A stretch of DNA of 64,000 nucleotides from Terriglobia bacterium (lineage in GTDB: Bacteria; Acidobacteriota; Terriglobia; 20CM-2-55-15). The DNA lies in assembly GCA_965218585.1 (NCBI GenBank), contig CBDCLE010000026.1, forward strand, positions 160,001-224,000, in the 5' to 3' direction. Shown here one piece after another: positions 1-64,000 of the stretch (positions are counted from its first letter, which is position 1; every line of letters begins with the position of its first letter). The notes under the pieces are model-generated. The model searched no databases. It had not been told where the DNA came from and was given only the letters and a program-made list of their open reading frames with translations. A program made the translations under genes and the position numbers.

Positions 1-12
1 TAAGGCTACGGC

Positions 13-2583
13 ATGGGTAAGTTGCGAGTCTACCAGCTGGCGCGCGAACTCAATCGCGACAATAGCGAAGTCATCCGGGAGCTACAGCACCTGGGCGCGC
101 CGGTCACTTCACATTCGAATACGGTCGAAGACCGTATGGCGGAACAACTGAAGCAAACGCTCGGCGTTCTCGTCATCGAAAAACCCAAGAGGAAGACCAA
201 GGCGAAAGCCAAAGCCGGCAAGGCAGCGACGACCGAGGCGGAACCGACTGAAAAGAAGCCGGAAAAGGTAGGACCCGAACCTAAACTCGTCAAGACCAAG
301 CCGAAGCCGGTCGCACCCCCAGTCGAACCGACTGTCGAACCCCCTGTCCAATCCATAGAAGCGCCCGCTGCAAGCGCAAAACCCCCTGAACCAGTGGTAG
401 CCCCGGCAGAACCCAAGGCAGCTCCGCGCGCTCGGGCCGTCGCCGCGACCCCTCCCCCAGCGACGACTCCAGTTCAGAAGCAAAAGCCAGCGGAGAAGGG
501 AGGAAAACCCAAGGCGCCCGCCGCCAGCAAGCCGGCGGCTACGAAGCGTCCGGTCGAGGAACGCAAGACAATGCAGCAGTTGGCGCAGGAACGACTGCGG
601 CAACAGAACCGGCCGGTTCCCGAGCCTGGGCGTAGGCCTACACCAACTCGGGGCGGCAGATCCGTGCCCGTTCGTCCCGGACAGGGACGTACAGTTCCTC
701 CCAGGCGCAGTCCTGGACCACCCCCGCGAAATCTCCGGCGCGACCGTCCGAGGCCGACTCGTGCGCAACGTGTGGATCGACGGCCGGCCCCGAGGCCACA
801 ACCGAAACCGGAACCGGTCCGCGAGTTCCGGCGGGTCACGTTGACCGAAAATCTGACGGTCAAGGAACTGGCGGAACAGTTGGATGCACGATCCAAAGAC
901 GTCATCAAGAAACTGATGGACCGCGGCATGTTCGCAACGATCAATCAGACGCTGGACAAGGAACTGGCTCAACAGCTCTGCAAAGATTTCAACGCAGAAG
1001 CCGATTTCGTAACGTTCGAAGAAAGCGTCATGCTCGACGCCGTCGAGGTGAGTGAATCGGACAAGATGGTGGTGCGGCCACCTGTGGTCACCATCATGGG
1101 ACACGTCGATCACGGCAAGACTTCCCTTCTGGACGCGATCCGAACGACCCGTGTGACCGAGTCCGAACACGGCGGGATTACCCAGCATATCGGGGCATAT
1201 CAGGTTCAGACCGGCGAGAAGAAGATCACTTTCCTCGACACGCCGGGTCACGAAGCCTTCACGCTCATGCGTGCACGCGGAGCATCCGTCACCGACGTCG
1301 TGATTCTGGTCGTCGCCGCGGACGATGGCGTGATGCCACAGACTTTGGAGTCGATATCCCATTCGAAGGCGGCCAAAGTTCCGTTGCTGGTTGCGATCAA
1401 CAAGATCGACGTTCCGAACGCCAACGTGGAAAAGGTCAAGCGCGAGCTTGCTGAAAAGGAACTTCTGGCTGAGGACTGGGGTGGCGACACCGTCATGGTG
1501 GAGGTGTCAGCAAAGCAAAAGACCAATCTGGATCTTCTGCTGGAAATGGTCCTGCTTGTTGCCGACATGCGTCAACTCAAAGGCGATCCGGATTTCCCTG
1601 CGATGGGAACGGTCCTCGAAGCCAAGCTGGACAAAGGACGTGGAAACGTTGCGACCATGCTGGTGCAAAACGGCACACTGAAGATTGGAGACAACTTTAT
1701 CGTGGGCGCAGTGTACGGCAAAGTACGTGCCATGTATGACGAAAACGGAGCACAGGTAGATGCTGCCGGCCCGTCTGTGCCTGTCGAGGTTCTTGGCCTT
1801 CAGGGACTTCCGATGGCCGGGGACTCCTTTCAAGTGATCGAGGACGACACGAAGGCACGCCAGATATCGCAGTTCCGTCAAGAGCGATTACGCGAAACGG
1901 AGCTGGCAAAGAAGTCCCGGCTGACTTTGGATCAGTTGCACCTCCGCATGGAAAAGGGAGAGGTCAAGGAAGTCCCGATCGTACTGAAGGGCGATGTTCA
2001 GGGATCGACCGAAGTCCTGACCCAAATGCTGAACAAGCTCGAAACCGAAAAGGTGAAGGTCCGGATCATCCACGCCGCTGTCGGAGCTATCACGGAGTAC
2101 GACGTGCTGCTGGCCGCAACTTCGGACGCAATTATCGTCGGCTTCAATGTACGCCCCGAAAAGAAGGCCGCCGAGATCGCAGACCGGGAACATGTGGACA
2201 TACGTCTGCACACTGTCATCTACAACGTAGTGGACGAGATGAAGCAGGCGATGGCGGGTGTTCTGGACCCGATTACAAAAGAAACGTACATGGGGACAGC
2301 GGAGGTTCGCGATACGTTCCGCGTTCCGAAGGTGGGAACGATCGCCGGTTGCTACATTACAGATGGCCGGATATCACGTAACGCGCAGGTCCGTCTGCTA
2401 AGGGACAACGTCGTCATTTACGAAGGCAAGATCGGATCGCTTAAACGATTCAAAGAGGACGCCTCAGAGGTCCGTTCCGGCTTCGAGTGCGGCATTGGGT
2501 TGGCCGGGTATAACGATGTCAAGGTCGGAGACGTCATCGAAGCCTTCGTCACGGAGCAAGTCGCCGCCGAGATAGGCGTTTAA
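13..2583 (+). CDS. infB: Translation initiation factor IF-2
   Basis: GHVDHGKT, DTPGHEAF and NKID GTPase motifs; IF2 N-terminus and Pro/Ala/Lys-rich linker; followed by rbfA. Confidence 0.99.
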   Translation: MGKLRVYQLARELNRDNSEVIRELQHLGAPVTSHSNTVEDRMAEQLKQTLGVLVIEKPKRKTKAKAKAGKAATTEAEPTEKKPEKVGPEPKLVKTKPKPVAPPVEPTVEPPVQSIEAPAASAKPPEPVVAPAEPKAAPRARAVAATPPPATTPVQKQKPAEKGGKPKAPAASKPAATKRPVEERKTMQQLAQERLRQQNRPVPEPGRRPTPTRGGRSVPVRPGQGRTVPPRRSPGPPPRNLRRDRPRPTRAQRVDRRPAPRPQPKPEPVREFRRVTLTENLTVKELAEQLDARSKDVIKKLMDRGMFATINQTLDKELAQQLCKDFNAEADFVTFEESVMLDAVEVSESDKMVVRPPVVTIMGHVDHGKTSLLDAIRTTRVTESEHGGITQHIGAYQVQTGEKKITFLDTPGHEAFTLMRARGASVTDVVILVVAADDGVMPQTLESISHSKAAKVPLLVAINKIDVPNANVEKVKRELAEKELLAEDWGGDTVMVEVSAKQKTNLDLLLEMVLLVADMRQLKGDPDFPAMGTVLEAKLDKGRGNVATMLVQNGTLKIGDNFIVGAVYGKVRAMYDENGAQVDAAGPSVPVEVLGLQGLPMAGDSFQVIEDDTKARQISQFRQERLRETELAKKSRLTLDQLHLRMEKGEVKEVPIVLKGDVQGSTEVLTQMLNKLETEKVKVRIIHAAVGAITEYDVLLAATSDAIIVGFNVRPEKKAAEIADREHVDIRLHTVIYNVVDEMKQAMAGVLDPITKETYMGTAEVRDTFRVPKVGTIAGCYITDGRISRNAQVRLLRDNVVIYEGKIGSLKRFKEDASEVRSGFECGIGLAGYNDVKVGDVIEAFVTEQVAAEIGV

Positions 2584-2651
2584 CGACTGTTGCCCCGCTG
2601 GCGACGGGTGACAAGCCGGGGTTTTTCGAGCGCGACTCGTCACTTCTTCTC

Positions 2652-2933
2652 ATGCACATCGGGCTGCTCCAACTCGACGTCCATATCCCCTACGCACATT
2701 CTCTGAAAGAGAAACGAATGGCCTTGCGGAGCTTGAAGGACCGGTTACGGAAGAAGTTCAACGTTTCTGTTTCTGAGTTGGACCATCAGGACCTCTGGCA
2801 GAGGTCCAGGGTGGGGATCGTGAGCATCGGACCGGACGCCGGTTACCTTGAGCAACAGTTGAACCTTGCTCTCGACGAGGTTGAACGGATATTGCCCGAC
2901 TGTACCGTAAACGGGAATATCGAGCTTCTGTAA
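2652..2933 (+). CDS. DUF503 (YlxP-like) protein
   Basis: SLKEKR...KFNVSVSELDHQDLWQR signature; usual position between infB and rbfA. Confidence 0.9.
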   Translation: MHIGLLQLDVHIPYAHSLKEKRMALRSLKDRLRKKFNVSVSELDHQDLWQRSRVGIVSIGPDAGYLEQQLNLALDEVERILPDCTVNGNIELL

Positions 2934-3289
2934 TGGCTGAAAAAAAGAGATTGGACCGCCTGGCCCAGCAACTTCGAGCCGAACTCGGAACGCTGATCGA
3001 GGGCGAAATCGACGACCCACGTATGGCTATGGTGGCCGTGACGCACGTCCGGGTCTCCAGTGACATGAGATACGCCCGCATTTACATCAGTACCCTGGCG
3101 GGTGAGGGCAAACGCGAGACCGCGCTAAAAGGCCTTAATTCAGCGAAGAGCTTCCTTCGAAAACAGCTCAGCCACCGATTGCCACACCTGAAGAGGACGC
3201 CGGAGTTGACCTTCGACTACGATGAATCGTTCGAAAACGAAACAAGAATCGAAGAACTTCTGGCCCAGCTTCATTCTGAGGAACAATGA
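2933..3289 (+). CDS. rbfA: Ribosome-binding factor A
   Basis: DPR, VTHVRVSSDMRYARIY and RTPELTF motifs; synteny. Confidence 0.96.
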   Translation: MAEKKRLDRLAQQLRAELGTLIEGEIDDPRMAMVAVTHVRVSSDMRYARIYISTLAGEGKRETALKGLNSAKSFLRKQLSHRLPHLKRTPELTFDYDESFENETRIEELLAQLHSEEQ

Positions 3290-4275
3290 TTCAGAAAGTC
3301 GTTGAAACCATCCAGTCGCACACGGACTTTCTTGTCGTCAGTCACGTGCGTCCGGACGGCGATTCCCTGGGTTCCCAACTCGCTCTCTCCTTGATCCTGG
3401 AAGCGCTCGGAAAGAAGGTCGAAATCCTGAGTCGGGATCCGGTACCCTCCCGCTACGTTTCCCTGCCCGGCGCCGACCGGGTTCGAGTAGCGAATCAGGC
3501 GGAACAGCCCCACGAAGTAACGTTCGTTCTCGAGTGCGGCAATATCAACCGCCCGGGAATCTCGGGATTGGAGCCGGGCTTCATCGTTAACATCGACCAT
3601 CACCATTCCACAAAACCATTCGGAAGCGTAAGTTGGATTGACCCCTCCGCTTGCGCTGTTGGCCAGATGATCTATCGCCTCATGAAAGCTCTGGGTGTGG
3701 GTATGACGCAACAGATCGCAACGAACATATACGTAGCCGTGCTGACAGATACAGGGTCGTTCCAGTTTTCATCGACAACCGGCGACACGTTCCGATTGGC
3801 CGCTGAGCTGGCGGACCATGGCGTAGAAGTTTCCGACATCGCCATGAAAGTCTTCCACTCGAATCCAATCCAGAAAGTGCAGTCCATGGGGAAAATTCTG
3901 AACGCAATGGAGTTTGATTCCAGCGGAAGAATCGTCTCGACCGTTTTGTGGCAGGACGACTGGAAAATAGCAGACGGCGAGGACGACGTCGAAGGATTGG
4001 TCAACTATCCGCTGACGATTGACGGCGTCGATGTCTCGGTGTTTCTCCGCGAATTGGTGGACGGATCGTTTCGTGTCAGCATGCGGTCGAAGAGCGAAGT
4101 CGACGTATCCAGAGTTGCCTCCGAGTATGGTGGGGGCGGACACCGCAAAGCTGCAGGGTGTCAAATGGTGGGTTCACTGGACACTGTCCGGCAACAGGTC
4201 GTCTCCTCGATCCAGAACGAAATGGACTCGGACGCTACGTCTTCGGATCTTAGCTCCGACCTAAAAAGTAGTTGA
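3286..4275 (+). CDS. nrnA: DHH/DHHA1 phosphoesterase (NrnA-like)
   Basis: HVRPDGD, IDHH, TDTG and GGGH motifs. Confidence 0.9.
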   Translation: MIQKVVETIQSHTDFLVVSHVRPDGDSLGSQLALSLILEALGKKVEILSRDPVPSRYVSLPGADRVRVANQAEQPHEVTFVLECGNINRPGISGLEPGFIVNIDHHHSTKPFGSVSWIDPSACAVGQMIYRLMKALGVGMTQQIATNIYVAVLTDTGSFQFSSTTGDTFRLAAELADHGVEVSDIAMKVFHSNPIQKVQSMGKILNAMEFDSSGRIVSTVLWQDDWKIADGEDDVEGLVNYPLTIDGVDVSVFLRELVDGSFRVSMRSKSEVDVSRVASEYGGGGHRKAAGCQMVGSLDTVRQQVVSSIQNEMDSDATSSDLSSDLKSS

Positions 4276-5114
4276 ACGGTGTACTCGTCATTGATAAGCC
4301 GGGAGGGTTGACCTCCCACGACGTCGTAAGCCGCATTCGGAAGCGGCTGGACACCCGCCGGGTCGGACATCTGGGAACGCTGGATCCGGCAGCCACCGGA
4401 GTGCTTCCCCTGACTCTGGGCAAGGCGACCCGCCTGGCTCGGTTCATCCCCTCTTCGCCCAAGGAATACACCGGCGAGATCCGTCTGGGCTGGTCAACAA
4501 CCACCTGCGACCTCGAGGGTGAACGACTGGGAGAATCCAGTCCCGTCAATGTCAGCAGGGAGACTCTCGAAAAAGCAATGTCATCCCTCACAGGCAGGAT
4601 CGCGCAGGTTCCTCCTGCTTATTCCGCAAAAAGAATCGACGGTGTCAAAGCTTACAAACTAGCACGCAGGGGCGTCCCCCTCGAACTGGAACCTGTAACG
4701 GTAGAGATTCAGTCGTTCGATCTCGTCAGTTTCGAAGCACCGCTGATCGATTTCCGGGTCGTCTGCTCAGCCGGCACCTATATCAGAAGCCTGGCCCGGG
4801 ATCTTGGTGAAAGTCTGGGAACAGGTGGCCACCTCTTCTCTCTTCGGCGGACGCGCGCGGGAGAGTTCGGCCTCGAGCAGGCAATTTCGCCCGAGGACGC
4901 CTCGTGGGACAAGGTCATTCCTCCCGAGCAACTGATGGACGCGCTAGCCCGGATTGAAATCGAACCGGAGCAGGAAAATCAACTCCGGCACGGACAGGCG
5001 GTCCCGACCGAGCAGGAGACGTCACCTCTCCGCATCTTCAACAAAAAAGGCCAACTTATGGCTATTGCCACGGTTGAAAGGGGTTGGGCGCACCCCCGAG
5101 TTGTGTTACTCTAA
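4272..5114 (+). CDS. truB: tRNA pseudouridine(55) synthase
   Basis: DKPGGLTSHDVV, GHLGTLDP and GTYIRSLARDLG motifs; TTG start overlapping the upstream stop. Confidence 0.97.
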   Translation: MNGVLVIDKPGGLTSHDVVSRIRKRLDTRRVGHLGTLDPAATGVLPLTLGKATRLARFIPSSPKEYTGEIRLGWSTTTCDLEGERLGESSPVNVSRETLEKAMSSLTGRIAQVPPAYSAKRIDGVKAYKLARRGVPLELEPVTVEIQSFDLVSFEAPLIDFRVVCSAGTYIRSLARDLGESLGTGGHLFSLRRTRAGEFGLEQAISPEDASWDKVIPPEQLMDALARIEIEPEQENQLRHGQAVPTEQETSPLRIFNKKGQLMAIATVERGWAHPRVVLL

Positions 5115-5148
5115 ATCTCTAAATTTTGAGGGAGAATATAAGTAGAGA

Positions 5149-5424
5149 ATGGCTCTGACAACGGAATCCAAAGGCTCGATCATCGACCAATATCGGATCC
5201 ATCCTTCGGATACGGGGTCGCCGGAAGTTCAAATCGCGATACTCAGTGAAAGAATTTCTTACCTGACTGAGCATTTCAAGACGCACAAGAAGGATCATGC
5301 CTCACGTCGCGGGCTGCTGAAACTTGTTGGCCACCGGCGTCGCTTGCTCGAATACCTCAAACGACACGAATTGGGTCGTTATAAAGAGGTTGTTCAGAAG
5401 CTTGGGATACGCGTGCGCAAGTAG
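5149..5424 (+). CDS. rpsO: 30S ribosomal protein S15
   Basis: [10 protein letters not shown] and [11 protein letters not shown] motifs. Confidence 0.99.
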
Positions 5425-5591
5425 CCGGGCCAGATCCTGTCCAAGAACTCCGATCGATCAGTCCAACCCAATGGAAATTGACGCCCCAAAACGTTTTTGG
5501 GAGTAAAGTCAGCGGTCCTCAGAAAGGAACCGTCCGCCGTGGTTCGCCGCATCCTTCAGTCAGCGCCGAATAAAGGATAGATGAAACAACT

Positions 5592-7769
5592 ATGAACGTA
5601 CACAAAGTAAGTCGAATGATAGGCAACCTGGAGTTGTCTATAGAAACAGGAAAGCTGGCCACTCAGGCCGATGGTGCGGCCTACATCCGTTATGGAGACA
5701 CGCACGTACTGGTCACCGCGTGCGGAGCCAAAGAAGCCAGTGTCAATGCACACTTCTTTCCGCTCACCTGCGACCACAGAGAAAACTTCTATGCAGCCGG
5801 AAAGATTCCCGGAGGCTTTTTCAAACGCGAAGGCAGACCTTCAGAACGCGAGGTGCTCAGCAGTCGCATGATCGACAGGCCGATCCGGCCGCTGTTTCCC
5901 GAAGGCTATCGAAACGAAACACAGGTCATTGCGAATGTGCTATCGGCTGACACCGTTAACGACCCGTCACCATTGAGTATCGTGGGCGCATCGACGGCGC
6001 TGTACCTTTCGGTGCTGCCATTTACGGAGCCAATCGCCGCCGTCCGCGTCGGGTTGATCGAAGGCACATTTGTGGTGAACCCAACCTACGCCGAACTGGA
6101 AGAAAGCACTTTAAACTTGATCGTTGCCGGCACTGAGGATGGAGTGACGATGGTCGAGGCCGGAGCGGACGAAATTTCTGAAGAAGTGATGATCGAAGCG
6201 ATATCGGTTGGACACGATGTGGTCAAACAGATCGTCGAAATGGAAAAGGAACTCTACGACAAGATCCGGCCTGAGAAGTTCGAGTTCCAGTTGCCAGAGA
6301 TGGATACAGACATTCGAAGCAAAGTCGAAAATCTGATCCGTGAAGAACTCGAAGACGCACTCAACACTCAGAAGTACGACAAGCTCACCAGCTACGCGAA
6401 GGTGGACAATGCCAAGGCCAAAGTCGCAGAAAGCTTCGGCGAGGAGGCTGAAGAAGAAACCCTGAAAGACGCAAAACGGGCCTTCAGTGAACTCAAAGAG
6501 AAAATTTTCAGGGACCAGATTCTCCACGAAGACACACGGCCTGATCGCCGGGCAACCGACGAGATCCGTCCTATCTGGATTGAAGGAGGCGTTCTGCCGC
6601 GCACCCACGGTTCCGCGATTTTCACCCGCGGAGAAACCCAGGCACTGGTGACTACAACGCTGGGAACCTCGGACGATGCTCAGAGAATGGACAAGTTGGA
6701 GGGTGAATCGTTCAAGCGGTTCCTGATGCATTACAATTTCCCGCCGTTTTCAGTCGGCGAGGTTCGGCGATTGATGGGAACGAGTCGTCGCGAAACCGGA
6801 CATGGCAACCTGGCCGAACGAGCCATCTTGCCGATGGTCCCGAAAGAAGACGATTTTCCTTACACCATCCGCGTTGTATCCGACATTCTCGAATCCAACG
6901 GGTCTTCGTCCATGGCAACGGTTTGCGGTGCCAGCCTGTCGCTGATGGAGGCCGGTGTGCCCATCAAGCGGCCCGTCGCAGGAGTCGCGATGGGACTGGT
7001 GTCTGAAAACGACAAATATGCGGTTCTCAGCGACATCGCGGGCGCCGAAGATCACTACGGCGACATGGATTTCAAGGTCGCGGGAACGCGCGACGGCATC
7101 ACGGCCCTCCAGATGGACATCAAGATCACCAACGTAACATTCGAGATCATGTCCAAGGCAATGGAACAGGCTAATCGAGGCCGGATGCACATCCTGGACA
7201 AGATGGACGAGGCGATTTCCGCTCACAAGGCAGACATCTCTCAGTACGCACCACGGATCCACACGATCAAGATACCTGTCGATAAGATCCGGGACGTGAT
7301 TGGACCGGGCGGCAAAATGATCCGCTCGATCGTAGAGCGAACCGGTGTCAAGATCGATGTCAACGATGACGGGACAGTCAACGTGGCGTCCTCAGACGGT
7401 CCGTCGGCGGAACAAGCCATCGGAATCATCGAAGATCTGACGGCTGTCCCCGAGGTCGGGAAGACTTACCTCGGCAAAGTGGTGAGGATCGTGGACTTCG
7501 GGGCTTTCGTGGAGATTTTCCAGGGCACGGACGGACTCCTGCACATCTCGGAAATCGCCGAGCACCGCATCCGTGAAGTGCGTGACGAACTCAAGGAAGG
7601 CGACCAGCTGCAGGTGAAGGTCATTGCCATGGAAGGCAACAAGGTCAAGCTTTCACGCAGGGCGGTTATTCGGGACCAGAAGCAAAAGGCCGGATCCGGA
7701 GCGGGCGCGAGTGGCGGCGGTAACGATGAGGGTGGCGGCGGGGGCGAAAGACCCCGGCGCAGACGATAG
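5592..7769 (+). CDS. pnp: Polyribonucleotide nucleotidyltransferase
   Basis: RMIDRPIRPLF, ESNGSSSMA and GDMDFKVAG motifs; KH and S1 domains. Confidence 0.99.
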   Translation: MNVHKVSRMIGNLELSIETGKLATQADGAAYIRYGDTHVLVTACGAKEASVNAHFFPLTCDHRENFYAAGKIPGGFFKREGRPSEREVLSSRMIDRPIRPLFPEGYRNETQVIANVLSADTVNDPSPLSIVGASTALYLSVLPFTEPIAAVRVGLIEGTFVVNPTYAELEESTLNLIVAGTEDGVTMVEAGADEISEEVMIEAISVGHDVVKQIVEMEKELYDKIRPEKFEFQLPEMDTDIRSKVENLIREELEDALNTQKYDKLTSYAKVDNAKAKVAESFGEEAEEETLKDAKRAFSELKEKIFRDQILHEDTRPDRRATDEIRPIWIEGGVLPRTHGSAIFTRGETQALVTTTLGTSDDAQRMDKLEGESFKRFLMHYNFPPFSVGEVRRLMGTSRRETGHGNLAERAILPMVPKEDDFPYTIRVVSDILESNGSSSMATVCGASLSLMEAGVPIKRPVAGVAMGLVSENDKYAVLSDIAGAEDHYGDMDFKVAGTRDGITALQMDIKITNVTFEIMSKAMEQANRGRMHILDKMDEAISAHKADISQYAPRIHTIKIPVDKIRDVIGPGGKMIRSIVERTGVKIDVNDDGTVNVASSDGPSAEQAIGIIEDLTAVPEVGKTYLGKVVRIVDFGAFVEIFQGTDGLLHISEIAEHRIREVRDELKEGDQLQVKVIAMEGNKVKLSRRAVIRDQKQKAGSGAGASGGGNDEGGGGGERPRRRR

Positions 7770-7800
7770 CTGATAGCTATCGCCCGTCAGCTGTTGGCAC

Positions 7801-7836
7801 AAAAGGTGTGGATTCGCGAAATCCACGCCTTTTTTT
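7801..7836. terminator. Bidirectional intrinsic terminator after pnp
   Basis: AAAAGGTGTGGATT...AATCCACGCCTTTTTTT hairpin between convergent genes. Confidence 0.8.
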
Positions 7837-8125
7837 AGTCGAGGTCGATGTCCCGAATCGGCATCTCCAGCTCGTCCGCCCTCTCCATAGCCTCTTTGAA
7901 CTTCAAGTCGATCAAGTCCTTGCGGCCTTTCTCTTTTTCGAACGCCTGATCGAACCTGTCTGAAGCCGTCTCCTGCTGTCTCTTCACGTCCTTGACGGCA
8001 TCCTCGAAGGAAATCGACTTCTTCTCTGGCTGTATCGTAAAGAGCACCTCGCCCGAACCCGCGTCTACCGTCAGCAGGGCCTCACAACAGGTACATCGGA
8101 CTTCCAGTTTGTCTTTGCTTGCCAT
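7835..8125 (-). CDS. Small hypothetical protein with N-terminal CxCC zinc-knuckle-like motif
   Basis: EVRCTCCEALLTVD followed by a charged helical C-terminus. Confidence 0.75.
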   Translation of the reverse strand: MASKDKLEVRCTCCEALLTVDAGSGEVLFTIQPEKKSISFEDAVKDVKRQQETASDRFDQAFEKEKGRKDLIDLKFKEAMERADELEMPIRDIDLD

Positions 8126-8176
8126 GATGTCAGTATAACCCTTCCTCGAACCGGCACCGCCCTCCGGATGCGTCGG

Positions 8177-8236
8177 CGTTCATTCAGCCATCCATGGCTG
8201 AATGACTCCGCACCCCGTCATCTTCCTTGATGACGG
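8177..8236. repeat. REP/MITE-like palindromic repeat, copy 1
   Basis: 60 bp containing hairpin CATTCAGCCAT-CC-ATGGCTGAATG; 57/60 identical to 10270-10329. Confidence 0.85.
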
Positions 8237-8364
8237 GTCCTTAAGCTTGCGAAAACGTTACCGCCATATCCCGAAAGGACTCGCGATCAGGAGATCGCGA
8301 GGGCGAAAGTCGTTCAGACAGGATGTCTGCTTGAACGACCGAGCGCCCTGTAGCCACGTGCCCC

Positions 8365-10110
8365 TTACTTCCAATACTCCCCCCACCGCCGGTCAACAAG
8401 CTTGACAGTATCGTCATCCATCTCCAACGGCGCCGGATAGCCCTCCTTCCACGTAGCACCGATTCCGACACATCCGCCGTACACAGGGCGTGCACCCACA
8501 AACTCCTGTCTCTCGAATACCATGTCGCGGCCCGGGTCGAAGCGCGTGAAAATACCCCACTGCAGGTTCTCGTCATCTTCCAGATCAACGTCGGGGCTCA
8601 CTGCAACGATGAACGCGATACCCAGCGAGGCCTTGATGAGGGTTTCGAGCACTTCCCTAGCCCCTTCCCGGACGACCACGATCAACCACCCTCCGTCAAG
8701 AAGCTTCCAACCTTCGATCCGGGGATCAAATCGGTCGGGTTCGTCCCTAAGCTGGGGAGAATCCGGCTGCAGCACTGGACCCGTCGCATCGATGACCAGT
8801 TTGCTACCGACGTGCATCTTGAACGATGTGAAGTCCAGGGTGTCGAGCGGTGCGGTGGGGAGCAACAAGACACGATCGTCCAATTTGGATCGGTGCCAGA
8901 CTTCAGTCAGGATCTGACGGAAATCAGACGGGTCTTTATCCGCACCAACTAGAATCATCACTTTGGTGAGAGACAGCTGCCCGGTACCAAGCAGAGACAT
9001 CGCAGTCTTCAGTACTTCACGCGGGTGTCGCTCCTGGACAGCGACCACGAGCAGGTTATGAAAACCAGCACCGACGTACGCATGCATTCCGACAACGTTC
9101 GGGTTGATTAACCTTATCAATGGGCCGATCATCTCTCCCGCCGCCAAGCCGATGAACTTGTCTTCCTGGGGAGGCTTACCCACCACGGTCGCGACATAGA
9201 CAGGATTCTGCCGCCTGGTAACGGTTCGAACATGGAACACCGGAAACTCGGCAGCCTCCGAGTAATGTCCAAAGTGGTCGCCGAATGGGCCTTCCATGCG
9301 CCGTTCGCCGACTGGCACGACACCCTCGAGGACGAACTCGGCATCTGAGGGGACCAGGGCGTGGATCGAAGTCGCCGGGCTCATTGCCATACCGCGACCT
9401 TGCAGGAAACCCGCGAAAGCAACTTCGTCGATGTCCTCGGGAAGCGGCAGTATGGAGGCCATCATGAGGATCGGATTACAGCCGATGACAACGGCGACTT
9501 CGAGGTCTTCGCCGCGCCTTTCAGCTTCCCAGTAGTGCCCGCGGCCCCCCTTCATGCTCTGCCAGTGCATACCGGCCGTGTCATGATCGAAGACCTGCAT
9601 ACGATACAGACCGAGGTTACGGCGCCGTGTTTCAGGGTGCCGCGTGAGAACCATCCCAAAAGTGATGAATCTGCCCGCGTCGTGTGGCCAGCACTGCACG
9701 ACGGGCAACCGATTGAGATCAGGGGTTTCAATCACCTCCTGAGAGGCGGCCTGGCTCCTGGCCCGAGGCTGTCCGAGCAAGCCTTTCAGAAGCGTCTGTC
9801 GTGACTCCCACAGTTTCCCCAGTGACGGAGGGTTGATGCTTTCCATGGCCCGTAGCAGTTCCTGAGCAACAGCTTCGGGCTCCTGCCCCAGCGCTTCCAC
9901 GACTCGGTCCATCGTCCCAAACAGGTTCATCAAGAGGGGAAAATCGGAACCTGCGGGGTTCTCAAACAAAAGGGCGGGACCACCCTCTCTCAAAACGCGC
10001 TGGGCTATTTCTCCTGCTTCGAGGACGGGATCGACCTGGGCTCGAATACGGCGTAGCTTGCCACTCGCTTCAAGGTGCCGTACAAAGTCCTGCAAATTGT
10101 TAAAAGGCAT
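8365..10110 (-). CDS. UbiD-family (menaquinone biosynthesis-type) decarboxylase
   Basis: EGPFGDHFGHY, GKPPQED and NLGLYRMQV motifs. Confidence 0.92.
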   Translation of the reverse strand: MPFNNLQDFVRHLEASGKLRRIRAQVDPVLEAGEIAQRVLREGGPALLFENPAGSDFPLLMNLFGTMDRVVEALGQEPEAVAQELLRAMESINPPSLGKLWESRQTLLKGLLGQPRARSQAASQEVIETPDLNRLPVVQCWPHDAGRFITFGMVLTRHPETRRRNLGLYRMQVFDHDTAGMHWQSMKGGRGHYWEAERRGEDLEVAVVIGCNPILMMASILPLPEDIDEVAFAGFLQGRGMAMSPATSIHALVPSDAEFVLEGVVPVGERRMEGPFGDHFGHYSEAAEFPVFHVRTVTRRQNPVYVATVVGKPPQEDKFIGLAAGEMIGPLIRLINPNVVGMHAYVGAGFHNLLVVAVQERHPREVLKTAMSLLGTGQLSLTKVMILVGADKDPSDFRQILTEVWHRSKLDDRVLLLPTAPLDTLDFTSFKMHVGSKLVIDATGPVLQPDSPQLRDEPDRFDPRIEGWKLLDGGWLIVVVREGAREVLETLIKASLGIAFIVAVSPDVDLEDDENLQWGIFTRFDPGRDMVFERQEFVGARPVYGGCVGIGATWKEGYPAPLEMDDDTVKLVDRRWGEYWK

Positions 10111-10269
10111 GAAGGAAAGACCCCGGACTGAGCATCTTACAACGGGTGGGAGGACGGTGGGGGGACGTAATCCTTAAGGGCTCGGTATCACGATCTGCGT
10201 GGGGAAACCGGCACGCGGGACGGCGGGCCCGACGCTAATTAAGGTAGGCGAGCGCCGCGTCTTGGTCGT

Positions 10270-10329
10270 CGTTCATTCAGCCATCCATGGCTGAATGACT
10301 CCGCACCCCGTCGTCTTCCATGCTGACGG
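10270..10329. repeat. REP/MITE-like palindromic repeat, copy 2
   Basis: Direct repeat of 8177-8236 with 3 mismatches. Confidence 0.85.
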
Positions 10330-10389
10330 AGGAGTCGGTCGCCGAAGACGCGATGCTGGACACAAGACCCTCCAGTCCGGTAACCGTGG

Positions 10390-10968
10390 TCAACTGCCCA
10401 CTGAGATCCCCACTGACGGCTGGGACTCTGAGCGTTTAGAACAACCCCCATGACGAAGATACTTCTGCAGGTCTGCGGTTTCGATGACGATCGTCCGTGT
10501 CACGGTCGGCCGTCCCATCGAGTCGTAACGCACCTCGGCAGGAGCACCGGACTGAAAGCTCACCGATTCCTGGAGAAGACCCGGATTTCCGACATCGATT
10601 GTCGCGGGTGTGTCGTCGGTAGTTTGTACCTGGACTTGTCCGGAGGTGTTGATCGACAGCCACGACTGGCGGTTCCGTTTGATCGCATCGATCCGGGCTT
10701 CCATGAGTTTGCCCCTTACCATCGAAACACTCCCGTCGAGCCGCCAGGTCTGCATCGCACGGCTCGCGTTCGGGACAAGGATCATCAGTAACACGCCCAC
10801 GACTACCAGAACGATCATTACTTCGAACAGCGTGAATCCCGCGAGACTGGCGTCTGATCTGCGTCCGAACACCCGTCCCGCAGACCAAAGTGGCCTCCGG
10901 GTTAGTGACAGCACGCTTACCGGCAACAGCCTGCGCTCTACGCAATACTCCCTAATAACGTTTGTCAC
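10390..10968 (-). CDS. Type IV prepilin / GspH-FimT-like pseudopilin
   Basis: G|FTLFEVMIVLVVVGVLLMIL cleavage/methylation motif; ARIDAIKRN; VRYDSMGRP. Confidence 0.85.
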   Translation of the reverse strand: MTNVIREYCVERRLLPVSVLSLTRRPLWSAGRVFGRRSDASLAGFTLFEVMIVLVVVGVLLMILVPNASRAMQTWRLDGSVSMVRGKLMEARIDAIKRNRQSWLSINTSGQVQVQTTDDTPATIDVGNPGLLQESVSFQSGAPAEVRYDSMGRPTVTRTIVIETADLQKYLRHGGCSKRSESQPSVGISVGS

Positions 10969-11125
10969 ATTATTCCTTTACCCACGGACTACTCTTACTA
11001 AACGTCAATGTAGCGTTGAGGCGTTTCTGCTGTAAATCGGACTAATGCTGAATTCGTGAGGGGTAAATTCCTAGGTAATCAAATGATACTCGAGCGGGGA
11101 AGGGAGGGTGGAAGAATGTGGGATC

Positions 11126-14100
11126 TTACGACTTCCGCAGTGCGGATCCGACTGGCGAATAATATTCCTGCAAGCTTGAAACTGACAAGGACTCTCTCTG
11201 AAGATCGCGAATACCATTTACTGCGGCCAACGCCCCTGAAAAAGTTGTAATACATGGAATACGGTAGTGCATCGCGGCGCTCCGGATGGCCTTCTCATCG
11301 AAGAAAGACTCCCGGCCCAACGGCGTATTGATGACCAGATCCACTTCTCCGCTCTTGATCCGGTCAACGATGTGCGGACGGCCTTCGTTCACCTTGTAGA
11401 TCTGAGACGCTTCTATTCCGGCCATCTTCAGAACGTTCGCAGTTCCCGACGTCGCGATTATCTTGAACCCCATCGATTGCAACTGGGCCGCGATGTCGGC
11501 AACAAACCTCTTGTCCTGCTGGTTGACGCTCAGGAACGCCGTGCCCGAGCGGGGCAGGACTGTTCCTGCGCTGATCTGGGCCTTGATGTACGCCTTGCCG
11601 AAGGAATCGTCTATTCCCATCACCTCGCCGGTGGACTTCATCTCAGGCCCAAGGATGGGATCAGCTCCCGGAAACCGAACGAAAGGAAAAACGGGCGACT
11701 TGACGAAATATTTGGGGACAGACAGTTCGTCGGGCAGGTTGAATTCGTCCAGGCTCTCGCCCAACATGATCCGGACAGCGACTTTTGCCAGAGGCACTCC
11801 GGTTGCTTTGCTGACGAACGGAACCGTGCGCGAGGCACGCGGATTGACCTCCAATACATACACCTCGTCTCCCTGAACAGCGAACTGAATGTTCATCAAC
11901 CCCACGACATCCAGCGCGAGTGCGAGTGCAACAGTGTGGGTCCGGATCGTCTCCCGGTGGGCCTCGCTCAGTTGATACGTCGGCAGGACGCATGAACTGT
12001 CGCCGGAATGGACGCCGGCTTCTTCGATATGCTCCATGATGCCTCCGATGACGACACGTTTGCCGTCAGAGAGGGCATCGACGTCGATCTCCATCGCGTC
12101 TTCAAGGAACCGGTCGATCAGAATCGGCCGCTCCCTCGACACTTCCACGGCTTCGCTCATGTAGGAGTCCAGGGCGCGTTCATCGTAAGCGATCACCATC
12201 GCGCGCCCACCCAACACGTAGGACGGTCTCACGAGTACCGGATAGCCTATGTCCTCGGCAACTACGCGCGCCTGTTCCAAAGACACGGCGGTACCGTTTG
12301 GAGGCTGGGGGATATTCAGCTTGGTCAGGAGACTGCCGAAACGTTTCCTGTCTTCAGCCAGATCGATCGATTGAGGCGACGTACCCACGATGGGAACGCC
12401 GGCATCGTGCAAGTCGAGGGCAAGATTTAGGGGTGTCTGCCCTCCAAACTGAACAATGACACCCGCGGGTTTTTCTGCCTCGACGATATGAAGCACGTCT
12501 TCTAGTGTCAGTGGTTCGAAATAGAGGCGATCCGACGTGTCGTAGTCCGTGGACACAGTCTCCGGATTACAGTTGACCATGATGGTCTCGTAACCCGCGT
12601 CCTTGAGAGCGAATGACGCGTGACAGCAACAGTAGTCAAACTCGATACCCTGACCAATCCGGTTCGGCCCGCTGCCGAGGATCATGATTTTCTTCGCGTC
12701 CGTGGGATCGGCTTCGGATTCGGTCTCGTATGTGGAATAGAGGTAAGGTGTAAAGGATTCGAATTCCGCAGCACACGTATCGACCCTCTTATAGACCGGT
12801 TTCACGGAAAGCTTCTGGCGAGCCTTGGCAACTTCCGATACGTCGGTCGATCGCAGCGAAGCAATACGGTGGTCAGAGAACCCGCTGCGTTTTGCTTCGA
12901 GCAACAGGCCAGCATCGAGCGTATCTTCGTTTTGGACGCGCGAGGCCAGATCGACCACTTCTCTTAACTCGTTCAGGAACCATGGGTCTATTCCCGTGAT
13001 CTCGGCAATTTTTTCGACCGACATCCCATCCGACAGAGCGTACATCAGGTAGTTAAATCGATCTGGATTCGGTGTCGTGAGATTCTGCCGGATGCGCTCT
13101 GTGTCGATCTTTTCGGATCCGGGATGCCTTCCTGTCTCGAGTGATCGGATGCCTTTGAGCATGGCTTCCTTGAACGTCCGTCCGATCGCCATCACTTCGC
13201 CGACCGATTTCATCTGCGTACCCAGCACCGGTTCAGCGTCTTTGAATTTCTCGAAAGCCCACTTGGGGATCTTCGCGACCACGTAATCCAGCATGGGTTC
13301 GAAGGACGCTGGAGTCTTCTTTGTAATATCGTTCGGGATCTCGTCCAGCGTGTACCCGATGGCGAGCTTTGCCGCGATCTTGGCAATCGGGAAGCCGGTG
13401 GCTTTGGAAGCCAGGGCGGAGCTGCGTGAGACACGCGGGTTCATCTCAATGACGACCAGCCGCCCGTCGTCCGGATTCACAGCAAACTGGATATTCGAAC
13501 CTCCCGTCTCCACTCCCACCTTGCGGATGACCGCAACGGCAGCATCCCGCATGCGCTGGTATTCCCTGTCCGTCAAGGTCTGAGCGGGCGCGACCGTGAT
13601 CGAATCACCCGTATGCACTCCCATCGGATCAAAATTTTCAATCGAGCAGATGATGACGACATTGTCCTGAAGGTCACGCATCACCTCCAGTTCGTATTCC
13701 TTCCATCCGATTACCGACTGTTCGATCAACACCTGATGCACTGGGCTTAAATCGAGGCCTCGCTGTACAGTTTCCTGGTATTCCTCGCTGTTAAAAGCCA
13801 CACCGCCGCCGATGCCGCCCAGAGTAAACGAAGGCCGAATTACCGCAGGGAAACCGATCTGCTCGATGATGCGTTCCGCCTCCCGCATGTTGCCGACAAC
13901 AGCGCTCTCGGGTGTCTCGAGACCGATTTCCTTCATCGCTTCCTTGAAGAGCAGACGGTCTTCGGCCAGCTTGACCGCCATGAGCTTGGCGCCGATCATC
14001 TCCACGTTGTGCTTTTCGAGAACGCCGGCTTCCGCCAGATCGACAGCAAGGTTAAGAGCCGTCTGGCCACCGACGGTGGGCAACAGGGCGTCAGGTTTTT

Positions 14101-14341
14101 CTCGAGCGATTATCTGGCTCAGGAATTCCGTGGTCAACGGCTCGACATACGTACGGTCAGCCAGTTCAGGGTCCGTCATGATCGTCGCAGGATTCGAATT
14201 CACAAGGACGATCTCGTAACCTTCCTCGCGCAACGCCTTGCAGGCCTGCGTTCCGGAGTAGTCGAACTCACACGCTTGTCCGATCACGATCGGGCCTGAC
14301 CCGATGATCAGGATCTTGGAGATGTCACTGCGCTTTGGCAT
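11126..14341 (-). CDS. carB: Carbamoyl-phosphate synthase large subunit
   Basis: [17 protein letters not shown]; duplicated ATP-grasp domains; MGS domain; 1071 aa. Confidence 0.99.
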
Positions 14342-15464
14342 CGCGGATGTTGTCGAAAAACTTGCGGAACAGATAATAGGAGTCGTGTGGGCCGGGAGAG
14401 GCCTCCGGATGATATTGCACGCTGAACACGGGCAGCTTTCGGTGCTCGAAACCCTCGACGGTTTGATCGTTGAGATTCAGATGTGTGATCCGGATTTCGT
14501 CGTCGTTGAGGCTCTCCGGATCCACGGCAAAGCCGTGATTCTGCGCCGTGATCTCGACACGGCCACTATCGATATGCATCACGGGCTGGTTGCCGCCATG
14601 GTGCCCGAAAGGCAATTTGAACGTCCGCGCCCCCAGCGCCAGGGCCATGATCTGATGGCCCAGGCATATCCCGAAAACAGGCTTCTTGGTGATCAGTTCA
14701 CGAACATTGCTAACGGCGTAGCCCACAGCTCCCGGATCGCCGGGTCCGTTTGAAAGGAATATGCCGTCCGGGTCAAGATCGAGAACTTCGGCGGCACTCG
14801 TTGTGGACGGGACCACGGTTACCCGAGCGCCGTGATGGGTTAGATCACGCAGGATGTTGGTCTTGATTCCAAAATCATATGCCACGACATGCCAGGGGGC
14901 CGGGGCTCCGGACACGCCGTCCCCCAGATCTGAAAACTCGACAAAATCTATCGATTCTCTCTGGGCGTCATAGCGTTCCCTCGTCGTCACGACGCTGGCC
15001 AGATCACGCCCGATCATTTCGGGCGAGTCCTTGACCTTGGCCCCCAGCGATTCGGCGTCCTGGTCGACCAGGGACACAATCGCTCGCATCGCTCCGCGGC
15101 TTCGAATGTGGCGCACCAGGGCCCGCGTGTCAATATCAGAAATGGCAGGAATCTTATGACGTTCGAGGTACTCGTCCAGCGACTCCGACATCCTCCAATT
15201 GCTGGGATGGGGCGTCATCCGGCGCACAACAAAAGCTTCTAAAAAAGGTCCGCCCGACTCGACGTCTTCGGAATTGACGCCGGTGTTTCCGATCAGAGGG
15301 TAGGTCATGGTGACGATCTGCCCGGCATAGGACGGATCCGTCAGGATTTCCTGGTAGCCCGACATCGACGTATTGAAAACGATTTCCCCTACAGCTTCTC
15401 CTTTGAACCCATGCCCTTCACCACGGAACACGCGTCCGTCTTCGAGAAGCAATGTCGCTTTCAT
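14325..15464 (-). CDS. carA: Carbamoyl-phosphate synthase small subunit
   Basis: [14 protein letters not shown] and [12 protein letters not shown] motifs. Confidence 0.99.
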
Positions 15465-16048
15465 TAATCGATGGAACCCATCTTATTCACTGGCCAGTAT
15501 CGGAAAACTGCTTTGCCGTAGATATTCTGTTCGGGGACGAGACCCCACATACGGCTGTCGTTGGATTGATTGCGATGATCGCCCAGGACGTAGTAGTGAC
15601 CGGGTTCGACATAGACCGGTGAGTAACTTCGACGATCGAAGAAATTGACCGGCACGTAGTCCTCGTCAAATATTTCCCCATTCACGAGGACATTGCCCTC
15701 TTCGACGTCAACGACATCGCCCGGCAGACCGACAACACGCTTGATATATGACTTGGTGGGATCGAGCGGATACCAGAAAACAACGATGTCGCCGCGCTGG
15801 ATCTGGTCAATCCTGTAGAGGAACTTGTTGACGAATATCCGCTCCTGATCCACCAACTCCGGGAGCATGCTCGTTCCCTCGACCTTGACGGGCTGATAGA
15901 AGAACACGACGATGATAATCGCCGCACCGATCGCGAAAAACACGTCGCGTGCCCACCCCTGTATCTCACTCAAAAGACTGGACTTATTGGGTTCGATCGG
16001 GTCCTGTGGGGGCGGTGTCGCCCCGAGCGGTGGCTGTTCTATTTCCAT
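15464..16048 (-). CDS. lepB: Signal peptidase I
   Basis: N-terminal TM; [15 protein letters not shown] and [11 protein letters not shown] motifs. Confidence 0.96.
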
Positions 16049-16127
16049 TCGATTGACCTTCGTGACGGTGCCGAACCGGCTAGATTATTTTAGAGGATTC
16101 CCGAATGAATCGGTAGCAGAGATGAAT

Positions 16128-16216
16128 TAAAAGTGGGGCCAGGTCACTCTTTTTGCTTCTGTAGAGGGTCATGCGTCCTCTCTTTCGGTAAAAAGAGTGA
16201 CCTGTCCCCACTTTTA
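16128..16216. repeat. Long palindromic intergenic element
   Basis: 27-bp arms at 16128-16154 and 16190-16216, 1 mismatch. Confidence 0.85.
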
Positions 16217-16223
16217 TCTCCCT

Positions 16224-17042
16224 CTATTGCCAAAGCGTGAAGCGGTCGGTAAATCCAAAGACGACGCCGACACGATGGTCTAGGTCCGTCAGCCCTGCGG
16301 TGCCCGCGATGTCCCATTCCAAGCCCAACGCCTGCCACTGGACTCCGATCCGGACCTCTCCCCGGTCCTCGCCACCGAGGGTAGGAAACGACTGAAAGTT
16401 TTCCAGGCCGTTGACCTCGAAAGCAAGACTCGCGCTGCCAGTTACGGGGACGATAGCTGCCAGACCGTACAGCAGGACGTCCTGTTGCGCGGCCGCCCGA
16501 ACCGCATCGTCGAGGATACCCAGGCCGATGTTGCCAAAAACATACGCCGGTCCAACCGATTTACCGATCAGGACCTTCCCAAAAAAATGCGTGCTGTCTG
16601 TTCCCAAGCCGCTTTCGTTACTGGCATTCGGCAAGACAATCGACGGTTGAAAAGTGAGATCCGGACGGGCTCCGGACTCGGTCAGAAGCGCGATCTTAGT
16701 CGCAATCACTCCGTCACCCCAGTCGTTGCGTCGTCCTGTCCCTCCTTCGTCGATCCACAAGAAGTTATGCAGCGTTCCGGTGATCTGGAACTCGGCACGC
16801 GAACCGAGACCGAAGTGCACCCCACCCGTTAACACAGACAGTTGGTCTCCCCCCAGGCCCGATACCGGAAAACGGGCTCGATCGGAATAACCAAAGCCGG
16901 TCTCAAGAACCATTTGGCCCTCGGGTATCAAACGCGGATCCTCGGTCAGAAGCGGCCTTTGCTGCGCAAACGCACTGACGGGAACGACGACGACACAGAC
17001 CATCAGAAAGAACGCTGTCGGGACGCTTTTAGTAGAATCCAA
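16224..17042 (-). CDS. Secreted, probable outer-membrane beta-barrel protein (start uncertain)
   Basis: Signal peptide ending SAFA-QQRPLLTED; amphipathic beta-strands; aromatic C-terminus. Confidence 0.7.
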   Translation of the reverse strand: MDSTKSVPTAFFLMVCVVVVPVSAFAQQRPLLTEDPRLIPEGQMVLETGFGYSDRARFPVSGLGGDQLSVLTGGVHFGLGSRAEFQITGTLHNFLWIDEGGTGRRNDWGDGVIATKIALLTESGARPDLTFQPSIVLPNASNESGLGTDSTHFFGKVLIGKSVGPAYVFGNIGLGILDDAVRAAAQQDVLLYGLAAIVPVTGSASLAFEVNGLENFQSFPTLGGEDRGEVRIGVQWQALGLEWDIAGTAGLTDLDHRVGVVFGFTDRFTLWQ

Positions 17043-17044
17043 TG

Positions 17045-17746
17045 CTACAAAACCCCCAGATGATGAGCGATCAGGCCCCCGGCGACGAGGGCCGCTGTCT
17101 CGGCACGCATGATATGGGAACCCAGACGAACTTCGGCGAAACCCTCTGCCCGGCAAACCTCCAGTTCCTCAGAGTCCCAGCCTCCTTCGGGTCCGATCAC
17201 GTACAGGACCGGGGCTGCTCGAAGTGCCGACTCTAACGAACCCCCACTCTCAAGAGCAAACAGAATCTTCGAGGGCGCATCCACCGCGAGCGCATGTTCG
17301 GTATCGGTAACAGTATCCAGCCGCACCAGGTGGTAGTGCTTGGATTGTTTCGCGGCCTCCACGATGATGCGCTGCCAGCGCTGCTGGCGACCAGTCCCGG
17401 AAGCGTTTGAGCGTTTGGCACGAAACGGTATGATCCGCGTTACGCCTATTTCCACGGCTTTTTCCAACACCCACTCGAAAGCGGTGTTCTTGATCAAGGC
17501 CTGGGCCAGAATAATCTCTACCTCTGGTGGAGGCACCATGCGCTGGTCATGAATCCTGATTTCGGTTGCGTTGCGCTTCAGCTCTTCGAACCGTCCATCC
17601 CAGACTCGACCCTCACCATCGAACACCTCAACGCTTTCACCTACTTCGGCGCGGGATACCTTGAGATGCTTATGCTCTTCGCCAGTGACAGAAAGGAGAT
17701 CGTCTTTGATCCGAGGATCCGGCCAATATACGGACTTAATCGCCAT
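17045..17746 (-). CDS. rsmE: 16S rRNA m3U1498 methyltransferase
   Basis: EKAVEIGV, EAAKQS, IGPEGG and LGSHIMRAETA motifs. Confidence 0.96.
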   Translation of the reverse strand: MAIKSVYWPDPRIKDDLLSVTGEEHKHLKVSRAEVGESVEVFDGEGRVWDGRFEELKRNATEIRIHDQRMVPPPEVEIILAQALIKNTAFEWVLEKAVEIGVTRIIPFRAKRSNASGTGRQQRWQRIIVEAAKQSKHYHLVRLDTVTDTEHALAVDAPSKILFALESGGSLESALRAAPVLYVIGPEGGWDSEELEVCRAEGFAEVRLGSHIMRAETAALVAGGLIAHHLGVL

Positions 17747-18608
17747 GACGTCTAACCTTCATCGCGACCCATTCACCCTGCTCGGCCTTACTTTCAATTT
17801 CAAATCCCTCGACCTCAAGCGTTGCCCGGAGTGCCACAAGCTGAGACTCCAGGACCCCGGAAAGAAGAGCCAAACCACCGGGCAGGAGAACGCGTCTGAT
17901 CTCCCCTAGCAGATTGTGCAGGACGTCGCTTGTGAGATTCGCCAAAACCAGCCTGACCGAGCCAGAGCGAAGGCTGTCCGCGCTGCCAACGAACAGACGC
18001 ACACGAACCCCGTTCCGACGGAGGTTTGCTCTGGCCACCTGTGTGGCATCCCGGTCCAGGTCACAACCTACAGCGACCTTGAAACCCAACTTTGCGGCCG
18101 CAATGGTCAAAATCCCGGACCCTGTTCCCAGATCAAGGACCGGGCCTTCGCTCGTTTCGATTTCTTCGAGCAACGTCAGCATCAACTGAGTCGTTTCGTG
18201 AGTCCCGGTTCCAAAGGCAAGGCCTGGATCGATGCCCAACTCGATTCGCCGAGAACCCACATCGTCTGCCTTCTCCCAGCTGGGCACCACCTGAAAACGC
18301 GTTCCTACGGCAAAACTCGTATAACCCTTGCGCCACTCTTTAGTCCAGTCCTGGTGCTGCTCCCTGCCCAGGATCGCTTCTTCGGAACGGTAACCGTTAC
18401 GCTCGAATACACGACTGACGCGGGCCCCAACAAGGGGAGGCGTCCGGGCTTCATCAAAATAGAGGACGAGTTCGATCTGGTCCGGTTCTGCTGTGGGTTT
18501 TTCCCACACACCGAGGATGCCGTCCTGTGAAAACTCGCCGACGATCGCATCTTTGAGTTCGATAGGGGTCTGGATGCTGATGGTTAGCCAGGACATCAGA
18601 GCATTCAA
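17736..18608 (-). CDS. prmA: Ribosomal protein L11 methyltransferase
   Basis: IDPGLAFGTGTHETT and LDLGTGSGIL motifs. Confidence 0.96.
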   Translation of the reverse strand: MNALMSWLTISIQTPIELKDAIVGEFSQDGILGVWEKPTAEPDQIELVLYFDEARTPPLVGARVSRVFERNGYRSEEAILGREQHQDWTKEWRKGYTSFAVGTRFQVVPSWEKADDVGSRRIELGIDPGLAFGTGTHETTQLMLTLLEEIETSEGPVLDLGTGSGILTIAAAKLGFKVAVGCDLDRDATQVARANLRRNGVRVRLFVGSADSLRSGSVRLVLANLTSDVLHNLLGEIRRVLLPGGLALLSGVLESQLVALRATLEVEGFEIESKAEQGEWVAMKVRRHGD

Positions 18609-18636
18609 CCCTCAGCTATTGGCTATCGGCTGAGGG

Positions 18637-18913
18637 CTAGTGGCCTGTACCACCCATATTGGGACCAGCGCCGATGGGTCTTGGGGACGAGATCGCGGCG
18701 CGAGACGGAAATTAATGTTTTCGCATCAATGACGGCTCGTAACAAAGATATCGCTCGCAACCCCCATCGGCCCGTAGGGTTACGGCGAAACGGCATCGTC
18801 TTCGTTGTCGTCAGCTCCTCCGAATGACCAAGCATTTCCTCGTCGCTGACTCCTAGAATCCAATGCTGGTTGGCCGTAACGCTGGTCCCAAGATGGGTGG
18901 TACAGGTCACTAG
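18637..18913. mobile_element. MITE (non-autonomous, 277 bp including CTAG ends)
   Basis: 34-bp inverted ends at 18637-18670 and 18880-18913 (2 mismatches); no transposase. Confidence 0.8.
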
Positions 18914-19726
18914 GGCGTGTTAATACTAACGTAGTGCCTCGACGATGAGTGCGAAGTGAAGGAAGGCGAGGAACATGACGTCGAGTTTATCGAAACGGGA
19001 GAAGATACGCCGAAAACCCTTGAGTCGGCGGAAGAGCCTCTCGACTTCGTTCCTGCGGCGGTAGAGCACGCGGTCGTATTCCCACGGCTCCAGGCGGTTG
19101 CGCTTGGGCGGCACGACGGGAATCCACCCAAAATCCAGAGCCAATTGGCGGGTCTGGTCGTCCTGGTAGGCACGGTCCATCAGCAGCGGCAGCGGCGCGG
19201 GCAACGGCCCCAGGCCGGCGAGCAGATCGCGGCCCTGCGGGGCGTCGTGCGCTTGGCCGGGCGAGAGCGCAAACGTTATCGCCGTTCGAGCATTCGCGGC
19301 AACCAGATGAATCTTGGTGGTCCATCCACCGCGGGATTTGCCGATCGCTTGCGGACCGTTTTTTTTAACGCTCCCGTGCCGTCGGGATGCACCTTCACAA
19401 TGGTCGAGTCCATCGAAACGGCTTCCACCCGGATGCGCACCAGTTGCTCGCGCTGGAGTTTTTCGAAGACGGCGTCGAGCACCCCGTTCTTGGACCAGCG
19501 GTTCATCCGGGTGTAGATGGTGTGCCAGTTGCCAAAGCGCTTGGGCAGACCGCGCCACTTGCAGCCCTGCTCAGCCACATACAAAATGGCGTTCAAGACC
19601 GTCAGGTTTGAAAGACTGACGTTGCCCCGCTGACGCGGCAGTTCCGGCTCGATGCGACAATACTGCTCCTGTGTGATCTCCATGCCTAATTATAAAACAT
19701 TCATGCTCATTAGTGTTAACACGCCC
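18913..19726 (-). mobile_element. IS5-family insertion sequence (IS427-like); orfA 19276-19683, orfB ending at 18926
   Basis: TIRs GGGCGTGTTAA(T/C)ACTAA in CTAG context; DDE motifs MDST, MDRAY and YRRRNEVERLF; A8 slippery site at 19359-19366. Confidence 0.93.
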
Positions 19727-20859
19727 TAGTTAGCCGAAGATTTTTTTACCTTTTCCAGAATCTTCTTCTGAATGGGCTGATTCTCGGTTTCTTCCGTTTC
19801 GGCCAGCTTTGAAACAATATCCCGCTGGTCGCGAGTCAGTTTTGTGGGAACACGAACGTTTATGTTGACATAAAGGTCTCCACGACCCCGCCCATTCGTT
19901 CTGGCAATGCCCGAGCCTCGAATACGAAATACGCTGTCAGGCTGGGTGCCGGAGGGGATCTTGAGCGGCTCTTCGCCGTCGAGGGTCGGCACAGAGATCT
20001 CGGTGCCGAGAGCTGCCTGGGAAAAAGAAATCGGAATATGGCAGAAAAGATCGTCTTCGCGGCGCTCGAAAAACTCGTGCTCGGCTACGTTGATCAGGAC
20101 GTAGAGGTCTCCCTGGGGGCCGCCTCGATGGCCGGCGTCGCCCTCACTGGCGACTCTCAATCGCGAACCGGAATCGACACCCGCAGGTATCTTCAGTTCG
20201 AGAGTCTTCTCTTTAACGACGCGCCCTTCTCCATGGCACTTCTTGCAGGGGTCCTTGATAACCTGACCACTACCCTGGCACTGACCACAGGTCCGGGTGA
20301 TGGAAAAAAACCCTTGCTGATAACGGACCTGGCCATAGCCGTCGCAGGTCGGGCATGTTGTGGGGCCACTCCCCTTGGGGACGCCTGCACCGTCACACTC
20401 AGAACACGCTTCGTGGCGGGGCACCTTGATTCGGGTTTTCTTGCCGAAAGCCGCCTCTTCAAAACTCAATTCCAGATCGTAGCGGAGGTCTGCACCACGG
20501 TTGGCCGCACGGCTGCCACGCCGGCCCGAACCACCGAACATGTCTCCAAAACCAAAAAGATCTCCGAGAATGTCGCTGAAATCAGAAAAAACGCCGGGGT
20601 CGAATCCACCAGCTCCAGGCCCAGCGGCGCCCCCAACACCCGCATGTCCGAAACGATCGTATCGCCCACGTTTTTCAGGATCGCCCAGTACGGAATAGGC
20701 TTCAGCCGCTTCTTTGAACCGCTCTTCCGCCTCCTGGTCTCCAGGATTTCTGTCCGGATGGTGTTCCAGCGCCAGTTTTCGGTAGGCGCTCTTGATGTCC
20801 TGCTCGGAGGCTTCTCGCCCCACGCCTATAACTTCGTAGTAGTCGCGCTTAGAACTCAC
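19726..20859 (-). CDS. dnaJ: Chaperone DnaJ
   Basis: J-domain HPD; G/F-rich region; four CxxCxGxG repeats. Confidence 0.99.
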   Translation of the reverse strand: MSSKRDYYEVIGVGREASEQDIKSAYRKLALEHHPDRNPGDQEAEERFKEAAEAYSVLGDPEKRGRYDRFGHAGVGGAAGPGAGGFDPGVFSDFSDILGDLFGFGDMFGGSGRRGSRAANRGADLRYDLELSFEEAAFGKKTRIKVPRHEACSECDGAGVPKGSGPTTCPTCDGYGQVRYQQGFFSITRTCGQCQGSGQVIKDPCKKCHGEGRVVKEKTLELKIPAGVDSGSRLRVASEGDAGHRGGPQGDLYVLINVAEHEFFERREDDLFCHIPISFSQAALGTEISVPTLDGEEPLKIPSGTQPDSVFRIRGSGIARTNGRGRGDLYVNINVRVPTKLTRDQRDIVSKLAETEETENQPIQKKILEKVKKSSAN

Positions 20860-20895
20860 CGCAGAAGATCCTCATGCTCAAAGACATCAATGGCT

Positions 20896-21483
20896 TCACC
20901 CGCTGCTGCTCATACCGGGTTCGTCACCGGCCGGAGCCGCCACCGTTACCATAGCCGGTCTGAGCAGCTTGCCGTGCAACCGATACCCTCGCCGCAACTC
21001 CTCGAGAACCGTTCCCTCCGCCTCACTGGATGGTGCGGTCGTAACTGCCTCATGGACATTAGGGTCGAACGGATGCCCCTTTGCCTCGATGACCTCCAGA
21101 CCAAAACGGGTCAAACTGTCCAACAACTGTTTATAGATCATTTCAAAGCCCTGCCGGACACTCTGCGCCTCTCCACCACCCGAGCCCGCATCGTTCAGTG
21201 CAAGTTCGAACGAATCCAGAACATTCAACACTTCACGCATCAATTCGGCCGACGCATACTTGACGAATTCCGTGCGCTCCCTATCGGTCCGCTTCTTGAA
21301 GTTTTCAAACTCCGCCTGCTTCCGAAGCAACCGGTCTTTGAAATCGTCTCGTTCAGACGTCAGTTCCTCAACACTCCGGGAGAGTGCGAGGGGATCCAGC
21401 TCGGTCCGACGGCTCTCAAGATCCGCCTCGACGGTGCTTTCGGGTTCGAAAGGAGAGTCTTGATTTTCGATCTCTTCGCTCAT
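20896..21483 (-). CDS. grpE: Nucleotide exchange factor GrpE
   Basis: AEFENFKKR, FDPNVHEA and GYRLHGKLLRPAMV motifs. Confidence 0.98.
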   Translation of the reverse strand: MSEEIENQDSPFEPESTVEADLESRRTELDPLALSRSVEELTSERDDFKDRLLRKQAEFENFKKRTDRERTEFVKYASAELMREVLNVLDSFELALNDAGSGGGEAQSVRQGFEMIYKQLLDSLTRFGLEVIEAKGHPFDPNVHEAVTTAPSSEAEGTVLEELRRGYRLHGKLLRPAMVTVAAPAGDEPGMSSSG

Positions 21484-21627
21484 TGGTTCGCTTCGTTCAG
21501 TTATTGGTCACAGGCATGAGTGCCGGGGCCAAGTCCCCATTATAACAGGACCGACATCTCGTCCGGAGGCCCGAGCGAGGACCGTGGAAAGGGAATATCC
21601 TTGAAATATATGGAGATAGGAGACGGG

Positions 21628-22689
21628 TCAGGCGCTGATCATCCGGTCGAAAACGTCCGCGACGTAGCCAACGACTGAGATTCCCGTGCGGTACTCCATC
21701 CGGGTGGGGCCGATAATTCCCAGAACACCTGCGGTACCGTCTCTCCGCCCATAGGGAGACGTAATGACAGTCAAACCCTCCATGCACGGCGCGCCGAGCT
21801 CAGACCCGATCATGATCTGAACCCGCTCTTCCGGATCATTCGGCAGACATTCGTTCAGTATCTGGACAAGCCGGTCTTTTTCCTCGAAGAGCTGGAACAA
21901 TTCTTCGATTCTCGCCATATTACCGAAATCGACTTTTGAAAGAATGTTCCCCCTACCCTGCACATAGACAAACTCTGCAGATGAGTCTTCCTCATCGAGA
22001 CTGTCACTCCACGATTCAACGAGATGAGCCAACAACCGGTCGTACAGTATGCGCTCCTGGCGCATCATCTCTACCAGTTCTCTCCGGATCTGGGGTAACG
22101 TGCTTCCCGAAAACCGCTCAACCAGGTAGTTTCCAGCGCGCGTGAGCTCTTCTTCGGTGTACGCCTCCTCTACTCGGATCAACTTCTGCTGCACGAATCC
22201 GGATTGCGACACAAGGATGACCAGGATCTTCCCATCGTCCAACCGGACGAACTCAATGTGTTGCATTACGCTGATCTCAATGGGCGGAGAGATCACGATA
22301 CCCACGTTCTGCGATATGTCTGAAAGCAGGTGGCAGGCGGTCGACATCATGTTTTCGGCAGTGCCGGCCTCGGCAAGCGCCTGGTTGATGTAGTCTTCGG
22401 CAGAACGCGTCGGCTTCGCCATATGCCCCAAACCCTCGACGTAGAAGCGATATCCCAACTCCGACGGTACGCGGCCGGCTGAGGTGTGAGGTTGAACCAG
22501 AAATCCCGCTTCCTCCAGATCCGCCATGATGTTTCGAATTGTAGCCGGAGAAAGTCGGCGCTGAATCATCTTGGAGATGGTGCGCGAACCAACCGGTTCA
22601 CCAGAGCGAATATACGCGCTGACGATCAGTTGGAGAATCTCTCTCCCCCTGTCGTCCAATTCACTTCCAGCTGTCAACTTCTCTCCCAT
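21628..22689 (-). CDS. hrcA: Heat-inducible transcription repressor HrcA
   Basis: PVGSRTI, SPATIRN, QPHTSAGRVPS and IGPTRMEY motifs. Confidence 0.98.
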   Translation of the reverse strand: MGEKLTAGSELDDRGREILQLIVSAYIRSGEPVGSRTISKMIQRRLSPATIRNIMADLEEAGFLVQPHTSAGRVPSELGYRFYVEGLGHMAKPTRSAEDYINQALAEAGTAENMMSTACHLLSDISQNVGIVISPPIEISVMQHIEFVRLDDGKILVILVSQSGFVQQKLIRVEEAYTEEELTRAGNYLVERFSGSTLPQIRRELVEMMRQERILYDRLLAHLVESWSDSLDEEDSSAEFVYVQGRGNILSKVDFGNMARIEELFQLFEEKDRLVQILNECLPNDPEERVQIMIGSELGAPCMEGLTVITSPYGRRDGTAGVLGIIGPTRMEYRTGISVVGYVADVFDRMISA

Positions 22690-22722
22690 GATTCAACCAT
22701 ATAACACCCGGCTCCCAGTGTG

Positions 22723-23499
22723 TCAACGGAGCCCGGCCGAAGGAGGGGAAATCCCCATCCGACGCTCGAATACGACCCCAAAATAGCCCTCAAACGCCGC
22801 AACGAACGCCGAGGCCATGTCCTGGGCGCTGGGACACGGGTTAAGACATTCCCCTATACCGGACATCTCGCTTTCCAACGCCGCCGGATCTTCAAATCGT
22901 GTCGCCCGCGCCAGCAGGTCACGATCGCACGTGATGGGCATCGAGCCATGTTGAAGAAATCCGCGCCTCAACCTTCGTTGCGCGCTTCCCACTATTTTCC
23001 GGCCATCGACCATCAATTCATATCGCGACGGAGAGACAAAACAGGGGTCGTCGAAGGACGTGTCATCAGCCGACTTTCCGCCATTTCTACGAAGAGTGTC
23101 GGGAGAAAGAACGGAATCGACACCCAACTGCCTGTAGCCCAGGGCCAGGGCCTCCGATATTCGACGATAGGTACCGTATATCGAGCCCCCGTCGAACTCG
23201 GACGGATCGTTGGAAACAATCGCGTATGTCAGTTCATCAGCATGTAAGACCGCCCGGCCGCCCGTGGGTCGGTGGACGACGCTGAGCCCTTGAGATTGGC
23301 AAAACTCCACGTCCACAGCCTTGTCCAGATTCTGATTCCGCCCAAGAGAGATCGTCGGCTGAATCCAGGTGTAAAAGCGCAGCACGGTCAACGGTGATCG
23401 AGACTCCTCGACCTGGGATAGCATCTCGCTGTCCACGGCCATGTTCGTCTCACCGTCCAGCGCCGGATCCAGTATCAATTCCCAAGTCTGCTCGCTCAT
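22723..23499 (-). CDS. Lipoate-protein ligase / octanoyltransferase family protein
   Basis: NMAVD, RPTGGRAVLH, KIVGSAQ and QHGS motifs. Confidence 0.92.
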   Translation of the reverse strand: MSEQTWELILDPALDGETNMAVDSEMLSQVEESRSPLTVLRFYTWIQPTISLGRNQNLDKAVDVEFCQSQGLSVVHRPTGGRAVLHADELTYAIVSNDPSEFDGGSIYGTYRRISEALALGYRQLGVDSVLSPDTLRRNGGKSADDTSFDDPCFVSPSRYELMVDGRKIVGSAQRRLRRGFLQHGSMPITCDRDLLARATRFEDPAALESEMSGIGECLNPCPSAQDMASAFVAAFEGYFGVVFERRMGISPPSAGLR

Positions 23500-23534
23500 A
23501 TCGGCTTCTCGCTACCCGACATTCTATTTAACTA

Positions 23535-23600
23535 GAGAGGCGCAGGGCTCACAGAGGACGCAGAGAATCCAGAAACTGCGTCTCTGCGTCTCTGCGTTGA
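23535..23600. repeat. ACGCAGAG-type imperfect palindromic repeat
   Basis: Tandem (C/G)CAGAG-like units facing tandem CTGCGTCT units. Confidence 0.55.
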
Positions 23601-23639
23601 ATCTTATCGCACGTCTTGTGTTCCCGTTGTCAGAAAGCG

Positions 23640-23667
23640 AGAAGGGGCGCCGGAGGGCGCCCCTTCT
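23640..23667. terminator. GC-rich hairpin downstream of htrA
   Basis: AGAAGGGGCGCC-GGAG-GGCGCCCCTTCT perfect 12-bp stem. Confidence 0.65.
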
Positions 23668-23692
23668 GCTGTTCGTTCTGCCTGTCCGGTTC

Positions 23693-25189
23693 TTACGGAA
23701 TCGCCATCGGCAGGAACTGATTTACCCATTCGTCGGTCTGGGAATTGCGAATCATCACCATGAACGCAATTGTGGAACCAGATTCCAGGTTCGAAACGGC
23801 GGCCGTAAAATCACCGACGTTATCGATCTCCACATTCCGACGTCCGGCAACAATCCTGGAAACGATCATGCCGCGAGCCAGGCCCGCTTCAGCCGCTTCG
23901 CTGTCAGGCTCGACCGACGCGATCATCACACCCCGCAGGTTTCGCCCCCCAGGCAGAGATTGCACCTGCGGCGTGATCTCCTGAACTCGTATCCCCAACT
24001 CAGTCGGAGTCGCATCCCCTCCGTTAGGTCTTGGCACGAGGGCAGCGGTCTGGTCTCCAAACAGGACTTCACGATCCGCGATCATCACATTCAGTGTCAG
24101 TTCCTCACCTGCACGATAGACCGTGATCGGCACTGTATCGCCGACCTGCTGCAAGGCAACAACCGCCAGCAGCACGTCGCCATTGGTGACCGGCTCTCCG
24201 GCAATCTCCGTAATAACGTCGCTAGCCTCGAAACCGGCTTCCTCGGCAGGACCACCCGGATACACGCTTTCAACGACGACACCATGGTCCAGACCGAAAG
24301 CGCGGATCAGGGCTGGATCGGGATTGGCGTTGTAGGTGATACCGATCGATCCTCGAGTCACACGGCCACCCGTGACGATCTGATTGTAAACGTCGATTGC
24401 GATGTTCGAGGGCAGTGCAAAACCCAGTCCCGCGAATTGCTGCGTATTGGAGATGATAGCGGTATTCACACCGATGACCTCCCCCGCCATATTGACGAGC
24501 GGCCCACCACTGTTGCCCGGGTTGATCGCAGCATCGGTCTGGATAAATTTCTGGAACTGTTCGCCGCCAGGCACGTCCCGTCCCTTGGCGCTGATGATAC
24601 CGGCCGTCAGAGTCTGCTCGAATCCGAACGGGCTCCCGAGAGCCAGAACCCAGTCTCCAGGGTTGGTGGAATCGGAATTCCCCATCCGCGCAACCGGAAG
24701 GTCGCGTCCCACGTCGATCTTAACGACGGCGACATCGGTTTCCCGGTCCACGCCCACGACGGTGGCTTCATACTCGGAGTCGTCATCTAACCGGACCGTG
24801 ATGGTGTCTCCTCCATCGATCACGTGGTTGTTGGTCAGGATGTAGCCGGATTCATCGACGATGAATCCAGAGCCCAGACTCTGTACAGGGCGGCTTTGGT
24901 CAGTCTCGGGAGCCTCATCGCCAAAGAAATCGAAGAAATCCCGAAAAGCGTCCGGCACCTGCCCACCGCCTGTTTCCCGGGTGGACTCCACGTCGATATT
25001 GACCACAGCGGGTCCGACCTCTGCGGCAATACGGGCAAAACCGTTCGACAGTTCCACAGGGTCGGGAACAGTCAGCAAAGCAGGCTGCTGCGTCGCTGTC
25101 ACTCTTTCCGATACGATCGTTCCGATCCCGATCCCCAGTGCCAGCGTCATCACTATGAAGCCGGAGTAGAGCATGCGTCGTCTTTCCAT
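23693..25189 (-). CDS. htrA: DegP/HtrA (Do-family) serine protease with two PDZ domains
   Basis: GSGFI, TNNHV and TDAAINPGNSGGP motifs; N-terminal TM. Confidence 0.95.
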   Translation of the reverse strand: MERRRMLYSGFIVMTLALGIGIGTIVSERVTATQQPALLTVPDPVELSNGFARIAAEVGPAVVNIDVESTRETGGGQVPDAFRDFFDFFGDEAPETDQSRPVQSLGSGFIVDESGYILTNNHVIDGGDTITVRLDDDSEYEATVVGVDRETDVAVVKIDVGRDLPVARMGNSDSTNPGDWVLALGSPFGFEQTLTAGIISAKGRDVPGGEQFQKFIQTDAAINPGNSGGPLVNMAGEVIGVNTAIISNTQQFAGLGFALPSNIAIDVYNQIVTGGRVTRGSIGITYNANPDPALIRAFGLDHGVVVESVYPGGPAEEAGFEASDVITEIAGEPVTNGDVLLAVVALQQVGDTVPITVYRAGEELTLNVMIADREVLFGDQTAALVPRPNGGDATPTELGIRVQEITPQVQSLPGGRNLRGVMIASVEPDSEAAEAGLARGMIVSRIVAGRRNVEIDNVGDFTAAVSNLESGSTIAFMVMIRNSQTDEWVNQFLPMAIP

Positions 25190-25326
25190 CGGTCAACCTT
25201 CCACTGTAAGTATTTGTTTACCTTGGCGATTATAGCTCACCAGGGCCATTCGGCGAACTATTCGCGGGCGCTCCCTATGCGTGCTTAATCTTCTTTTGAC
25301 GCGCGTAGTTGGAAATCGTCTAACGT

Positions 25327-26514
25327 TCATTTCGATTTGGCGCTCATCCTGACCCTGGCCGAGTTCAGACGCTCTTCGGCCAATGCCATTGTTTCTTCCT
25401 TCTTGCAGAACGTAAAGCGAATCAGGTCCTTCCCGGCGGCGGGATCTCGAAAGAAACTGCTACCAGGCACGGCCGCCACGCCCACTTCTGTAACAAGGAA
25501 CCGACAGAACTCCACGTCATCGGGATAATCCCAGTTCGAAATGTCGCTCATCACGTAATAAGCACCCTTCGGGACGATGTAGTCGAAACCCGAGGTCTTG
25601 AGAATCTGGAGCATCCGGTCCCGACGCTTACGATAGCTCTCGGCAAGTTCGTCGTAGTAGCTCGGCGGCAACCCCATCGCGACAACGCCGGCCTCCTGAA
25701 GCGGCGCTGCCGCTCCGACCGTGATGAAGTCATGCATCTTGCGAATCGCATCGGTGACACGGGGTGGAGCAATCGAATACCCGACTCGCCAGCCCGTCAC
25801 GCTATAAGTCTTCGACATACTGTTGACCACGACCGTCCGATCCCGCATTCCCTCGATGGTGATCATCGAAACATGGCGGGCACCGTCGTAGATAATGTGT
25901 TCATAGATCTCGTCGGTCACGGCCAACACGTCCCACTTCTGGCAAAGGCGAGCAATCGACTCCAGTTCTTCGGCTGAAAACACCTTGCCTGTCGGATTGT
26001 TCGGCGTGTTGATGATGATGGCCTTCGTTCGCTCGTTGAAGACGGCCTCCAATTCCGTTTCGTCAAAGGTCCACCCGGGATGATGCAGCTGAACGTATCG
26101 GGGCGTCGCACCTGAGATGATGGCGTCCGGCCCGTAGTTCTCGTAGAAAGGTTCAAAAACGATGACTTCGTCCCCGGGATCGATGATGGCCATCAGGACG
26201 TCCATCATCGCTTCTGTGGCGCCGCAGGCAACCGTGATCTCCGTTTCGGGATCGATGTCAATTCCCACGAAACGTTTCGTTTTCTCGGCGAGGGCGTCCC
26301 TAAAATTCTTGGCGCCCCACGTAATAGCGTATTGGTTGACGTCGGCAAGAACGGCGTCGGAAGCGGCCTTCTTGAGGATTTCAGGAGCCGGAAAGTCGGG
26401 GAATCCCTGTGACAGGTTCACCGCATCGTGTTCCAGCGCCAGCCGGGTCATTTCCCGGATCACCGATTCGGTAAACTGAGCTGCCTTTCGTGAAATGGGC
26501 TTCTTGAACATCAC
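25327..26514 (-). CDS. PLP-dependent aminotransferase class I/II
   Basis: NLSQGFPD, NTPNNPTG, DEIY and SMSKTYSVTGWRVG motifs. Confidence 0.95.
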   Translation of the reverse strand: MMFKKPISRKAAQFTESVIREMTRLALEHDAVNLSQGFPDFPAPEILKKAASDAVLADVNQYAITWGAKNFRDALAEKTKRFVGIDIDPETEITVACGATEAMMDVLMAIIDPGDEVIVFEPFYENYGPDAIISGATPRYVQLHHPGWTFDETELEAVFNERTKAIIINTPNNPTGKVFSAEELESIARLCQKWDVLAVTDEIYEHIIYDGARHVSMITIEGMRDRTVVVNSMSKTYSVTGWRVGYSIAPPRVTDAIRKMHDFITVGAAAPLQEAGVVAMGLPPSYYDELAESYRKRRDRMLQILKTSGFDYIVPKGAYYVMSDISNWDYPDDVEFCRFLVTEVGVAAVPGSSFFRDPAAGKDLIRFTFCKKEETMALAEERLNSARVRMSAKSK

Positions 26515-26541
26515 CCGTCTGGAATGATTCCTCTATGGCCG

Positions 26542-27627
26542 TTATGCGGATAGGCCGCCGGGACCCGGGTAGTCCTCACCAAGTCTCTGAGCGTCGTTCT
26601 CAGCGAGTATCTTGACGAGTTCTTCGTGGAAGTAGTCCGAATCCGGCTGCTCGACCTGTCTCAGATAGGTCTCACGGCCGGCATCGATTTCCTTTTGCAG
26701 GCGGGAGTAGAGATCGGCATGGACCCTGCCTTCGAGAACCTCCTTCTCGTGCCCAAGCTTGATCTCTGACACGAGCATGCGGGCCAGACGACGCGCGTCC
26801 GAGGCGAGATCCGCCTCGTTTCTTTCATCCGTTTCAGATCCTTCCAGCGGGCTGTCATCGTCAGTCTCGGACGCACCACCACGGCCGAAGAAACGTATTC
26901 GAAGCCCAAAGTTTTCAATCGCCCGCGTCAGCGCGTCGACGATGACACCGAACGCATCGGTGTCGGCAATCCCTACGGCGCAGACGGCGGCAACGGTCTT
27001 GGACCGAACAACAATGGGAGCGAAGAACCATTCGGGGTCGATAGTGTCCTCGGAAACCAGATCGGGAAAGGCGGCTTCTCCCTGCGCGCTCCAGAGGGCG
27101 TATCCGTCGGGCTTGTTCAGGTAAATTGCGACTCCGCCGGAGAGACGCTCGGCTGCTGCAAGGAAACGTCGCAGGATCTCTGACTGGGATGCGGCGTCCC
27201 CGACACGCCTGTGGAAGTCGGCCAGCAGGCGCCAGCTTTCCGCTTCGGCGATCAGGTCGATTCGCTCCAGCTTCCATCGCTCCTCAGCCTCTTCGGCCTG
27301 GGCCTGGAGCGTCTTTTTCAAACCGTCCAGTTCCCCAGCCAGATGCTCGGTGAAACGAGCCTCCAGCTCGGCCGTAACCTCCGAGCGCACCGACTGCCCC
27401 GTTTCTTCGCGGATCCGGGTCTCCTCCTCCGCGGCGCGGGTACGAAACTCGGCTTCTTTGTCCAGCAGGGCTTTCTTCAGGCGTACGTTGGCTTCCGCTT
27501 CCAGGGTGGCGCGGAATTCGTCCAACATACCGTCGAGTTGGTTCGACAGCTCGGGTGCGACCGCCTCGAGGAGACGGTCGACAGAAACCTTCGCCTTTGC
27601 TGGGTCGGAAGGGACCTTGGCAGACAC
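26542..27627 (-). CDS. Conserved hypothetical protein (coiled coil, GAF-like region, ARRLARMLVSEIKL domain)
   Basis: 361-aa ORF with host-like composition, co-oriented with the aminotransferase. Confidence 0.8.
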   Translation of the reverse strand: MSAKVPSDPAKAKVSVDRLLEAVAPELSNQLDGMLDEFRATLEAEANVRLKKALLDKEAEFRTRAAEEETRIREETGQSVRSEVTAELEARFTEHLAGELDGLKKTLQAQAEEAEERWKLERIDLIAEAESWRLLADFHRRVGDAASQSEILRRFLAAAERLSGGVAIYLNKPDGYALWSAQGEAAFPDLVSEDTIDPEWFFAPIVVRSKTVAAVCAVGIADTDAFGVIVDALTRAIENFGLRIRFFGRGGASETDDDSPLEGSETDERNEADLASDARRLARMLVSEIKLGHEKEVLEGRVHADLYSRLQKEIDAGRETYLRQVEQPDSDYFHEELVKILAENDAQRLGEDYPGPGGLSA

Positions 27628-27663
27628 GTGTGGACAGACCTCCGGAGAAAGCCCAGATTATAG

Positions 27664-27752
27664 CAAAATGGGGTCAGAGCCCTATTTCCCCCTTTTTCCC
27701 GCACACCTATTTCCATAATTAAACGGGGACATAGGGCTCTGACCCCATTTTG
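27664..27752. repeat. Long palindromic intergenic element upstream of ssrA
   Basis: 28-bp arms at 27664-27691 and 27725-27752, 1 mismatch. Confidence 0.85.
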
Positions 27753-27765
27753 TGGGACAAACCTA

Positions 27766-27771
27766 TATAAT
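27766..27771 (+). promoter_or_regulatory. Putative -10 box of ssrA
   Basis: TATAAT 14 nt upstream of the mature 5' end. Confidence 0.55.
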
Positions 27772-27785
27772 CGGGTGAACCTCTA

Positions 27786-28139
27786 GGGGGCGCACCGGTT
27801 TCGACGGATGCGATGATGCAGGAGATGCATACCGAGGTTCCACGATCCTCGTTAAACGCGTGGAAAACAATCAATTGCTGACACTCAGTTAGCATTGGCT
27901 GCTTAATAACCAGCCACGTCCTTGATTGATTCGCCTGTAGGTCGGTTAAAGGACGTCACTTTATGCGGGATAGTCCTTCGTTGCTGGCCCGGCGGCGAGG
28001 GATGAAACTTAACGGGCTGGTGTTTCGGCCGGGTTGCAGGTTCCTTCAGGCCGGAGCATGAGACAAACTGGAACCTGACAAGTATGTAGACTCTCTTGTT
28101 GAACGTTTTCGGACGCGGGTTCGATTCCCGCCGCCTCCA
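27786..28139 (+). ncRNA. ssrA: tmRNA; tag ORF 27877-27906 encodes (A)ADTQLALAA
   Basis: 5' GGGGGCG..GGTTTCGAC; 3' T-arm GCGGGTTCGATTCCCGC and acceptor CGCCTCCA; tag ends in LAA-stop. Confidence 0.97.
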
Positions 28140-28292
28140 TCACTATGTTTGTCTGATAAGATCCAATAGAGTTCCATTACAACTATTAAATAATTGATAA
28201 AAAACATTTAAAGCCTTTAGTGAGCGCTTGCAAGTTCCGTTCTATTCCCATAAGATCCTCGACAGAACGTTGGAAATAACGTGGGGTAAATC

Positions 28293-29468
28293 ATGGGAAC
28301 ACTGACGGCCGTTAAGGCAAAATCAATCACGAAACCGGGCATGCACGGCGACGGCGGCACGTTGTTTTTGCGCGTCGCGCCCGGCGGATCGAAGAGTTGG
28401 GTGCAGCGACTGACGATTGACGACAAGCGCTACGACATCGGCCTGGGAGGTTTTCCGCTGGTGAGCCTAGCCGAGGCGCGGGAGGCGGCCTTCCAAAATC
28501 GCAAGCTCGCGCGAGCCGGTGGAAATCCTCTCGCCGAGAAACGCAAGGCGACGGTGCCGACGTTTCGACAGGCCACTCAAGAAACCTATGAGGCGCTCAA
28601 GCCGCGCTGGCGTAATGACCACCATACCGTTTCCTGGATACAAACACTTCAACGTCACGCCTTCCCAGTCTTGGGAGATATGCCTGTTGACCGGATCGGC
28701 CGTGAGGATGTGCTGCGCGTCCTGACGCCGATCTGGGGCACGCGCATGGAAACCGCTCGCCGCGTTCGTCAGCGTATCCGAACCGTCTTGCGGTGGTGCG
28801 AGGCTCATGGCTATATCGACCGCAACGTGGCCGGTGACGCGATCAGCGGTGCACTACCCACTATGCCTGCTGTTAAGAGGCATTATCAGGCGCTCCCCTA
28901 TCGGGAGGTCCGGACGGCGCTCGAAAAAGTGGAAGCGTCCGGGGCGTCCATGTCCGCAAAACTTTGCCTTCGGTTTTTGGTCCTGACGGCGGCGCGGTCC
29001 GGCGAGGCACGGTCCGCACGCTGGGACGAGATCTATATGGATCAAGCCGTGTGGACGGTCCCGGCAACGCGTATGAAGTCCCAGCGAGAGCATCGAGTGC
29101 CGCTAAGCGATGCCGTCCTCGGCGTCCTCGAACAAGCACAGGTACTCAATGATGGTTCCGACCTGGTCTTCCCGTCGCCGCTGAGGCCGGGCAAGCCGCT
29201 GAGCAACATGACATTGACAAAGGTGCTGCGGGATCGCGGGATCGCAGACAAGGCGACCGTACACGGTTTCAGATCGAGCTTTAGGGATTGGTGCGCCGAG
29301 ACGGGCAAGCCGCGTGAGATCTCCGAGGCTGCTCTGGCGCACGTTGTCGGCGGTGTCGAGGGGGCTTACTTCCGTTCGGATTTGTTCGCCAAGCGCCGCC
29401 GACTGATGGGCCAGTGGGCCGCATTCCTGACCGGTGCCAGTACGGACATAGTGAGGCTCCATGGATAA
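28293..29468 (+). CDS. P4-like tyrosine integrase
   Basis: Arm-binding N-domain (HGDGGTLFLRV); catalytic AARSGE, HGFRSSF, LAH and AY. Confidence 0.95.
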   Translation: MGTLTAVKAKSITKPGMHGDGGTLFLRVAPGGSKSWVQRLTIDDKRYDIGLGGFPLVSLAEAREAAFQNRKLARAGGNPLAEKRKATVPTFRQATQETYEALKPRWRNDHHTVSWIQTLQRHAFPVLGDMPVDRIGREDVLRVLTPIWGTRMETARRVRQRIRTVLRWCEAHGYIDRNVAGDAISGALPTMPAVKRHYQALPYREVRTALEKVEASGASMSAKLCLRFLVLTAARSGEARSARWDEIYMDQAVWTVPATRMKSQREHRVPLSDAVLGVLEQAQVLNDGSDLVFPSPLRPGKPLSNMTLTKVLRDRGIADKATVHGFRSSFRDWCAETGKPREISEAALAHVVGGVEGAYFRSDLFAKRRRLMGQWAAFLTGASTDIVRLHG

Positions 29469-30583
29469 GGAACGCCACCCGTTCCCCGACTCTCTCGCCG
29501 ATTGGGCGGCCAAGATTTGACGGGAAGTTTGGTCCAGATCCCGAAAGTCCGAGCGAAGACTGGCGACCCGGTAACGTTCCGGTCGGCCCTGGTACCTCCC
29601 TGCATTCGGAAAACGAAATCGCTGGAAGCAGCGGTGCCGTGGTTGTATTTGAAAGGCGTCTCCAGCGGCGAGATGGGTGACGCTCTAAAAGTTCTTGTCG
29701 GACCCCAGGCGCAGGGCCTGTCGGCGAGCACGGTATCGCGGTTGAAACAGGTCTGGGCCGAGCAGTACCGCCGGGGATGCGAGGAGCGATTGGATGCCGA
29801 TCGCTGGGTCTATGTCTGGGCCGACGGTATCTACAGCGGACTGCGGGCCGAAGAAACCAAGTTGTGCGCACTGGTGGTGATCGGCGCGAATCAACGCGGA
29901 GAGAAACGTTTTCTGGCAATCGAAGACGGTGTCCGGGAATCGACACAGAGTTGGCGCGAGGTCTTGTTAAAGCTGAAGTCGCGTGGGATGAATATCCCGA
30001 AGTTGGCCATCGGAGACGGTGCGATGGGATTCTGGGCCGCACTGGAGGAAATCTATCCCGAGACACGTCACCAACGTTGCTGGATGCACAAGACCATGAA
30101 CGTACTGAACGGGCTCCCGAAGTCGGCCCAGGCGAAGGCGAAACAGGCTTTGCACGCGATCTGGCGGGCTCAGACACAGGCAGACGCCGAGAAGGCATTC
30201 GATCTGTTCATTGAAACCTATGAGCCGAAGTATCCGAAAGCCACTCGCTGCCTCCAGAAAGACAAAGAAGAACTGCTGGCCTTCTTCAACTTCCCGGCCA
30301 AGCACTGGCAGAGCATCCGAACGACCAATCCCATTGAGTCGACTTTTGCTACCATTCGCCACCGAACCAAGCGATCCAGGGGTTGCCTGACGCGGGTTGG
30401 CATGCTGCACATGATGTTCAAACTGGGACAGTGCGCTCAGAAGAACTGGCGACGATTACGAGGATTCGATGATCTGCCCAAGGTGATTACTGGAGTGAAA
30501 TTCAACGATGGAATCGAAGTGACCCACGTCGATCAGGCCGCCGCTTGAGTCAATCGGCAAAACACCACTTTTGACAATAACTC
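29469..30583 (+). mobile_element. IS256-family element, 5'-truncated (transposase ORF 29502-30548)
   Basis: WADG, IGDGAMG, QRCWMHK and RTTNPIES motifs; right end CACCACTTTTGACAATAACTC; N-terminus and left end not seen. Confidence 0.88.
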
Positions 30584-30924
30584 TCACCTTCCTGGAGCCG
30601 GGTCATACATGCTTCTTTGAAGTCAACGTGGAAGGCCCCCAAACGCCGCTGACATCTGGATCGCGTCTTTTTCGAGCACTACGCGGATGGCAAAACGACA
30701 CCAAAGATTGGGGCCGCGAGGTGACGGGGCATATCCCGTACAAAAACCTAAATGGGTTGAACCGCAAGACTAGGTATAAGGTCGGCGTTGACGTTCTCAA
30801 CCAAGACTGCGGCGTAGTTGTAAGAATTGTAACCGATCAGGGAAACTAGGAAGAAATGAGAATGGTGGCTTCTAAGGATATCGTGGAAACATTCGGTTGG
30901 GCTCTTTCATAGTCATAAACTTCA

Positions 30925-31720
30925 CCGACCCTCAGAAGCGAGTAGGCCACCAATTCTTTGTAGGTGAGCGTCCCGGTATTCACGATCCGATTGATGGTGT
31001 CGTGGAAGATTTGAGGATTGTTCCGATTGTTGAATCGCCAGTCCAGTTCTTCGACGTAGCGGTCTAGATGCTTCTTGCTTATCCGGTTGTTTCAGCACGG
31101 CACCATATGTAGTGTAGGCGTGTGGCACGACCTCGGTTTCCCAAGAATATGCGCGAGTTCCAACGGCAATTTGCTACCGAGGATGCGTGTCAAGACTACT
31201 TGGCGAGGTGTCGTTGGACGGACGGCTTCAAATGTCCCCGCTGCGGGTGCGGGCGGTCGTATCGGATTAGGAAACATCGACGGTGGCAATGCGTTGAGTG
31301 CCGATACCAGGTTTCGTTGACAGCCGGCACGATTCTCCACAACACAAGAACGCCACTGACGGTGTGGTTCTGGGCAGCCTATCTGATGGTCACTGATAAG
31401 CGGGGGATTTCGGCGCTCCTGCTCCAACAGCAGCCGGGACTTCGTCGGTACGAAACCGCGTGGATGCTGTTGCACAAGCTGAGACGCGCGATGGTGAACG
31501 CCACGCGTAAGCGGTTGCATGGCGAGGTGGAAATTGACGATACCTGGATCGGCGGGTCCCAATCCGGCCTTCGGGGGAGTCGTCAGCTCAAAGGGCGAAA
31601 GGCGGCCATCGGGTTGGTAGCTGTTGAAAGGAGAGGCCGCATCTCGGGTCGGATCCGACAATGGAACGCTTGAACAGCGACCAGACGCCCTCGATGCCGT
31701 TAGTATGGACATCACGCAAG
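30925..31720 (-). pseudogene. IS1595-family transposase C-terminal remnant, interrupted
   Basis: VHTNGIEGVWSLFKRSIVGS (~31715-31655) resumes as RISKKHLDRYVEELDWRFNNR (from ~31085 down). Confidence 0.8.
31083..31673 (+). pseudogene. Second IS1595-family element, 3'-truncated
   Basis: Zn ribbon CPRCG..CVEC; TAGTILH; YETAWMLLHKLR; GEVEIDD; ORF 31122-31673. Confidence 0.85.
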
Positions 31721-31771
31721 GGGCAAGAGTCTGCTTCGCCCACCATGGCAAGAGTACATCGCCAAACCTGA

Positions 31772-33121
31772 CTATCCGGTGTAGCTATTACGAGGTCTAA
31801 GGGAGGGTTTCCCCGCATGGCGAATGCCCCGACACTCCACCTTGGTCAATGGTGCAACCTTACGGTCAGTCAACAGTGAGAGTATTCCGACCTCACTAAT
31901 GGGACACTCGCAACCGGAGGTGATGGCGATAACGCGGGAGATTGCGACTGTTGCCGCGAGGGCGCTCACATAGGGAGCGGCAACGCTGGCTCCGCCGATG
32001 GCGGCCGTCCCGCAGGGCCCGATCTCCGCTTCAAGATGCCGGTAGGCCTCACCACATGGAACGTCTCCTCCATCGGGTTTGTCCGTTTGCCCGGCAAAGT
32101 GCGTGTCGATCCGGCGAACGCGGTCGAACACTGTAACGCGATACTTATCGAAATCCGAAACGGTTCGCCCAAGTCCTGCATCAACGATCCCGTCGAAGCC
32201 GACTTCGGCCATAAGGCTACGTGCCCCGACCTTGTCGACGCCCGAGAGCGCGAGACGTGGATCATCAATGTATAGCTGGTCGCCCCCGAGAAGATAGCGA
32301 TCGATCCTCCTGACGTCGAAGCCTTTTTCCAACGCCCAGCACTCAGCAACTTTCGTCTTCAGATCCCCGAAGGTCTCTCCCTTGACCAAAACCGACGTGG
32401 CCCAATTCTCTTCGGTAATCGTGTCGCGGTCCTGAAGAATGAGGGCGACGCCGGTGGGGTCCAGATAGGGCAGCGCCGCGAGCGCCCAAAGAAACGCTTG
32501 TCCCAAATTGCCTAACCCAACCAGCCAGAGCGCGCCGGGCAGGAATACCTCCGCGAAGCGCGGCGCCTTGTCGCCTGCCCTGACAGGCCACAGGTCGATC
32601 TCAGCTCGGAGGTCGCGGCAGCGTCCTCTCTCAGCTTCGAAGGCCGCACCGACCGCCAGCGCACCGGCGGCTATTCCGGGCAGCGGATTATCACCTTCGT
32701 CCGAGCAGCCTCCACCCGGCGTAGTGATGCCCGCTCGCCAGTCTTCCCACCACGGCGAAACAGACCAAGCTTCGATGCGCGCTCCGTTCGTGCCGACAAA
32801 GATCCTGCGCAACGAGCAGCCGTCGAATCCGAAGGCGCCAGCCAAGATGGCTGCCTCAGCGAGGCTTTCCGCAGCAAATGGAAGGGATGAATTGAAAGGC
32901 CCATCTATGGCCCCCGAGACCCGAACACCACCGACGAACGTTCTACTAGCTACCGACACAGCCGTCAGTATGGCGGCGTGAGCTGCGGGCGAAGTGGCAT
33001 CGGGCCCCACAACAATCTCTAGGGTGAGCGCCCGCAACTTGGCCTGTGCTTCATCAAAAGAAATGTTCTCGCTGTCGACAAGTATCTTCGCCAGACGCGT
33101 AATCTGTAAATCTAACGCCAT
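31772..33121 (-). CDS. E1-like (ThiF-family) ubiquitin-activating enzyme, BilD-like
   Basis: N-terminal inactive adenylation-like region; LVGLGNLG, QDRD..N, SGVDK..AR and DAGLG; candidate catalytic Cys in GPCG; start overlaps the JAB stop. Confidence 0.88.
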   Translation of the reverse strand: MALDLQITRLAKILVDSENISFDEAQAKLRALTLEIVVGPDATSPAAHAAILTAVSVASRTFVGGVRVSGAIDGPFNSSLPFAAESLAEAAILAGAFGFDGCSLRRIFVGTNGARIEAWSVSPWWEDWRAGITTPGGGCSDEGDNPLPGIAAGALAVGAAFEAERGRCRDLRAEIDLWPVRAGDKAPRFAEVFLPGALWLVGLGNLGQAFLWALAALPYLDPTGVALILQDRDTITEENWATSVLVKGETFGDLKTKVAECWALEKGFDVRRIDRYLLGGDQLYIDDPRLALSGVDKVGARSLMAEVGFDGIVDAGLGRTVSDFDKYRVTVFDRVRRIDTHFAGQTDKPDGGDVPCGEAYRHLEAEIGPCGTAAIGGASVAAPYVSALAATVAISRVIAITSGCECPISEVGILSLLTDRKVAPLTKVECRGIRHAGKPSLRPRNSYTG

Positions 33122-33633
33122 GGCCACCATCCGACGTGCAATGGCGACGGGCGGTCGAAGCTGCGGTCCCGCCATTGGCGCGAACCAACGTATTCGTACA
33201 CGCCGATGCGGCCCGGACTGGTTGACCGTGCTGCGAAATACGGGAGGATAACAGCGATGTGGCCGACTTCGGCCATGATCGGATTCGCACGGTCGGACTC
33301 GCTCTGTCGGAAATCACCCGGATGAACGTGGACATCGGCGACAACGGCCCGACCAGTTCTCCGACAATGCAGCCAGAGATCGCCAAGCCGACGGCCATCG
33401 ATTTCGACAATGCCGCTCCTCAGGGCACCCGGATCGATGTCGTCGTAAAAGACGAACTCCTCGATTCGACGTGTCTTGCACCTGGAGCCCAAAAGAAAAG
33501 CGCCGCTCTCGACCCGCCCGCCAGCACGTCGCCTAAGTTCTGCGACGCCAGTGCACCAAACCTCTGCGTCACAAAGAATTTCAGGCGGAGGCCCGAGGAC
33601 GCTGCGCGCGAGCGTTGCTATTAAGGACGCCAT
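33112..33633 (-). CDS. JAB/JAMM metallopeptidase (DUB), BilC-like
   Basis: ESGAFLLG...DVHVHPG...QSESD (E-HxH-S-D). Confidence 0.9.
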   Translation of the reverse strand: MASLIATLARSVLGPPPEILCDAEVWCTGVAELRRRAGGRVESGAFLLGSRCKTRRIEEFVFYDDIDPGALRSGIVEIDGRRLGDLWLHCRRTGRAVVADVHVHPGDFRQSESDRANPIMAEVGHIAVILPYFAARSTSPGRIGVYEYVGSRQWRDRSFDRPSPLHVGWWPWR

Positions 33634-34057
33634 GGAGATCCTCGAAAATGAAAGCAATCCGCCGCTCAGGGGTCCATGCAAGGTGTGGGAAAGTGACCGC
33701 GTTGCTATTGTGGCGGCCGGTCATCCGATCCCATGGGCGGTAGACGCTATCCTTTCCCCAGCATTGAAAAGTCTTCTCGACCCGAGCGCCTCCCTTTGGT
33801 CGCAGCTCACCTGCAAGGGGAGCGTTCCGCTCATGGTCCCAGATCCGAACCATCGGTGCCTGAGCCGGATAATTCGATAGCTCGGCCCGAAATCCGTATT
33901 CGCTGGTCGTGCTGTCCGGCTCAGTCGCGGAAATCACAAAGTCTAGTATGGGGAACTCATTCGAAATGATACGCCAACGCCCCGCATCGCAGCCGCTGAG
34001 AAAATCGCTTTCCTTGAGATCGGCGGCGATGCGGGCAATGCTGGGATCGGCGATCAC
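33581..34057 (-). CDS. E2-like conjugating protein, BilB-like
   Basis: GRWRII, NYPAQAP..WD, YRPWDR and AW motifs; between Ubl and JAB; GTGA overlap with the Ubl stop. Confidence 0.8.
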   Translation of the reverse strand: MIADPSIARIAADLKESDFLSGCDAGRWRIISNEFPILDFVISATEPDSTTSEYGFRAELSNYPAQAPMVRIWDHERNAPLAGELRPKGGARVEKTFQCWGKDSVYRPWDRMTGRHNSNAVTFPHLAWTPERRIAFIFEDLHGVLNSNARAQRPRASA

Positions 34058-34593
34058 AAGCAGCTCCCATTGGCAATATCGCCACGCACCAGATCAAGGG
34101 CAAGCTCACAGTCTTTTCCGGCCAAATGTCCGACATGCTCCGGCCCGTGCAGTTCCTCCTTGTGGCCACGCCGCGCTAGTTCGAACTCTGCTGCCATGCT
34201 CGAGTCGATATCGAACACCTCAATTGCCCAAGCGAGAACGTCCTTGACGGCCTCAAACCGCTTGAACGCACGTCTGTGTTCGCCCTCCTGATAGTACACA
34301 GTCACTGCTACCTCACCCGTGTGATGGACGTGGTGGCGGCGTTGATGAAAGTAGTTTGCGTCGACCACGATGGCAGGTGTCAGCGGTTCGGTCTCTCCCT
34401 CGCGGACTAGAATTAGCTCTTCGACATTGCAGCCGCGCTCGGCAGCAACTACTTCGAGGATCGCGGTCACGCTACTGCCCAACTCCAGTTCGACGAACCT
34501 CTCCTCGATGCAACCCAATTTCACCGGGATCGAGAACTTCCGCTCGGCCTGCGGCGAGTTCCCGCGGGCATCAGCGCCATTTTTTTCAGTCAT
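34054..34593 (-). CDS. Tandem ubiquitin-like protein, BilA/ISG15-like
   Basis: ~179 aa, fits two beta-grasp units; HVH..EVAVTV linker; ends ..DIANG-SCL; first gene of the E2-JAB-E1 operon. Confidence 0.8.
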   Translation of the reverse strand: MTEKNGADARGNSPQAERKFSIPVKLGCIEERFVELELGSSVTAILEVVAAERGCNVEELILVREGETEPLTPAIVVDANYFHQRRHHVHHTGEVAVTVYYQEGEHRRAFKRFEAVKDVLAWAIEVFDIDSSMAAEFELARRGHKEELHGPEHVGHLAGKDCELALDLVRGDIANGSCL

Positions 34594-34661
34594 TTCCACA
34601 ATCTCCAGCAGTATTTTTGATCACCAGCGGTGCGGACCTTCCCCACCGACAGCGCCTCTGA

Positions 34662-34690
34662 AGAGTAGCAACTTCGAAAATATGTGTCAA
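34662..34690 (-). promoter_or_regulatory. Sigma70-type promoter of the Ubl operon
   Basis: TTGACA (34690-34685), 17-nt spacer, extended TGn-TACTCT (34667-34662). Confidence 0.65.
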
Positions 34691-34771
34691 CACCACACAC
34701 GTAAAAGTATGTATAAGTTTGTGAAAAACACATTAATTAGACTTGACGCACACCTAGGAAAGGGGCAGTCT

Positions 34772-35149
34772 ATGAGCGTGTCGGATATGGAGCTTTATCG
34801 TCGCCTCGGGCGGGCAGTTGCCAAGCGACGCGCAGAACTCGGTTTCACCCAAGACGACGTTGCAAAAAGGCTAGGCCTTTCCAGAGCCTCAGTCGCCAAT
34901 CTCGAAAACGGCCGTCAGCGCATCATGGTGCATCAGCTTTTCGCGCTAGCGAACACACTGAACCTCAAAACGATTCTGGATCTAGTACCCAAGACCTGGG
35001 CACCTCCGGGTCCTTTACCGGAGATCAAGGTGAGCGGTTCGGCCCTAAGCCCGCAGCAGCAATCGGCGGTCGAAAACCTGCTTGCCACAGCCTTAACTGA
35101 AGATCGTCTGAGAAACATTCGTCGTGAATCCGTACGCCCAAAGGGATAA
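34772..35149 (+). CDS. XRE-family HTH regulator (CapH-like)
   Basis: TQDDVAKRLGLSRASVANLENGRQR; divergent from the Ubl operon. Confidence 0.88.
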   Translation: MSVSDMELYRRLGRAVAKRRAELGFTQDDVAKRLGLSRASVANLENGRQRIMVHQLFALANTLNLKTILDLVPKTWAPPGPLPEIKVSGSALSPQQQSAVENLLATALTEDRLRNIRRESVRPKG

Positions 35150-35654
35150 AGCTCGGCGAGCAGCACAGTCCCTGCTTAGCCACCATCGCGTAAGAGCGGC
35201 GCCTGTCCATGTCGAGCGCATAGCCAAGTCCCTTGGTGTGCGCGTCGAGTACGCTCCACTCGACAGTGAACTCTCCGGACTCGCACATATTCGGGATGGC
35301 GTTCCGATCGTAGGCATCAACACGCTGCACGCCCCCAATCGGCAGCGCTTTACGCTCGCCCACGAATTGGGCCACGTTCAGCTTCACCGCCATGAGATTG
35401 AGCACGCCGTACATGTTGATCGCGGTTCGCTACGGCGTGACGCCCTTGCAGCTGAGGGCGTGGACCCTATTGAAATCGAAGCAAACACCTTTGCGGCCGA
35501 ATTGCTCATGCCGACGGACCTCTTAACAACGGCACTCGAAAGACGTTCCGTTGATCTTGAAGATGACAAAGCTGTAACGGCGCTGGCCAAGCGCTTTAGG
35601 GTAAGCGAAGCCGCCATGCGCTATCGGCTGAACTCGCTCGGAGAATCGGAGTGA
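35124..35654 (+). CDS. ImmA/IrrE-family Zn metallopeptidase (CapP-like)
   Basis: RQRFTLAHELGH, EIEANTFAAELLMP and FRVSEAAMRYRL motifs. Confidence 0.92.
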   Translation: MNPYAQRDKARRAAQSLLSHHRVRAAPVHVERIAKSLGVRVEYAPLDSELSGLAHIRDGVPIVGINTLHAPNRQRFTLAHELGHVQLHRHEIEHAVHVDRGSLRRDALAAEGVDPIEIEANTFAAELLMPTDLLTTALERRSVDLEDDKAVTALAKRFRVSEAAMRYRLNSLGESE

Positions 35655-37115
35655 GTTTCGTCATCTACGACGTTGAGACCACAGGGCTCACAAGAGGATT
35701 CGATCAAATCGTTGAGTTTGGGGCTATCCGCACAGATTCAGCGCTGAAGTTAACGGACCACTTTCAGATCCGCTGTCGCCTCATGCCTCATGTCATCCCT
35801 TCGCCGAGGGCGCTGTACATTACGGGGCTTCGAATAGAGCAGCTCCTCGATGCATCTCTACCCTCGCACTATGCGATGGTCACAGAGATCCAACGAATCC
35901 TCGACTCATGGTGCCCAGCCCTATTCCTGGGATTTAACTCCTTGTCATTCGATGAGGAATTTTTACGCCGAGCCTTCTATCAGTGTCTTCACCGCCCGTT
36001 CTTGACGAACACTCGGGGAAGCGCTAGAGCCGACGTGCTTAATCTGTGCCGCATGACGGTAGCTCTCAGGCCCCGACGTGATGAAGGCGGCGACCGACGA
36101 GAATGGTCACACAATCTTCAAGCTCAAGGCGCTTGCTGAGACCAACGGCATTGCAGTGCCCTTGTCGCATAGCGCTATGGCGGACGCATCGACAACGCTT
36201 GCGCTTTGCCAAATCATCAGAAGTGGTGCACCTGAAGTCTGGTCACAGTTTCTGAGATTCAGCCAGAAAGCGACTGTCGAGTCTTTCATGAGCGAAGAAG
36301 ACGCTTTTTTGGTATCGGAGACTGTCGGCAATCATCATCGTATCCGCCTCGTAACCCCGATCGGCACACACAGCGAACGAGCGACACGTTACTACTGCCT
36401 TGACCTTGCCACCAATCTTGATGAGCTCCGGGAGATGTCAGATGGGGAACTGATCTGCCTATGTAAGAGCGCCTCACGGCCAATCGTGACAGTTCGCACG
36501 AACGCAGCGCCGACGCTATGGCCGCTCTATGATGCGACTCAAGAACATGTCGCTCCATTCGAGGACGAAACCCAGGTCTTGATGCGTGTCGCACAGATCC
36601 GAACAGCTGGGCCGTTCTTGGAACGGCTTCGAAGAGCGGCCGAGGCAGCCGAACCGTTTTATCCGCCACGAGCGCATGTGGAAGAGCAGCTGTACGCGGG
36701 TGGATTCCCGCTGCCGCAGGACGAAATTCTCATGCGGCGTTTTCATGCAGCCCCTTGGGAACAACGCGCTACGCTGGCGCGCCAACTCAGTGACGCTAGA
36801 TACCATCACCTAGCTCTACGACTCATCTATCTTGAACGGCCTGACTTGCTTGCAATTGAGCGCCGATACGCTGCAGACGACGAGGTGCGCAAACGCCTCA
36901 TGGCTGCTACCGACGCCAACGTGCCTTGGCGCTCAATTCCAGCGGCCCAGCGAGACATGAAAGCTCTCCTAGAATCACGGCTCGAAGGCGATGATTTGGC
37001 GAATCAACTGCGGTACTTGGACTATTTGGAAGAACGCGCGGCCGCGCTTGAAATGCCAATCTCGGGAGCTGGACGCTCGTGCGTCTCTACGGATGTCTGC
37101 TTGACTCGTCAGTGA
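35651..37115 (+). CDS. Exonuclease I (SbcB)-like DEDDh 3'-5' exonuclease, one frameshift at 36071-36074
   Basis: YDVETTG, GFNSLSFD, FKL..LA..NGI..SHSAMAD and VEEQLYAGGF; deleting one C restores ALRPDVMK (~487 aa). Confidence 0.85.
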
Positions 37116-37189
37116 CACAGCGACACGAGGTTACCAGCCACGTGATTCTGAATGTGCGGATAAAAACAACGTTGAGTGGCACTACATCG

Positions 37190-37265
37190 ACTTGGTCAAG
37201 CCCATGCATAACGCCTTCATCGAGAGCTTCAACAGCAAGCTGCCCGGCGAACTGCTCAATGCGGT
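37190..37265 (+). pseudogene. IS3-family integrase-core fragment
   Basis: KPMHNAFIESFNSKL..ELLN. Confidence 0.6.
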
Positions 37266-37283
37266 CGGGACACATTTTCGCTT

Positions 37284-37598
37284 TCAGTCCCAGTCGCCCT
37301 CGGCGTCCCGCCTGAGCGCCTCAGCGAGCTCCGGATCACCCTCGCCGCGGCGGACGGAGCGCTCCACCAGATCGACCCGCCGTCCCAGATCGGCGAGCCC
37401 GGCGCCGCGCGCGGCAGCGTAGACGGCAGCGGCGACGGCAGCCATCACCAGCCCAAGGTGCAAGCCGATGGCGAGGCCATAGTCAGCGAAAATCACCCGC
37501 CAGAACGGCGCCAGATACTCCAAGCGCGAACCACCGGCGAGGACGGTCGATCCGGCAAGAGCCGCGGTCAGGCCGGCGCTGATTCTCCAGGGCTGCAT
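37284..37598 (-). CDS. Small membrane protein of the mobilisation module, copy A (intact)
   Basis: 104 aa with two hydrophobic segments; paralog at 43877-44190. Confidence 0.75.
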   Translation of the reverse strand: MQPWRISAGLTAALAGSTVLAGGSRLEYLAPFWRVIFADYGLAIGLHLGLVMAAVAAAVYAAARGAGLADLGRRVDLVERSVRRGEGDPELAEALRRDAEGDWD

Positions 37599-37607
37599 CA
37601 GTGTTTC

Positions 37608-38466
37608 CTAAAGCTCGAAAGCGGCCGGGTCCCGCTGGGCCGGACCACGGATGGAAGTCTTGCCGTCGCCGGTACCCAGTATCCGAAGCACGCGGGCTTG
37701 GGAGCGTCCGGTGGCGTGCACCACGAAGCCGGCACGGGCCTTGGCCCGGATAGCGGCGGCGCTGTAGCGTCCGGAGGCCACCTCGACGTTGACGCGGCTG
37801 GTGAGCCCATCCGCATCGGGGTAGTGCACGCGCCCCTGCTCGTCGATGGGCAGGTCCAGTTCCCGTGCGGCGCGGCGCCGCTCGGCATCGGCCGCTTGTC
37901 GGCCGTCCCGGACCCGGGCGGTTTCGCTGCGGCGAGCGATGATGCTCTTCAGTTCGGCATCGAGCCACACGCGGTGGAGGGTGGCGCCCTGTTCGGACAA
38001 GCGCTGCTGCTCCCGCCCGCAGGCTCGATAGATCCCTGTGTCGTGGACGATCTGGGCGCGCTGGACCCGCCCCGACAAGACTTGCTGTTCCCGGTCCAGT
38101 CCCCGCTCGACGGCCAGCTTGCGGGCGGTGTCCGCCCCTCATGCGGTGAGCGTCAACACCTTGAATGGATTTCCCTTCGGGCCTGTGGCCGTGGACTCCC
38201 GCGCGAGTCCTTCCTCGATCCAGCAGTTGACGGCCCTTCGGGTCGTGTAGGGATGGCCGCCGAAGTGAGCTTCGGCCAGGTCGCGAAACGAGATGCTGCG
38301 GTAGATCCGGACATCGGCCAGATCGCGCTTCGACCGTCCGTGAAAGGACACGCGCTCGGTATGCCTCCGGGGGGCGTACTCGCGGCGATGGCCGTCCCTC
38401 ATCCGGTTGGCAAGGCGGACCTCCGGCACCAGACTCCGATCCGATCACGCGATCCAGCATCGTCAC
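37608..38466 (-). pseudogene. Degenerate copy of the wHTH + PD-(D/E)xK replication-relaxation-like gene
   Basis: Homologous to 44201-45079 but with frameshifts and loss of the QLEYTDE segment. Confidence 0.8.
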
Positions 38467-38776
38467 TCCCTCAGCGGCCCGATCCGAAACTCCGGCCCGG
38501 AACCGGGAGCTTGTGTTGCGGCTGCATCGCGGCCTCGGGAGATTTAGATCGAAAAGATCGGCGCCTCTTTGTAAAGCGAAACCGCATCTGCAACGGGTCC
38601 GCTGTTACCCTGGTAGAGTAGATATTCAGAAGGCTCCCAACTAATTTTGCTGCGGATTTTAGACGTCAACACTTCACTTTGAACATGAAAATAAATATTG
38701 GCTTAATTTTTGTTCACATCGGGGCTGTTTTCCGTCTATACTTGGACCTGTCAGTGGGGGAGGTCGACCGATACCA

Positions 38777-39449
38777 ATGAGTGAAAGAACCGAAACTCTG
38801 CTCAGAAGCGTCTTTACGGAGACCATTCAGTCTGCGCTCGTCGCCGCCATAAGCTCTGCTTACGACCTGAACATGGAACGCTATGCGCCCGAAGTTGGGG
38901 ACGACGCCATGTTGTTCGGCTTGATGAACTACAAGTCAAAAGTCCCACTTCTTAACGCGTCTGGGGGTCGATGCCTCCAAAGACTGGGTCACCGTCATCC
39001 GCCAGACGCCATCCTTTGAGTTCAAGATCGGGAACTACAAGCTGTCGGCCTACTGCGCAGGACACACTAGCACTGTCGAGCCCCGAAATGCGTTTCCCTA
39101 CAATAGAAACCGCGCAGCAAGGATAGTCGAAACGAATCGGAACCAGTTGTCGTTCCCCTTTGCTATCTCCGGCAAAGAAGCTCCTGATGTCGACGACTCG
39201 AAATGCCCTGAACTAGTACTCGCTGACATCGGGAATCCCCTAGAGGGCCTCCTCAAGGTTTTTCTCGCCGTTCCGATCGAAAAAGACGAGGATGGCCGGA
39301 TTACGCGTTGGGGAACGATTCTCGAGATTTGGAACAAGGCATCGCACGAGCGTCCACGGGTCGCTTCCGGCACGCCTTCCCCACCACCGGAGCCGATCAA
39401 GGAACCCGTCGTCACGTTGCGAACAAACACCGTGGAGCGAGAGCGTTGA
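38777..39449 (+). CDS. Putative toxin partner of the HTH-peptidase (frameshift at 38943-38945)
   Basis: Deleting one C joins 38777-39019 to the 39147-39449 frame (~223 aa); stop overlaps the next start. Confidence 0.65.
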
Positions 39450-40552
39450 AGCCACTCGATCTTTACACGGCAGCCCACATGTTCGAGGCAGACCAACTGC
39501 GGCTGGCACGGGAATACCGGGGGCTTCAAAGAAAGGAACTCGCAAAGTTGCTTGGCGTAACACCGAGCGCCGTCAGCCAATACGAGGCGGGTAGGATCAA
39601 GCCAACGCCGCAGATGATTTCCCGTATGAAGCTAGCGCTGCACTTTCCAGTTGGTTTCTTCGTCGAGCCTCCCTCGTCCAGCGTCGCCGTCGACCAGTGT
39701 CACTTTCGTAGTTTGCGGTCTTGCACGCAAACGCAACGCAGGAGAATGGCCGCGGCAGCCACCCTCGTGGGAGGGCTGGTTGCACATCTTGCTGTCAATG
39801 TCGATTTCCCTACGGAAAACCTACTCTTGTTAGTGTCAGATCCACCAGACAGTGACGAAGAGATCGAAGGGCTGGCAGTCGATGCACGGAAACACTGGGG
39901 CCTGGGTCTGGGTCCGATCACACACATCTCGAAACTCGTTGAAAGTCACGGCGTCGTAGTCAGCCGTACTTTCCACGATTGCGCACAAGTCGACGCGTTC
40001 TCGCTTTGGCACTCGGCGCGCCCCTTGATATTCCTGAATGCCGACAAGAATAGCGGGACACGAAGCCGCTATGATGTCGCTCACGAACTTGGGCATCTCG
40101 TTATGCATACCGACTGCCTTCCTGGCGACCAAAGACACGAGCAGCAAGCCCATCGGTTCGCAGGCGCATTTCTACTACCGCGAGAAACCTTTGGTCGTGA
40201 ATGTCCGAGGCGTTTAATCTGGCCGCATTTGCTGGAACTCAAAGAACGATGGGGCGTTTCCCTGTCAGCTATCGCGCATCGCGCCTTCGATATCGGACTC
40301 TTCTCCGCTAGCGCATACCGACGGGCCAACGTTCAGTTGTCCCAACGCGGCTGGCGGGATAAGGAGCCTCAGGAGCCGTTGCCGGAGGAGCCAACGCTCC
40401 TGCGCCGCGCCCTTTCTCTGTTGGAAACAACCGGTAAGACCCTTGCCAGCATTGCCAGCGAGCTGAACATGACCCAGCACGACATCGAACTACTTGTCGG
40501 CGGTCCATTTCAACCACAGAAGGATCGGCCGAGTCTCTCTTTCGGCGAATGA
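39446..40552 (+). CDS. XRE-HTH + ImmA/IrrE Zn-peptidase fusion (RmrA-like antitoxin)
   Basis: LRLAREYRGL..SAVSQYEAG HTH; RYDVAHELGH; EQQAHRFAGAFLLP. Confidence 0.9.
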   Translation: MKPLDLYTAAHMFEADQLRLAREYRGLQRKELAKLLGVTPSAVSQYEAGRIKPTPQMISRMKLALHFPVGFFVEPPSSSVAVDQCHFRSLRSCTQTQRRRMAAAATLVGGLVAHLAVNVDFPTENLLLLVSDPPDSDEEIEGLAVDARKHWGLGLGPITHISKLVESHGVVVSRTFHDCAQVDAFSLWHSARPLIFLNADKNSGTRSRYDVAHELGHLVMHTDCLPGDQRHEQQAHRFAGAFLLPRETFGRECPRRLIWPHLLELKERWGVSLSAIAHRAFDIGLFSASAYRRANVQLSQRGWRDKEPQEPLPEEPTLLRRALSLLETTGKTLASIASELNMTQHDIELLVGGPFQPQKDRPSLSFGE

Positions 40553-40560
40553 GGGCCTAG

Positions 40561-42297
40561 CCCGCATATTTCACCAATAGGACCAGAAAAGGCCGCCCTG
40601 TCTGGCATAAAGCGTTTTGGAATAAACGTTTAACAAGCCAAACGGAGACGGCCCTTATGAGAACAGAGTGTAACCAAGTCACGTTCGAATTTCACGGACT
40701 ACTTCATCGAAAAGTGAAGGCGCGTTTTGACGGCGGAAAGATCACCTCCGACGCTGGGGTTCTGCTGTTGCGGGAAGTGGAAAAGCGAACCGGGTTGATC
40801 GACGGACTGGCCCAGTGTTTTACCGATCACCGGACCAGAGGTTGATCGAACACACGGTAAAGGAATTGTTGGGGCAGCGTGTCTATGGGCTCTGTTTGGG
40901 ATATGAAGACCTGAACGATCACGACCAGCTGCGGACCGATCCGATGCTGGCCGTGGCAGTGGAGAAGGCCGATCCTTTGGGAGAGAGCCGACGCCAGGCC
41001 GGGGACCGGGGAAAGGCGCTGGCGGGCAAGTGTACGCTCAACCGGCTGGAGCTGAGAGGGGCTGAGGCCGATGGCCAGGAGCGGTACAAGAAGATCGTCA
41101 TGGATGAGGACCGGATTGAGGGCTGGATGGTCGATGCGTTTCTAGCCGCCCACGACACGGCACCGGAAGAGATTGTTCTGGACATGGACGCGACCGATGA
41201 TCCGATCCATGGTCAACAGGAAGGCCGGTTCTTTCACGGCTACTACCGCCGCTATTGCTATCTGCCTTTGTACATCTTCTGTGGCGAACATCTGTTGTGC
41301 GCCCGTCTGCGCCGATCCAATATCGATGGTGCCGATGGAGCGGTGGATGAGTTGAAACGTATCATCGGCCAGATCCGTCACGGCTGGCCGGAAGTGAGGA
41401 TCATCATCCGGGCCGATTCCGGCTTTTGCCGGGATGAATTACTCCGTTGGTGTGAGGTCCATCAGCTCGATTACGTGATCGGGTTGGCCAAGAACGACCG
41501 TCTCAAGCGAGAGATTGCTCAAGAAATGACTCAGGCCGAAGCGGAGTTTAACACCACCGGAAAACCGGCGCGGGTGTTTAAGGATTTCCAGTACCGGACC
41601 CTGAAGAGCTGGAGCTGCACCCGACGCGGCGTTGCCAAGGCCGAGTTCCTGAACAAGGGTGCCAATCCTCGATTCGTGGTGACCTCATTACCGACAAAAC
41701 GCCTCGCCGCCCAAGCTCTCTATGAAGATTTCTACTGCGCTCGCGGTGACATGGAGAACCGCATCAAGGAACAACAACTGGATCTGTTTGCCGACCGCAC
41801 CAGCGCGGCGACGATGCGTGCCAATCAGCTCCGGCTGTATCTATCCTCAGCCGCTTACATGCTCATGCATGCACTGCGTCGTCTGGGGCTCAAGGATACC
41901 CCGCTGGCCCGCGCTCAATGCCAGACCATCCGCCTGAAGCTTCTCAAGATCGGCGCTCGCATCCGCCTGACGGTCCGCAACGTCTGGCTCTCGATGTCGG
42001 AGGCCTATCCCTACGCCGAAGTCTTTGCGACCATCCTTCGCAACCTGCAGTCGATTCCTCTGCGGTGCTGACACAGGACCCCGATCCACGGCTCCAAAAT
42101 AGACTTGTTTCTTTCTCCGACGGAGAGCTCTGCCTGACTACCTTATCCAGGCCTCCTTCAAACCCCAGAAACAAACCCACTCATGGCCAGCGACACCCTG
42201 ATTGTCCCCATCCGTGCCTTACCGGAACCCAGACTCTCCCAACGCCCACTCTTCCGCACGAAAACGCGCTTCATTCACGATTGGTGAAATATGCGGG
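40561..42297 (+). mobile_element. IS1380-family element (transposase 40657-42071, frameshift at ~40832)
   Basis: Perfect 18-bp TIRs CCCGCATATTTCACCAAT, CTAG on both sides; TSDAG, LDMDAT, RADSGF and RGDMENRIKE motifs. Confidence 0.95.
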
Positions 42298-42610
42298 CTA
42301 GGCGTTCGAGGTCTTTCTTGATAACGCCGAGGTGCGTAACGTTTCGAGCGAGGCGGTCTACATCGTTGATCAAGACGGTGTCGAACGAGCCGCTCGACGC
42401 TGCGTTGCGTAAGCGGCCCAATGCCGGGCGCTCCAACACGCCGCCGCTCCAGCCTTCGTCCTTGAAGACGCCCACAACCAACCACTGCCGGTCTCTTGCG
42501 AACCGTTCCAACTCGGCGACCTGGGATTCGATGGTCTGATCTTCCCCTTGTTCTTCGGTCGAGACGCGCGCGTACAGCGCGACGCGTAGCTTTTCTTTTT
42601 TCTCGGACAT
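42298..42610 (-). pseudogene. Serine recombinase N-terminal fragment truncated by IS1380
   Basis: ALYARVSTEEQ, DEGWSG, ERPAL and DRLARN motifs. Confidence 0.88.
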
Positions 42611-42649
42611 CGAACAGGGGTTAAGAGTCGGAGCGAGCGGAGGAAGGGC

Positions 42650-43021
42650 CTAGATTTCTATCAGCCCTACACTGATCTGGAGGGCTCGATCGACATGGGC
42701 CATTGTCTCGGCACGCAGCTTACCTAATCGTTTCACGAGCCGCCGCCGGTCGATCGAACGGATCTGGTTCAGAAGCACTATCGAATCGGACGTGAGGCCG
42801 CCTTCGCGTGCCTTGATCGCGACCTCCGTCGGATACAACTTGTCGTCGATCTTCGAGGTGAGAGCCGCCACGATTGTGATTGGACTGTGCCGATTTGCAA
42901 CGTCGTTCTGCAAAATCAGGGCTGGGCGCGTTTTGCGAATCTCCGCGCCCAGCGTTGGATCAAAATTGACCAGGTAAACCTCTCCCCGATAGGGTTGGGT
43001 TACCTTGCTTCGCTCGGCCAT
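42650..43021 (-). CDS. mazF: PemK/MazF-family endoribonuclease toxin
   Basis: RGEVYLVNFDPTLGAEIRKTRPALILQND and QIRSIDRRRL motifs. Confidence 0.93.
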   Translation of the reverse strand: MAERSKVTQPYRGEVYLVNFDPTLGAEIRKTRPALILQNDVANRHSPITIVAALTSKIDDKLYPTEVAIKAREGGLTSDSIVLLNQIRSIDRRRLVKRLGKLRAETMAHVDRALQISVGLIEI

Positions 43022-43242
43022 GCTTCTTCATCAAGATTGAACCACTCGGTGACGAGGCTAAGATCGCGGTCGCCCCGGTTCCGGGCGCCTTCTTCGAGCT
43101 GCTGCTTCAACCGGGCACGGCCTAGAGTCTGGACGTACCCGCGAACGGCCCTGTCTACGAGCCGACTCCGTTGGCCCTTGCTGGCGACCTGATCCATCAG
43201 CCGGATGGTTTCTTCCGGGAGGGTCACGTTGATCCGTTTCAT
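43000..43242 (-). CDS. Ribbon-helix-helix antitoxin
   Basis: KRINVTLP...RSRLVDRAV; overlaps the toxin start. Confidence 0.85.
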   Translation of the reverse strand: MKRINVTLPEETIRLMDQVASKGQRSRLVDRAVRGYVQTLGRARLKQQLEEGARNRGDRDLSLVTEWFNLDEEAWPSEAR

Positions 43243-43278
43243 AAGGGTTACCTCCACATTAAGCTGTACTATGAGAAT

Positions 43279-43300
43279 ACACACTATTCGTGTGTGTCAA
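43279..43300 (-). promoter_or_regulatory. TA promoter -35 box with adjacent palindromic operator
   Basis: TTGACA (43300-43295) abutting ACACAC-N5-GTGTGT (43279-43295). Confidence 0.5.
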
Positions 43301-43488
43301 GTCGCGTAGTGTGGATAACTAGCTATTGATCACCTATTTATTGTCCGTATTCTTGCCGATTTTTTGACCCTAAAAAGCGGCTTTCGACGGACTCCGGGCC
43401 GTCGAGGATGATGCGAAAAGCACGCTGCAGCGCTTCTTCGGCTTCTTTCGCCTCTTCCGACGGATCTCTCGCACTGGCTCTCCGGCCA

Positions 43489-43586
43489 ACACTTTCTCTT
43501 TCATCGATCCTCCTCCGATCGCTCCGATCACGAAAGTGTCTCTTAGTTTTGCAGCGATTTCTGTCCGACATGGCTGACGGGCTACA
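43489..43586. repeat. ~100-bp repeat, copy 1 (copy 2 at 53737-53836)
   Basis: Shared TTCATCGATCCTCCT, CGAAAGTGTCTCTTAGTTTT and CTGACGGGCTACA blocks. Confidence 0.8.
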
Positions 43587-43876
43587 ATCCACACCTCCGT
43601 CAGGATCCACGGCCCTCTTCAGGTCGGTGCCGGATGCGTTCAACCCATCTGGGACGGGATCTGGTGCGTTACGCATGGCGGCGGCCCATGCCGCACCCGG
43701 ATCGTCTTTTGAGAGCCTCGCTCGTCTCCGGTTGGGACTTCCGAGCCGGGAACGCCGCTAATGTAAGCTGCCCAGTCCTGGTTGGACTTCTCCGAAGACC
43801 ACGGGATCACATGAGCTGATCACCGAGGGCGACTACTCGCCGCATCTGTCATATTTTGGTCTAACCGGAACCAAGG

Positions 43877-44190
43877 TCACTCCCACTCCCCCTCGGCGTC
43901 CCGCCGTAGGGCCTCGGCGAGTTCCGGATCGCCCTCGCCACGCCGGATCGAGCTCTCCACCAGATCGACCCGCCGTCCCAGATCGGCCAGCCCGGCGGCG
44001 CGGGCGAGACCGTAAAGGCTGGCCGCAACAGCGGCCAGCACCAGACCCAGATGGGCGGAATAACGAGGCCATAGTCGGCGAGGATCAGCCGCCAGAATGG
44101 CGCGAGATACTCCAGGCGCGAACCACCGGCGAGGAAAGCCGCTCCGGTAAGCGCGGCGGTCAGGCCGGCGCTGATTCTCCACGGTTGCAT
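43877..44190 (-). pseudogene. Small membrane protein, copy B (1-nt frameshift)
   Basis: 314 nt versus 315 nt for copy A; reading frame switches near 44055. Confidence 0.7.
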
Positions 44191-44200
44191 CGTCGTTCTC

Positions 44201-45079
44201 CTAGAGCTCGAAGGCGGCCGGGTCCCGCTGGGCCGGACCACGGATGGAAGTCTTGTCGCCGCAGGTGCCCAGTGCCCGAAGCACGCGGGCTTGGGAGCGT
44301 CCGGTGGCGTGCACCACGAAGCCGGCACGAGCCTTGGCCCGGATGGCGGCGGCGCTGTAGTGTCCGGAGGACACCTCGACGTTGACGCGGCCGGTGCGCC
44401 CGTCCTCATCGGTGTACTCCAGCTGCGCATCGGGGTAGTGCACGCGCCCCTGCTCGTCGATGGGCAGGTCCAGTTCCCGTGCGGCGCGGCGCCGCTCGGC
44501 ATCGGCCGCCTGTCGGCCGTCCCGCACCCGCGCGGTTTCGCTACGCCGGGCGACGGCGCTCTTCAACTCGTTGTCGAGCCGGACGCGCCGGAGGGTGGCG
44601 CCGTGTCCGGACAGGCGCTGCTGCTCCCGCCCGCAGGCTCGATAGATGGCGGTGTCGTGGACGATCTGGGCGCGTTGGATGAGACCGGATTCGAATTGTT
44701 GTCCGGAGTCGAGATCCTGCTCGACGGCGATATCGCGGGCGGTGTCCGCCCCTCGTGAAGTGAGGGTCACCACCTGGAATGGATTCCCCTTCGGACCTGT
44801 GGCCGTGGACTCCCGCGCGAGCCCCTCCTCGATCCAGCAGTTGACGGCCCGGCGCGTCGTGTAGGGATGGCCGCCGAAGTGGGCCTCGGCCAGGTCCCGA
44901 AACGAGACGTTGCGGTAGATTCCCACATCGGCCAGGGCGCGCTTGGAACGTTCGCGAAAGGACACCCGCTCGGCGTGCTCCCGGGGGTCGTACTCCCGGC
45001 GATGGCCGTCGCGCATGCGGTAGGCATCGCGGATCTCCGGCGCGGGACTTCGATCCGATTCGATCATGCGGTCGAGCAT
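44201..45079 (-). CDS. wHTH + PD-(D/E)xK replication-relaxation-like protein
   Basis: LTSRG wing; IVHD; YPDAQLEY...VNVEV; own GAGGG RBS; forms the C-terminal part of the 949-aa ORF. Confidence 0.65.
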   Translation of the reverse strand: MLDRMIESDRSPAPEIRDAYRMRDGHRREYDPREHAERVSFRERSKRALADVGIYRNVSFRDLAEAHFGGHPYTTRRAVNCWIEEGLARESTATGPKGNPFQVVTLTSRGADTARDIAVEQDLDSGQQFESGLIQRAQIVHDTAIYRACGREQQRLSGHGATLRRVRLDNELKSAVARRSETARVRDGRQAADAERRRAARELDLPIDEQGRVHYPDAQLEYTDEDGRTGRVNVEVSSGHYSAAAIRAKARAGFVVHATGRSQARVLRALGTCGDKTSIRGPAQRDPAAFEL

Positions 45080-45295
45080 CGTCAATCCCTCAGCGACTCG
45101 GTCCGAAACTCCGCTCCGGAACCGTTGGCGCAACCCCAGGCACGCGAAGCTTTGTACACCTCTGTTTCGGGCGGCCCGAGCAAAGTTTTTAGCTGCGATC
45201 CGGTCGTCCTCCTGGAAGCTGCCTCGAGACGCCATCGAATGAACCAGGTAGTAGTCCGTCGTGATGCCGTCCAGCGCCCCAGGAAGTGTTTCTGG

Positions 45296-46984
45296 AGAGG
45301 AAATCGACTGCGTAGCGACAATGGGGATGCAGCGGCATTGGCGGGTCAGGGCAAAGGATTTTTCATCACCCGAGGGGTCGTCCTCCCCCACCGAAGCGAA
45401 GGCCTGATATTCATCGCAGATAAAGACGGCGGGCCGGAAGTAGACGCCCGGCGACTCCTTCATCCTGGCCGGTCGCATGAGAAGCGCCTGTAGCCAGGCG
45501 TTCTTGAGCATGACTCCCACGGCACGGGCCAGCGCCGGATTGATACCGGCGGGCATGTTCAAGGTCAGCACCTTGCCCCCCTCGATCAGTTCATAGAGTG
45601 GGGGCAGATGGCGCGGCCCGTCGATTCGTTCCTCTTCGACCGGCGGAATCGACGTGGGCGCGGGTTTGTCTCCTTCCCCGCCGCCCGGCTTCTTGTCCGG
45701 CTCCTGGGCGTCCCTGGCCTGGACTGAAATGGCCTGTGGATCGTCGGGGACTTCCGGCGGTCCCGGACAGAACACCCTGGCCACATCCGGCATATCGAAC
45801 ATGGACAGGAACACCGAAACCCCTTCGACAATCGAGGACTTGATTTTGTTGTCCAGCGTTTGCCAGTCATGGACAAACCAGCGTTTGACTGCCGCCACCC
45901 GTTCCCGCACATCGTCGCCGCTTCCGGGCTCCCAGACCACCCGGTAGGTCAGCTTGAGTTCGTCCAGTTTGTTAAGCAACGGACGGCTGTAGACGGCTTG
46001 TTGTTCGTCCGTGTCCGGGGCGTCTTTCCACACCCATTCAGCGAGCTTCATGAGTTGGGCTTTCAACACGTCCTCCGGGACGAAAACCGTTCCTGTGTTC
46101 AACTCGTCGCTGAACTCTTCGGCTCGCTTGATCGTGGCCGCGAAAAGGTCCGGGTCGATGGCACAACTGTAGACCTGCTGCAACGTCACCCAACGCTCCG
46201 GGAGCGCCCGGTGAAGCTCGATAATCCAGCGGACCAGATTGGTATAGGCTTGCTGCCAGAACGGTTCCTTTCCCTTGCCGAATAACTGATTGAGCAGAGA
46301 GGAAACGGTGTAGGCCAGCGAGTAGGAATCGAGCCACCAGGCCAAGAGCGGGTTCCACTGCCAGTGCCCCTTCATTCCCAGCTCGATGTAATCCTTTCCA
46401 CGGCCCGCCTCGATCAGGATTCGGCGGATGTCGTGGCAGAAATCTCCCTTGACTTCGAGCACCAGCGCCGCCGCCCGCTTCTGTGGATTCTCGGCTTGCC
46501 AGCCGAGAAGTTGCCGGGCGAAGGGGTGAATGCACGCCGAAGTTTTCCCGGAGCCCACGGCCCCGAAGATCGCCACTCCGGTATACAGTCCCCGCTCCGG
46601 GATGATGAGCCAGGAAGGATTGAAGATCTCGCGGGCCTCGACCGGATGATGAACCTCGCCGACGACGATTCCGGGGCCCGCTTGTTTGGAAGACAGCGGC
46701 CACACCGGGAGTGCTCCGAAGGGGGCAAAATCCCGCCTCCGGCCCTCCAGCCAGACCTTCCAAACGGACAGGACAATGAGGCCCGTGAGCATGACCAGGA
46801 CGAAGGGGAAAACGTAATACCAGAGCGGTACCCACCCGTAGAAGTTCGGGGTGTAGTAGTCCATCAGATCGAGCAACGGACTCTCCCCCAGCATGGGGAA
46901 GGGATGCCGGACAAAACTCCACACGGCGTACCCCAGCCCGCCGAAAAACAGAAGGATATGAGGAATGAATCGACGCCATTTCAT
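45296..46984 (-). pseudogene. VirD4/TraD-like coupling ATPase, C-terminally truncated and fused in frame
   Basis: Two N-terminal TMs; Walker A GAVGSGKT; EVKGD; Walker B FICDEYQ; VATQS. Confidence 0.8.
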
Positions 46985-47053
46985 AGTGTTTGTCTCTCTT
47001 CCGTCAGCGCCCCGCCGGGGGCGTTTTTCGAGCCTTCCCGCAGGGATCAATTA

Positions 47054-47317
47054 AGGACGATAGCGACCCTCATGGGGCCGGATAGAGCGTGCAACACCTC
47101 GCCTCTATCGGGGCCACATGACCCCGCGCTTTTTAGGGGGGTCGCTATCGTCCTCCCCGATTTCGCTGGATCGGCACGGTGGAGGCCGATTGGTATGGGA
47201 TAACCAAAAAAGAATTAAGGAGATAGGCGGATATGGTCTTGCAACACCTTTTGTCCGAATCCTGCAACACCCCCCTCTCTGAGGGTGTTGCATCCTGGAT
47301 CGGAAGGTGTTGCAAGA
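47054..47317. promoter_or_regulatory. Nested inverted repeats with five TGCAACACC boxes (candidate oriT/ori)
   Basis: Perfect IRs of 16 bp (47054-69/47139-54), 14 bp (47237-50/47304-17) and 10 bp (47263-72/47283-92). Confidence 0.55.
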
Positions 47318-47837
47318 AAAAATCCCTCGAATCATGCCACATTTCCCATTGCTGTTGACCCCCATTACAGGGTTCCTTCGGGACCGGCAAAACGCTCCGC
47401 AAACCACATCCCGTAGTCGTCAATCGAGACCCCTTCCATCACCTTCGCTTCGGGCAGACTTTGGAGCGCCGCAGACCGTTTCATGGCTCCACCGAATCCC
47501 CCGTACCGGGCCAGAAATTCTCGGTCTTTATGGGTCATCGCTTCGTCAATCGCCTTGATTTCCGGATTCACCGTCCGCCCCTCGCCGGGCTCCCTTGGGA
47601 CCGCTGCCGCCCATGCCCGCAACACCCGCTCCGCCCGCTCGACCGTGGAGCGAGACTATGGCCCAGCCGTTGAGGTCTTTCGCCGAGAAGGGTGATGGAA
47701 TCCCCTCGGCCGCTCCCGGTTCGGCTCTATCACCCCTCGGTCTTCGCATCCGAAAGCGAACGCTTCGAACATCCGGTCATGTTCTATGAGAATATACGCT
47801 CTTCGCCGGGAGCCAGAATGAAGGCGGAACCAAAACG

Positions 47838-48878
47838 GTGACGGGCGAAGGGAAAATCGACCGGAACAATAATATGGTGAAGCGATTTTTGAACAAACTT
47901 GATGGTTGGGTCCGCAATAGGACCCATCGCATCCTTGGTTTTCTTGAAGATCGGCTTGCACCGTTCACCTTGATGGTACTTGCAGCCGTGCTTACTCTCT
48001 CGATCTGGTTCTGGGATTCGTGGAGAGGGGAAGAAGAATCTGTCGGCATGGCAATCCGCAATCTTGTTCTGGCCATTGCCGCAATAGCTGCGTTGCCCCT
48101 TGCCATTTGGCGCAGCAAGGTGGCCGAACGTCAGGTTGCCACGGCACAGGGCGGCCTGCTGAACGAACGCTATCAAAAAGGTGCGGAAATGCTGGGCAGC
48201 AAGAATCTCCCGGTCCGTCTCGGCGGTATCTATGCCCTTGCGGATTTGGCTCGTGAGCACCCCGAGGACTATCACACGAAGAGTATGAGTCTCCTCTGCG
48301 CGTTCGTGCGCCACCCGGTCGGGGAATCTATTGAGGCAGCCTTGCCGATAAAAGGCTTAACCCCCGCCGCCGAATTCATACACGGTTGGGATGAAGAAGA
48401 TGAGGCAATCTATGGGGTCGGCAAAGGCCGACCGCTGCGGGTGCGCGAGGATGTTCAGGCAGTCATGACGGCGATCGGTGAGCGCATCGAGGCTCAAATC
48501 AGAACAGAAAAAAGGGAAAACTACAGGCTGGAGTTAAGCGGAACGAAGCTGAGATTTGTGCAGCTGCTCGATGCTGACCTGAACCGTACGAACCTGCTCG
48601 ATGCAGATCTGACCAGTGCGGTGGTGGTCGGTACGTATCTGAAAGATGCGTATCTGAAAGGTGCAAATTTTGAAAGTGCGAATCTGCTCCGGGCGAATTT
48701 GACCGGCGCTGACCTGAGAGATTCTAGAGGTCTCACCCAAGAGCAAATTGATCAAGCGCAGGCGGATTCCGGCAACCCGCCGAATCTAACGGATGTCGTT
48801 GACGCCACGACCGGCAAACCGCTGGTCTGGCGCGGCGACCCATTCCGGAGTGATAGGACAGGAATCAGAACACGATAA
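47838..48878 (+). CDS. Membrane-anchored pentapeptide-repeat protein
   Basis: Two TMs; NERYQKGAEMLGS..VRLGGIYAL; A(D/N)Lxx repeats. Confidence 0.88.
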   Translation: MTGEGKIDRNNNMVKRFLNKLDGWVRNRTHRILGFLEDRLAPFTLMVLAAVLTLSIWFWDSWRGEEESVGMAIRNLVLAIAAIAALPLAIWRSKVAERQVATAQGGLLNERYQKGAEMLGSKNLPVRLGGIYALADLAREHPEDYHTKSMSLLCAFVRHPVGESIEAALPIKGLTPAAEFIHGWDEEDEAIYGVGKGRPLRVREDVQAVMTAIGERIEAQIRTEKRENYRLELSGTKLRFVQLLDADLNRTNLLDADLTSAVVVGTYLKDAYLKGANFESANLLRANLTGADLRDSRGLTQEQIDQAQADSGNPPNLTDVVDATTGKPLVWRGDPFRSDRTGIRTR

Positions 48879-48942
48879 GAATGCGAGATCGGAAACAAGT
48901 ACGTTTTTTCGATTCAAGTGAACCTGCTGGACGCCGCGCCGC

Positions 48943-51819
48943 ATGCGTGCTGCTGACGCCGTGACGGCGGGTGAGTTCATCGCCAAGTGGCGGGCGTCGG
49001 AACTGAAGGAGCGCGCGGCTTCTCAGGAGCACTTCATCGACCTGTGTCGACTGCTGGTCGAGCCGACGCCAGCGGAGGCCGACCCGACGGGCGATCGCTA
49101 CTGCTTCGAACGTGGAGCGCGCAAGGACACAGGCGGCGACGGCTGGGCCGACGTGTGGAAGCGGCACTGCTTCGCATGGGAGTACAAGGGCAAGCGCAAG
49201 GATCTCGACACGGCTTTCAATCAGTTGCGACAGTATGCGCTGGCGCTGGAAAACCCGCCCCTGCTTGTCGTCTCGGATATGGCGCGGTTCCGAATCCGCA
49301 CTAACTGGACGAACAGCGTGAGCGAGACGCATGAATTCACGCTCGACGATCTCGCGGACGGCGCAATCCGAGACAAGCTCAAATGGGTTATGTCTGACCC
49401 GGAGCGGCTGCGGCCGGGCGAGACGCGGCAGGCGGTAACCGAACGCGCGGCGACAACCTTCGCGGAGCTTGCGCAATCGCTGCGGAACCGGGGCCACGAT
49501 CCGCAAACGGTGGCGCATTTTGTCAACCGTCTCGTGTTCTGTATGTTCGCCGAGGATGTGGGCCTGCTGGCCGACAACATGTTCACCCGGATGCTGGAAC
49601 ATGCGCGGTGCCGGCCGGATGAGTTCGCCGCCCTGGCGCAGGACTTATTCGGAGCGATGTCCGCCGGCGGTCGGATCGGGTTCGAGGCGGTGGCATGGTT
49701 CAACGGCGGACTGTTCGACGACGATGCCGCCTTGCCTCTCGACAAGGCCGGGATCGAGACAACGCTCAAGGCGGCGGCGCTCGACTGGTCGGAGATCGAC
49801 CCTTCGATCCTGGGCACGCTGTTCGAGCGTGGGCTCGACCCGGACAAGCGTTCGCAGCTTGGCGCGCATTACACGGACCGCGACAAGATCATGCGGATCA
49901 TTGAGCCCGTGGTCGTCCGTCCCTGGCTCGCCGAATGGGAGTCGGCGAAGGTCGAGATCGCCGCCGAACTGAAACGGGCGGACGCCGCCCGATCGCGGCC
50001 CGCCCGCGCAAGACGACGCAAGGAGGCCGAACAGCAGTACCGGGCGTTTCTCAACCGACTGCGCGCGTTCACGGTGCTCGATCCGGCATGCGGCTCGGGC
50101 AACTTCCTCTACCTCGCCATACAGGCGCTCAAGGACCTGGAGCACCGGGTGCAGCTTGAGGCGGAGGCCTTGGGTTTCCAGCGCGCGTTCCCGGAAACCG
50201 GCCCGGCCAACGTCAAGGGCATCGAGATCAACCCGTACGCGGCCGAGCTAGCGCGCGTGTCAGTATGGATCGGAGAGATCCAATGGATGCGGCGCAACGG
50301 CTTCGCGGAAGCGCGCGACCCGATCCTGAAACCGCTCGACACCATCGAGTGCCGCGATGCGATCCTGACGCCGGAGGGCGGTGAGCCGGATTGGCCGGAG
50401 TCCGATGTCGTGATCGGCAACCCGCCCTTTCTTGGCGGAAAGCTTCTCAACACCAACCTTGGCGACGACTATGTATCGAGAGTTTTCAGTCTTTATGAAG
50501 GCCGCGTGCCAGCAGAGGCCGACCTCGTCTGCTACTGGTTCGTGAAGGCCGGCGAGCACGTGGGGGCGGGCAATGCGAAACGTGTGGGCCTTGTATCGAC
50601 CAACTCAATTCGTGGTGGGGCGAACCGGCGGGCGTTGCAGAACGCGATCGCTGATCGCCCAATATTCGAAGCATGGAGCGACGAACCTTGGGTGATCGAT
50701 GGCACGGCAGTGCGCGTTTCCATAGTGTGTTTCTCGCGACAGGAGGCCGGGGCGGTGCTGGAAAGACGGCTCGATGGCCAGCCTGTGGATGCCGTCCACG
50801 CCGATCTGACCGCGCTGCGCGGTGGGGCTGGCGTGGATTTGACGGTAGCACAACGTCTTGAACGGAACATCGGCGTCGCGTTCATGGGCGACACGAAGGG
50901 TGGCGCGTTCGACGTGTCGGGGACCCAAGCACGCCAATGGCTCTGCCTGCCGGCAAACCCAAACGGTCGGACCAATGCCGACGTTCTGAAACCGTGGATC
51001 AACGGAATAGCCCTCACCCGGCGGCCGGCAGATAAGTGGATTGTCGATTTCGGGTGGACAATATCAGAGCGCGATGCGGCTCTCTACGAAGAGCCGTTTC
51101 GGTGGGTGCGGGAACGTGTCTACCTGAAGCGGCAGGAAAACCGCCGCGAATCCTATCGCGACCAGTGGTGGCGGCATGTCGAGCCGAGACAGGGCATGTG
51201 GCGGGCTCTCGATGACCTGCCGCGCTTTATTGCCACACCCACCGTCGCCAAGCACCGGTTGTTCGTCTGGTGCGATGCGCGCATCTGTCCCGACCATGCC
51301 CTGATCGTCGTCGCGCGCGACGACGACACGATGTTCGGCATCCTGCACAGCCGATTTCACGAGGCGTGGTCGTTGCGGCTCGGCACATGGCTTGGTAAGG
51401 GCAACGATCCCCGCTACACCCCAACCACGACCTTCGAAACCTTCCCCTTCCCGGACGGCCTCTCTCCCGATATTCCCGACGACGACTATGCGAACGACCC
51501 CCGCGCTGTTGCCATAGCCGCGGCCGCGCGGCGACTTGTCGAACTCCGCGACCGCTGGCTCAACCCGCCCGAATGGGTGGAATGGGTGGACGAGCCGGTT
51601 CCCGGCTATCCCAAGCGCCCGGTTCCCCGTGACGAGGAGGCCGCGAAGGTGCTCAGGACGCGTACGCTGACGAGCCTCTACAACACCCGCCCGCAATGGC
51701 TCGCGGACGCACATGCGGCCCTGGATGCTTCGGTCGCGGCCGCCTACGGTTGGCCGGCCGACATCCTCGATGACGAGGCCCTCCGCGAACTGCATGCGCT
51801 TAACTTGGCGGGTGGCTGA
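48943..51819 (+). CDS. Type IIG/IIL (MmeI-like) restriction-modification enzyme
   Basis: N-terminal AD..EYK nuclease motif; GAHYT; DPACGSGNF; NPPF; C-terminal TRD. Confidence 0.9.
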   Translation: MRAADAVTAGEFIAKWRASELKERAASQEHFIDLCRLLVEPTPAEADPTGDRYCFERGARKDTGGDGWADVWKRHCFAWEYKGKRKDLDTAFNQLRQYALALENPPLLVVSDMARFRIRTNWTNSVSETHEFTLDDLADGAIRDKLKWVMSDPERLRPGETRQAVTERAATTFAELAQSLRNRGHDPQTVAHFVNRLVFCMFAEDVGLLADNMFTRMLEHARCRPDEFAALAQDLFGAMSAGGRIGFEAVAWFNGGLFDDDAALPLDKAGIETTLKAAALDWSEIDPSILGTLFERGLDPDKRSQLGAHYTDRDKIMRIIEPVVVRPWLAEWESAKVEIAAELKRADAARSRPARARRRKEAEQQYRAFLNRLRAFTVLDPACGSGNFLYLAIQALKDLEHRVQLEAEALGFQRAFPETGPANVKGIEINPYAAELARVSVWIGEIQWMRRNGFAEARDPILKPLDTIECRDAILTPEGGEPDWPESDVVIGNPPFLGGKLLNTNLGDDYVSRVFSLYEGRVPAEADLVCYWFVKAGEHVGAGNAKRVGLVSTNSIRGGANRRALQNAIADRPIFEAWSDEPWVIDGTAVRVSIVCFSRQEAGAVLERRLDGQPVDAVHADLTALRGGAGVDLTVAQRLERNIGVAFMGDTKGGAFDVSGTQARQWLCLPANPNGRTNADVLKPWINGIALTRRPADKWIVDFGWTISERDAALYEEPFRWVRERVYLKRQENRRESYRDQWWRHVEPRQGMWRALDDLPRFIATPTVAKHRLFVWCDARICPDHALIVVARDDDTMFGILHSRFHEAWSLRLGTWLGKGNDPRYTPTTTFETFPFPDGLSPDIPDDDYANDPRAVAIAAAARRLVELRDRWLNPPEWVEWVDEPVPGYPKRPVPRDEEAAKVLRTRTLTSLYNTRPQWLADAHAALDASVAAAYGWPADILDDEALRELHALNLAGG

Positions 51820-51849
51820 TAAATTGGAGAAAAGAACCCGTAGGGAGAG

Positions 51850-53175
51850 ATGATGCGTTCGGATAGCCCGCCCAGAAAGACAAATGACCCAATCTTCCTT
51901 GAGGATATCAGTATTACCCACATAGCAGGTCAACGTTTAGCGGAACCCTGCGCGGCCAGCGTCGTCCTTCATCTGTCTCCAAAAATAATGTGCCGCATAG
52001 AATCAGACAATCTCCCCAAATCTTTGGTGAATTTACAGCATGACGCTTTCTTGATAACCACACAAAATGGTTGTAAGGCCAAAGTATTTCTTCGATATAA
52101 CCCAAACGACCTCATGTCTTTACGTGAATCATTAAGGGGTTTTCTCGTTCCGTATAAATCGCCCTGCACGGTAATTCATTCTGATATTCGACTTAGATCT
52201 GTAAGTTTCGGCGTGCTGAATTTCCCGAGATTTTATGGCCGGAAAGACAAATGGATTGATATGAATGAAATGCGTCGCCGATTAGGCGTCGCTGAAATGA
52301 AAGATGATGGCTTGATGATTGAAATTACAGAGGATCCAAGTCTTTCTGAAAACACGAAGTCACTACAGACAGATGATGGTTATGCTGTAACCCATACAGG
52401 GCTCATCCGGCGTTATGACGGTGAAAATTTTTGCGTGAAGGAAGCGGAAAACATTTTGCGTAGGCTGCGAGCTTTCCTCTCATTCGCTCGCGGCTCGGCG
52501 TGCGGCGTGACACTCGTCAAGGCGGTCGATCAAAACGGTAGTGAAATGATCCTGGAATGGGGAACCACGCATACCGAACCCTGGAGTAAGGGAAATGACA
52601 CATGGATGCCGACAAAAGATGGAGGGGATACTCTTTCCCCATTGTTCCCCGGATTCTGGAAGTTGTGCAATGACCAAGATTGGAGAGAAACGCTATTTGA
52701 TACCATTGATTGGTACCTCAATAGTAAGAATGGTCCTTTTCATGTAGGAATCATTCTGGCCGAAGCTGCCCTTGAATCCCTGTGCTATAAAATTACATCG
52801 GCAAAAGGAAAGGGTGTTGCGGGAAGAGATGTGCCCAAGGCACTACGCAAAGTTGGACTTTGCACAAAAATACCTCCATCGTGTAGGGAATTGAAGAGAT
52901 TTTCCGAAGAACATTCTCAGTTCAGCGACGAGGGGCCGAAGGCAATTGCAGATGTTCGCAACGATCTTGTTCATGCCAATAAGAAATTTAGCTACATTTC
53001 GGCGGAGGCCCAAATGGATGCTTTACGCCTAGCTCAGTGGTACATAGAATTGATCTTGCTCAAACAATTTGATTACCACGGGCGTTATAGAAACCGACTA
53101 ACGATTGTTGGCGAGAATCCGTTTACAAACGTACCTTGGGCAAATGGAAATCTCGAAACGTCGGCTACGAAGTGA
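51850..53175 (+). CDS. Hypothetical protein with C-terminal HEPN-like motif
   Basis: RNDLVH (Rx4H) preceded by AALE; visibly AT-richer than flanks. Confidence 0.65.
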   Translation: MMRSDSPPRKTNDPIFLEDISITHIAGQRLAEPCAASVVLHLSPKIMCRIESDNLPKSLVNLQHDAFLITTQNGCKAKVFLRYNPNDLMSLRESLRGFLVPYKSPCTVIHSDIRLRSVSFGVLNFPRFYGRKDKWIDMNEMRRRLGVAEMKDDGLMIEITEDPSLSENTKSLQTDDGYAVTHTGLIRRYDGENFCVKEAENILRRLRAFLSFARGSACGVTLVKAVDQNGSEMILEWGTTHTEPWSKGNDTWMPTKDGGDTLSPLFPGFWKLCNDQDWRETLFDTIDWYLNSKNGPFHVGIILAEAALESLCYKITSAKGKGVAGRDVPKALRKVGLCTKIPPSCRELKRFSEEHSQFSDEGPKAIADVRNDLVHANKKFSYISAEAQMDALRLAQWYIELILLKQFDYHGRYRNRLTIVGENPFTNVPWANGNLETSATK

Positions 53176-53405
53176 TGTGTTAACCCATCATCATCGCATT
53201 GTCTCCGATGTCGAACTCCAGGTGCTCGCGGCGTGCCCCCAGCCGGTCCGGTAGTCGCCTCGGCGTTCCGACAGCCCGAGCCACGGCGTACCGGTGAACC
53301 GTCCGCCGAACGCTGGCAAGCCGCCACCGGCCCGCACTTCGAGTCGGTGGCTGGGTGCGGCGTGATAGTCGGCGACGGCCCCGCCGATCTCCGCCCGTGT
53401 TCTCC

Positions 53406-53648
53406 TTAGGGCTCCGAGTCCTTTGGTGCCGTCCCTTGGGCCAGGAACTCCGCCCATTGCTCCATCAAGGTCCGCCGACGTTCAAAGAGGTCCGAGCGGG
53501 CATAGGCCGCTTCCACCTGGTTGCGGACCACGTGCGACAACGCCGCCTCCATGACCGCATGGGGCGCGTCGGTCGATTCGGCCGCCCAGTCGCGAAAGCT
53601 CGACCGAAACCCATGGGGCACGGCCGGGATTCCCAACTCCCGAAGCAA
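53406..53648 (-). pseudogene. C-terminal fragment of a second P4-like integrase
   Basis: HGFRSSFRDW..ALSH..AYARSDLFERRR, similar to the 28293 integrase. Confidence 0.85.
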
Positions 53649-53736
53649 ACGGCGCTGAACTGTACAGGACGATATGCTGTTGATAGAAATATAGCTTATG
53701 GATATTGTTGGATATCATAGAATCCTATAGTGGCGG

Positions 53737-53836
53737 ACACTTCCTCCTTCATCGATCCTCCTTCAGATCGTTTCGATCCCGAAAGTGTCTCTTAGTTTTT
53801 CAGTGGATTCTGTGCGAAACGTTCTGACGGGCTACA
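53737..53836. repeat. ~100-bp repeat, copy 2
   Basis: Direct repeat of 43489-43586. Confidence 0.8.
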
Positions 53837-53962
53837 CGTCATAGCTGGCCTCTTAGCTGGCGTCTTAGCCTTGGTGGCGTTGATCTACCACTACTTCTTC
53901 AACTGAGGTGTCGGGCGGTACCGGACTGCCCCCAGCCCTTATACTCGATACTGTCTCACGAA

Positions 53963-54180
53963 TGTCGATCGCATCATCGAGTTAAGAGACGGGACGTTGA
54001 AATCTGCGAGCTTTGCTAAGGACCTCAGCGGTCAGCCGAAGAAGGCTCGGTCGGCATGAGCAATGTCTTGCGCGCCGAAAAAAGAGAACAAGTTATTGCA
54101 TTGGGGCGGCTTAGATGGCCGCTGCGACGGATCGAAGAGGCGACCGGAGTGAGCCGGGAGACGACCGGGCGTATCTGAGG
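53963..54180 (+). pseudogene. IS21-like left end with IstA N-terminal fragment
   Basis: TG start; ATG at 54056 gives MSNVLRAEKREQVIALGRLRWPLRRIEEATGVSRET. Confidence 0.6.
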
Positions 54181-54224
54181 GTACTGTCAATCCGATTCTG
54201 TTCGTACAACGATCCTTGTAATGT

Positions 54225-55746
54225 TGAAGTGCTCCCCAAAATTCGGACAGGTCGCTAAGGTGTAAAATCGCTGCCTCGGGAGAGGCAGATGAAGAAGCGA
54301 CAGCGGAAGCAATACAGCGCAGATCTGAAGGCAAAGATCGCCGGCGAGGCGGTCAAGGGACAGAGAACGATCCAGGAGATCGGGTCGCACTACGAAGTGC
54401 ATCCGACGATGGTCACGAATTGGAAGAAGAAGTTGCTAGAGGGAGCATCGAAGATTTTCTCGAATGGCCAGGTGCAGGCTGGCGAAGCCGATGAACAGTT
54501 ACGGGCTGAACTGTATCAGCAGATCGGCAAGTTGCAGGTCGAGGTGGACTGGCTCAAAAAAAGTCCAGACTTTCTCGTTAGGTGAACGACGGTCATGGAT
54601 CAAATCGAACGACACGGAACTGAGCATCGTCGAGCAGTGCCGGTTGACCGGAGCGTCCCGGTCTGGCTTGTACTACACACCCGTGGGCGAGAGTGTCTGG
54701 AACCTCGAGTTGATGCGGCTGCTCGACGAGCAGTACACGCGGACACCGTTCTACGGCGTTCGGCGGATGACCAATTGGTTGGAGAAGCAAGGCCATCCGG
54801 TCAATGCGAAACGAGTGCGGCGACTGATGCGGCACATGGGATTGGAAGCGATCTATCCGAAACCGCGATTGTCGATGCCGGCACCAGGACATCGGATCTA
54901 TCCGTACCGGCTGCGGGGGCTGCGGATCGATCGCCCGAACTTCGTCTGGGCAACCGACATCACGTACGTCCGACTGCGTCAGGGCTTCATTTATCTGGTG
55001 GCGATCATGGACTGGTTCAGCCGGTACGTGCTGTCCTGGGAAGTGTCGGTATCGATGGACAGCGCCTTCTGCGTGTCGGCACTGGACTGGGCTTTAAAGG
55101 ACGCCCAACCGGAGATCTTCAACACGGATCAGGGAGCACAGTTCACCAGCGAGGTGTTCACCCGCCGACTGGACGACCATGGCATCACGATCAGCATGGA
55201 CGGTCGGGGGCGAGCAATGGACAACATCTTCGTCGAACGTCTGTGGCGTACGGTGAAGTACGAAGAAATCTATCTGAAGGATTACCTGAGTGCTCCCGAA
55301 GCCATCTCGAATCTGAATTCCTATTTTCGGTTCTACAATCAGGAGCGCGGTCATCAGGTCTTCGACTATCGAACGCCGGAGGCCGTGTACTTTCAGAGTG
55401 CGACGAGCGCGCCATCGGTCACCGAACGGGCCGTGTCTCAGGTCGTCCTCGACGACGATCGTCGCTCATAGACAATCCTCGCGCGACTTTTTCCGTGGAA
55501 ATCTATGCCGAGAGCGGACAGGAGCGAAACACGAGAACGAATGAACGACAGTCCAGGCCTGTGGAAACTGCCGCCGCTGTGGAAATCCTCGGAAGGATTC
55601 CCACAGCGGCTTGAAAACAGCCTCGCAGGCTCGGCTTTTTCACAGTTCCCACAGGCCCGGCGACGGGTCCAATATCAACCCATTTCAACGGCAGCGATCC
55701 ACCTTAAGACCCGGGATTTTCTGTCCGAAGAATGGGGAGCACCTCC
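54225..55746 (+). mobile_element. IS3-family element (orfA 54289-54585, orfB ending at 55471)
   Basis: Imperfect 26-bp TIRs; A7G slippery site at 54556-54563; WATDIT, NTDQG and VERLW motifs. Confidence 0.93.
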
Positions 55747-56003
55747 CATCTCCCGGGTTGGCAATTGGATTCCGAAACCAACTACGCTATTGACGGGCTA
55801 CGGTCGGCGTTCAACTCAAATCTCATACTGGAGTCGTTTGGGTGAAGTTAGCCGTACAAAAGCGAAACTACTCACGTGGGTTAAATCGTGGGTCAAAAGC
55901 AGATTCTATATTATAAGTCATTATTTTTCAGTATATTAGAAGTTAAGTATTAATTCCGCCGCCTCCATTCACAAGGATTCAATAAGAATCCGATAGAGAC
56001 CAG

Positions 56004-56033
56004 AGCCCGCTTAAAGGCGGGCTTTGTCTTTTT
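56004..56033 (+). terminator. Intrinsic terminator just beyond attR (probably the displaced ssrA terminator)
   Basis: AGCCCGC-TTAAAG-GCGGGCT followed by a T-rich tract. Confidence 0.75.
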
Positions 56034-56151
56034 GACATGAATAGGCGAACCAATCGCCTATTTGATTGCGATGAATTCCCTCCTCACTTAACATTCACCG
56101 AGCCTTGCCTTCGAGGTGTACGGTCGGGTCACTCCAGAACAGGGAGCCAAA

Positions 56152-58209
56152 ATGAATTTGTCTCGACGGGAATTCCTGAAGTTATTTCCACAGACTGCGG
56201 GTTGTTTCGTAGCAACCGCTTCGATGATTTCGTTGTCAGCCTGCACCACACCCCGAACAGCCACCAGCGCGTACAGGTTTCCTCAGGGTGTCGCATCCGG
56301 CGACCCGTCTCCCGAGAGCGTAGTGTTCTGGACTCGGAGTGTGTCCAACGATGGCGCCGTCGGAGCTATTGACCTCAAGCTCCAGGTCGCCAGAGACGAG
56401 ATGTTCTCGGACTTAATTCTGGAAAAGGACCTCGTAGCAGAATCGCAACTGGACTACACCGTCCGTTGCTTTGTCGATGGGCTCGACGCGGATCGGCATT
56501 ACTTCTACCGGTTCCTCGCACCGGACGATACAGCTAGCCGGGTGGGTCGGACACGAACGGCTCCTGCGGACGACTCCGAAGCGCCTCTGGTCACGGCTGT
56601 ATGCTCGTGTCAGAACTACTCCCAGGGGTTTTTCGGCGCTTATCGCCGGCTGCTCAGGGATGATGAGGCTGCGCCTGACGGTCGAAAGCTCGATCTGATC
56701 ATCCACGTTGGCGATTTCATTTACGAGCGCGAACAGCTTGTGGAAATCGATCTCCCGAACCGTGATGGCACGCCGAGGGTTCTCGGTGATTTCCCGTCTG
56801 GAGCGCCTGCGGCCGTTACGCTTGATGACTACCGTCATCTGTACCGCCTTTATCTGTCGGATCCAGATCTGCAGGAAGCCAGAGCTCGCTTCCCGTGGAT
56901 CAATACTTGGGACGACCACGAAGTCGCCAACGACTATTGGCAGGGGTTTACTCAGTCGGGTGAGCCCATGCAGAGACGGAAGGTTGCAGCAAACGCGGCA
57001 TGGTTCGAGTTCATGCCGGCGGCTCTCACCTTCGCCCGGCCCGGTCCCGCCGGATTCAATCCTGCCGTTGATTTCGTCACTCCCGAAGTCCAGGACGCAC
57101 CGGGAACAGATTTCGATGAAGACTACCTGGGTCAAGAGACCAACAACATGGCAGCCATCGGGTCGATGACGATTTACAGGAGCCTCGGGTGGGGCAGGCT
57201 CGTAGATCTCTTTGCGGTTGACGGACGGAGCTATCGGGGACCGAGGGGGGTCGACCCGGAAATCCTGGCAACGGAAGAATATCCCGATGCCCCGCTGCCG
57301 GCCGAACTCGTCAAGACCCTGAATGCTGGACGAACCGCGAACAACGGCACCCCCCCGGAAACGGTCGAACTTCAGGGCAATCGGGTTCCCAATAGTCGCA
57401 GGGACTCACCCCGGGGGTCATTGCTAGGTGCCGAACAGAAAGCATGGCTGAAGGAATCACTCGAACAAAGTCAGGCCCGATGGAAGGTGATCTGCAACGA
57501 CGTGCCCATGATGCGTTTCGGATTCGACATGAACTTTCGAGAAACAGGACGCGTGGACGATCTGTGGTGGTCCGACAGTTGGGACGGATATCCCCTCGAA
57601 CGCAACGAGCTCATGAGTTTCCTCAGAGACAGCGGAATTACGAACGTCGTTTCGGTGACCGGAGACCGCCATGCCCATTTTGCAGGTCTTGTCTACGACG
57701 ACTTCGACAGCCCGGAACCCGCAGCAGTGATTCCGGAGTTTGCCTGTGCCGGCATCAGTGCCAACTGCAGGCTGAGACTCCAGCAGACCCTTACAAGCTC
57801 GGATCCCGAACTCGACCGGTTGGTCCATTTCAACGGCGCCGAATTCGGCTTTAGTGAAGTCTTGATGCCGGCGATGAACGCGTGGTTACTCTTTGGTGCT
57901 GAATCTGCCGGTCGGTTGCATGATACCGGAGAGGCGGATCAAGCGATGGAGGCACTCAACCCGAGGGTCAACGCGCACCTCACGTACGCGGACACCGAAG
58001 CCTACGGTTACTTTGTGGCGCGCTTCTCCGATGCGGCCCTTGAAGTCGAGTTTGTGACCGTTGGCCGGCCCACGGAAGATTTCGGTGAAGATGGACCGTC
58101 GGCTCTGCGTCGGGTACGGTTCGGCGTGCCCGCCTGGTCCGAAGGAGAGGGCCCCCGGCTCGAGCGAGCCGGGATCGACGGAACTCCGCCGCTGATGGGA
58201 CTCAAATAA
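56152..58209 (+). CDS. phoD: Alkaline phosphatase D family protein, Tat-exported
   Basis: SRREFLK Tat motif; FPQGVASGDP, GDFIYE, WDDHE, WDGY and TGDRH motifs. Confidence 0.93.
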   Translation: MNLSRREFLKLFPQTAGCFVATASMISLSACTTPRTATSAYRFPQGVASGDPSPESVVFWTRSVSNDGAVGAIDLKLQVARDEMFSDLILEKDLVAESQLDYTVRCFVDGLDADRHYFYRFLAPDDTASRVGRTRTAPADDSEAPLVTAVCSCQNYSQGFFGAYRRLLRDDEAAPDGRKLDLIIHVGDFIYEREQLVEIDLPNRDGTPRVLGDFPSGAPAAVTLDDYRHLYRLYLSDPDLQEARARFPWINTWDDHEVANDYWQGFTQSGEPMQRRKVAANAAWFEFMPAALTFARPGPAGFNPAVDFVTPEVQDAPGTDFDEDYLGQETNNMAAIGSMTIYRSLGWGRLVDLFAVDGRSYRGPRGVDPEILATEEYPDAPLPAELVKTLNAGRTANNGTPPETVELQGNRVPNSRRDSPRGSLLGAEQKAWLKESLEQSQARWKVICNDVPMMRFGFDMNFRETGRVDDLWWSDSWDGYPLERNELMSFLRDSGITNVVSVTGDRHAHFAGLVYDDFDSPEPAAVIPEFACAGISANCRLRLQQTLTSSDPELDRLVHFNGAEFGFSEVLMPAMNAWLLFGAESAGRLHDTGEADQAMEALNPRVNAHLTYADTEAYGYFVARFSDAALEVEFVTVGRPTEDFGEDGPSALRRVRFGVPAWSEGEGPRLERAGIDGTPPLMGLK

Positions 58210-58246
58210 GGGATCGTTTCCTAGTAACGCCGGTCTCCCAGCCTGC

Positions 58247-59158
58247 CTACTCTCCAGCCATCTGGAAACAGCTTTCGTGGAACGACATTATCTCGTCTCC
58301 GGCTTTCTCGTAGATCATTTCCGGGTCATGCCCAACGTCGGGGATGATACGCCTTTCGAACGGAATTTCGAGCGATTCGAGATGGCCCATCCACTCAAGA
58401 TTCGCCTGATAGTTCATGCCGTCGGCCCCAACCACGACGAGAATCTCGAGTCGAGGATTGCTATCCGAGGCGGCATATTCCTCTGCAAGGTCCCACGAGT
58501 TGTAACCCGGATCGAGCACGATACCGGCCGCCGGCCCTCCTAGGCGGCCACCGTTCTCTGAGGCTCTTTTTTCTTGCTGATGACCACCGGCAAGCGGCAC
58601 CGCCGAGCAGAACAACTCCGGATGCCTGAACATGTCCCGCGCCGCCCCCCGGCCACCGGAGGAAAACCCTTCGATGCCGCGGCCGGCGCGACTCGATATC
58701 GTTCTGTATTTCGTATCGATCAGCGGAATGAGTTCCTCCACAAATGTCGTTTCCGCAAGGGAATCCCCATAGTCATAGTGTGCGGGAGCCCCGCCGTTGG
58801 GAAACACGTAGATCATCGAACCCACGTCGCCGGATTGAATCCGGGCATCGATCAGGCTCGCCATGTCGACATCCGCGGGATCAAGCATCCGTGCCTCGTT
58901 GCCGAACCCCCCGTGGAGAAAATAGACGACAGGATAGCGCCGATCCTGATTGGAAGGATCTTCATAGCCAGGCGGCAAGTAAATCCCGTATCCGACATCT
59001 ACGTCCATAACCGCACTGTGATAAGTGTGGTGGCTAACCCTCTCGTGTACCGTGTCGGGCAACGGGTTCACCCAACTGGGTTCTCCCCGCTGCGCCAGGG
59101 CCGTGGTGACGGGAAAGACGATAAGGAGGAAGAGGGCACAAGATCGGGCAATCTTCAT
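58247..59158 (-). CDS. Secreted alpha/beta-hydrolase esterase
   Basis: YPVVYFLHG; GFSSGG; signal peptide. Confidence 0.88.
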   Translation of the reverse strand: MKIARSCALFLLIVFPVTTALAQRGEPSWVNPLPDTVHERVSHHTYHSAVMDVDVGYGIYLPPGYEDPSNQDRRYPVVYFLHGGFGNEARMLDPADVDMASLIDARIQSGDVGSMIYVFPNGGAPAHYDYGDSLAETTFVEELIPLIDTKYRTISSRAGRGIEGFSSGGRGAARDMFRHPELFCSAVPLAGGHQQEKRASENGGRLGGPAAGIVLDPGYNSWDLAEEYAASDSNPRLEILVVVGADGMNYQANLEWMGHLESLEIPFERRIIPDVGHDPEMIYEKAGDEIMSFHESCFQMAGE

Positions 59159-59162
59159 CTCT

Positions 59163-60074
59163 CTAGTCTCCAGCCATTTGGAAACAGCTTTCGTGAAACG
59201 ACATGATCTGGTCTCCGACTTCCTCATAGAACGCGACAGGGTCATGCGGGGCGTCGGGAATGATCAAACTCTTGAACGGAATGTCGAGGGACTCGAGATG
59301 GTCCATCCACTCGAGGTTGGCCTCGTAGTTCATGTCATCTGTGCCAACAGCCACAAGTATCTGGACTCGTGTATCGCTGCTCCTGGCAGCGTATTTTTCT
59401 GCGAGGTCCCAGGAGTTATCCCCCACCGCAACCACGATACCCGTCGTGATCCCTGCCAGGCGGCCCTCGTTCTCCGCCGCAATCTTTTCATGCTGGTGAC
59501 CACCCGAAAGGGGTGCTGCTGAGCAGAAGAGTTCCGGATATTTGAACATGTCCCGGGCTGCCCCGCGGGCGCCGGCGGAGAACCCTTCGATGCCGCGACC
59601 CGCGCGGCCGGCTATCGTCCGGTACCTGGCATCAACATGAGGAATAAGCTCGCGCACAAAAGTCGTCTCACTCATTCCCCGCTCATGGTCATAGTTGCTC
59701 ACGGGCCCGCCGTTGGGAAACACGTAGATCATCGGACCAACGTCGCCGGATTGAATCCAGGCATCGATCAGGCTCGCCATGTCCTGGCGCGCTGGATTGA
59801 GCATCCGTCCTTCGTTGCCCTCGAACCCTCCGTGGTGGAAATAGACGACAGGATATCGCCGTTCCGAGTTGGCCGGATCTTCATAGCCGGGCGGCAGGTA
59901 TATCGCATATCCAACATCAATACCCATGACCGCGCTGTGGTAGGTGCTGTGGTGAACTCTCTCGTGTGCTCCGGCCGGCAGCGGGTTCACCCAATGGTGT
60001 TCGGGCAATTGCGCTTCGGCCGTAGAGAGCTGGAGAGCGATAAGGAATCCAGAAAGAAAGGCTAGAGTCTTCAT
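59163..60074 (-). CDS. Secreted alpha/beta-hydrolase esterase (paralog)
   Basis: YPVVYFHHG; GFSAGA; signal peptide. Confidence 0.88.
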   Translation of the reverse strand: MKTLAFLSGFLIALQLSTAEAQLPEHHWVNPLPAGAHERVHHSTYHSAVMGIDVGYAIYLPPGYEDPANSERRYPVVYFHHGGFEGNEGRMLNPARQDMASLIDAWIQSGDVGPMIYVFPNGGPVSNYDHERGMSETTFVRELIPHVDARYRTIAGRAGRGIEGFSAGARGAARDMFKYPELFCSAAPLSGGHQHEKIAAENEGRLAGITTGIVVAVGDNSWDLAEKYAARSSDTRVQILVAVGTDDMNYEANLEWMDHLESLDIPFKSLIIPDAPHDPVAFYEEVGDQIMSFHESCFQMAGD

Positions 60075-60149
60075 TGGTTTTCTCCGAAAAGTTTTTGCGA
60101 TGCAACCTGCTCCCGCGCCGCATCGTATAGTCGAATCGGTGATTTCGTT

Positions 60150-60662
60150 CTACCTGGACACATGCCTTTCGAGATACTGGGCTACGAACGCTTCAAGCCC
60201 CTCGGAGTCCAGTCCCACTTCCCTCGCTTCGGCTTCGGCGTCGGGAACGTTCCAACCGTCCCGGATGACGCGGCGAACCATCCAGAGCGCGGCTACGCGC
60301 TGGGCCGACCCGCAGTGAATGAACATTGGCCGGTTTCGAGCGTCATCGGTTACCGCCAGGAATTCTTCGACCTGTTCGTTGGGGATGTTCGCTCCTGCTA
60401 TCGGTATGTTGAAGTAATTCATACCGAGTTGCCGGACGAGGGATTCTTCTGCGGCCGCGTCGTGTTCGCTGGGAACCCGCAAGTTTAGAACGGTGCGGAA
60501 CCCATCGGCTTTCAGGGTCTCGACCTGAGCCAGAGTTGGCTGACCCGCTGTGCAGAAATCCGCGTTCACTCGCAGAAAGTTTCGTATGGGTTCGTCCTGG
60601 GCCTGGCCAGTTGCACTGAACAGAAATACCCACGCAAATAAAACCGCAACTCCTCGCTTCAT
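60150..60662 (-). CDS. Secreted PTP-like / DUF442 protein
   Basis: AGQP, VLNLR and HCGSAQR (CX4R) motifs. Confidence 0.8.
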   Translation of the reverse strand: MKRGVAVLFAWVFLFSATGQAQDEPIRNFLRVNADFCTAGQPTLAQVETLKADGFRTVLNLRVPSEHDAAAEESLVRQLGMNYFNIPIAGANIPNEQVEEFLAVTDDARNRPMFIHCGSAQRVAALWMVRRVIRDGWNVPDAEAEAREVGLDSEGLEAFVAQYLERHVSR

Positions 60663-60722
60663 CTGAGCCTCCCTCAGCGTTTCGGTTAGAGACGCTGTCT
60701 TCTTCAACTGAAAATCTGTTGG

Positions 60723-61289
60723 CTACTTTCCCGGGACCATAACGTGGGCACTCACTGTGCCGGCCTGCATCAACCAGGGGCGATCATCTTCGCTTGGCTC
60801 GGTGCGCATCCCCGTTGTCTCTTCGGTTGCGTATGGGAGCATGACCACCATCATCCGGGTAGCGTTCTCACGGTCGCTGCCGTTGAGGCCGTAGCGCGCC
60901 TGACCCGCCTCGGGGCGAGGTAACTTACCTTGCTCCATCTCTTCGTTGCGGATCTGATCGCGTTCGTCCCGGCTTGCACCATCGGCGAGAAGTTGTACGC
61001 CCCTGAGCCAGTACTCCTCGACCTTTTCGTGCTGACAGACCACCGAGAAGCCGTTCTGCCTGGGATCATCGGCAACGCAGACCAGACCATTGGTCCCCTC
61101 GCGAAGTACCGTCCGGTTGTAGGCCGCGTCATAGGCGACGACGGCCGCGCCCGGTTGCAGGTCCGCCGGCAGCGGCAAGAGAGCACTGGCAATCTGCTGA
61201 TCGACGTCGCGCTCCTGACTGTAAGCAACTGGGGCCACACCGAAGTTGCACGCGAATACTAAAAACACCAGGATAAGAATTCTTCGCAT
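60723..61289 (-). CDS. Secreted hypothetical protein
   Basis: Signal peptide; LREGTNGLVC and PWLMQAGT..AHVM segments; GGAGG RBS. Confidence 0.75.
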   Translation of the reverse strand: MRRILILVFLVFACNFGVAPVAYSQERDVDQQIASALLPLPADLQPGAAVVAYDAAYNRTVLREGTNGLVCVADDPRQNGFSVVCQHEKVEEYWLRGVQLLADGASRDERDQIRNEEMEQGKLPRPEAGQARYGLNGSDRENATRMMVVMLPYATEETTGMRTEPSEDDRPWLMQAGTVSAHVMVPGK

Positions 61290-61382
61290 TGTTCTCCTCC
61301 GTCCGGCACACGCTGAACTCTCAGAAACTTTCAACGCACGCTGGGAGTCCGCTTTCCGAAAGCAGACGTTCAAACTCAAGCT

Positions 61383-62533
61383 TTAACGACTCTCGGTCGT
61401 GTTCACGCCGGCGGGTGCCGCAGCCATCAGCCTCCGCCAAAATTCCATGTCAAACGCGTCCTGTGCACTTTCATCGCCCGCAGTGACAGGTGGCGCATCG
61501 CCGATGCGGCTCACCACCAGTCGAAGGCTGGGCACCACATAGATCTTGCGCCCGAGGCCTCCCAGAGCCGCGATCAGATCATCGGGCGCGCCCGGGATCA
61601 GGGATCCTTCCTGCATCTCAGGATTCCGGCCAGCGTTAACCGTGGTGCCCCCGTTGAGCCACCAGAGGAGACCATAAGCCTCGTTAAACGGCTGTGAGGG
61701 ATTGAAGGCCTCCGAGTAGTAGTTTGGATCGCCGACGATATCTTCGCCGCGCCATATCCCGTCTGCCAGAACAAGTAGTCCAATGCGGGCAAGGTCCCGT
61801 GCAGAGGTTCTAAAGCCCATGGAGGCGGCACCTCGCCCCGTAGGCATCCATGTCCGGGCACCCCAGTCGCTGTGGCTCATGCCGATCCTGGAAGTCAGCC
61901 ATTGGGTGGTGTGTATTCGTTTACTGTCAGCCCGCTCGCGGCCTCCATTACGGCTACCAGCCGGGTATAGATGGGAGTGTTGTACCTCCACATTTCACCC
62001 GCCGGGGCTTCGAACTGGCCCTGTGGGGTGAGACCGCTCGTCATTGAAAGCAGATGACGAACGGTGATCCGGGCCTCTCGTTCGGTATCAGCTCGAGACC
62101 AACCTTCGCCAAGATAGTCAGTAACCGGGCGATCGAAGTCGAGCAGTCCCTTGCCACGTGCGATGCCAGCCAGCAACGACACGACGCTCTTCTGCAGCGA
62201 GGCGACGTCCTCGATCCGACGTCCATCGGCCGTGTGATCGACCACGAGGTTCGGGTAGTCTCCGGCATCAGCTGCCAGCGCCTCAGGTTCCCAGTGACCC
62301 TCGGCAAGAATGCGGCCACCAAAGAGCACCACGACATCGCTGGACCGCTGCTGCCTGGCGTAGGCGAGAGCCTCCCGAAGTCCTGCTCCGCTCCAGCCGG
62401 TATCGGCCGGGTCCACTCTCTGCCACTCGCCACTTGGGTCGGGAAAATAGTTTTCCTGCGCCAGGCTGGAGACAGCCAGCCCGAAAACCAGACTGGCCGC
62501 GAGCGCGGTCTTCCTGAAGCACGATCGTGTCAT
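61383..62533 (-). CDS. Serine hydrolase / beta-lactamase-family protein, frameshift at ~61905-61915
   Basis: SLQK (SxxK), HLLSMTSGL and YN in one frame; SARDLARIG and YGLLWW in the second frame. Confidence 0.82.
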
Positions 62534-62685
62534 TAGAGCCTCCCCCTGAGGGGTCCAAGGATAGCATGAGAACCGCTGTAGCCGGGTTGGCTTAGAGTGT
62601 CCGAGGGCTGTCGCAGGAGAGGCTTATCAGGGATCTCGACCAGGATGCGAGTGCTATAATTTTACTGCCCTTCCAGAGTTGAAAT

Positions 62686-62946
62686 ATGGACACACCCATG
62701 ACACCCGAAGAACGGTTCACCCGAATCGAGAACTTCCTGAACACGGTAGCGGAGCATCAGGCGCAGATGTCCGAAAATCTGCTCCGTCATGACACGGATA
62801 TTCTGGAACTACGAGAGATACAGAAGGGTATGGCGCTCGCTATAACTAAGGTTGCTGACGCGCAGAAGATCACAGAGCAGAGTCTGAAGGCGTTGACCAA
62901 AAAAATGGACAGGATTATTGGCAAGGAAGACAGTACGCCGTCGTAA
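62686..62946 (+). CDS. Small coiled-coil hypothetical protein
   Basis: Heptad-like 86-aa ORF with TGCTATAAT upstream. Confidence 0.6.
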   Translation: MDTPMTPEERFTRIENFLNTVAEHQAQMSENLLRHDTDILELREIQKGMALAITKVADAQKITEQSLKALTKKMDRIIGKEDSTPS

Positions 62947-63008
62947 TTAGGGTCGGGCCAGTCCCTCGCGCCATTGCCTGGTGTCCCCTTTTTCTTTACC
63001 GTCGTTCT

Positions 63009-64000
63009 CTACTGACCGGTTACAAGCCGGCGAATCGTCCCGTCCTGCTTGTTCAGAACAAACACCTGCCCATCGGGTCCCGTGCCGAAACGCAAATCGG
63101 CGCGGGAGGCCGGATCCTCTCCCTGTTCCCGATTCTTTGCCTGAATCAACTCGAGGAGCGTTCTGGCTTCCCCGCCGTCGTTGAGCAATACCCTCCGGAT
63201 TTCGTCCTGGCCGCCGTCAGGAAGATTGTCCGCGTCCAGATGGAAGATCTCACCGCTCGGCAGATCGCCAAACAGGATGCGGCCCTCTAACTCTGGGATC
63301 GCATCGCCGCGGTAAACGACAAGACCGATCGAAGCAGACTGGGACTGAAACAACGGATCCGGCTGGCCCCACTCCGCGATGGGATAGGTCACATTGGGAT
63401 CGCTGCGTGGACTCTCCAGACTCACTGCCTGTCGACTGATGAAAGCGAAGCTACCTTCCCAGGTGTTCCATCCGAGGTTGGCACCGCGTGTGACCGGACT
63501 GATTTCCTCGACGATGTTCTGGCCGATATCAGTAAAAAACATATTACCGTTCGCCGAATCCCAGGCGAAATTCTGCGGATTACGGACACCGTATGCATAG
63601 ATCTCGGCCAGCGTCCCATCGTCGCCATCGTTTGAAAACGGGTTGTCGTCCGGGATCCCATATTGTCCGTTGGCGCTGCCCGACCCGAGCGGGTCGATAC
63701 GGAAGATCTTGCCGAAGCCTGAACCGAGCTTTTGTGCGTTGAAGAGCGGATCGCCACCACTGCCGCCATCGGCGATCCCTACGTAGAGCAGACCGAAATC
63801 CCCCTCGCCCGGCGACGCCGTCGTATTGAATCCAATCTGACCGCCATTGTGGTTACCGAAAGGTTGCTCGAACCGGAACAGCTCCCGGGGTGAACCACCG
63901 TCGTAAGTCGTCCCGCCGGGCGTCATTGCAGTCCACTCCAGAAGAACTGTGTCGTGCGTGTCGTTGCCGCCTCCCGGGACAAAGTCGGGCTCCGGGGCGG
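63009..64000 (-). CDS. PQQ-dependent sugar dehydrogenase (GSDH beta-propeller), 5' end outside the window
   Basis: HNGGQI, DGGSGGDP, GKIFRID and YAYGVRNP motifs. Confidence 0.85.
   Translation of the reverse strand, partial: APEPDFVPGGGNDTHDTVLLEWTAMTPGGTTYDGGSPRELFRFEQPFGNHNGGQIGFNTTASPGEGDFGLLYVGIADGGSGGDPLFNAQKLGSGFGKIFRIDPLGSGSANGQYGIPDDNPFSNDGDDGTLAEIYAYGVRNPQNFAWDSANGNMFFTDIGQNIVEEISPVTRGANLGWNTWEGSFAFISRQAVSLESPRSDPNVTYPIAEWGQPDPLFQSQSASIGLVVYRGDAIPELEGRILFGDLPSGEIFHLDADNLPDGGQDEIRRVLLNDGGEARTLLELIQAKNREQGEDPASRADLRFGTGPDGQVFVLNKQDGTIRRLVTGQ

What the first reader, a model, noticed from the sequence alone, without database searches (positions are those of the whole stretch)
34772..37115. 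Exonuclease I-like gene built into the regulator operon: candidate seven-gene system
Seen: the ExoI/SbcB-like gene starts in a GTGA overlap with the peptidase stop, so HTH-peptidase-ExoI is one coupled unit facing away from Ubl-E2-JAB-E1. Established: ExoI degrades ssDNA 3'-5', and ssDNA is the CapP-activating signal. Inference: the co-induced nuclease could erase the inducing ssDNA (feedback or reset), process it, or attack phage ssDNA intermediates. I do not know of ExoI as a described Bil component. With the atypical E2, this is the best candidate for an undescribed system here.
Basis: inference. Interest (0 to 1): 0.85.

Follow-up and report, generated by a model that had tools for sequence, protein, structure and literature searches.

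The report
Exonuclease I gene inside a defence regulator
A complete exonuclease I gene sits as a conserved third gene behind a repressor-peptidase pair that controls many different anti-phage operons, which suggests that this switch carries its own enzyme for clearing single-stranded DNA.

Summary
HTH (34772-35149), M78 peptidase (35124-35654) and an ExoI-family gene (35651-37115) form one packed operon with a GTGA stop/start overlap, divergent from a four-gene operon that PADLOC calls BilA-D.

The ExoI gene is split by one extra C in the run at 36071-36074. All 3 public-run contigs that span the run carry three Cs, which gives an intact gene. The frameshift is probably an assembly error or a strain variant.

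The linkage recurs. M78 lies directly upstream of ExoI in 36 of 48 ExoI loci, and the same seven genes occur in 9 loci from several classes and phyla.

The exonuclease is not Bil-specific. The same triplet sits beside CBASS types I-III, Bub/6e, Cap2-like, TIR/SIR2 and restriction-modification operons. It marks one clade of short peptidases that lack the GAF domain.

It is a true ExoI: the DEDDh residues are invariant and the model matches E. coli ExoI full-length at TM 0.82.

Best reading: a portable three-gene switch in which ExoI clears 3'-ended ssDNA, setting the threshold and resetting the response. I found no description of it in print.

The parts
27786..28139 (+). tmRNA gene (ssrA), the likely integration site of the island
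   Evidence: ARAGORN
28293..29468 (+). tyrosine integrase next to the tmRNA gene (island border)
   Evidence: Pfam Phage_integrase, Phage_int_M and Arm-DNA-bind_3
31772..33175 (-). BilD (E1-like). The true start is probably 16-19 codons inside this ORF
   Evidence: PADLOC BilD 1.7e-114, residues 20-427. In four loci the first codons hold an in-frame stop
33112..33681 (-). BilC (JAB-type peptidase); start uncertain
   Evidence: PADLOC BilC 3.8e-58, residues 25-177
33581..34057 (-). BilB (E2-like, carries the YRPWDR motif)
   Evidence: PADLOC BilB 8.9e-46; Pfam DUF7665 1.3e-22
34054..34599 (-). BilA (ubiquitin-like protein)
   Evidence: PADLOC BilA 3.8e-36
34600..34771 (.). Divergent control region. 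Conserved boxes: TGTCAAC 34685-34691, GTTTGTGAAAAACACA 34717-34732 (TGTG-N5-CACA) and CTTGAC 34742-34747 (like a -35 hexamer)
   Evidence: Alignment of 10 BilABCD-type intergenic regions. TTGAC lies within 70 nt upstream of the HTH start in 63 of 64 ExoI-type loci, against 5.6% of background windows. GTTTG-N5-8-CAC is found in 21 of 64, against 1 of 43 loci without ExoI and 0.7% of background windows
34772..35149 (+). CapH-like XRE-family HTH repressor. The start could instead be GTG 34778
   Evidence: Pfam HTH_3 3e-12; PADLOC capH 5.4e-9
35124..35654 (+). CapP/ImmA-like M78 zinc peptidase, 176 aa: peptidase plus a small helical part, no GAF domain
   Evidence: Pfam Peptidase_M78 7.3e-29. PADLOC capP 6.4e-35, covering only profile positions 3-155 of 242. 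Fold match to CapP 7t5t: TM 0.66 by query length, 0.44 by target length
35651..37115 (+). ExoI/SbcB-family 3'-5' exonuclease gene, read as two ORFs in the window (35651-36139 and 36078-37115)
   Evidence: Pfam RNase_T and Exonuc_X-T_C. Family profile against E. coli ExoI 1fxx: E 3.4e-43. Homolog model against ExoI structures: TM 0.82
36071..36074 (+). C4 run that causes the frameshift; public contigs have C3

Best explanation
Shown. The window carries a portable three-gene regulator cassette: a CapH-like HTH repressor, a short CapP/ImmA-like M78 peptidase and a full-length exonuclease I. The three genes are transcribed as one tightly packed operon, divergent from the defence operon they control. 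Here that operon is BilABCD, on an island integrated at the tmRNA gene. The cassette evolves as a unit while its cargo operon is exchanged.

Inferred. The repressor holds both promoters shut. A DNA-damage or infection signal activates the peptidase, which cuts the repressor. By analogy with CapP and IrrE, that signal is taken to be 3'-ended single-stranded DNA. ExoI degrades 3'-ended ssDNA, with two consequences:
- (a) Basal ExoI keeps stray ssDNA below the firing threshold. This matters in hosts that mostly have no other ExoI.
- (b) ExoI is co-induced with new repressor and peptidase, so it removes the signal and lets the repressor close the system again, giving a pulse.

The frameshift in the window copy is most likely an assembly error.
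For: One operon.
- GTGA overlap in the window.
- The same 4-nt M78-stop/ExoI-start overlap in 12 of 36 triplet loci, gaps of 7-19 nt in 23, and one in-frame case.
- HTH and M78 also overlap by 4 nt in most loci.

Recurrence.
- M78 lies directly upstream of ExoI in 36 of 48 ExoI loci, and HTH as well in 35.
- Searching from the peptidase side gave 79 new loci. ExoI follows in 30 of 33 whose M78 is at least 49.7% identical to the window's. One of the three misses ends 74 nt after M78. ExoI follows in 2 of 46 below that identity.

Cargo varies: BilABCD, a second Bil-like type, Bub/6e, Cap2-like, CBASS I/II/III, TIR(+SIR2), and C5-methylase plus REase.

Co-inheritance.
- M78 and ExoI pairwise distances correlate at r = 0.85 over 58 loci; 0 of 999 permutations reach this.
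- In the ExoI tree all 60 cassette copies lie on one side of a branch with 97% support. Eight copies in housekeeping contexts lie on the other side.

Enzyme looks active.
- D7, E9, D101, H173 and D178 are invariant in 36 of 36 sequences, and in 60 of 60 cassette and 8 of 8 housekeeping copies.
- The model has pLDDT 90 and matches E. coli and Methylocaldum ExoI at TM 0.82/0.85 over about 483 columns.

Hosts lack another ExoI. The window's genome and 4 of 5 other host genomes have the cassette copy as their only PF08411 match.

Precedents, from passages and sections I read.
- ssDNA activates CapP and IrrE (10.64898/2026.05.16.725639, first of three parts).
- Host SbcB/ExoI keeps the ssDNA products of DRT9 and DRT10 below their toxic or activating level (10.1101/2025.03.24.645077 passages; 10.64898/2026.04.29.721553 abstract and two sections).

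Intact gene in reads: C3 in 3 of 3 spanning contigs.
Against: - No experiment bears on any step of the mechanism.
- The peptidase lacks the GAF domain and the switch cysteine that canonical CapP uses to sense ssDNA. ssDNA activation of this short form is therefore an assumption.
- Sister clades of equally short M78 peptidases (165-194 aa) regulate similar cargo without any ExoI: 44 of 46 loci. ExoI is not needed for this kind of switch in general.
- ExoI is broken or displaced in several loci (L014, L040, L073, L079). It is also broken in the window as assembled, so loss may be tolerated.
- The distance correlation could partly reflect shared host ancestry.
- The contigs supporting C3 have depth 3-4, and two of them may come from the window's own sample.
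Confidence: 0.5

Rival explanations
1. Sensor subunit. The ExoI-like protein binds the short peptidase and supplies in trans the ssDNA-binding function that the GAF domain supplies in canonical CapP. ssDNA-bound ExoI then activates cleavage of the repressor.
For: - The peptidase has no GAF domain.
- Translational coupling of the two genes.
- Strong co-evolution of the two proteins.
- Complex prediction of ExoI with M78 gave 'weak support': score 0.52 against a best control of 0.31. That mark was reached by 58 of 80 solved complexes and 2 of 110 mismatched pairs. At 0.60 or under, however, it was reached by only 7 of those 80 and by both mismatches that passed. The runs agree in at least 93% of contacts, and the partner's pLDDT is at least 77. 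My own alignments were used, so these counts hold only roughly.
Against: - Equally short M78 peptidases work without ExoI in sister clades: 44 of 46 loci.
- Cassette ExoIs show almost no conserved residues that differ from housekeeping ExoIs. Only F203, R372 and partly R390 differ, and all catalytic residues are kept, so the protein looks like an ordinary enzyme.
- Only one fused M78-ExoI protein was found among proteins longer than 604 aa. It comes from a single MAG and may be an indel.
- The complex score falls in the range where a pass is more often wrong than right.
Confidence: 0.15
2. Repair output. The cassette descends from a small DdrO/IrrE-like damage regulon whose own product is a repair exonuclease. 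ExoI is simply a damage-induced repair enzyme in hosts that lack sbcB. The defence operons were captured at the divergent promoter, and ExoI has no feedback role.
For: - ExoI looks like a normal enzyme.
- Hosts mostly lack another ExoI.
- IrrE/DdrO controls repair genes (introduction of 10.64898/2026.05.16.725639).
Against: - The cassette sits in mobile defence islands with constantly exchanged cargo. It does not sit in conserved chromosomal repair contexts.
- ExoIs in housekeeping contexts form a separate group with conserved synteny.
- Degrading ssDNA would in any case feed back on an ssDNA-sensing switch.
Confidence: 0.15
3. Effector. The co-induced exonuclease attacks phage ssDNA intermediates directly and adds to defence.
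For: It is induced together with the defence operon, and a 3'-5' ssDNA nuclease activity is expected from the fold.
Against: - It always lies in the regulator operon, not the cargo operon.
- It is paired with complete systems that already have effectors, such as patatin, SAVED, SLATT, TIR and an REase.
- ExoI cannot act on circular or SSB-coated DNA without free 3' ends (established enzymology, recalled).
Confidence: 0.08
4. Nucleotide-signal trimmer, like the CBASS-associated DEDDh exonuclease (Exo/Cap18). That enzyme cleaves the 2'-5'-linked linear intermediate of cGAMP synthesis.
For: - Many cargo operons are CBASS.
- The enzyme is of DEDDh type.
- Precedent in 10.1101/2025.03.04.641389 (passages).
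Against: - The same gene sits beside Bil, Bub, TIR/SIR2 and R-M operons, which make no such intermediate.
- It has the full three-domain ExoI fold at TM 0.82. Single-domain RNase T and TREX1-type enzymes cover only TM about 0.3 of it.
- It is encoded with the regulator, not within the CBASS operon.
Confidence: 0.03
5. One reading: ExoI is a seventh, Bil-specific component of an undescribed Bil variant.
For: Nine loci repeat the exact seven genes.
Against: - 27 of the 36 triplet loci in the first scan carry other cargo.
- In the second scan only the two duplicate loci (L050, L051) have Bil cargo.
- Within the Bil-linked ExoI clade the cargo already switches to Bub, to a second Bil-like type and to an IS element.
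Confidence: 0.03

Closest known systems
CapH/CapP regulators of CBASS and other defence operons (Lau et al. 2022 preprint 10.1101/2022.04.27.489752; Calloji et al. 2026 preprint 10.64898/2026.05.16.725639)
   Same: - An XRE HTH repressor plus an M78 zinc peptidase, divergent from the defence operon and sharing its promoter region.
- The same cargo range (CBASS, 6a, 6e, Bil).
- Best PADLOC and PDB matches are capH, capP and CapP 7t5t.
   Different: - The peptidase has about 175 aa instead of about 290. It has no GAF domain and no switch cysteine; a nearly invariant His aligns with that cysteine.
- A third gene, ExoI, is part of the operon.
- 'Exonuclease' occurs 0 times in the main texts of both preprints.
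ImmR/ImmA and DdrO/IrrE repressor-peptidase pairs
   Same: Damage-responsive cleavage of an HTH repressor by an M78 peptidase. Fold matches to IrrE/PprI give TM 0.6 by query length. That ImmA is a similarly short peptidase is recalled, not tested.
   Different: Those pairs control mobile-element induction or repair regulons. No linked exonuclease was found in the literature I searched.
Host SbcB/ExoI as a threshold setter for DRT9 and DRT10 (10.1101/2025.03.24.645077; 10.64898/2026.04.29.721553)
   Same: ExoI removes an ssDNA species that would otherwise switch on an immune response. Phage proteins that bind 3' ends or resemble SSB relieve this control.
   Different: There the exonuclease is the chromosomal housekeeping gene and the ssDNA is made by the system's own reverse transcriptase. 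Here the exonuclease is encoded inside the regulator cassette, and the ssDNA would come from damage or infection.
E. coli exonuclease I (PDB 1fxx, 4js4)
   Same: The same three-domain fold over the full length (TM 0.82/0.85) and the same DEDDh residues.
   Different: About 24% identity. It lies in a mobile defence island and forms a clade apart from the ExoIs in housekeeping contexts.
CBASS-associated DEDDh exonuclease Exo/Cap18 (10.1101/2025.03.04.641389)
   Same: A DEDDh exonuclease found next to CBASS, with a negative, threshold-setting role.
   Different: That enzyme is compared in the paper with RNase T and TREX1. It lies inside the CBASS operon and acts on 2'-5' dinucleotides. This one has the ExoI architecture and is linked to the regulator whatever the cargo.

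Membership tests
Exonuclease I (SbcB/ExoI) | N-terminal DnaQ-like DEDDh exonuclease domain with all five catalytic residues | tested here: met
   - Pfam RNase_T.
- D7, E9, D101, H173 and D178 invariant in 36 of 36 sequences and in 60 of 60 cassette copies.
Exonuclease I (SbcB/ExoI) | ExoI-specific SH3-like and C-terminal helical domains | tested here: met
   - Pfam Exonuc_X-T_C 8.7e-16.
- Profile against 1fxx residues 10-408, E 3.4e-43.
- Full-length fold match, TMq 0.82 and TMt 0.85.
Exonuclease I (SbcB/ExoI) | Uninterrupted reading frame in this window | tested here: inconclusive
   The window has C4 and a frameshift. All 3 spanning public contigs have C3, but at depth 3-4.
Exonuclease I (SbcB/ExoI) | Processive 3'-5' degradation of ssDNA; binding of the SSB C-terminal tail | not testable with these tools
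   Needs enzyme assays. Conservation of the SSB pocket was not evaluated.
CapH/CapP regulator | An XRE HTH gene next to an M78 peptidase gene, divergent from a defence operon | tested here: met
CapH/CapP regulator | HExxH zinc site of the peptidase | tested here: met
   H80, E81 and H84, together with E117 and E126, are invariant in 32 sequences.
CapH/CapP regulator | C-terminal GAF domain that forms the ssDNA groove together with the peptidase domain | tested here: not met
   - 176 aa.
- PADLOC capP profile covered only over positions 3-155 of 242.
- CapP 7t5t aligned over residues 85-174 of 291.
- Fold TM 0.66 by query length but 0.44 by target length.
- Domain limits of CapP are taken from 10.64898/2026.05.16.725639.
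CapH/CapP regulator | Cysteine switch loop (the paper says it is not present in all CapP homologs) | tested here: not met
   No conserved Cys in 12 and in 32 aligned sequences. H97 aligns with the CapP cysteine. The loop at 102-111 is modelled at low confidence.
CapH/CapP regulator | ssDNA-stimulated cleavage of the repressor | not testable with these tools
   Biochemistry needed.
BilABCD | Ubl, E2, JAB peptidase and E1 genes in the order bilA-bilB-bilC-bilD | tested here: met
   PADLOC BilA 3.8e-36, BilB 8.9e-46, BilC 3.8e-58 and BilD 1.7e-114; order. Which of the two published Bil types it belongs to was not tested.
CBASS Exo/Cap18 | Compact DEDDh exonuclease encoded inside a CBASS operon | tested here: not met
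   Three-domain ExoI fold. Encoded in the regulator operon and found beside non-CBASS cargo. No Cap18 sequence was compared directly.
DRT-associated SbcB (PADLOC model RTasSbcB) | SbcB-like gene next to a defence reverse transcriptase | tested here: not met
   The model matches at 7.1e-96. It matches ExoIs in housekeeping contexts as well or better (L037, 398 bits), so the label is generic. No reverse transcriptase domain was found among the 70 neighbouring ORFs scanned with Pfam.

The most novel reading that the evidence does not exclude
The cassette ExoI is a guarded node. Phages that protect their own ssDNA or 3' ends, or that inhibit host ExoI, would also block this exonuclease. Examples are SSB-like proteins and 3'-end binders such as those that trigger DRT9 and DRT10. 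With ExoI blocked, ssDNA accumulates and the peptidase fires. One three-gene cassette would then turn a phage counter-measure into the induction signal for whichever defence operon is plugged into it. It would work in hosts with no ExoI of their own.
Probability: 0.2. Interest if true: 0.85.

Novelty: new variant of a known kind. Interest (0 to 1): 0.6.

Why it matters
CapH/CapP-type switches are described as two-protein modules. This work shows a large clade in which a full exonuclease I is a fixed third gene: at least 60 distinct loci across Proteobacteria, Binatia, Acidobacteriota, Gemmatimonadota and others.

If ExoI tunes the ssDNA signal, three things follow:
- It would be the first case of a defence regulator that carries its own signal-clearing enzyme.
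- It would explain how such cassettes work after transfer into hosts without sbcB.
- It would link transcriptional control of CBASS, Bil and Bub operons to the ExoI-dependent thresholds recently found for DRT9 and DRT10.

The hypothesis is directly testable with reporter fusions.

Tried and rejected
- Inverted-repeat search of the 191-nt control region found nothing at seed 6. Conserved boxes came from the alignment instead.
- Search for fused M78-ExoI proteins longer than 604 aa found one protein, P0121. It comes from the same MAG as L004, so there is no recurrent fusion.
- The PADLOC label 'RTasSbcB' was followed up and found to be a generic ExoI model.
- PDB sequence searches with the E1 and E2 proteins gave only chance-level hits. 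PADLOC identified them.
- Run X3 breaks its contigs at the C run and gives no information on it.
- Complex prediction gave only 'weak support'.
- The earlier-findings index had nothing by place, sequence or words.
- Literature: (six loose terms) and one search returned mostly unrelated papers.
  - CapH + CapP + exonuclease found 7 papers, none on this subject.
  - COG2856 + exonuclease found 5, none relevant by title.
  - The UG/Abi paper has 0 occurrences of exonuclease, DEDD or DnaQ.
- Supplementary tables of the Bil and CapH/CapP papers could list the neighbouring exonuclease gene.
- The strict operator regex finds only 21 of 64 ExoI-type loci. The motif is too degenerate for a regex, and I built no model for it.
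Full report
**What is in the window.** On the plus strand three ORFs are packed head to tail.
- An XRE-type HTH protein at 34772-35149 (Pfam HTH_3, 3e-12).
- An M78 zinc peptidase at 35124-35654 (Peptidase_M78, 7.3e-29).
- An exonuclease read as two ORFs: 35651-36139 (RNase_T) and 36078-37115 (Exonuc_X-T_C).

The tetranucleotide GTGA at 35651-35654 holds the exonuclease start and the peptidase stop. On the minus strand four genes run the other way from a 172-nt intergenic region. PADLOC identifies them as BilA (3.8e-36), BilB (8.9e-46), BilC (3.8e-58) and BilD (1.7e-114). It calls the HTH capH and the peptidase capP. So the E2 is an ordinary BilB (also Pfam DUF7665), not an atypical one.

The whole set lies on an island. 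A tmRNA gene (27786-28139) and an integrase (28293-29468) are followed by IS remnants. Further downstream come an RmrA-like HTH-M78 fusion (39308-40552) and another transposase.

**The frameshift.** The two exonuclease ORFs meet at a run of four Cs (36071-36074). The 18 full-length homologs aligned read ..ALRPDV.K.. straight through this point. One C fewer would give the same reading in the window.

Logan contigs of four public runs were laid on 35500-36700. The contigs of X1 and X2 (one sample) and X4 (a second study) each leave out one base at 36071. That is 3 of 3 contigs that span the run. The X3 contigs end and begin exactly there. Depth is only 3-4, and X1/X2 may be the window's own source. 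The frameshift is therefore probably an assembly error or a minor variant, but this is not proven.

**The exonuclease is a true ExoI.**
- A profile of the family matches E. coli exonuclease I (1fxx) over residues 10-408 at E 3.4e-43.
- An AlphaFold model of an intact homolog (P0017, from locus L002; pLDDT 90.2) matches the Methylocaldum and E. coli ExoI structures over about 483 columns, with TM 0.82 by query and 0.85 by target. Single-domain DEDDh enzymes such as RNase T and TREX1 cover only TM about 0.3.
- The five DEDDh residues are invariant in 36 of 36 sequences, and in 60 of 60 cassette and 8 of 8 housekeeping copies.
- Almost no conserved position separates cassette copies from housekeeping ones.

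**Recurrence and what the gene travels with.** A scan of one genome per species with the ExoI profile gave 48 loci. tblastn with the window's proteins found an M78 gene directly upstream of ExoI in 36 of 48, and the HTH as well in 35. Of the 12 without M78, two (L032, L048) start at a contig end.

All seven genes recur in 9 loci. These come from a Binatia MAG, an alphaproteobacterial MAG, Ca. Rariloculus, a 'Deltaproteobacteria' MAG, Methylocystaceae, Rhizobium, Acidithiobacillus, Rhizomicrobium and Mesorhizobium.

In the other triplet loci the divergent operon is something else. Pfam scans and BLAST seeding show the following cargo:
- type III CBASS (SMODS, HORMA, AAA, SAVED or DUF6602);
- type II CBASS (patatin, DncV-like, E2-ThiF);
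- type I CBASS (SMODS-AGS_C with SLATT or patatin);
- a Cap2-like E2-E1-JAB protein;
- Bub/6e operons (Multi_ubiq, ThiF, DUF6527);
- a second Bil-like type (Prok-JAB, E1-N/ThiF);
- TIR with SIR2;
- a C5-methylase with an Eco29kI-like endonuclease.

The three genes stay packed. M78 and ExoI overlap by 4 nt in 12 loci, are 7-19 nt apart in 23, and lie in one frame in L004.

**The converse test.** Searching with the peptidase profile gave 80 loci, 79 of them new. ExoI follows the peptidase in 30 of the 33 whose M78 is at least 49.7% identical to the window's. The exceptions are L051, whose contig ends 74 nt after M78, and L058 and L077. ExoI follows in only 2 of the 46 below that level.

All these peptidases are short: 170-183 aa with ExoI and 165-194 aa without. 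M78 and ExoI distances correlate (r = 0.85 over 58 loci; 0 of 999 permutations reach it).

The ExoI tree has 71 rows. Six copies shorter than 400 aa and the duplicate loci L050, L054 and L064 were left out; L051 has no ExoI match at the threshold used. Eight copies in housekeeping contexts lie on one side of a branch with 97% support. They have conserved synteny with transporter, kinase/nucleotidyl-transferase and thioredoxin genes. All 60 cassette copies lie on the other side. With them sit L032 (contig edge), L038 and L041.

Within the clade nearest the window, the cargo changes between BilABCD, Bub, the second Bil-like type and an IS element. The exonuclease therefore belongs to the regulator, not to Bil.

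**How the peptidase differs from canonical CapP.** According to the 2026 preprint (first of its three parts read), E. coli CapP has 288 aa: a peptidase domain (1-141), an HTH (142-182) and a GAF domain (182-288). ssDNA binds in the groove between the peptidase and GAF domains and displaces a cysteine switch loop.

The window's protein has 176 aa.
- PADLOC's capP profile is covered only over positions 3-155 of 242.
- The family profile aligns to CapP 7t5t residues 85-174 of 291.
- The model (pLDDT 87.5) matches CapP and IrrE with TM about 0.6-0.66 by query length but 0.44-0.46 by target length.
- No cysteine is conserved. A nearly invariant His97 aligns with the switch cysteine, and the following loop (102-111) is modelled at low confidence.

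That ssDNA activates this short form is therefore an assumption.

**Control region.** Ten BilABCD-type intergenic regions share three boxes: TGTCAAC, GTTTGTGA-N-AAACACA and CTTGAC. Across all cargo types, TTGAC lies within 70 nt of the HTH start in 63 of 64 ExoI-type loci, against 5.6% of background windows. The pattern GTTTG-N5-8-CAC occurs in 21 of 64, against 1 of 43 loci without ExoI and 0.7% of background windows. The cassette seems to carry its own promoter and operator.

**Mechanism.** The anatomy is shown; the function is inferred. The most economical reading is that ExoI removes 3'-ended ssDNA, the presumed inducer. This would set a threshold at basal level. Because ExoI is co-induced with new repressor, it would also reset the switch.

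Two facts favour this reading. First, the window's genome and 4 of 5 other host genomes have no other ExoI-type gene, so the cassette supplies an activity the host lacks. Second, host SbcB is now reported to hold the ssDNA products of DRT9 and DRT10 below their activating level, and phage 3'-end-binding or SSB-like proteins relieve this control (passages and sections read).

The rivals:
- ExoI as an ssDNA-sensing partner of the GAF-less peptidase. The complex prediction gave only weak support, 0.52 against a best control of 0.31. Sister clades manage without ExoI.
- ExoI as a mere damage-induced repair enzyme.
- ExoI as an effector.
- ExoI as a Cap18-like trimmer of 2'-5' intermediates. This does not fit the non-CBASS cargo or the fold.

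**Novelty.** The Bil-CapH/CapP link is known: 25 of 162 Type II Bil operons, per passages of 10.1101/2023.09.26.559546. The word 'exonuclease' does not occur in the main text of that preprint, of the 2022 CapH/CapP preprint or of the 2026 CapP preprint. Searches for CapH + CapP + exonuclease and for COG2856 + exonuclease found nothing on the subject. Supplementary tables were closed and might list the gene. I rate this a new variant of a known kind of regulator, of moderate to high interest.

Noticed in passing
window 27786-29468: A tmRNA gene is followed directly by a tyrosine integrase. The Bil/regulator island appears to be integrated at ssrA.
   Followed up: partly
window 39308-40552: A second, fused HTH-M78 protein of 414 aa matches PADLOC RmrA at 1.5e-100. 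It is followed by a DDE transposase at 40815-42071. The partner genes of this Rmr-like system were not looked for.
   Followed up: no
window 29502-30548 and 31122-31673: A Mutator/IS256-family transposase and an IS1595-type zinc-ribbon fragment lie between the integrase and bilD. The island is IS-ridden.
   Followed up: no
L004 7473-9434 (protein P0121, 653 aa): M78 and ExoI are in one reading frame in this alphaproteobacterial MAG. It is the only fused form found. It could be a natural fusion or an indel in the assembly.
   Followed up: partly
L014 8001-8912; L040 8001-8933; L073 6523-9187; L079 6518-7899: ExoI is truncated, frameshifted or displaced by inserted genes in these cassette loci. 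The exonuclease may sometimes be lost, or the assemblies may contain errors.
   Followed up: no
window 35124-35654, residue His97 of the peptidase: A nearly invariant His, in the motif AVHVD, aligns with the zinc-binding switch cysteine of Thauera CapP. The loop after it is modelled at low confidence. This may be a histidine version of the auto-inhibitory switch.
   Followed up: partly
L071 2693-4700 and L069 1997-4443: The same triplet is divergent from a C5 cytosine methylase plus an Eco29kI-like endonuclease (L071), and from TIR plus SIR2 genes (L069). A restriction-modification system under a damage-responsive repressor-peptidase switch is unusual.
   Followed up: no
L009 and L051: Contigs binned to Methylocystaceae and to Opitutia give identical identity values for all the Bil and regulator genes. 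Either the same element sits in two MAGs of related samples or a contig was mis-binned.
   Followed up: no
L058 and L077: These loci have close relatives of the cassette peptidase (58% and 52% identity) but no ExoI downstream. They look like natural ExoI-less derivatives and could serve as comparisons.
   Followed up: no
window 34766-34780: The -10-like hexamer (CAGTCT, TAGTTT in relatives) lies only about 6-7 nt before the HTH start codon in most loci. This suggests a leaderless or very short-leader transcript and leaves the window's start uncertain (ATG 34772 or GTG 34778).
   Followed up: no
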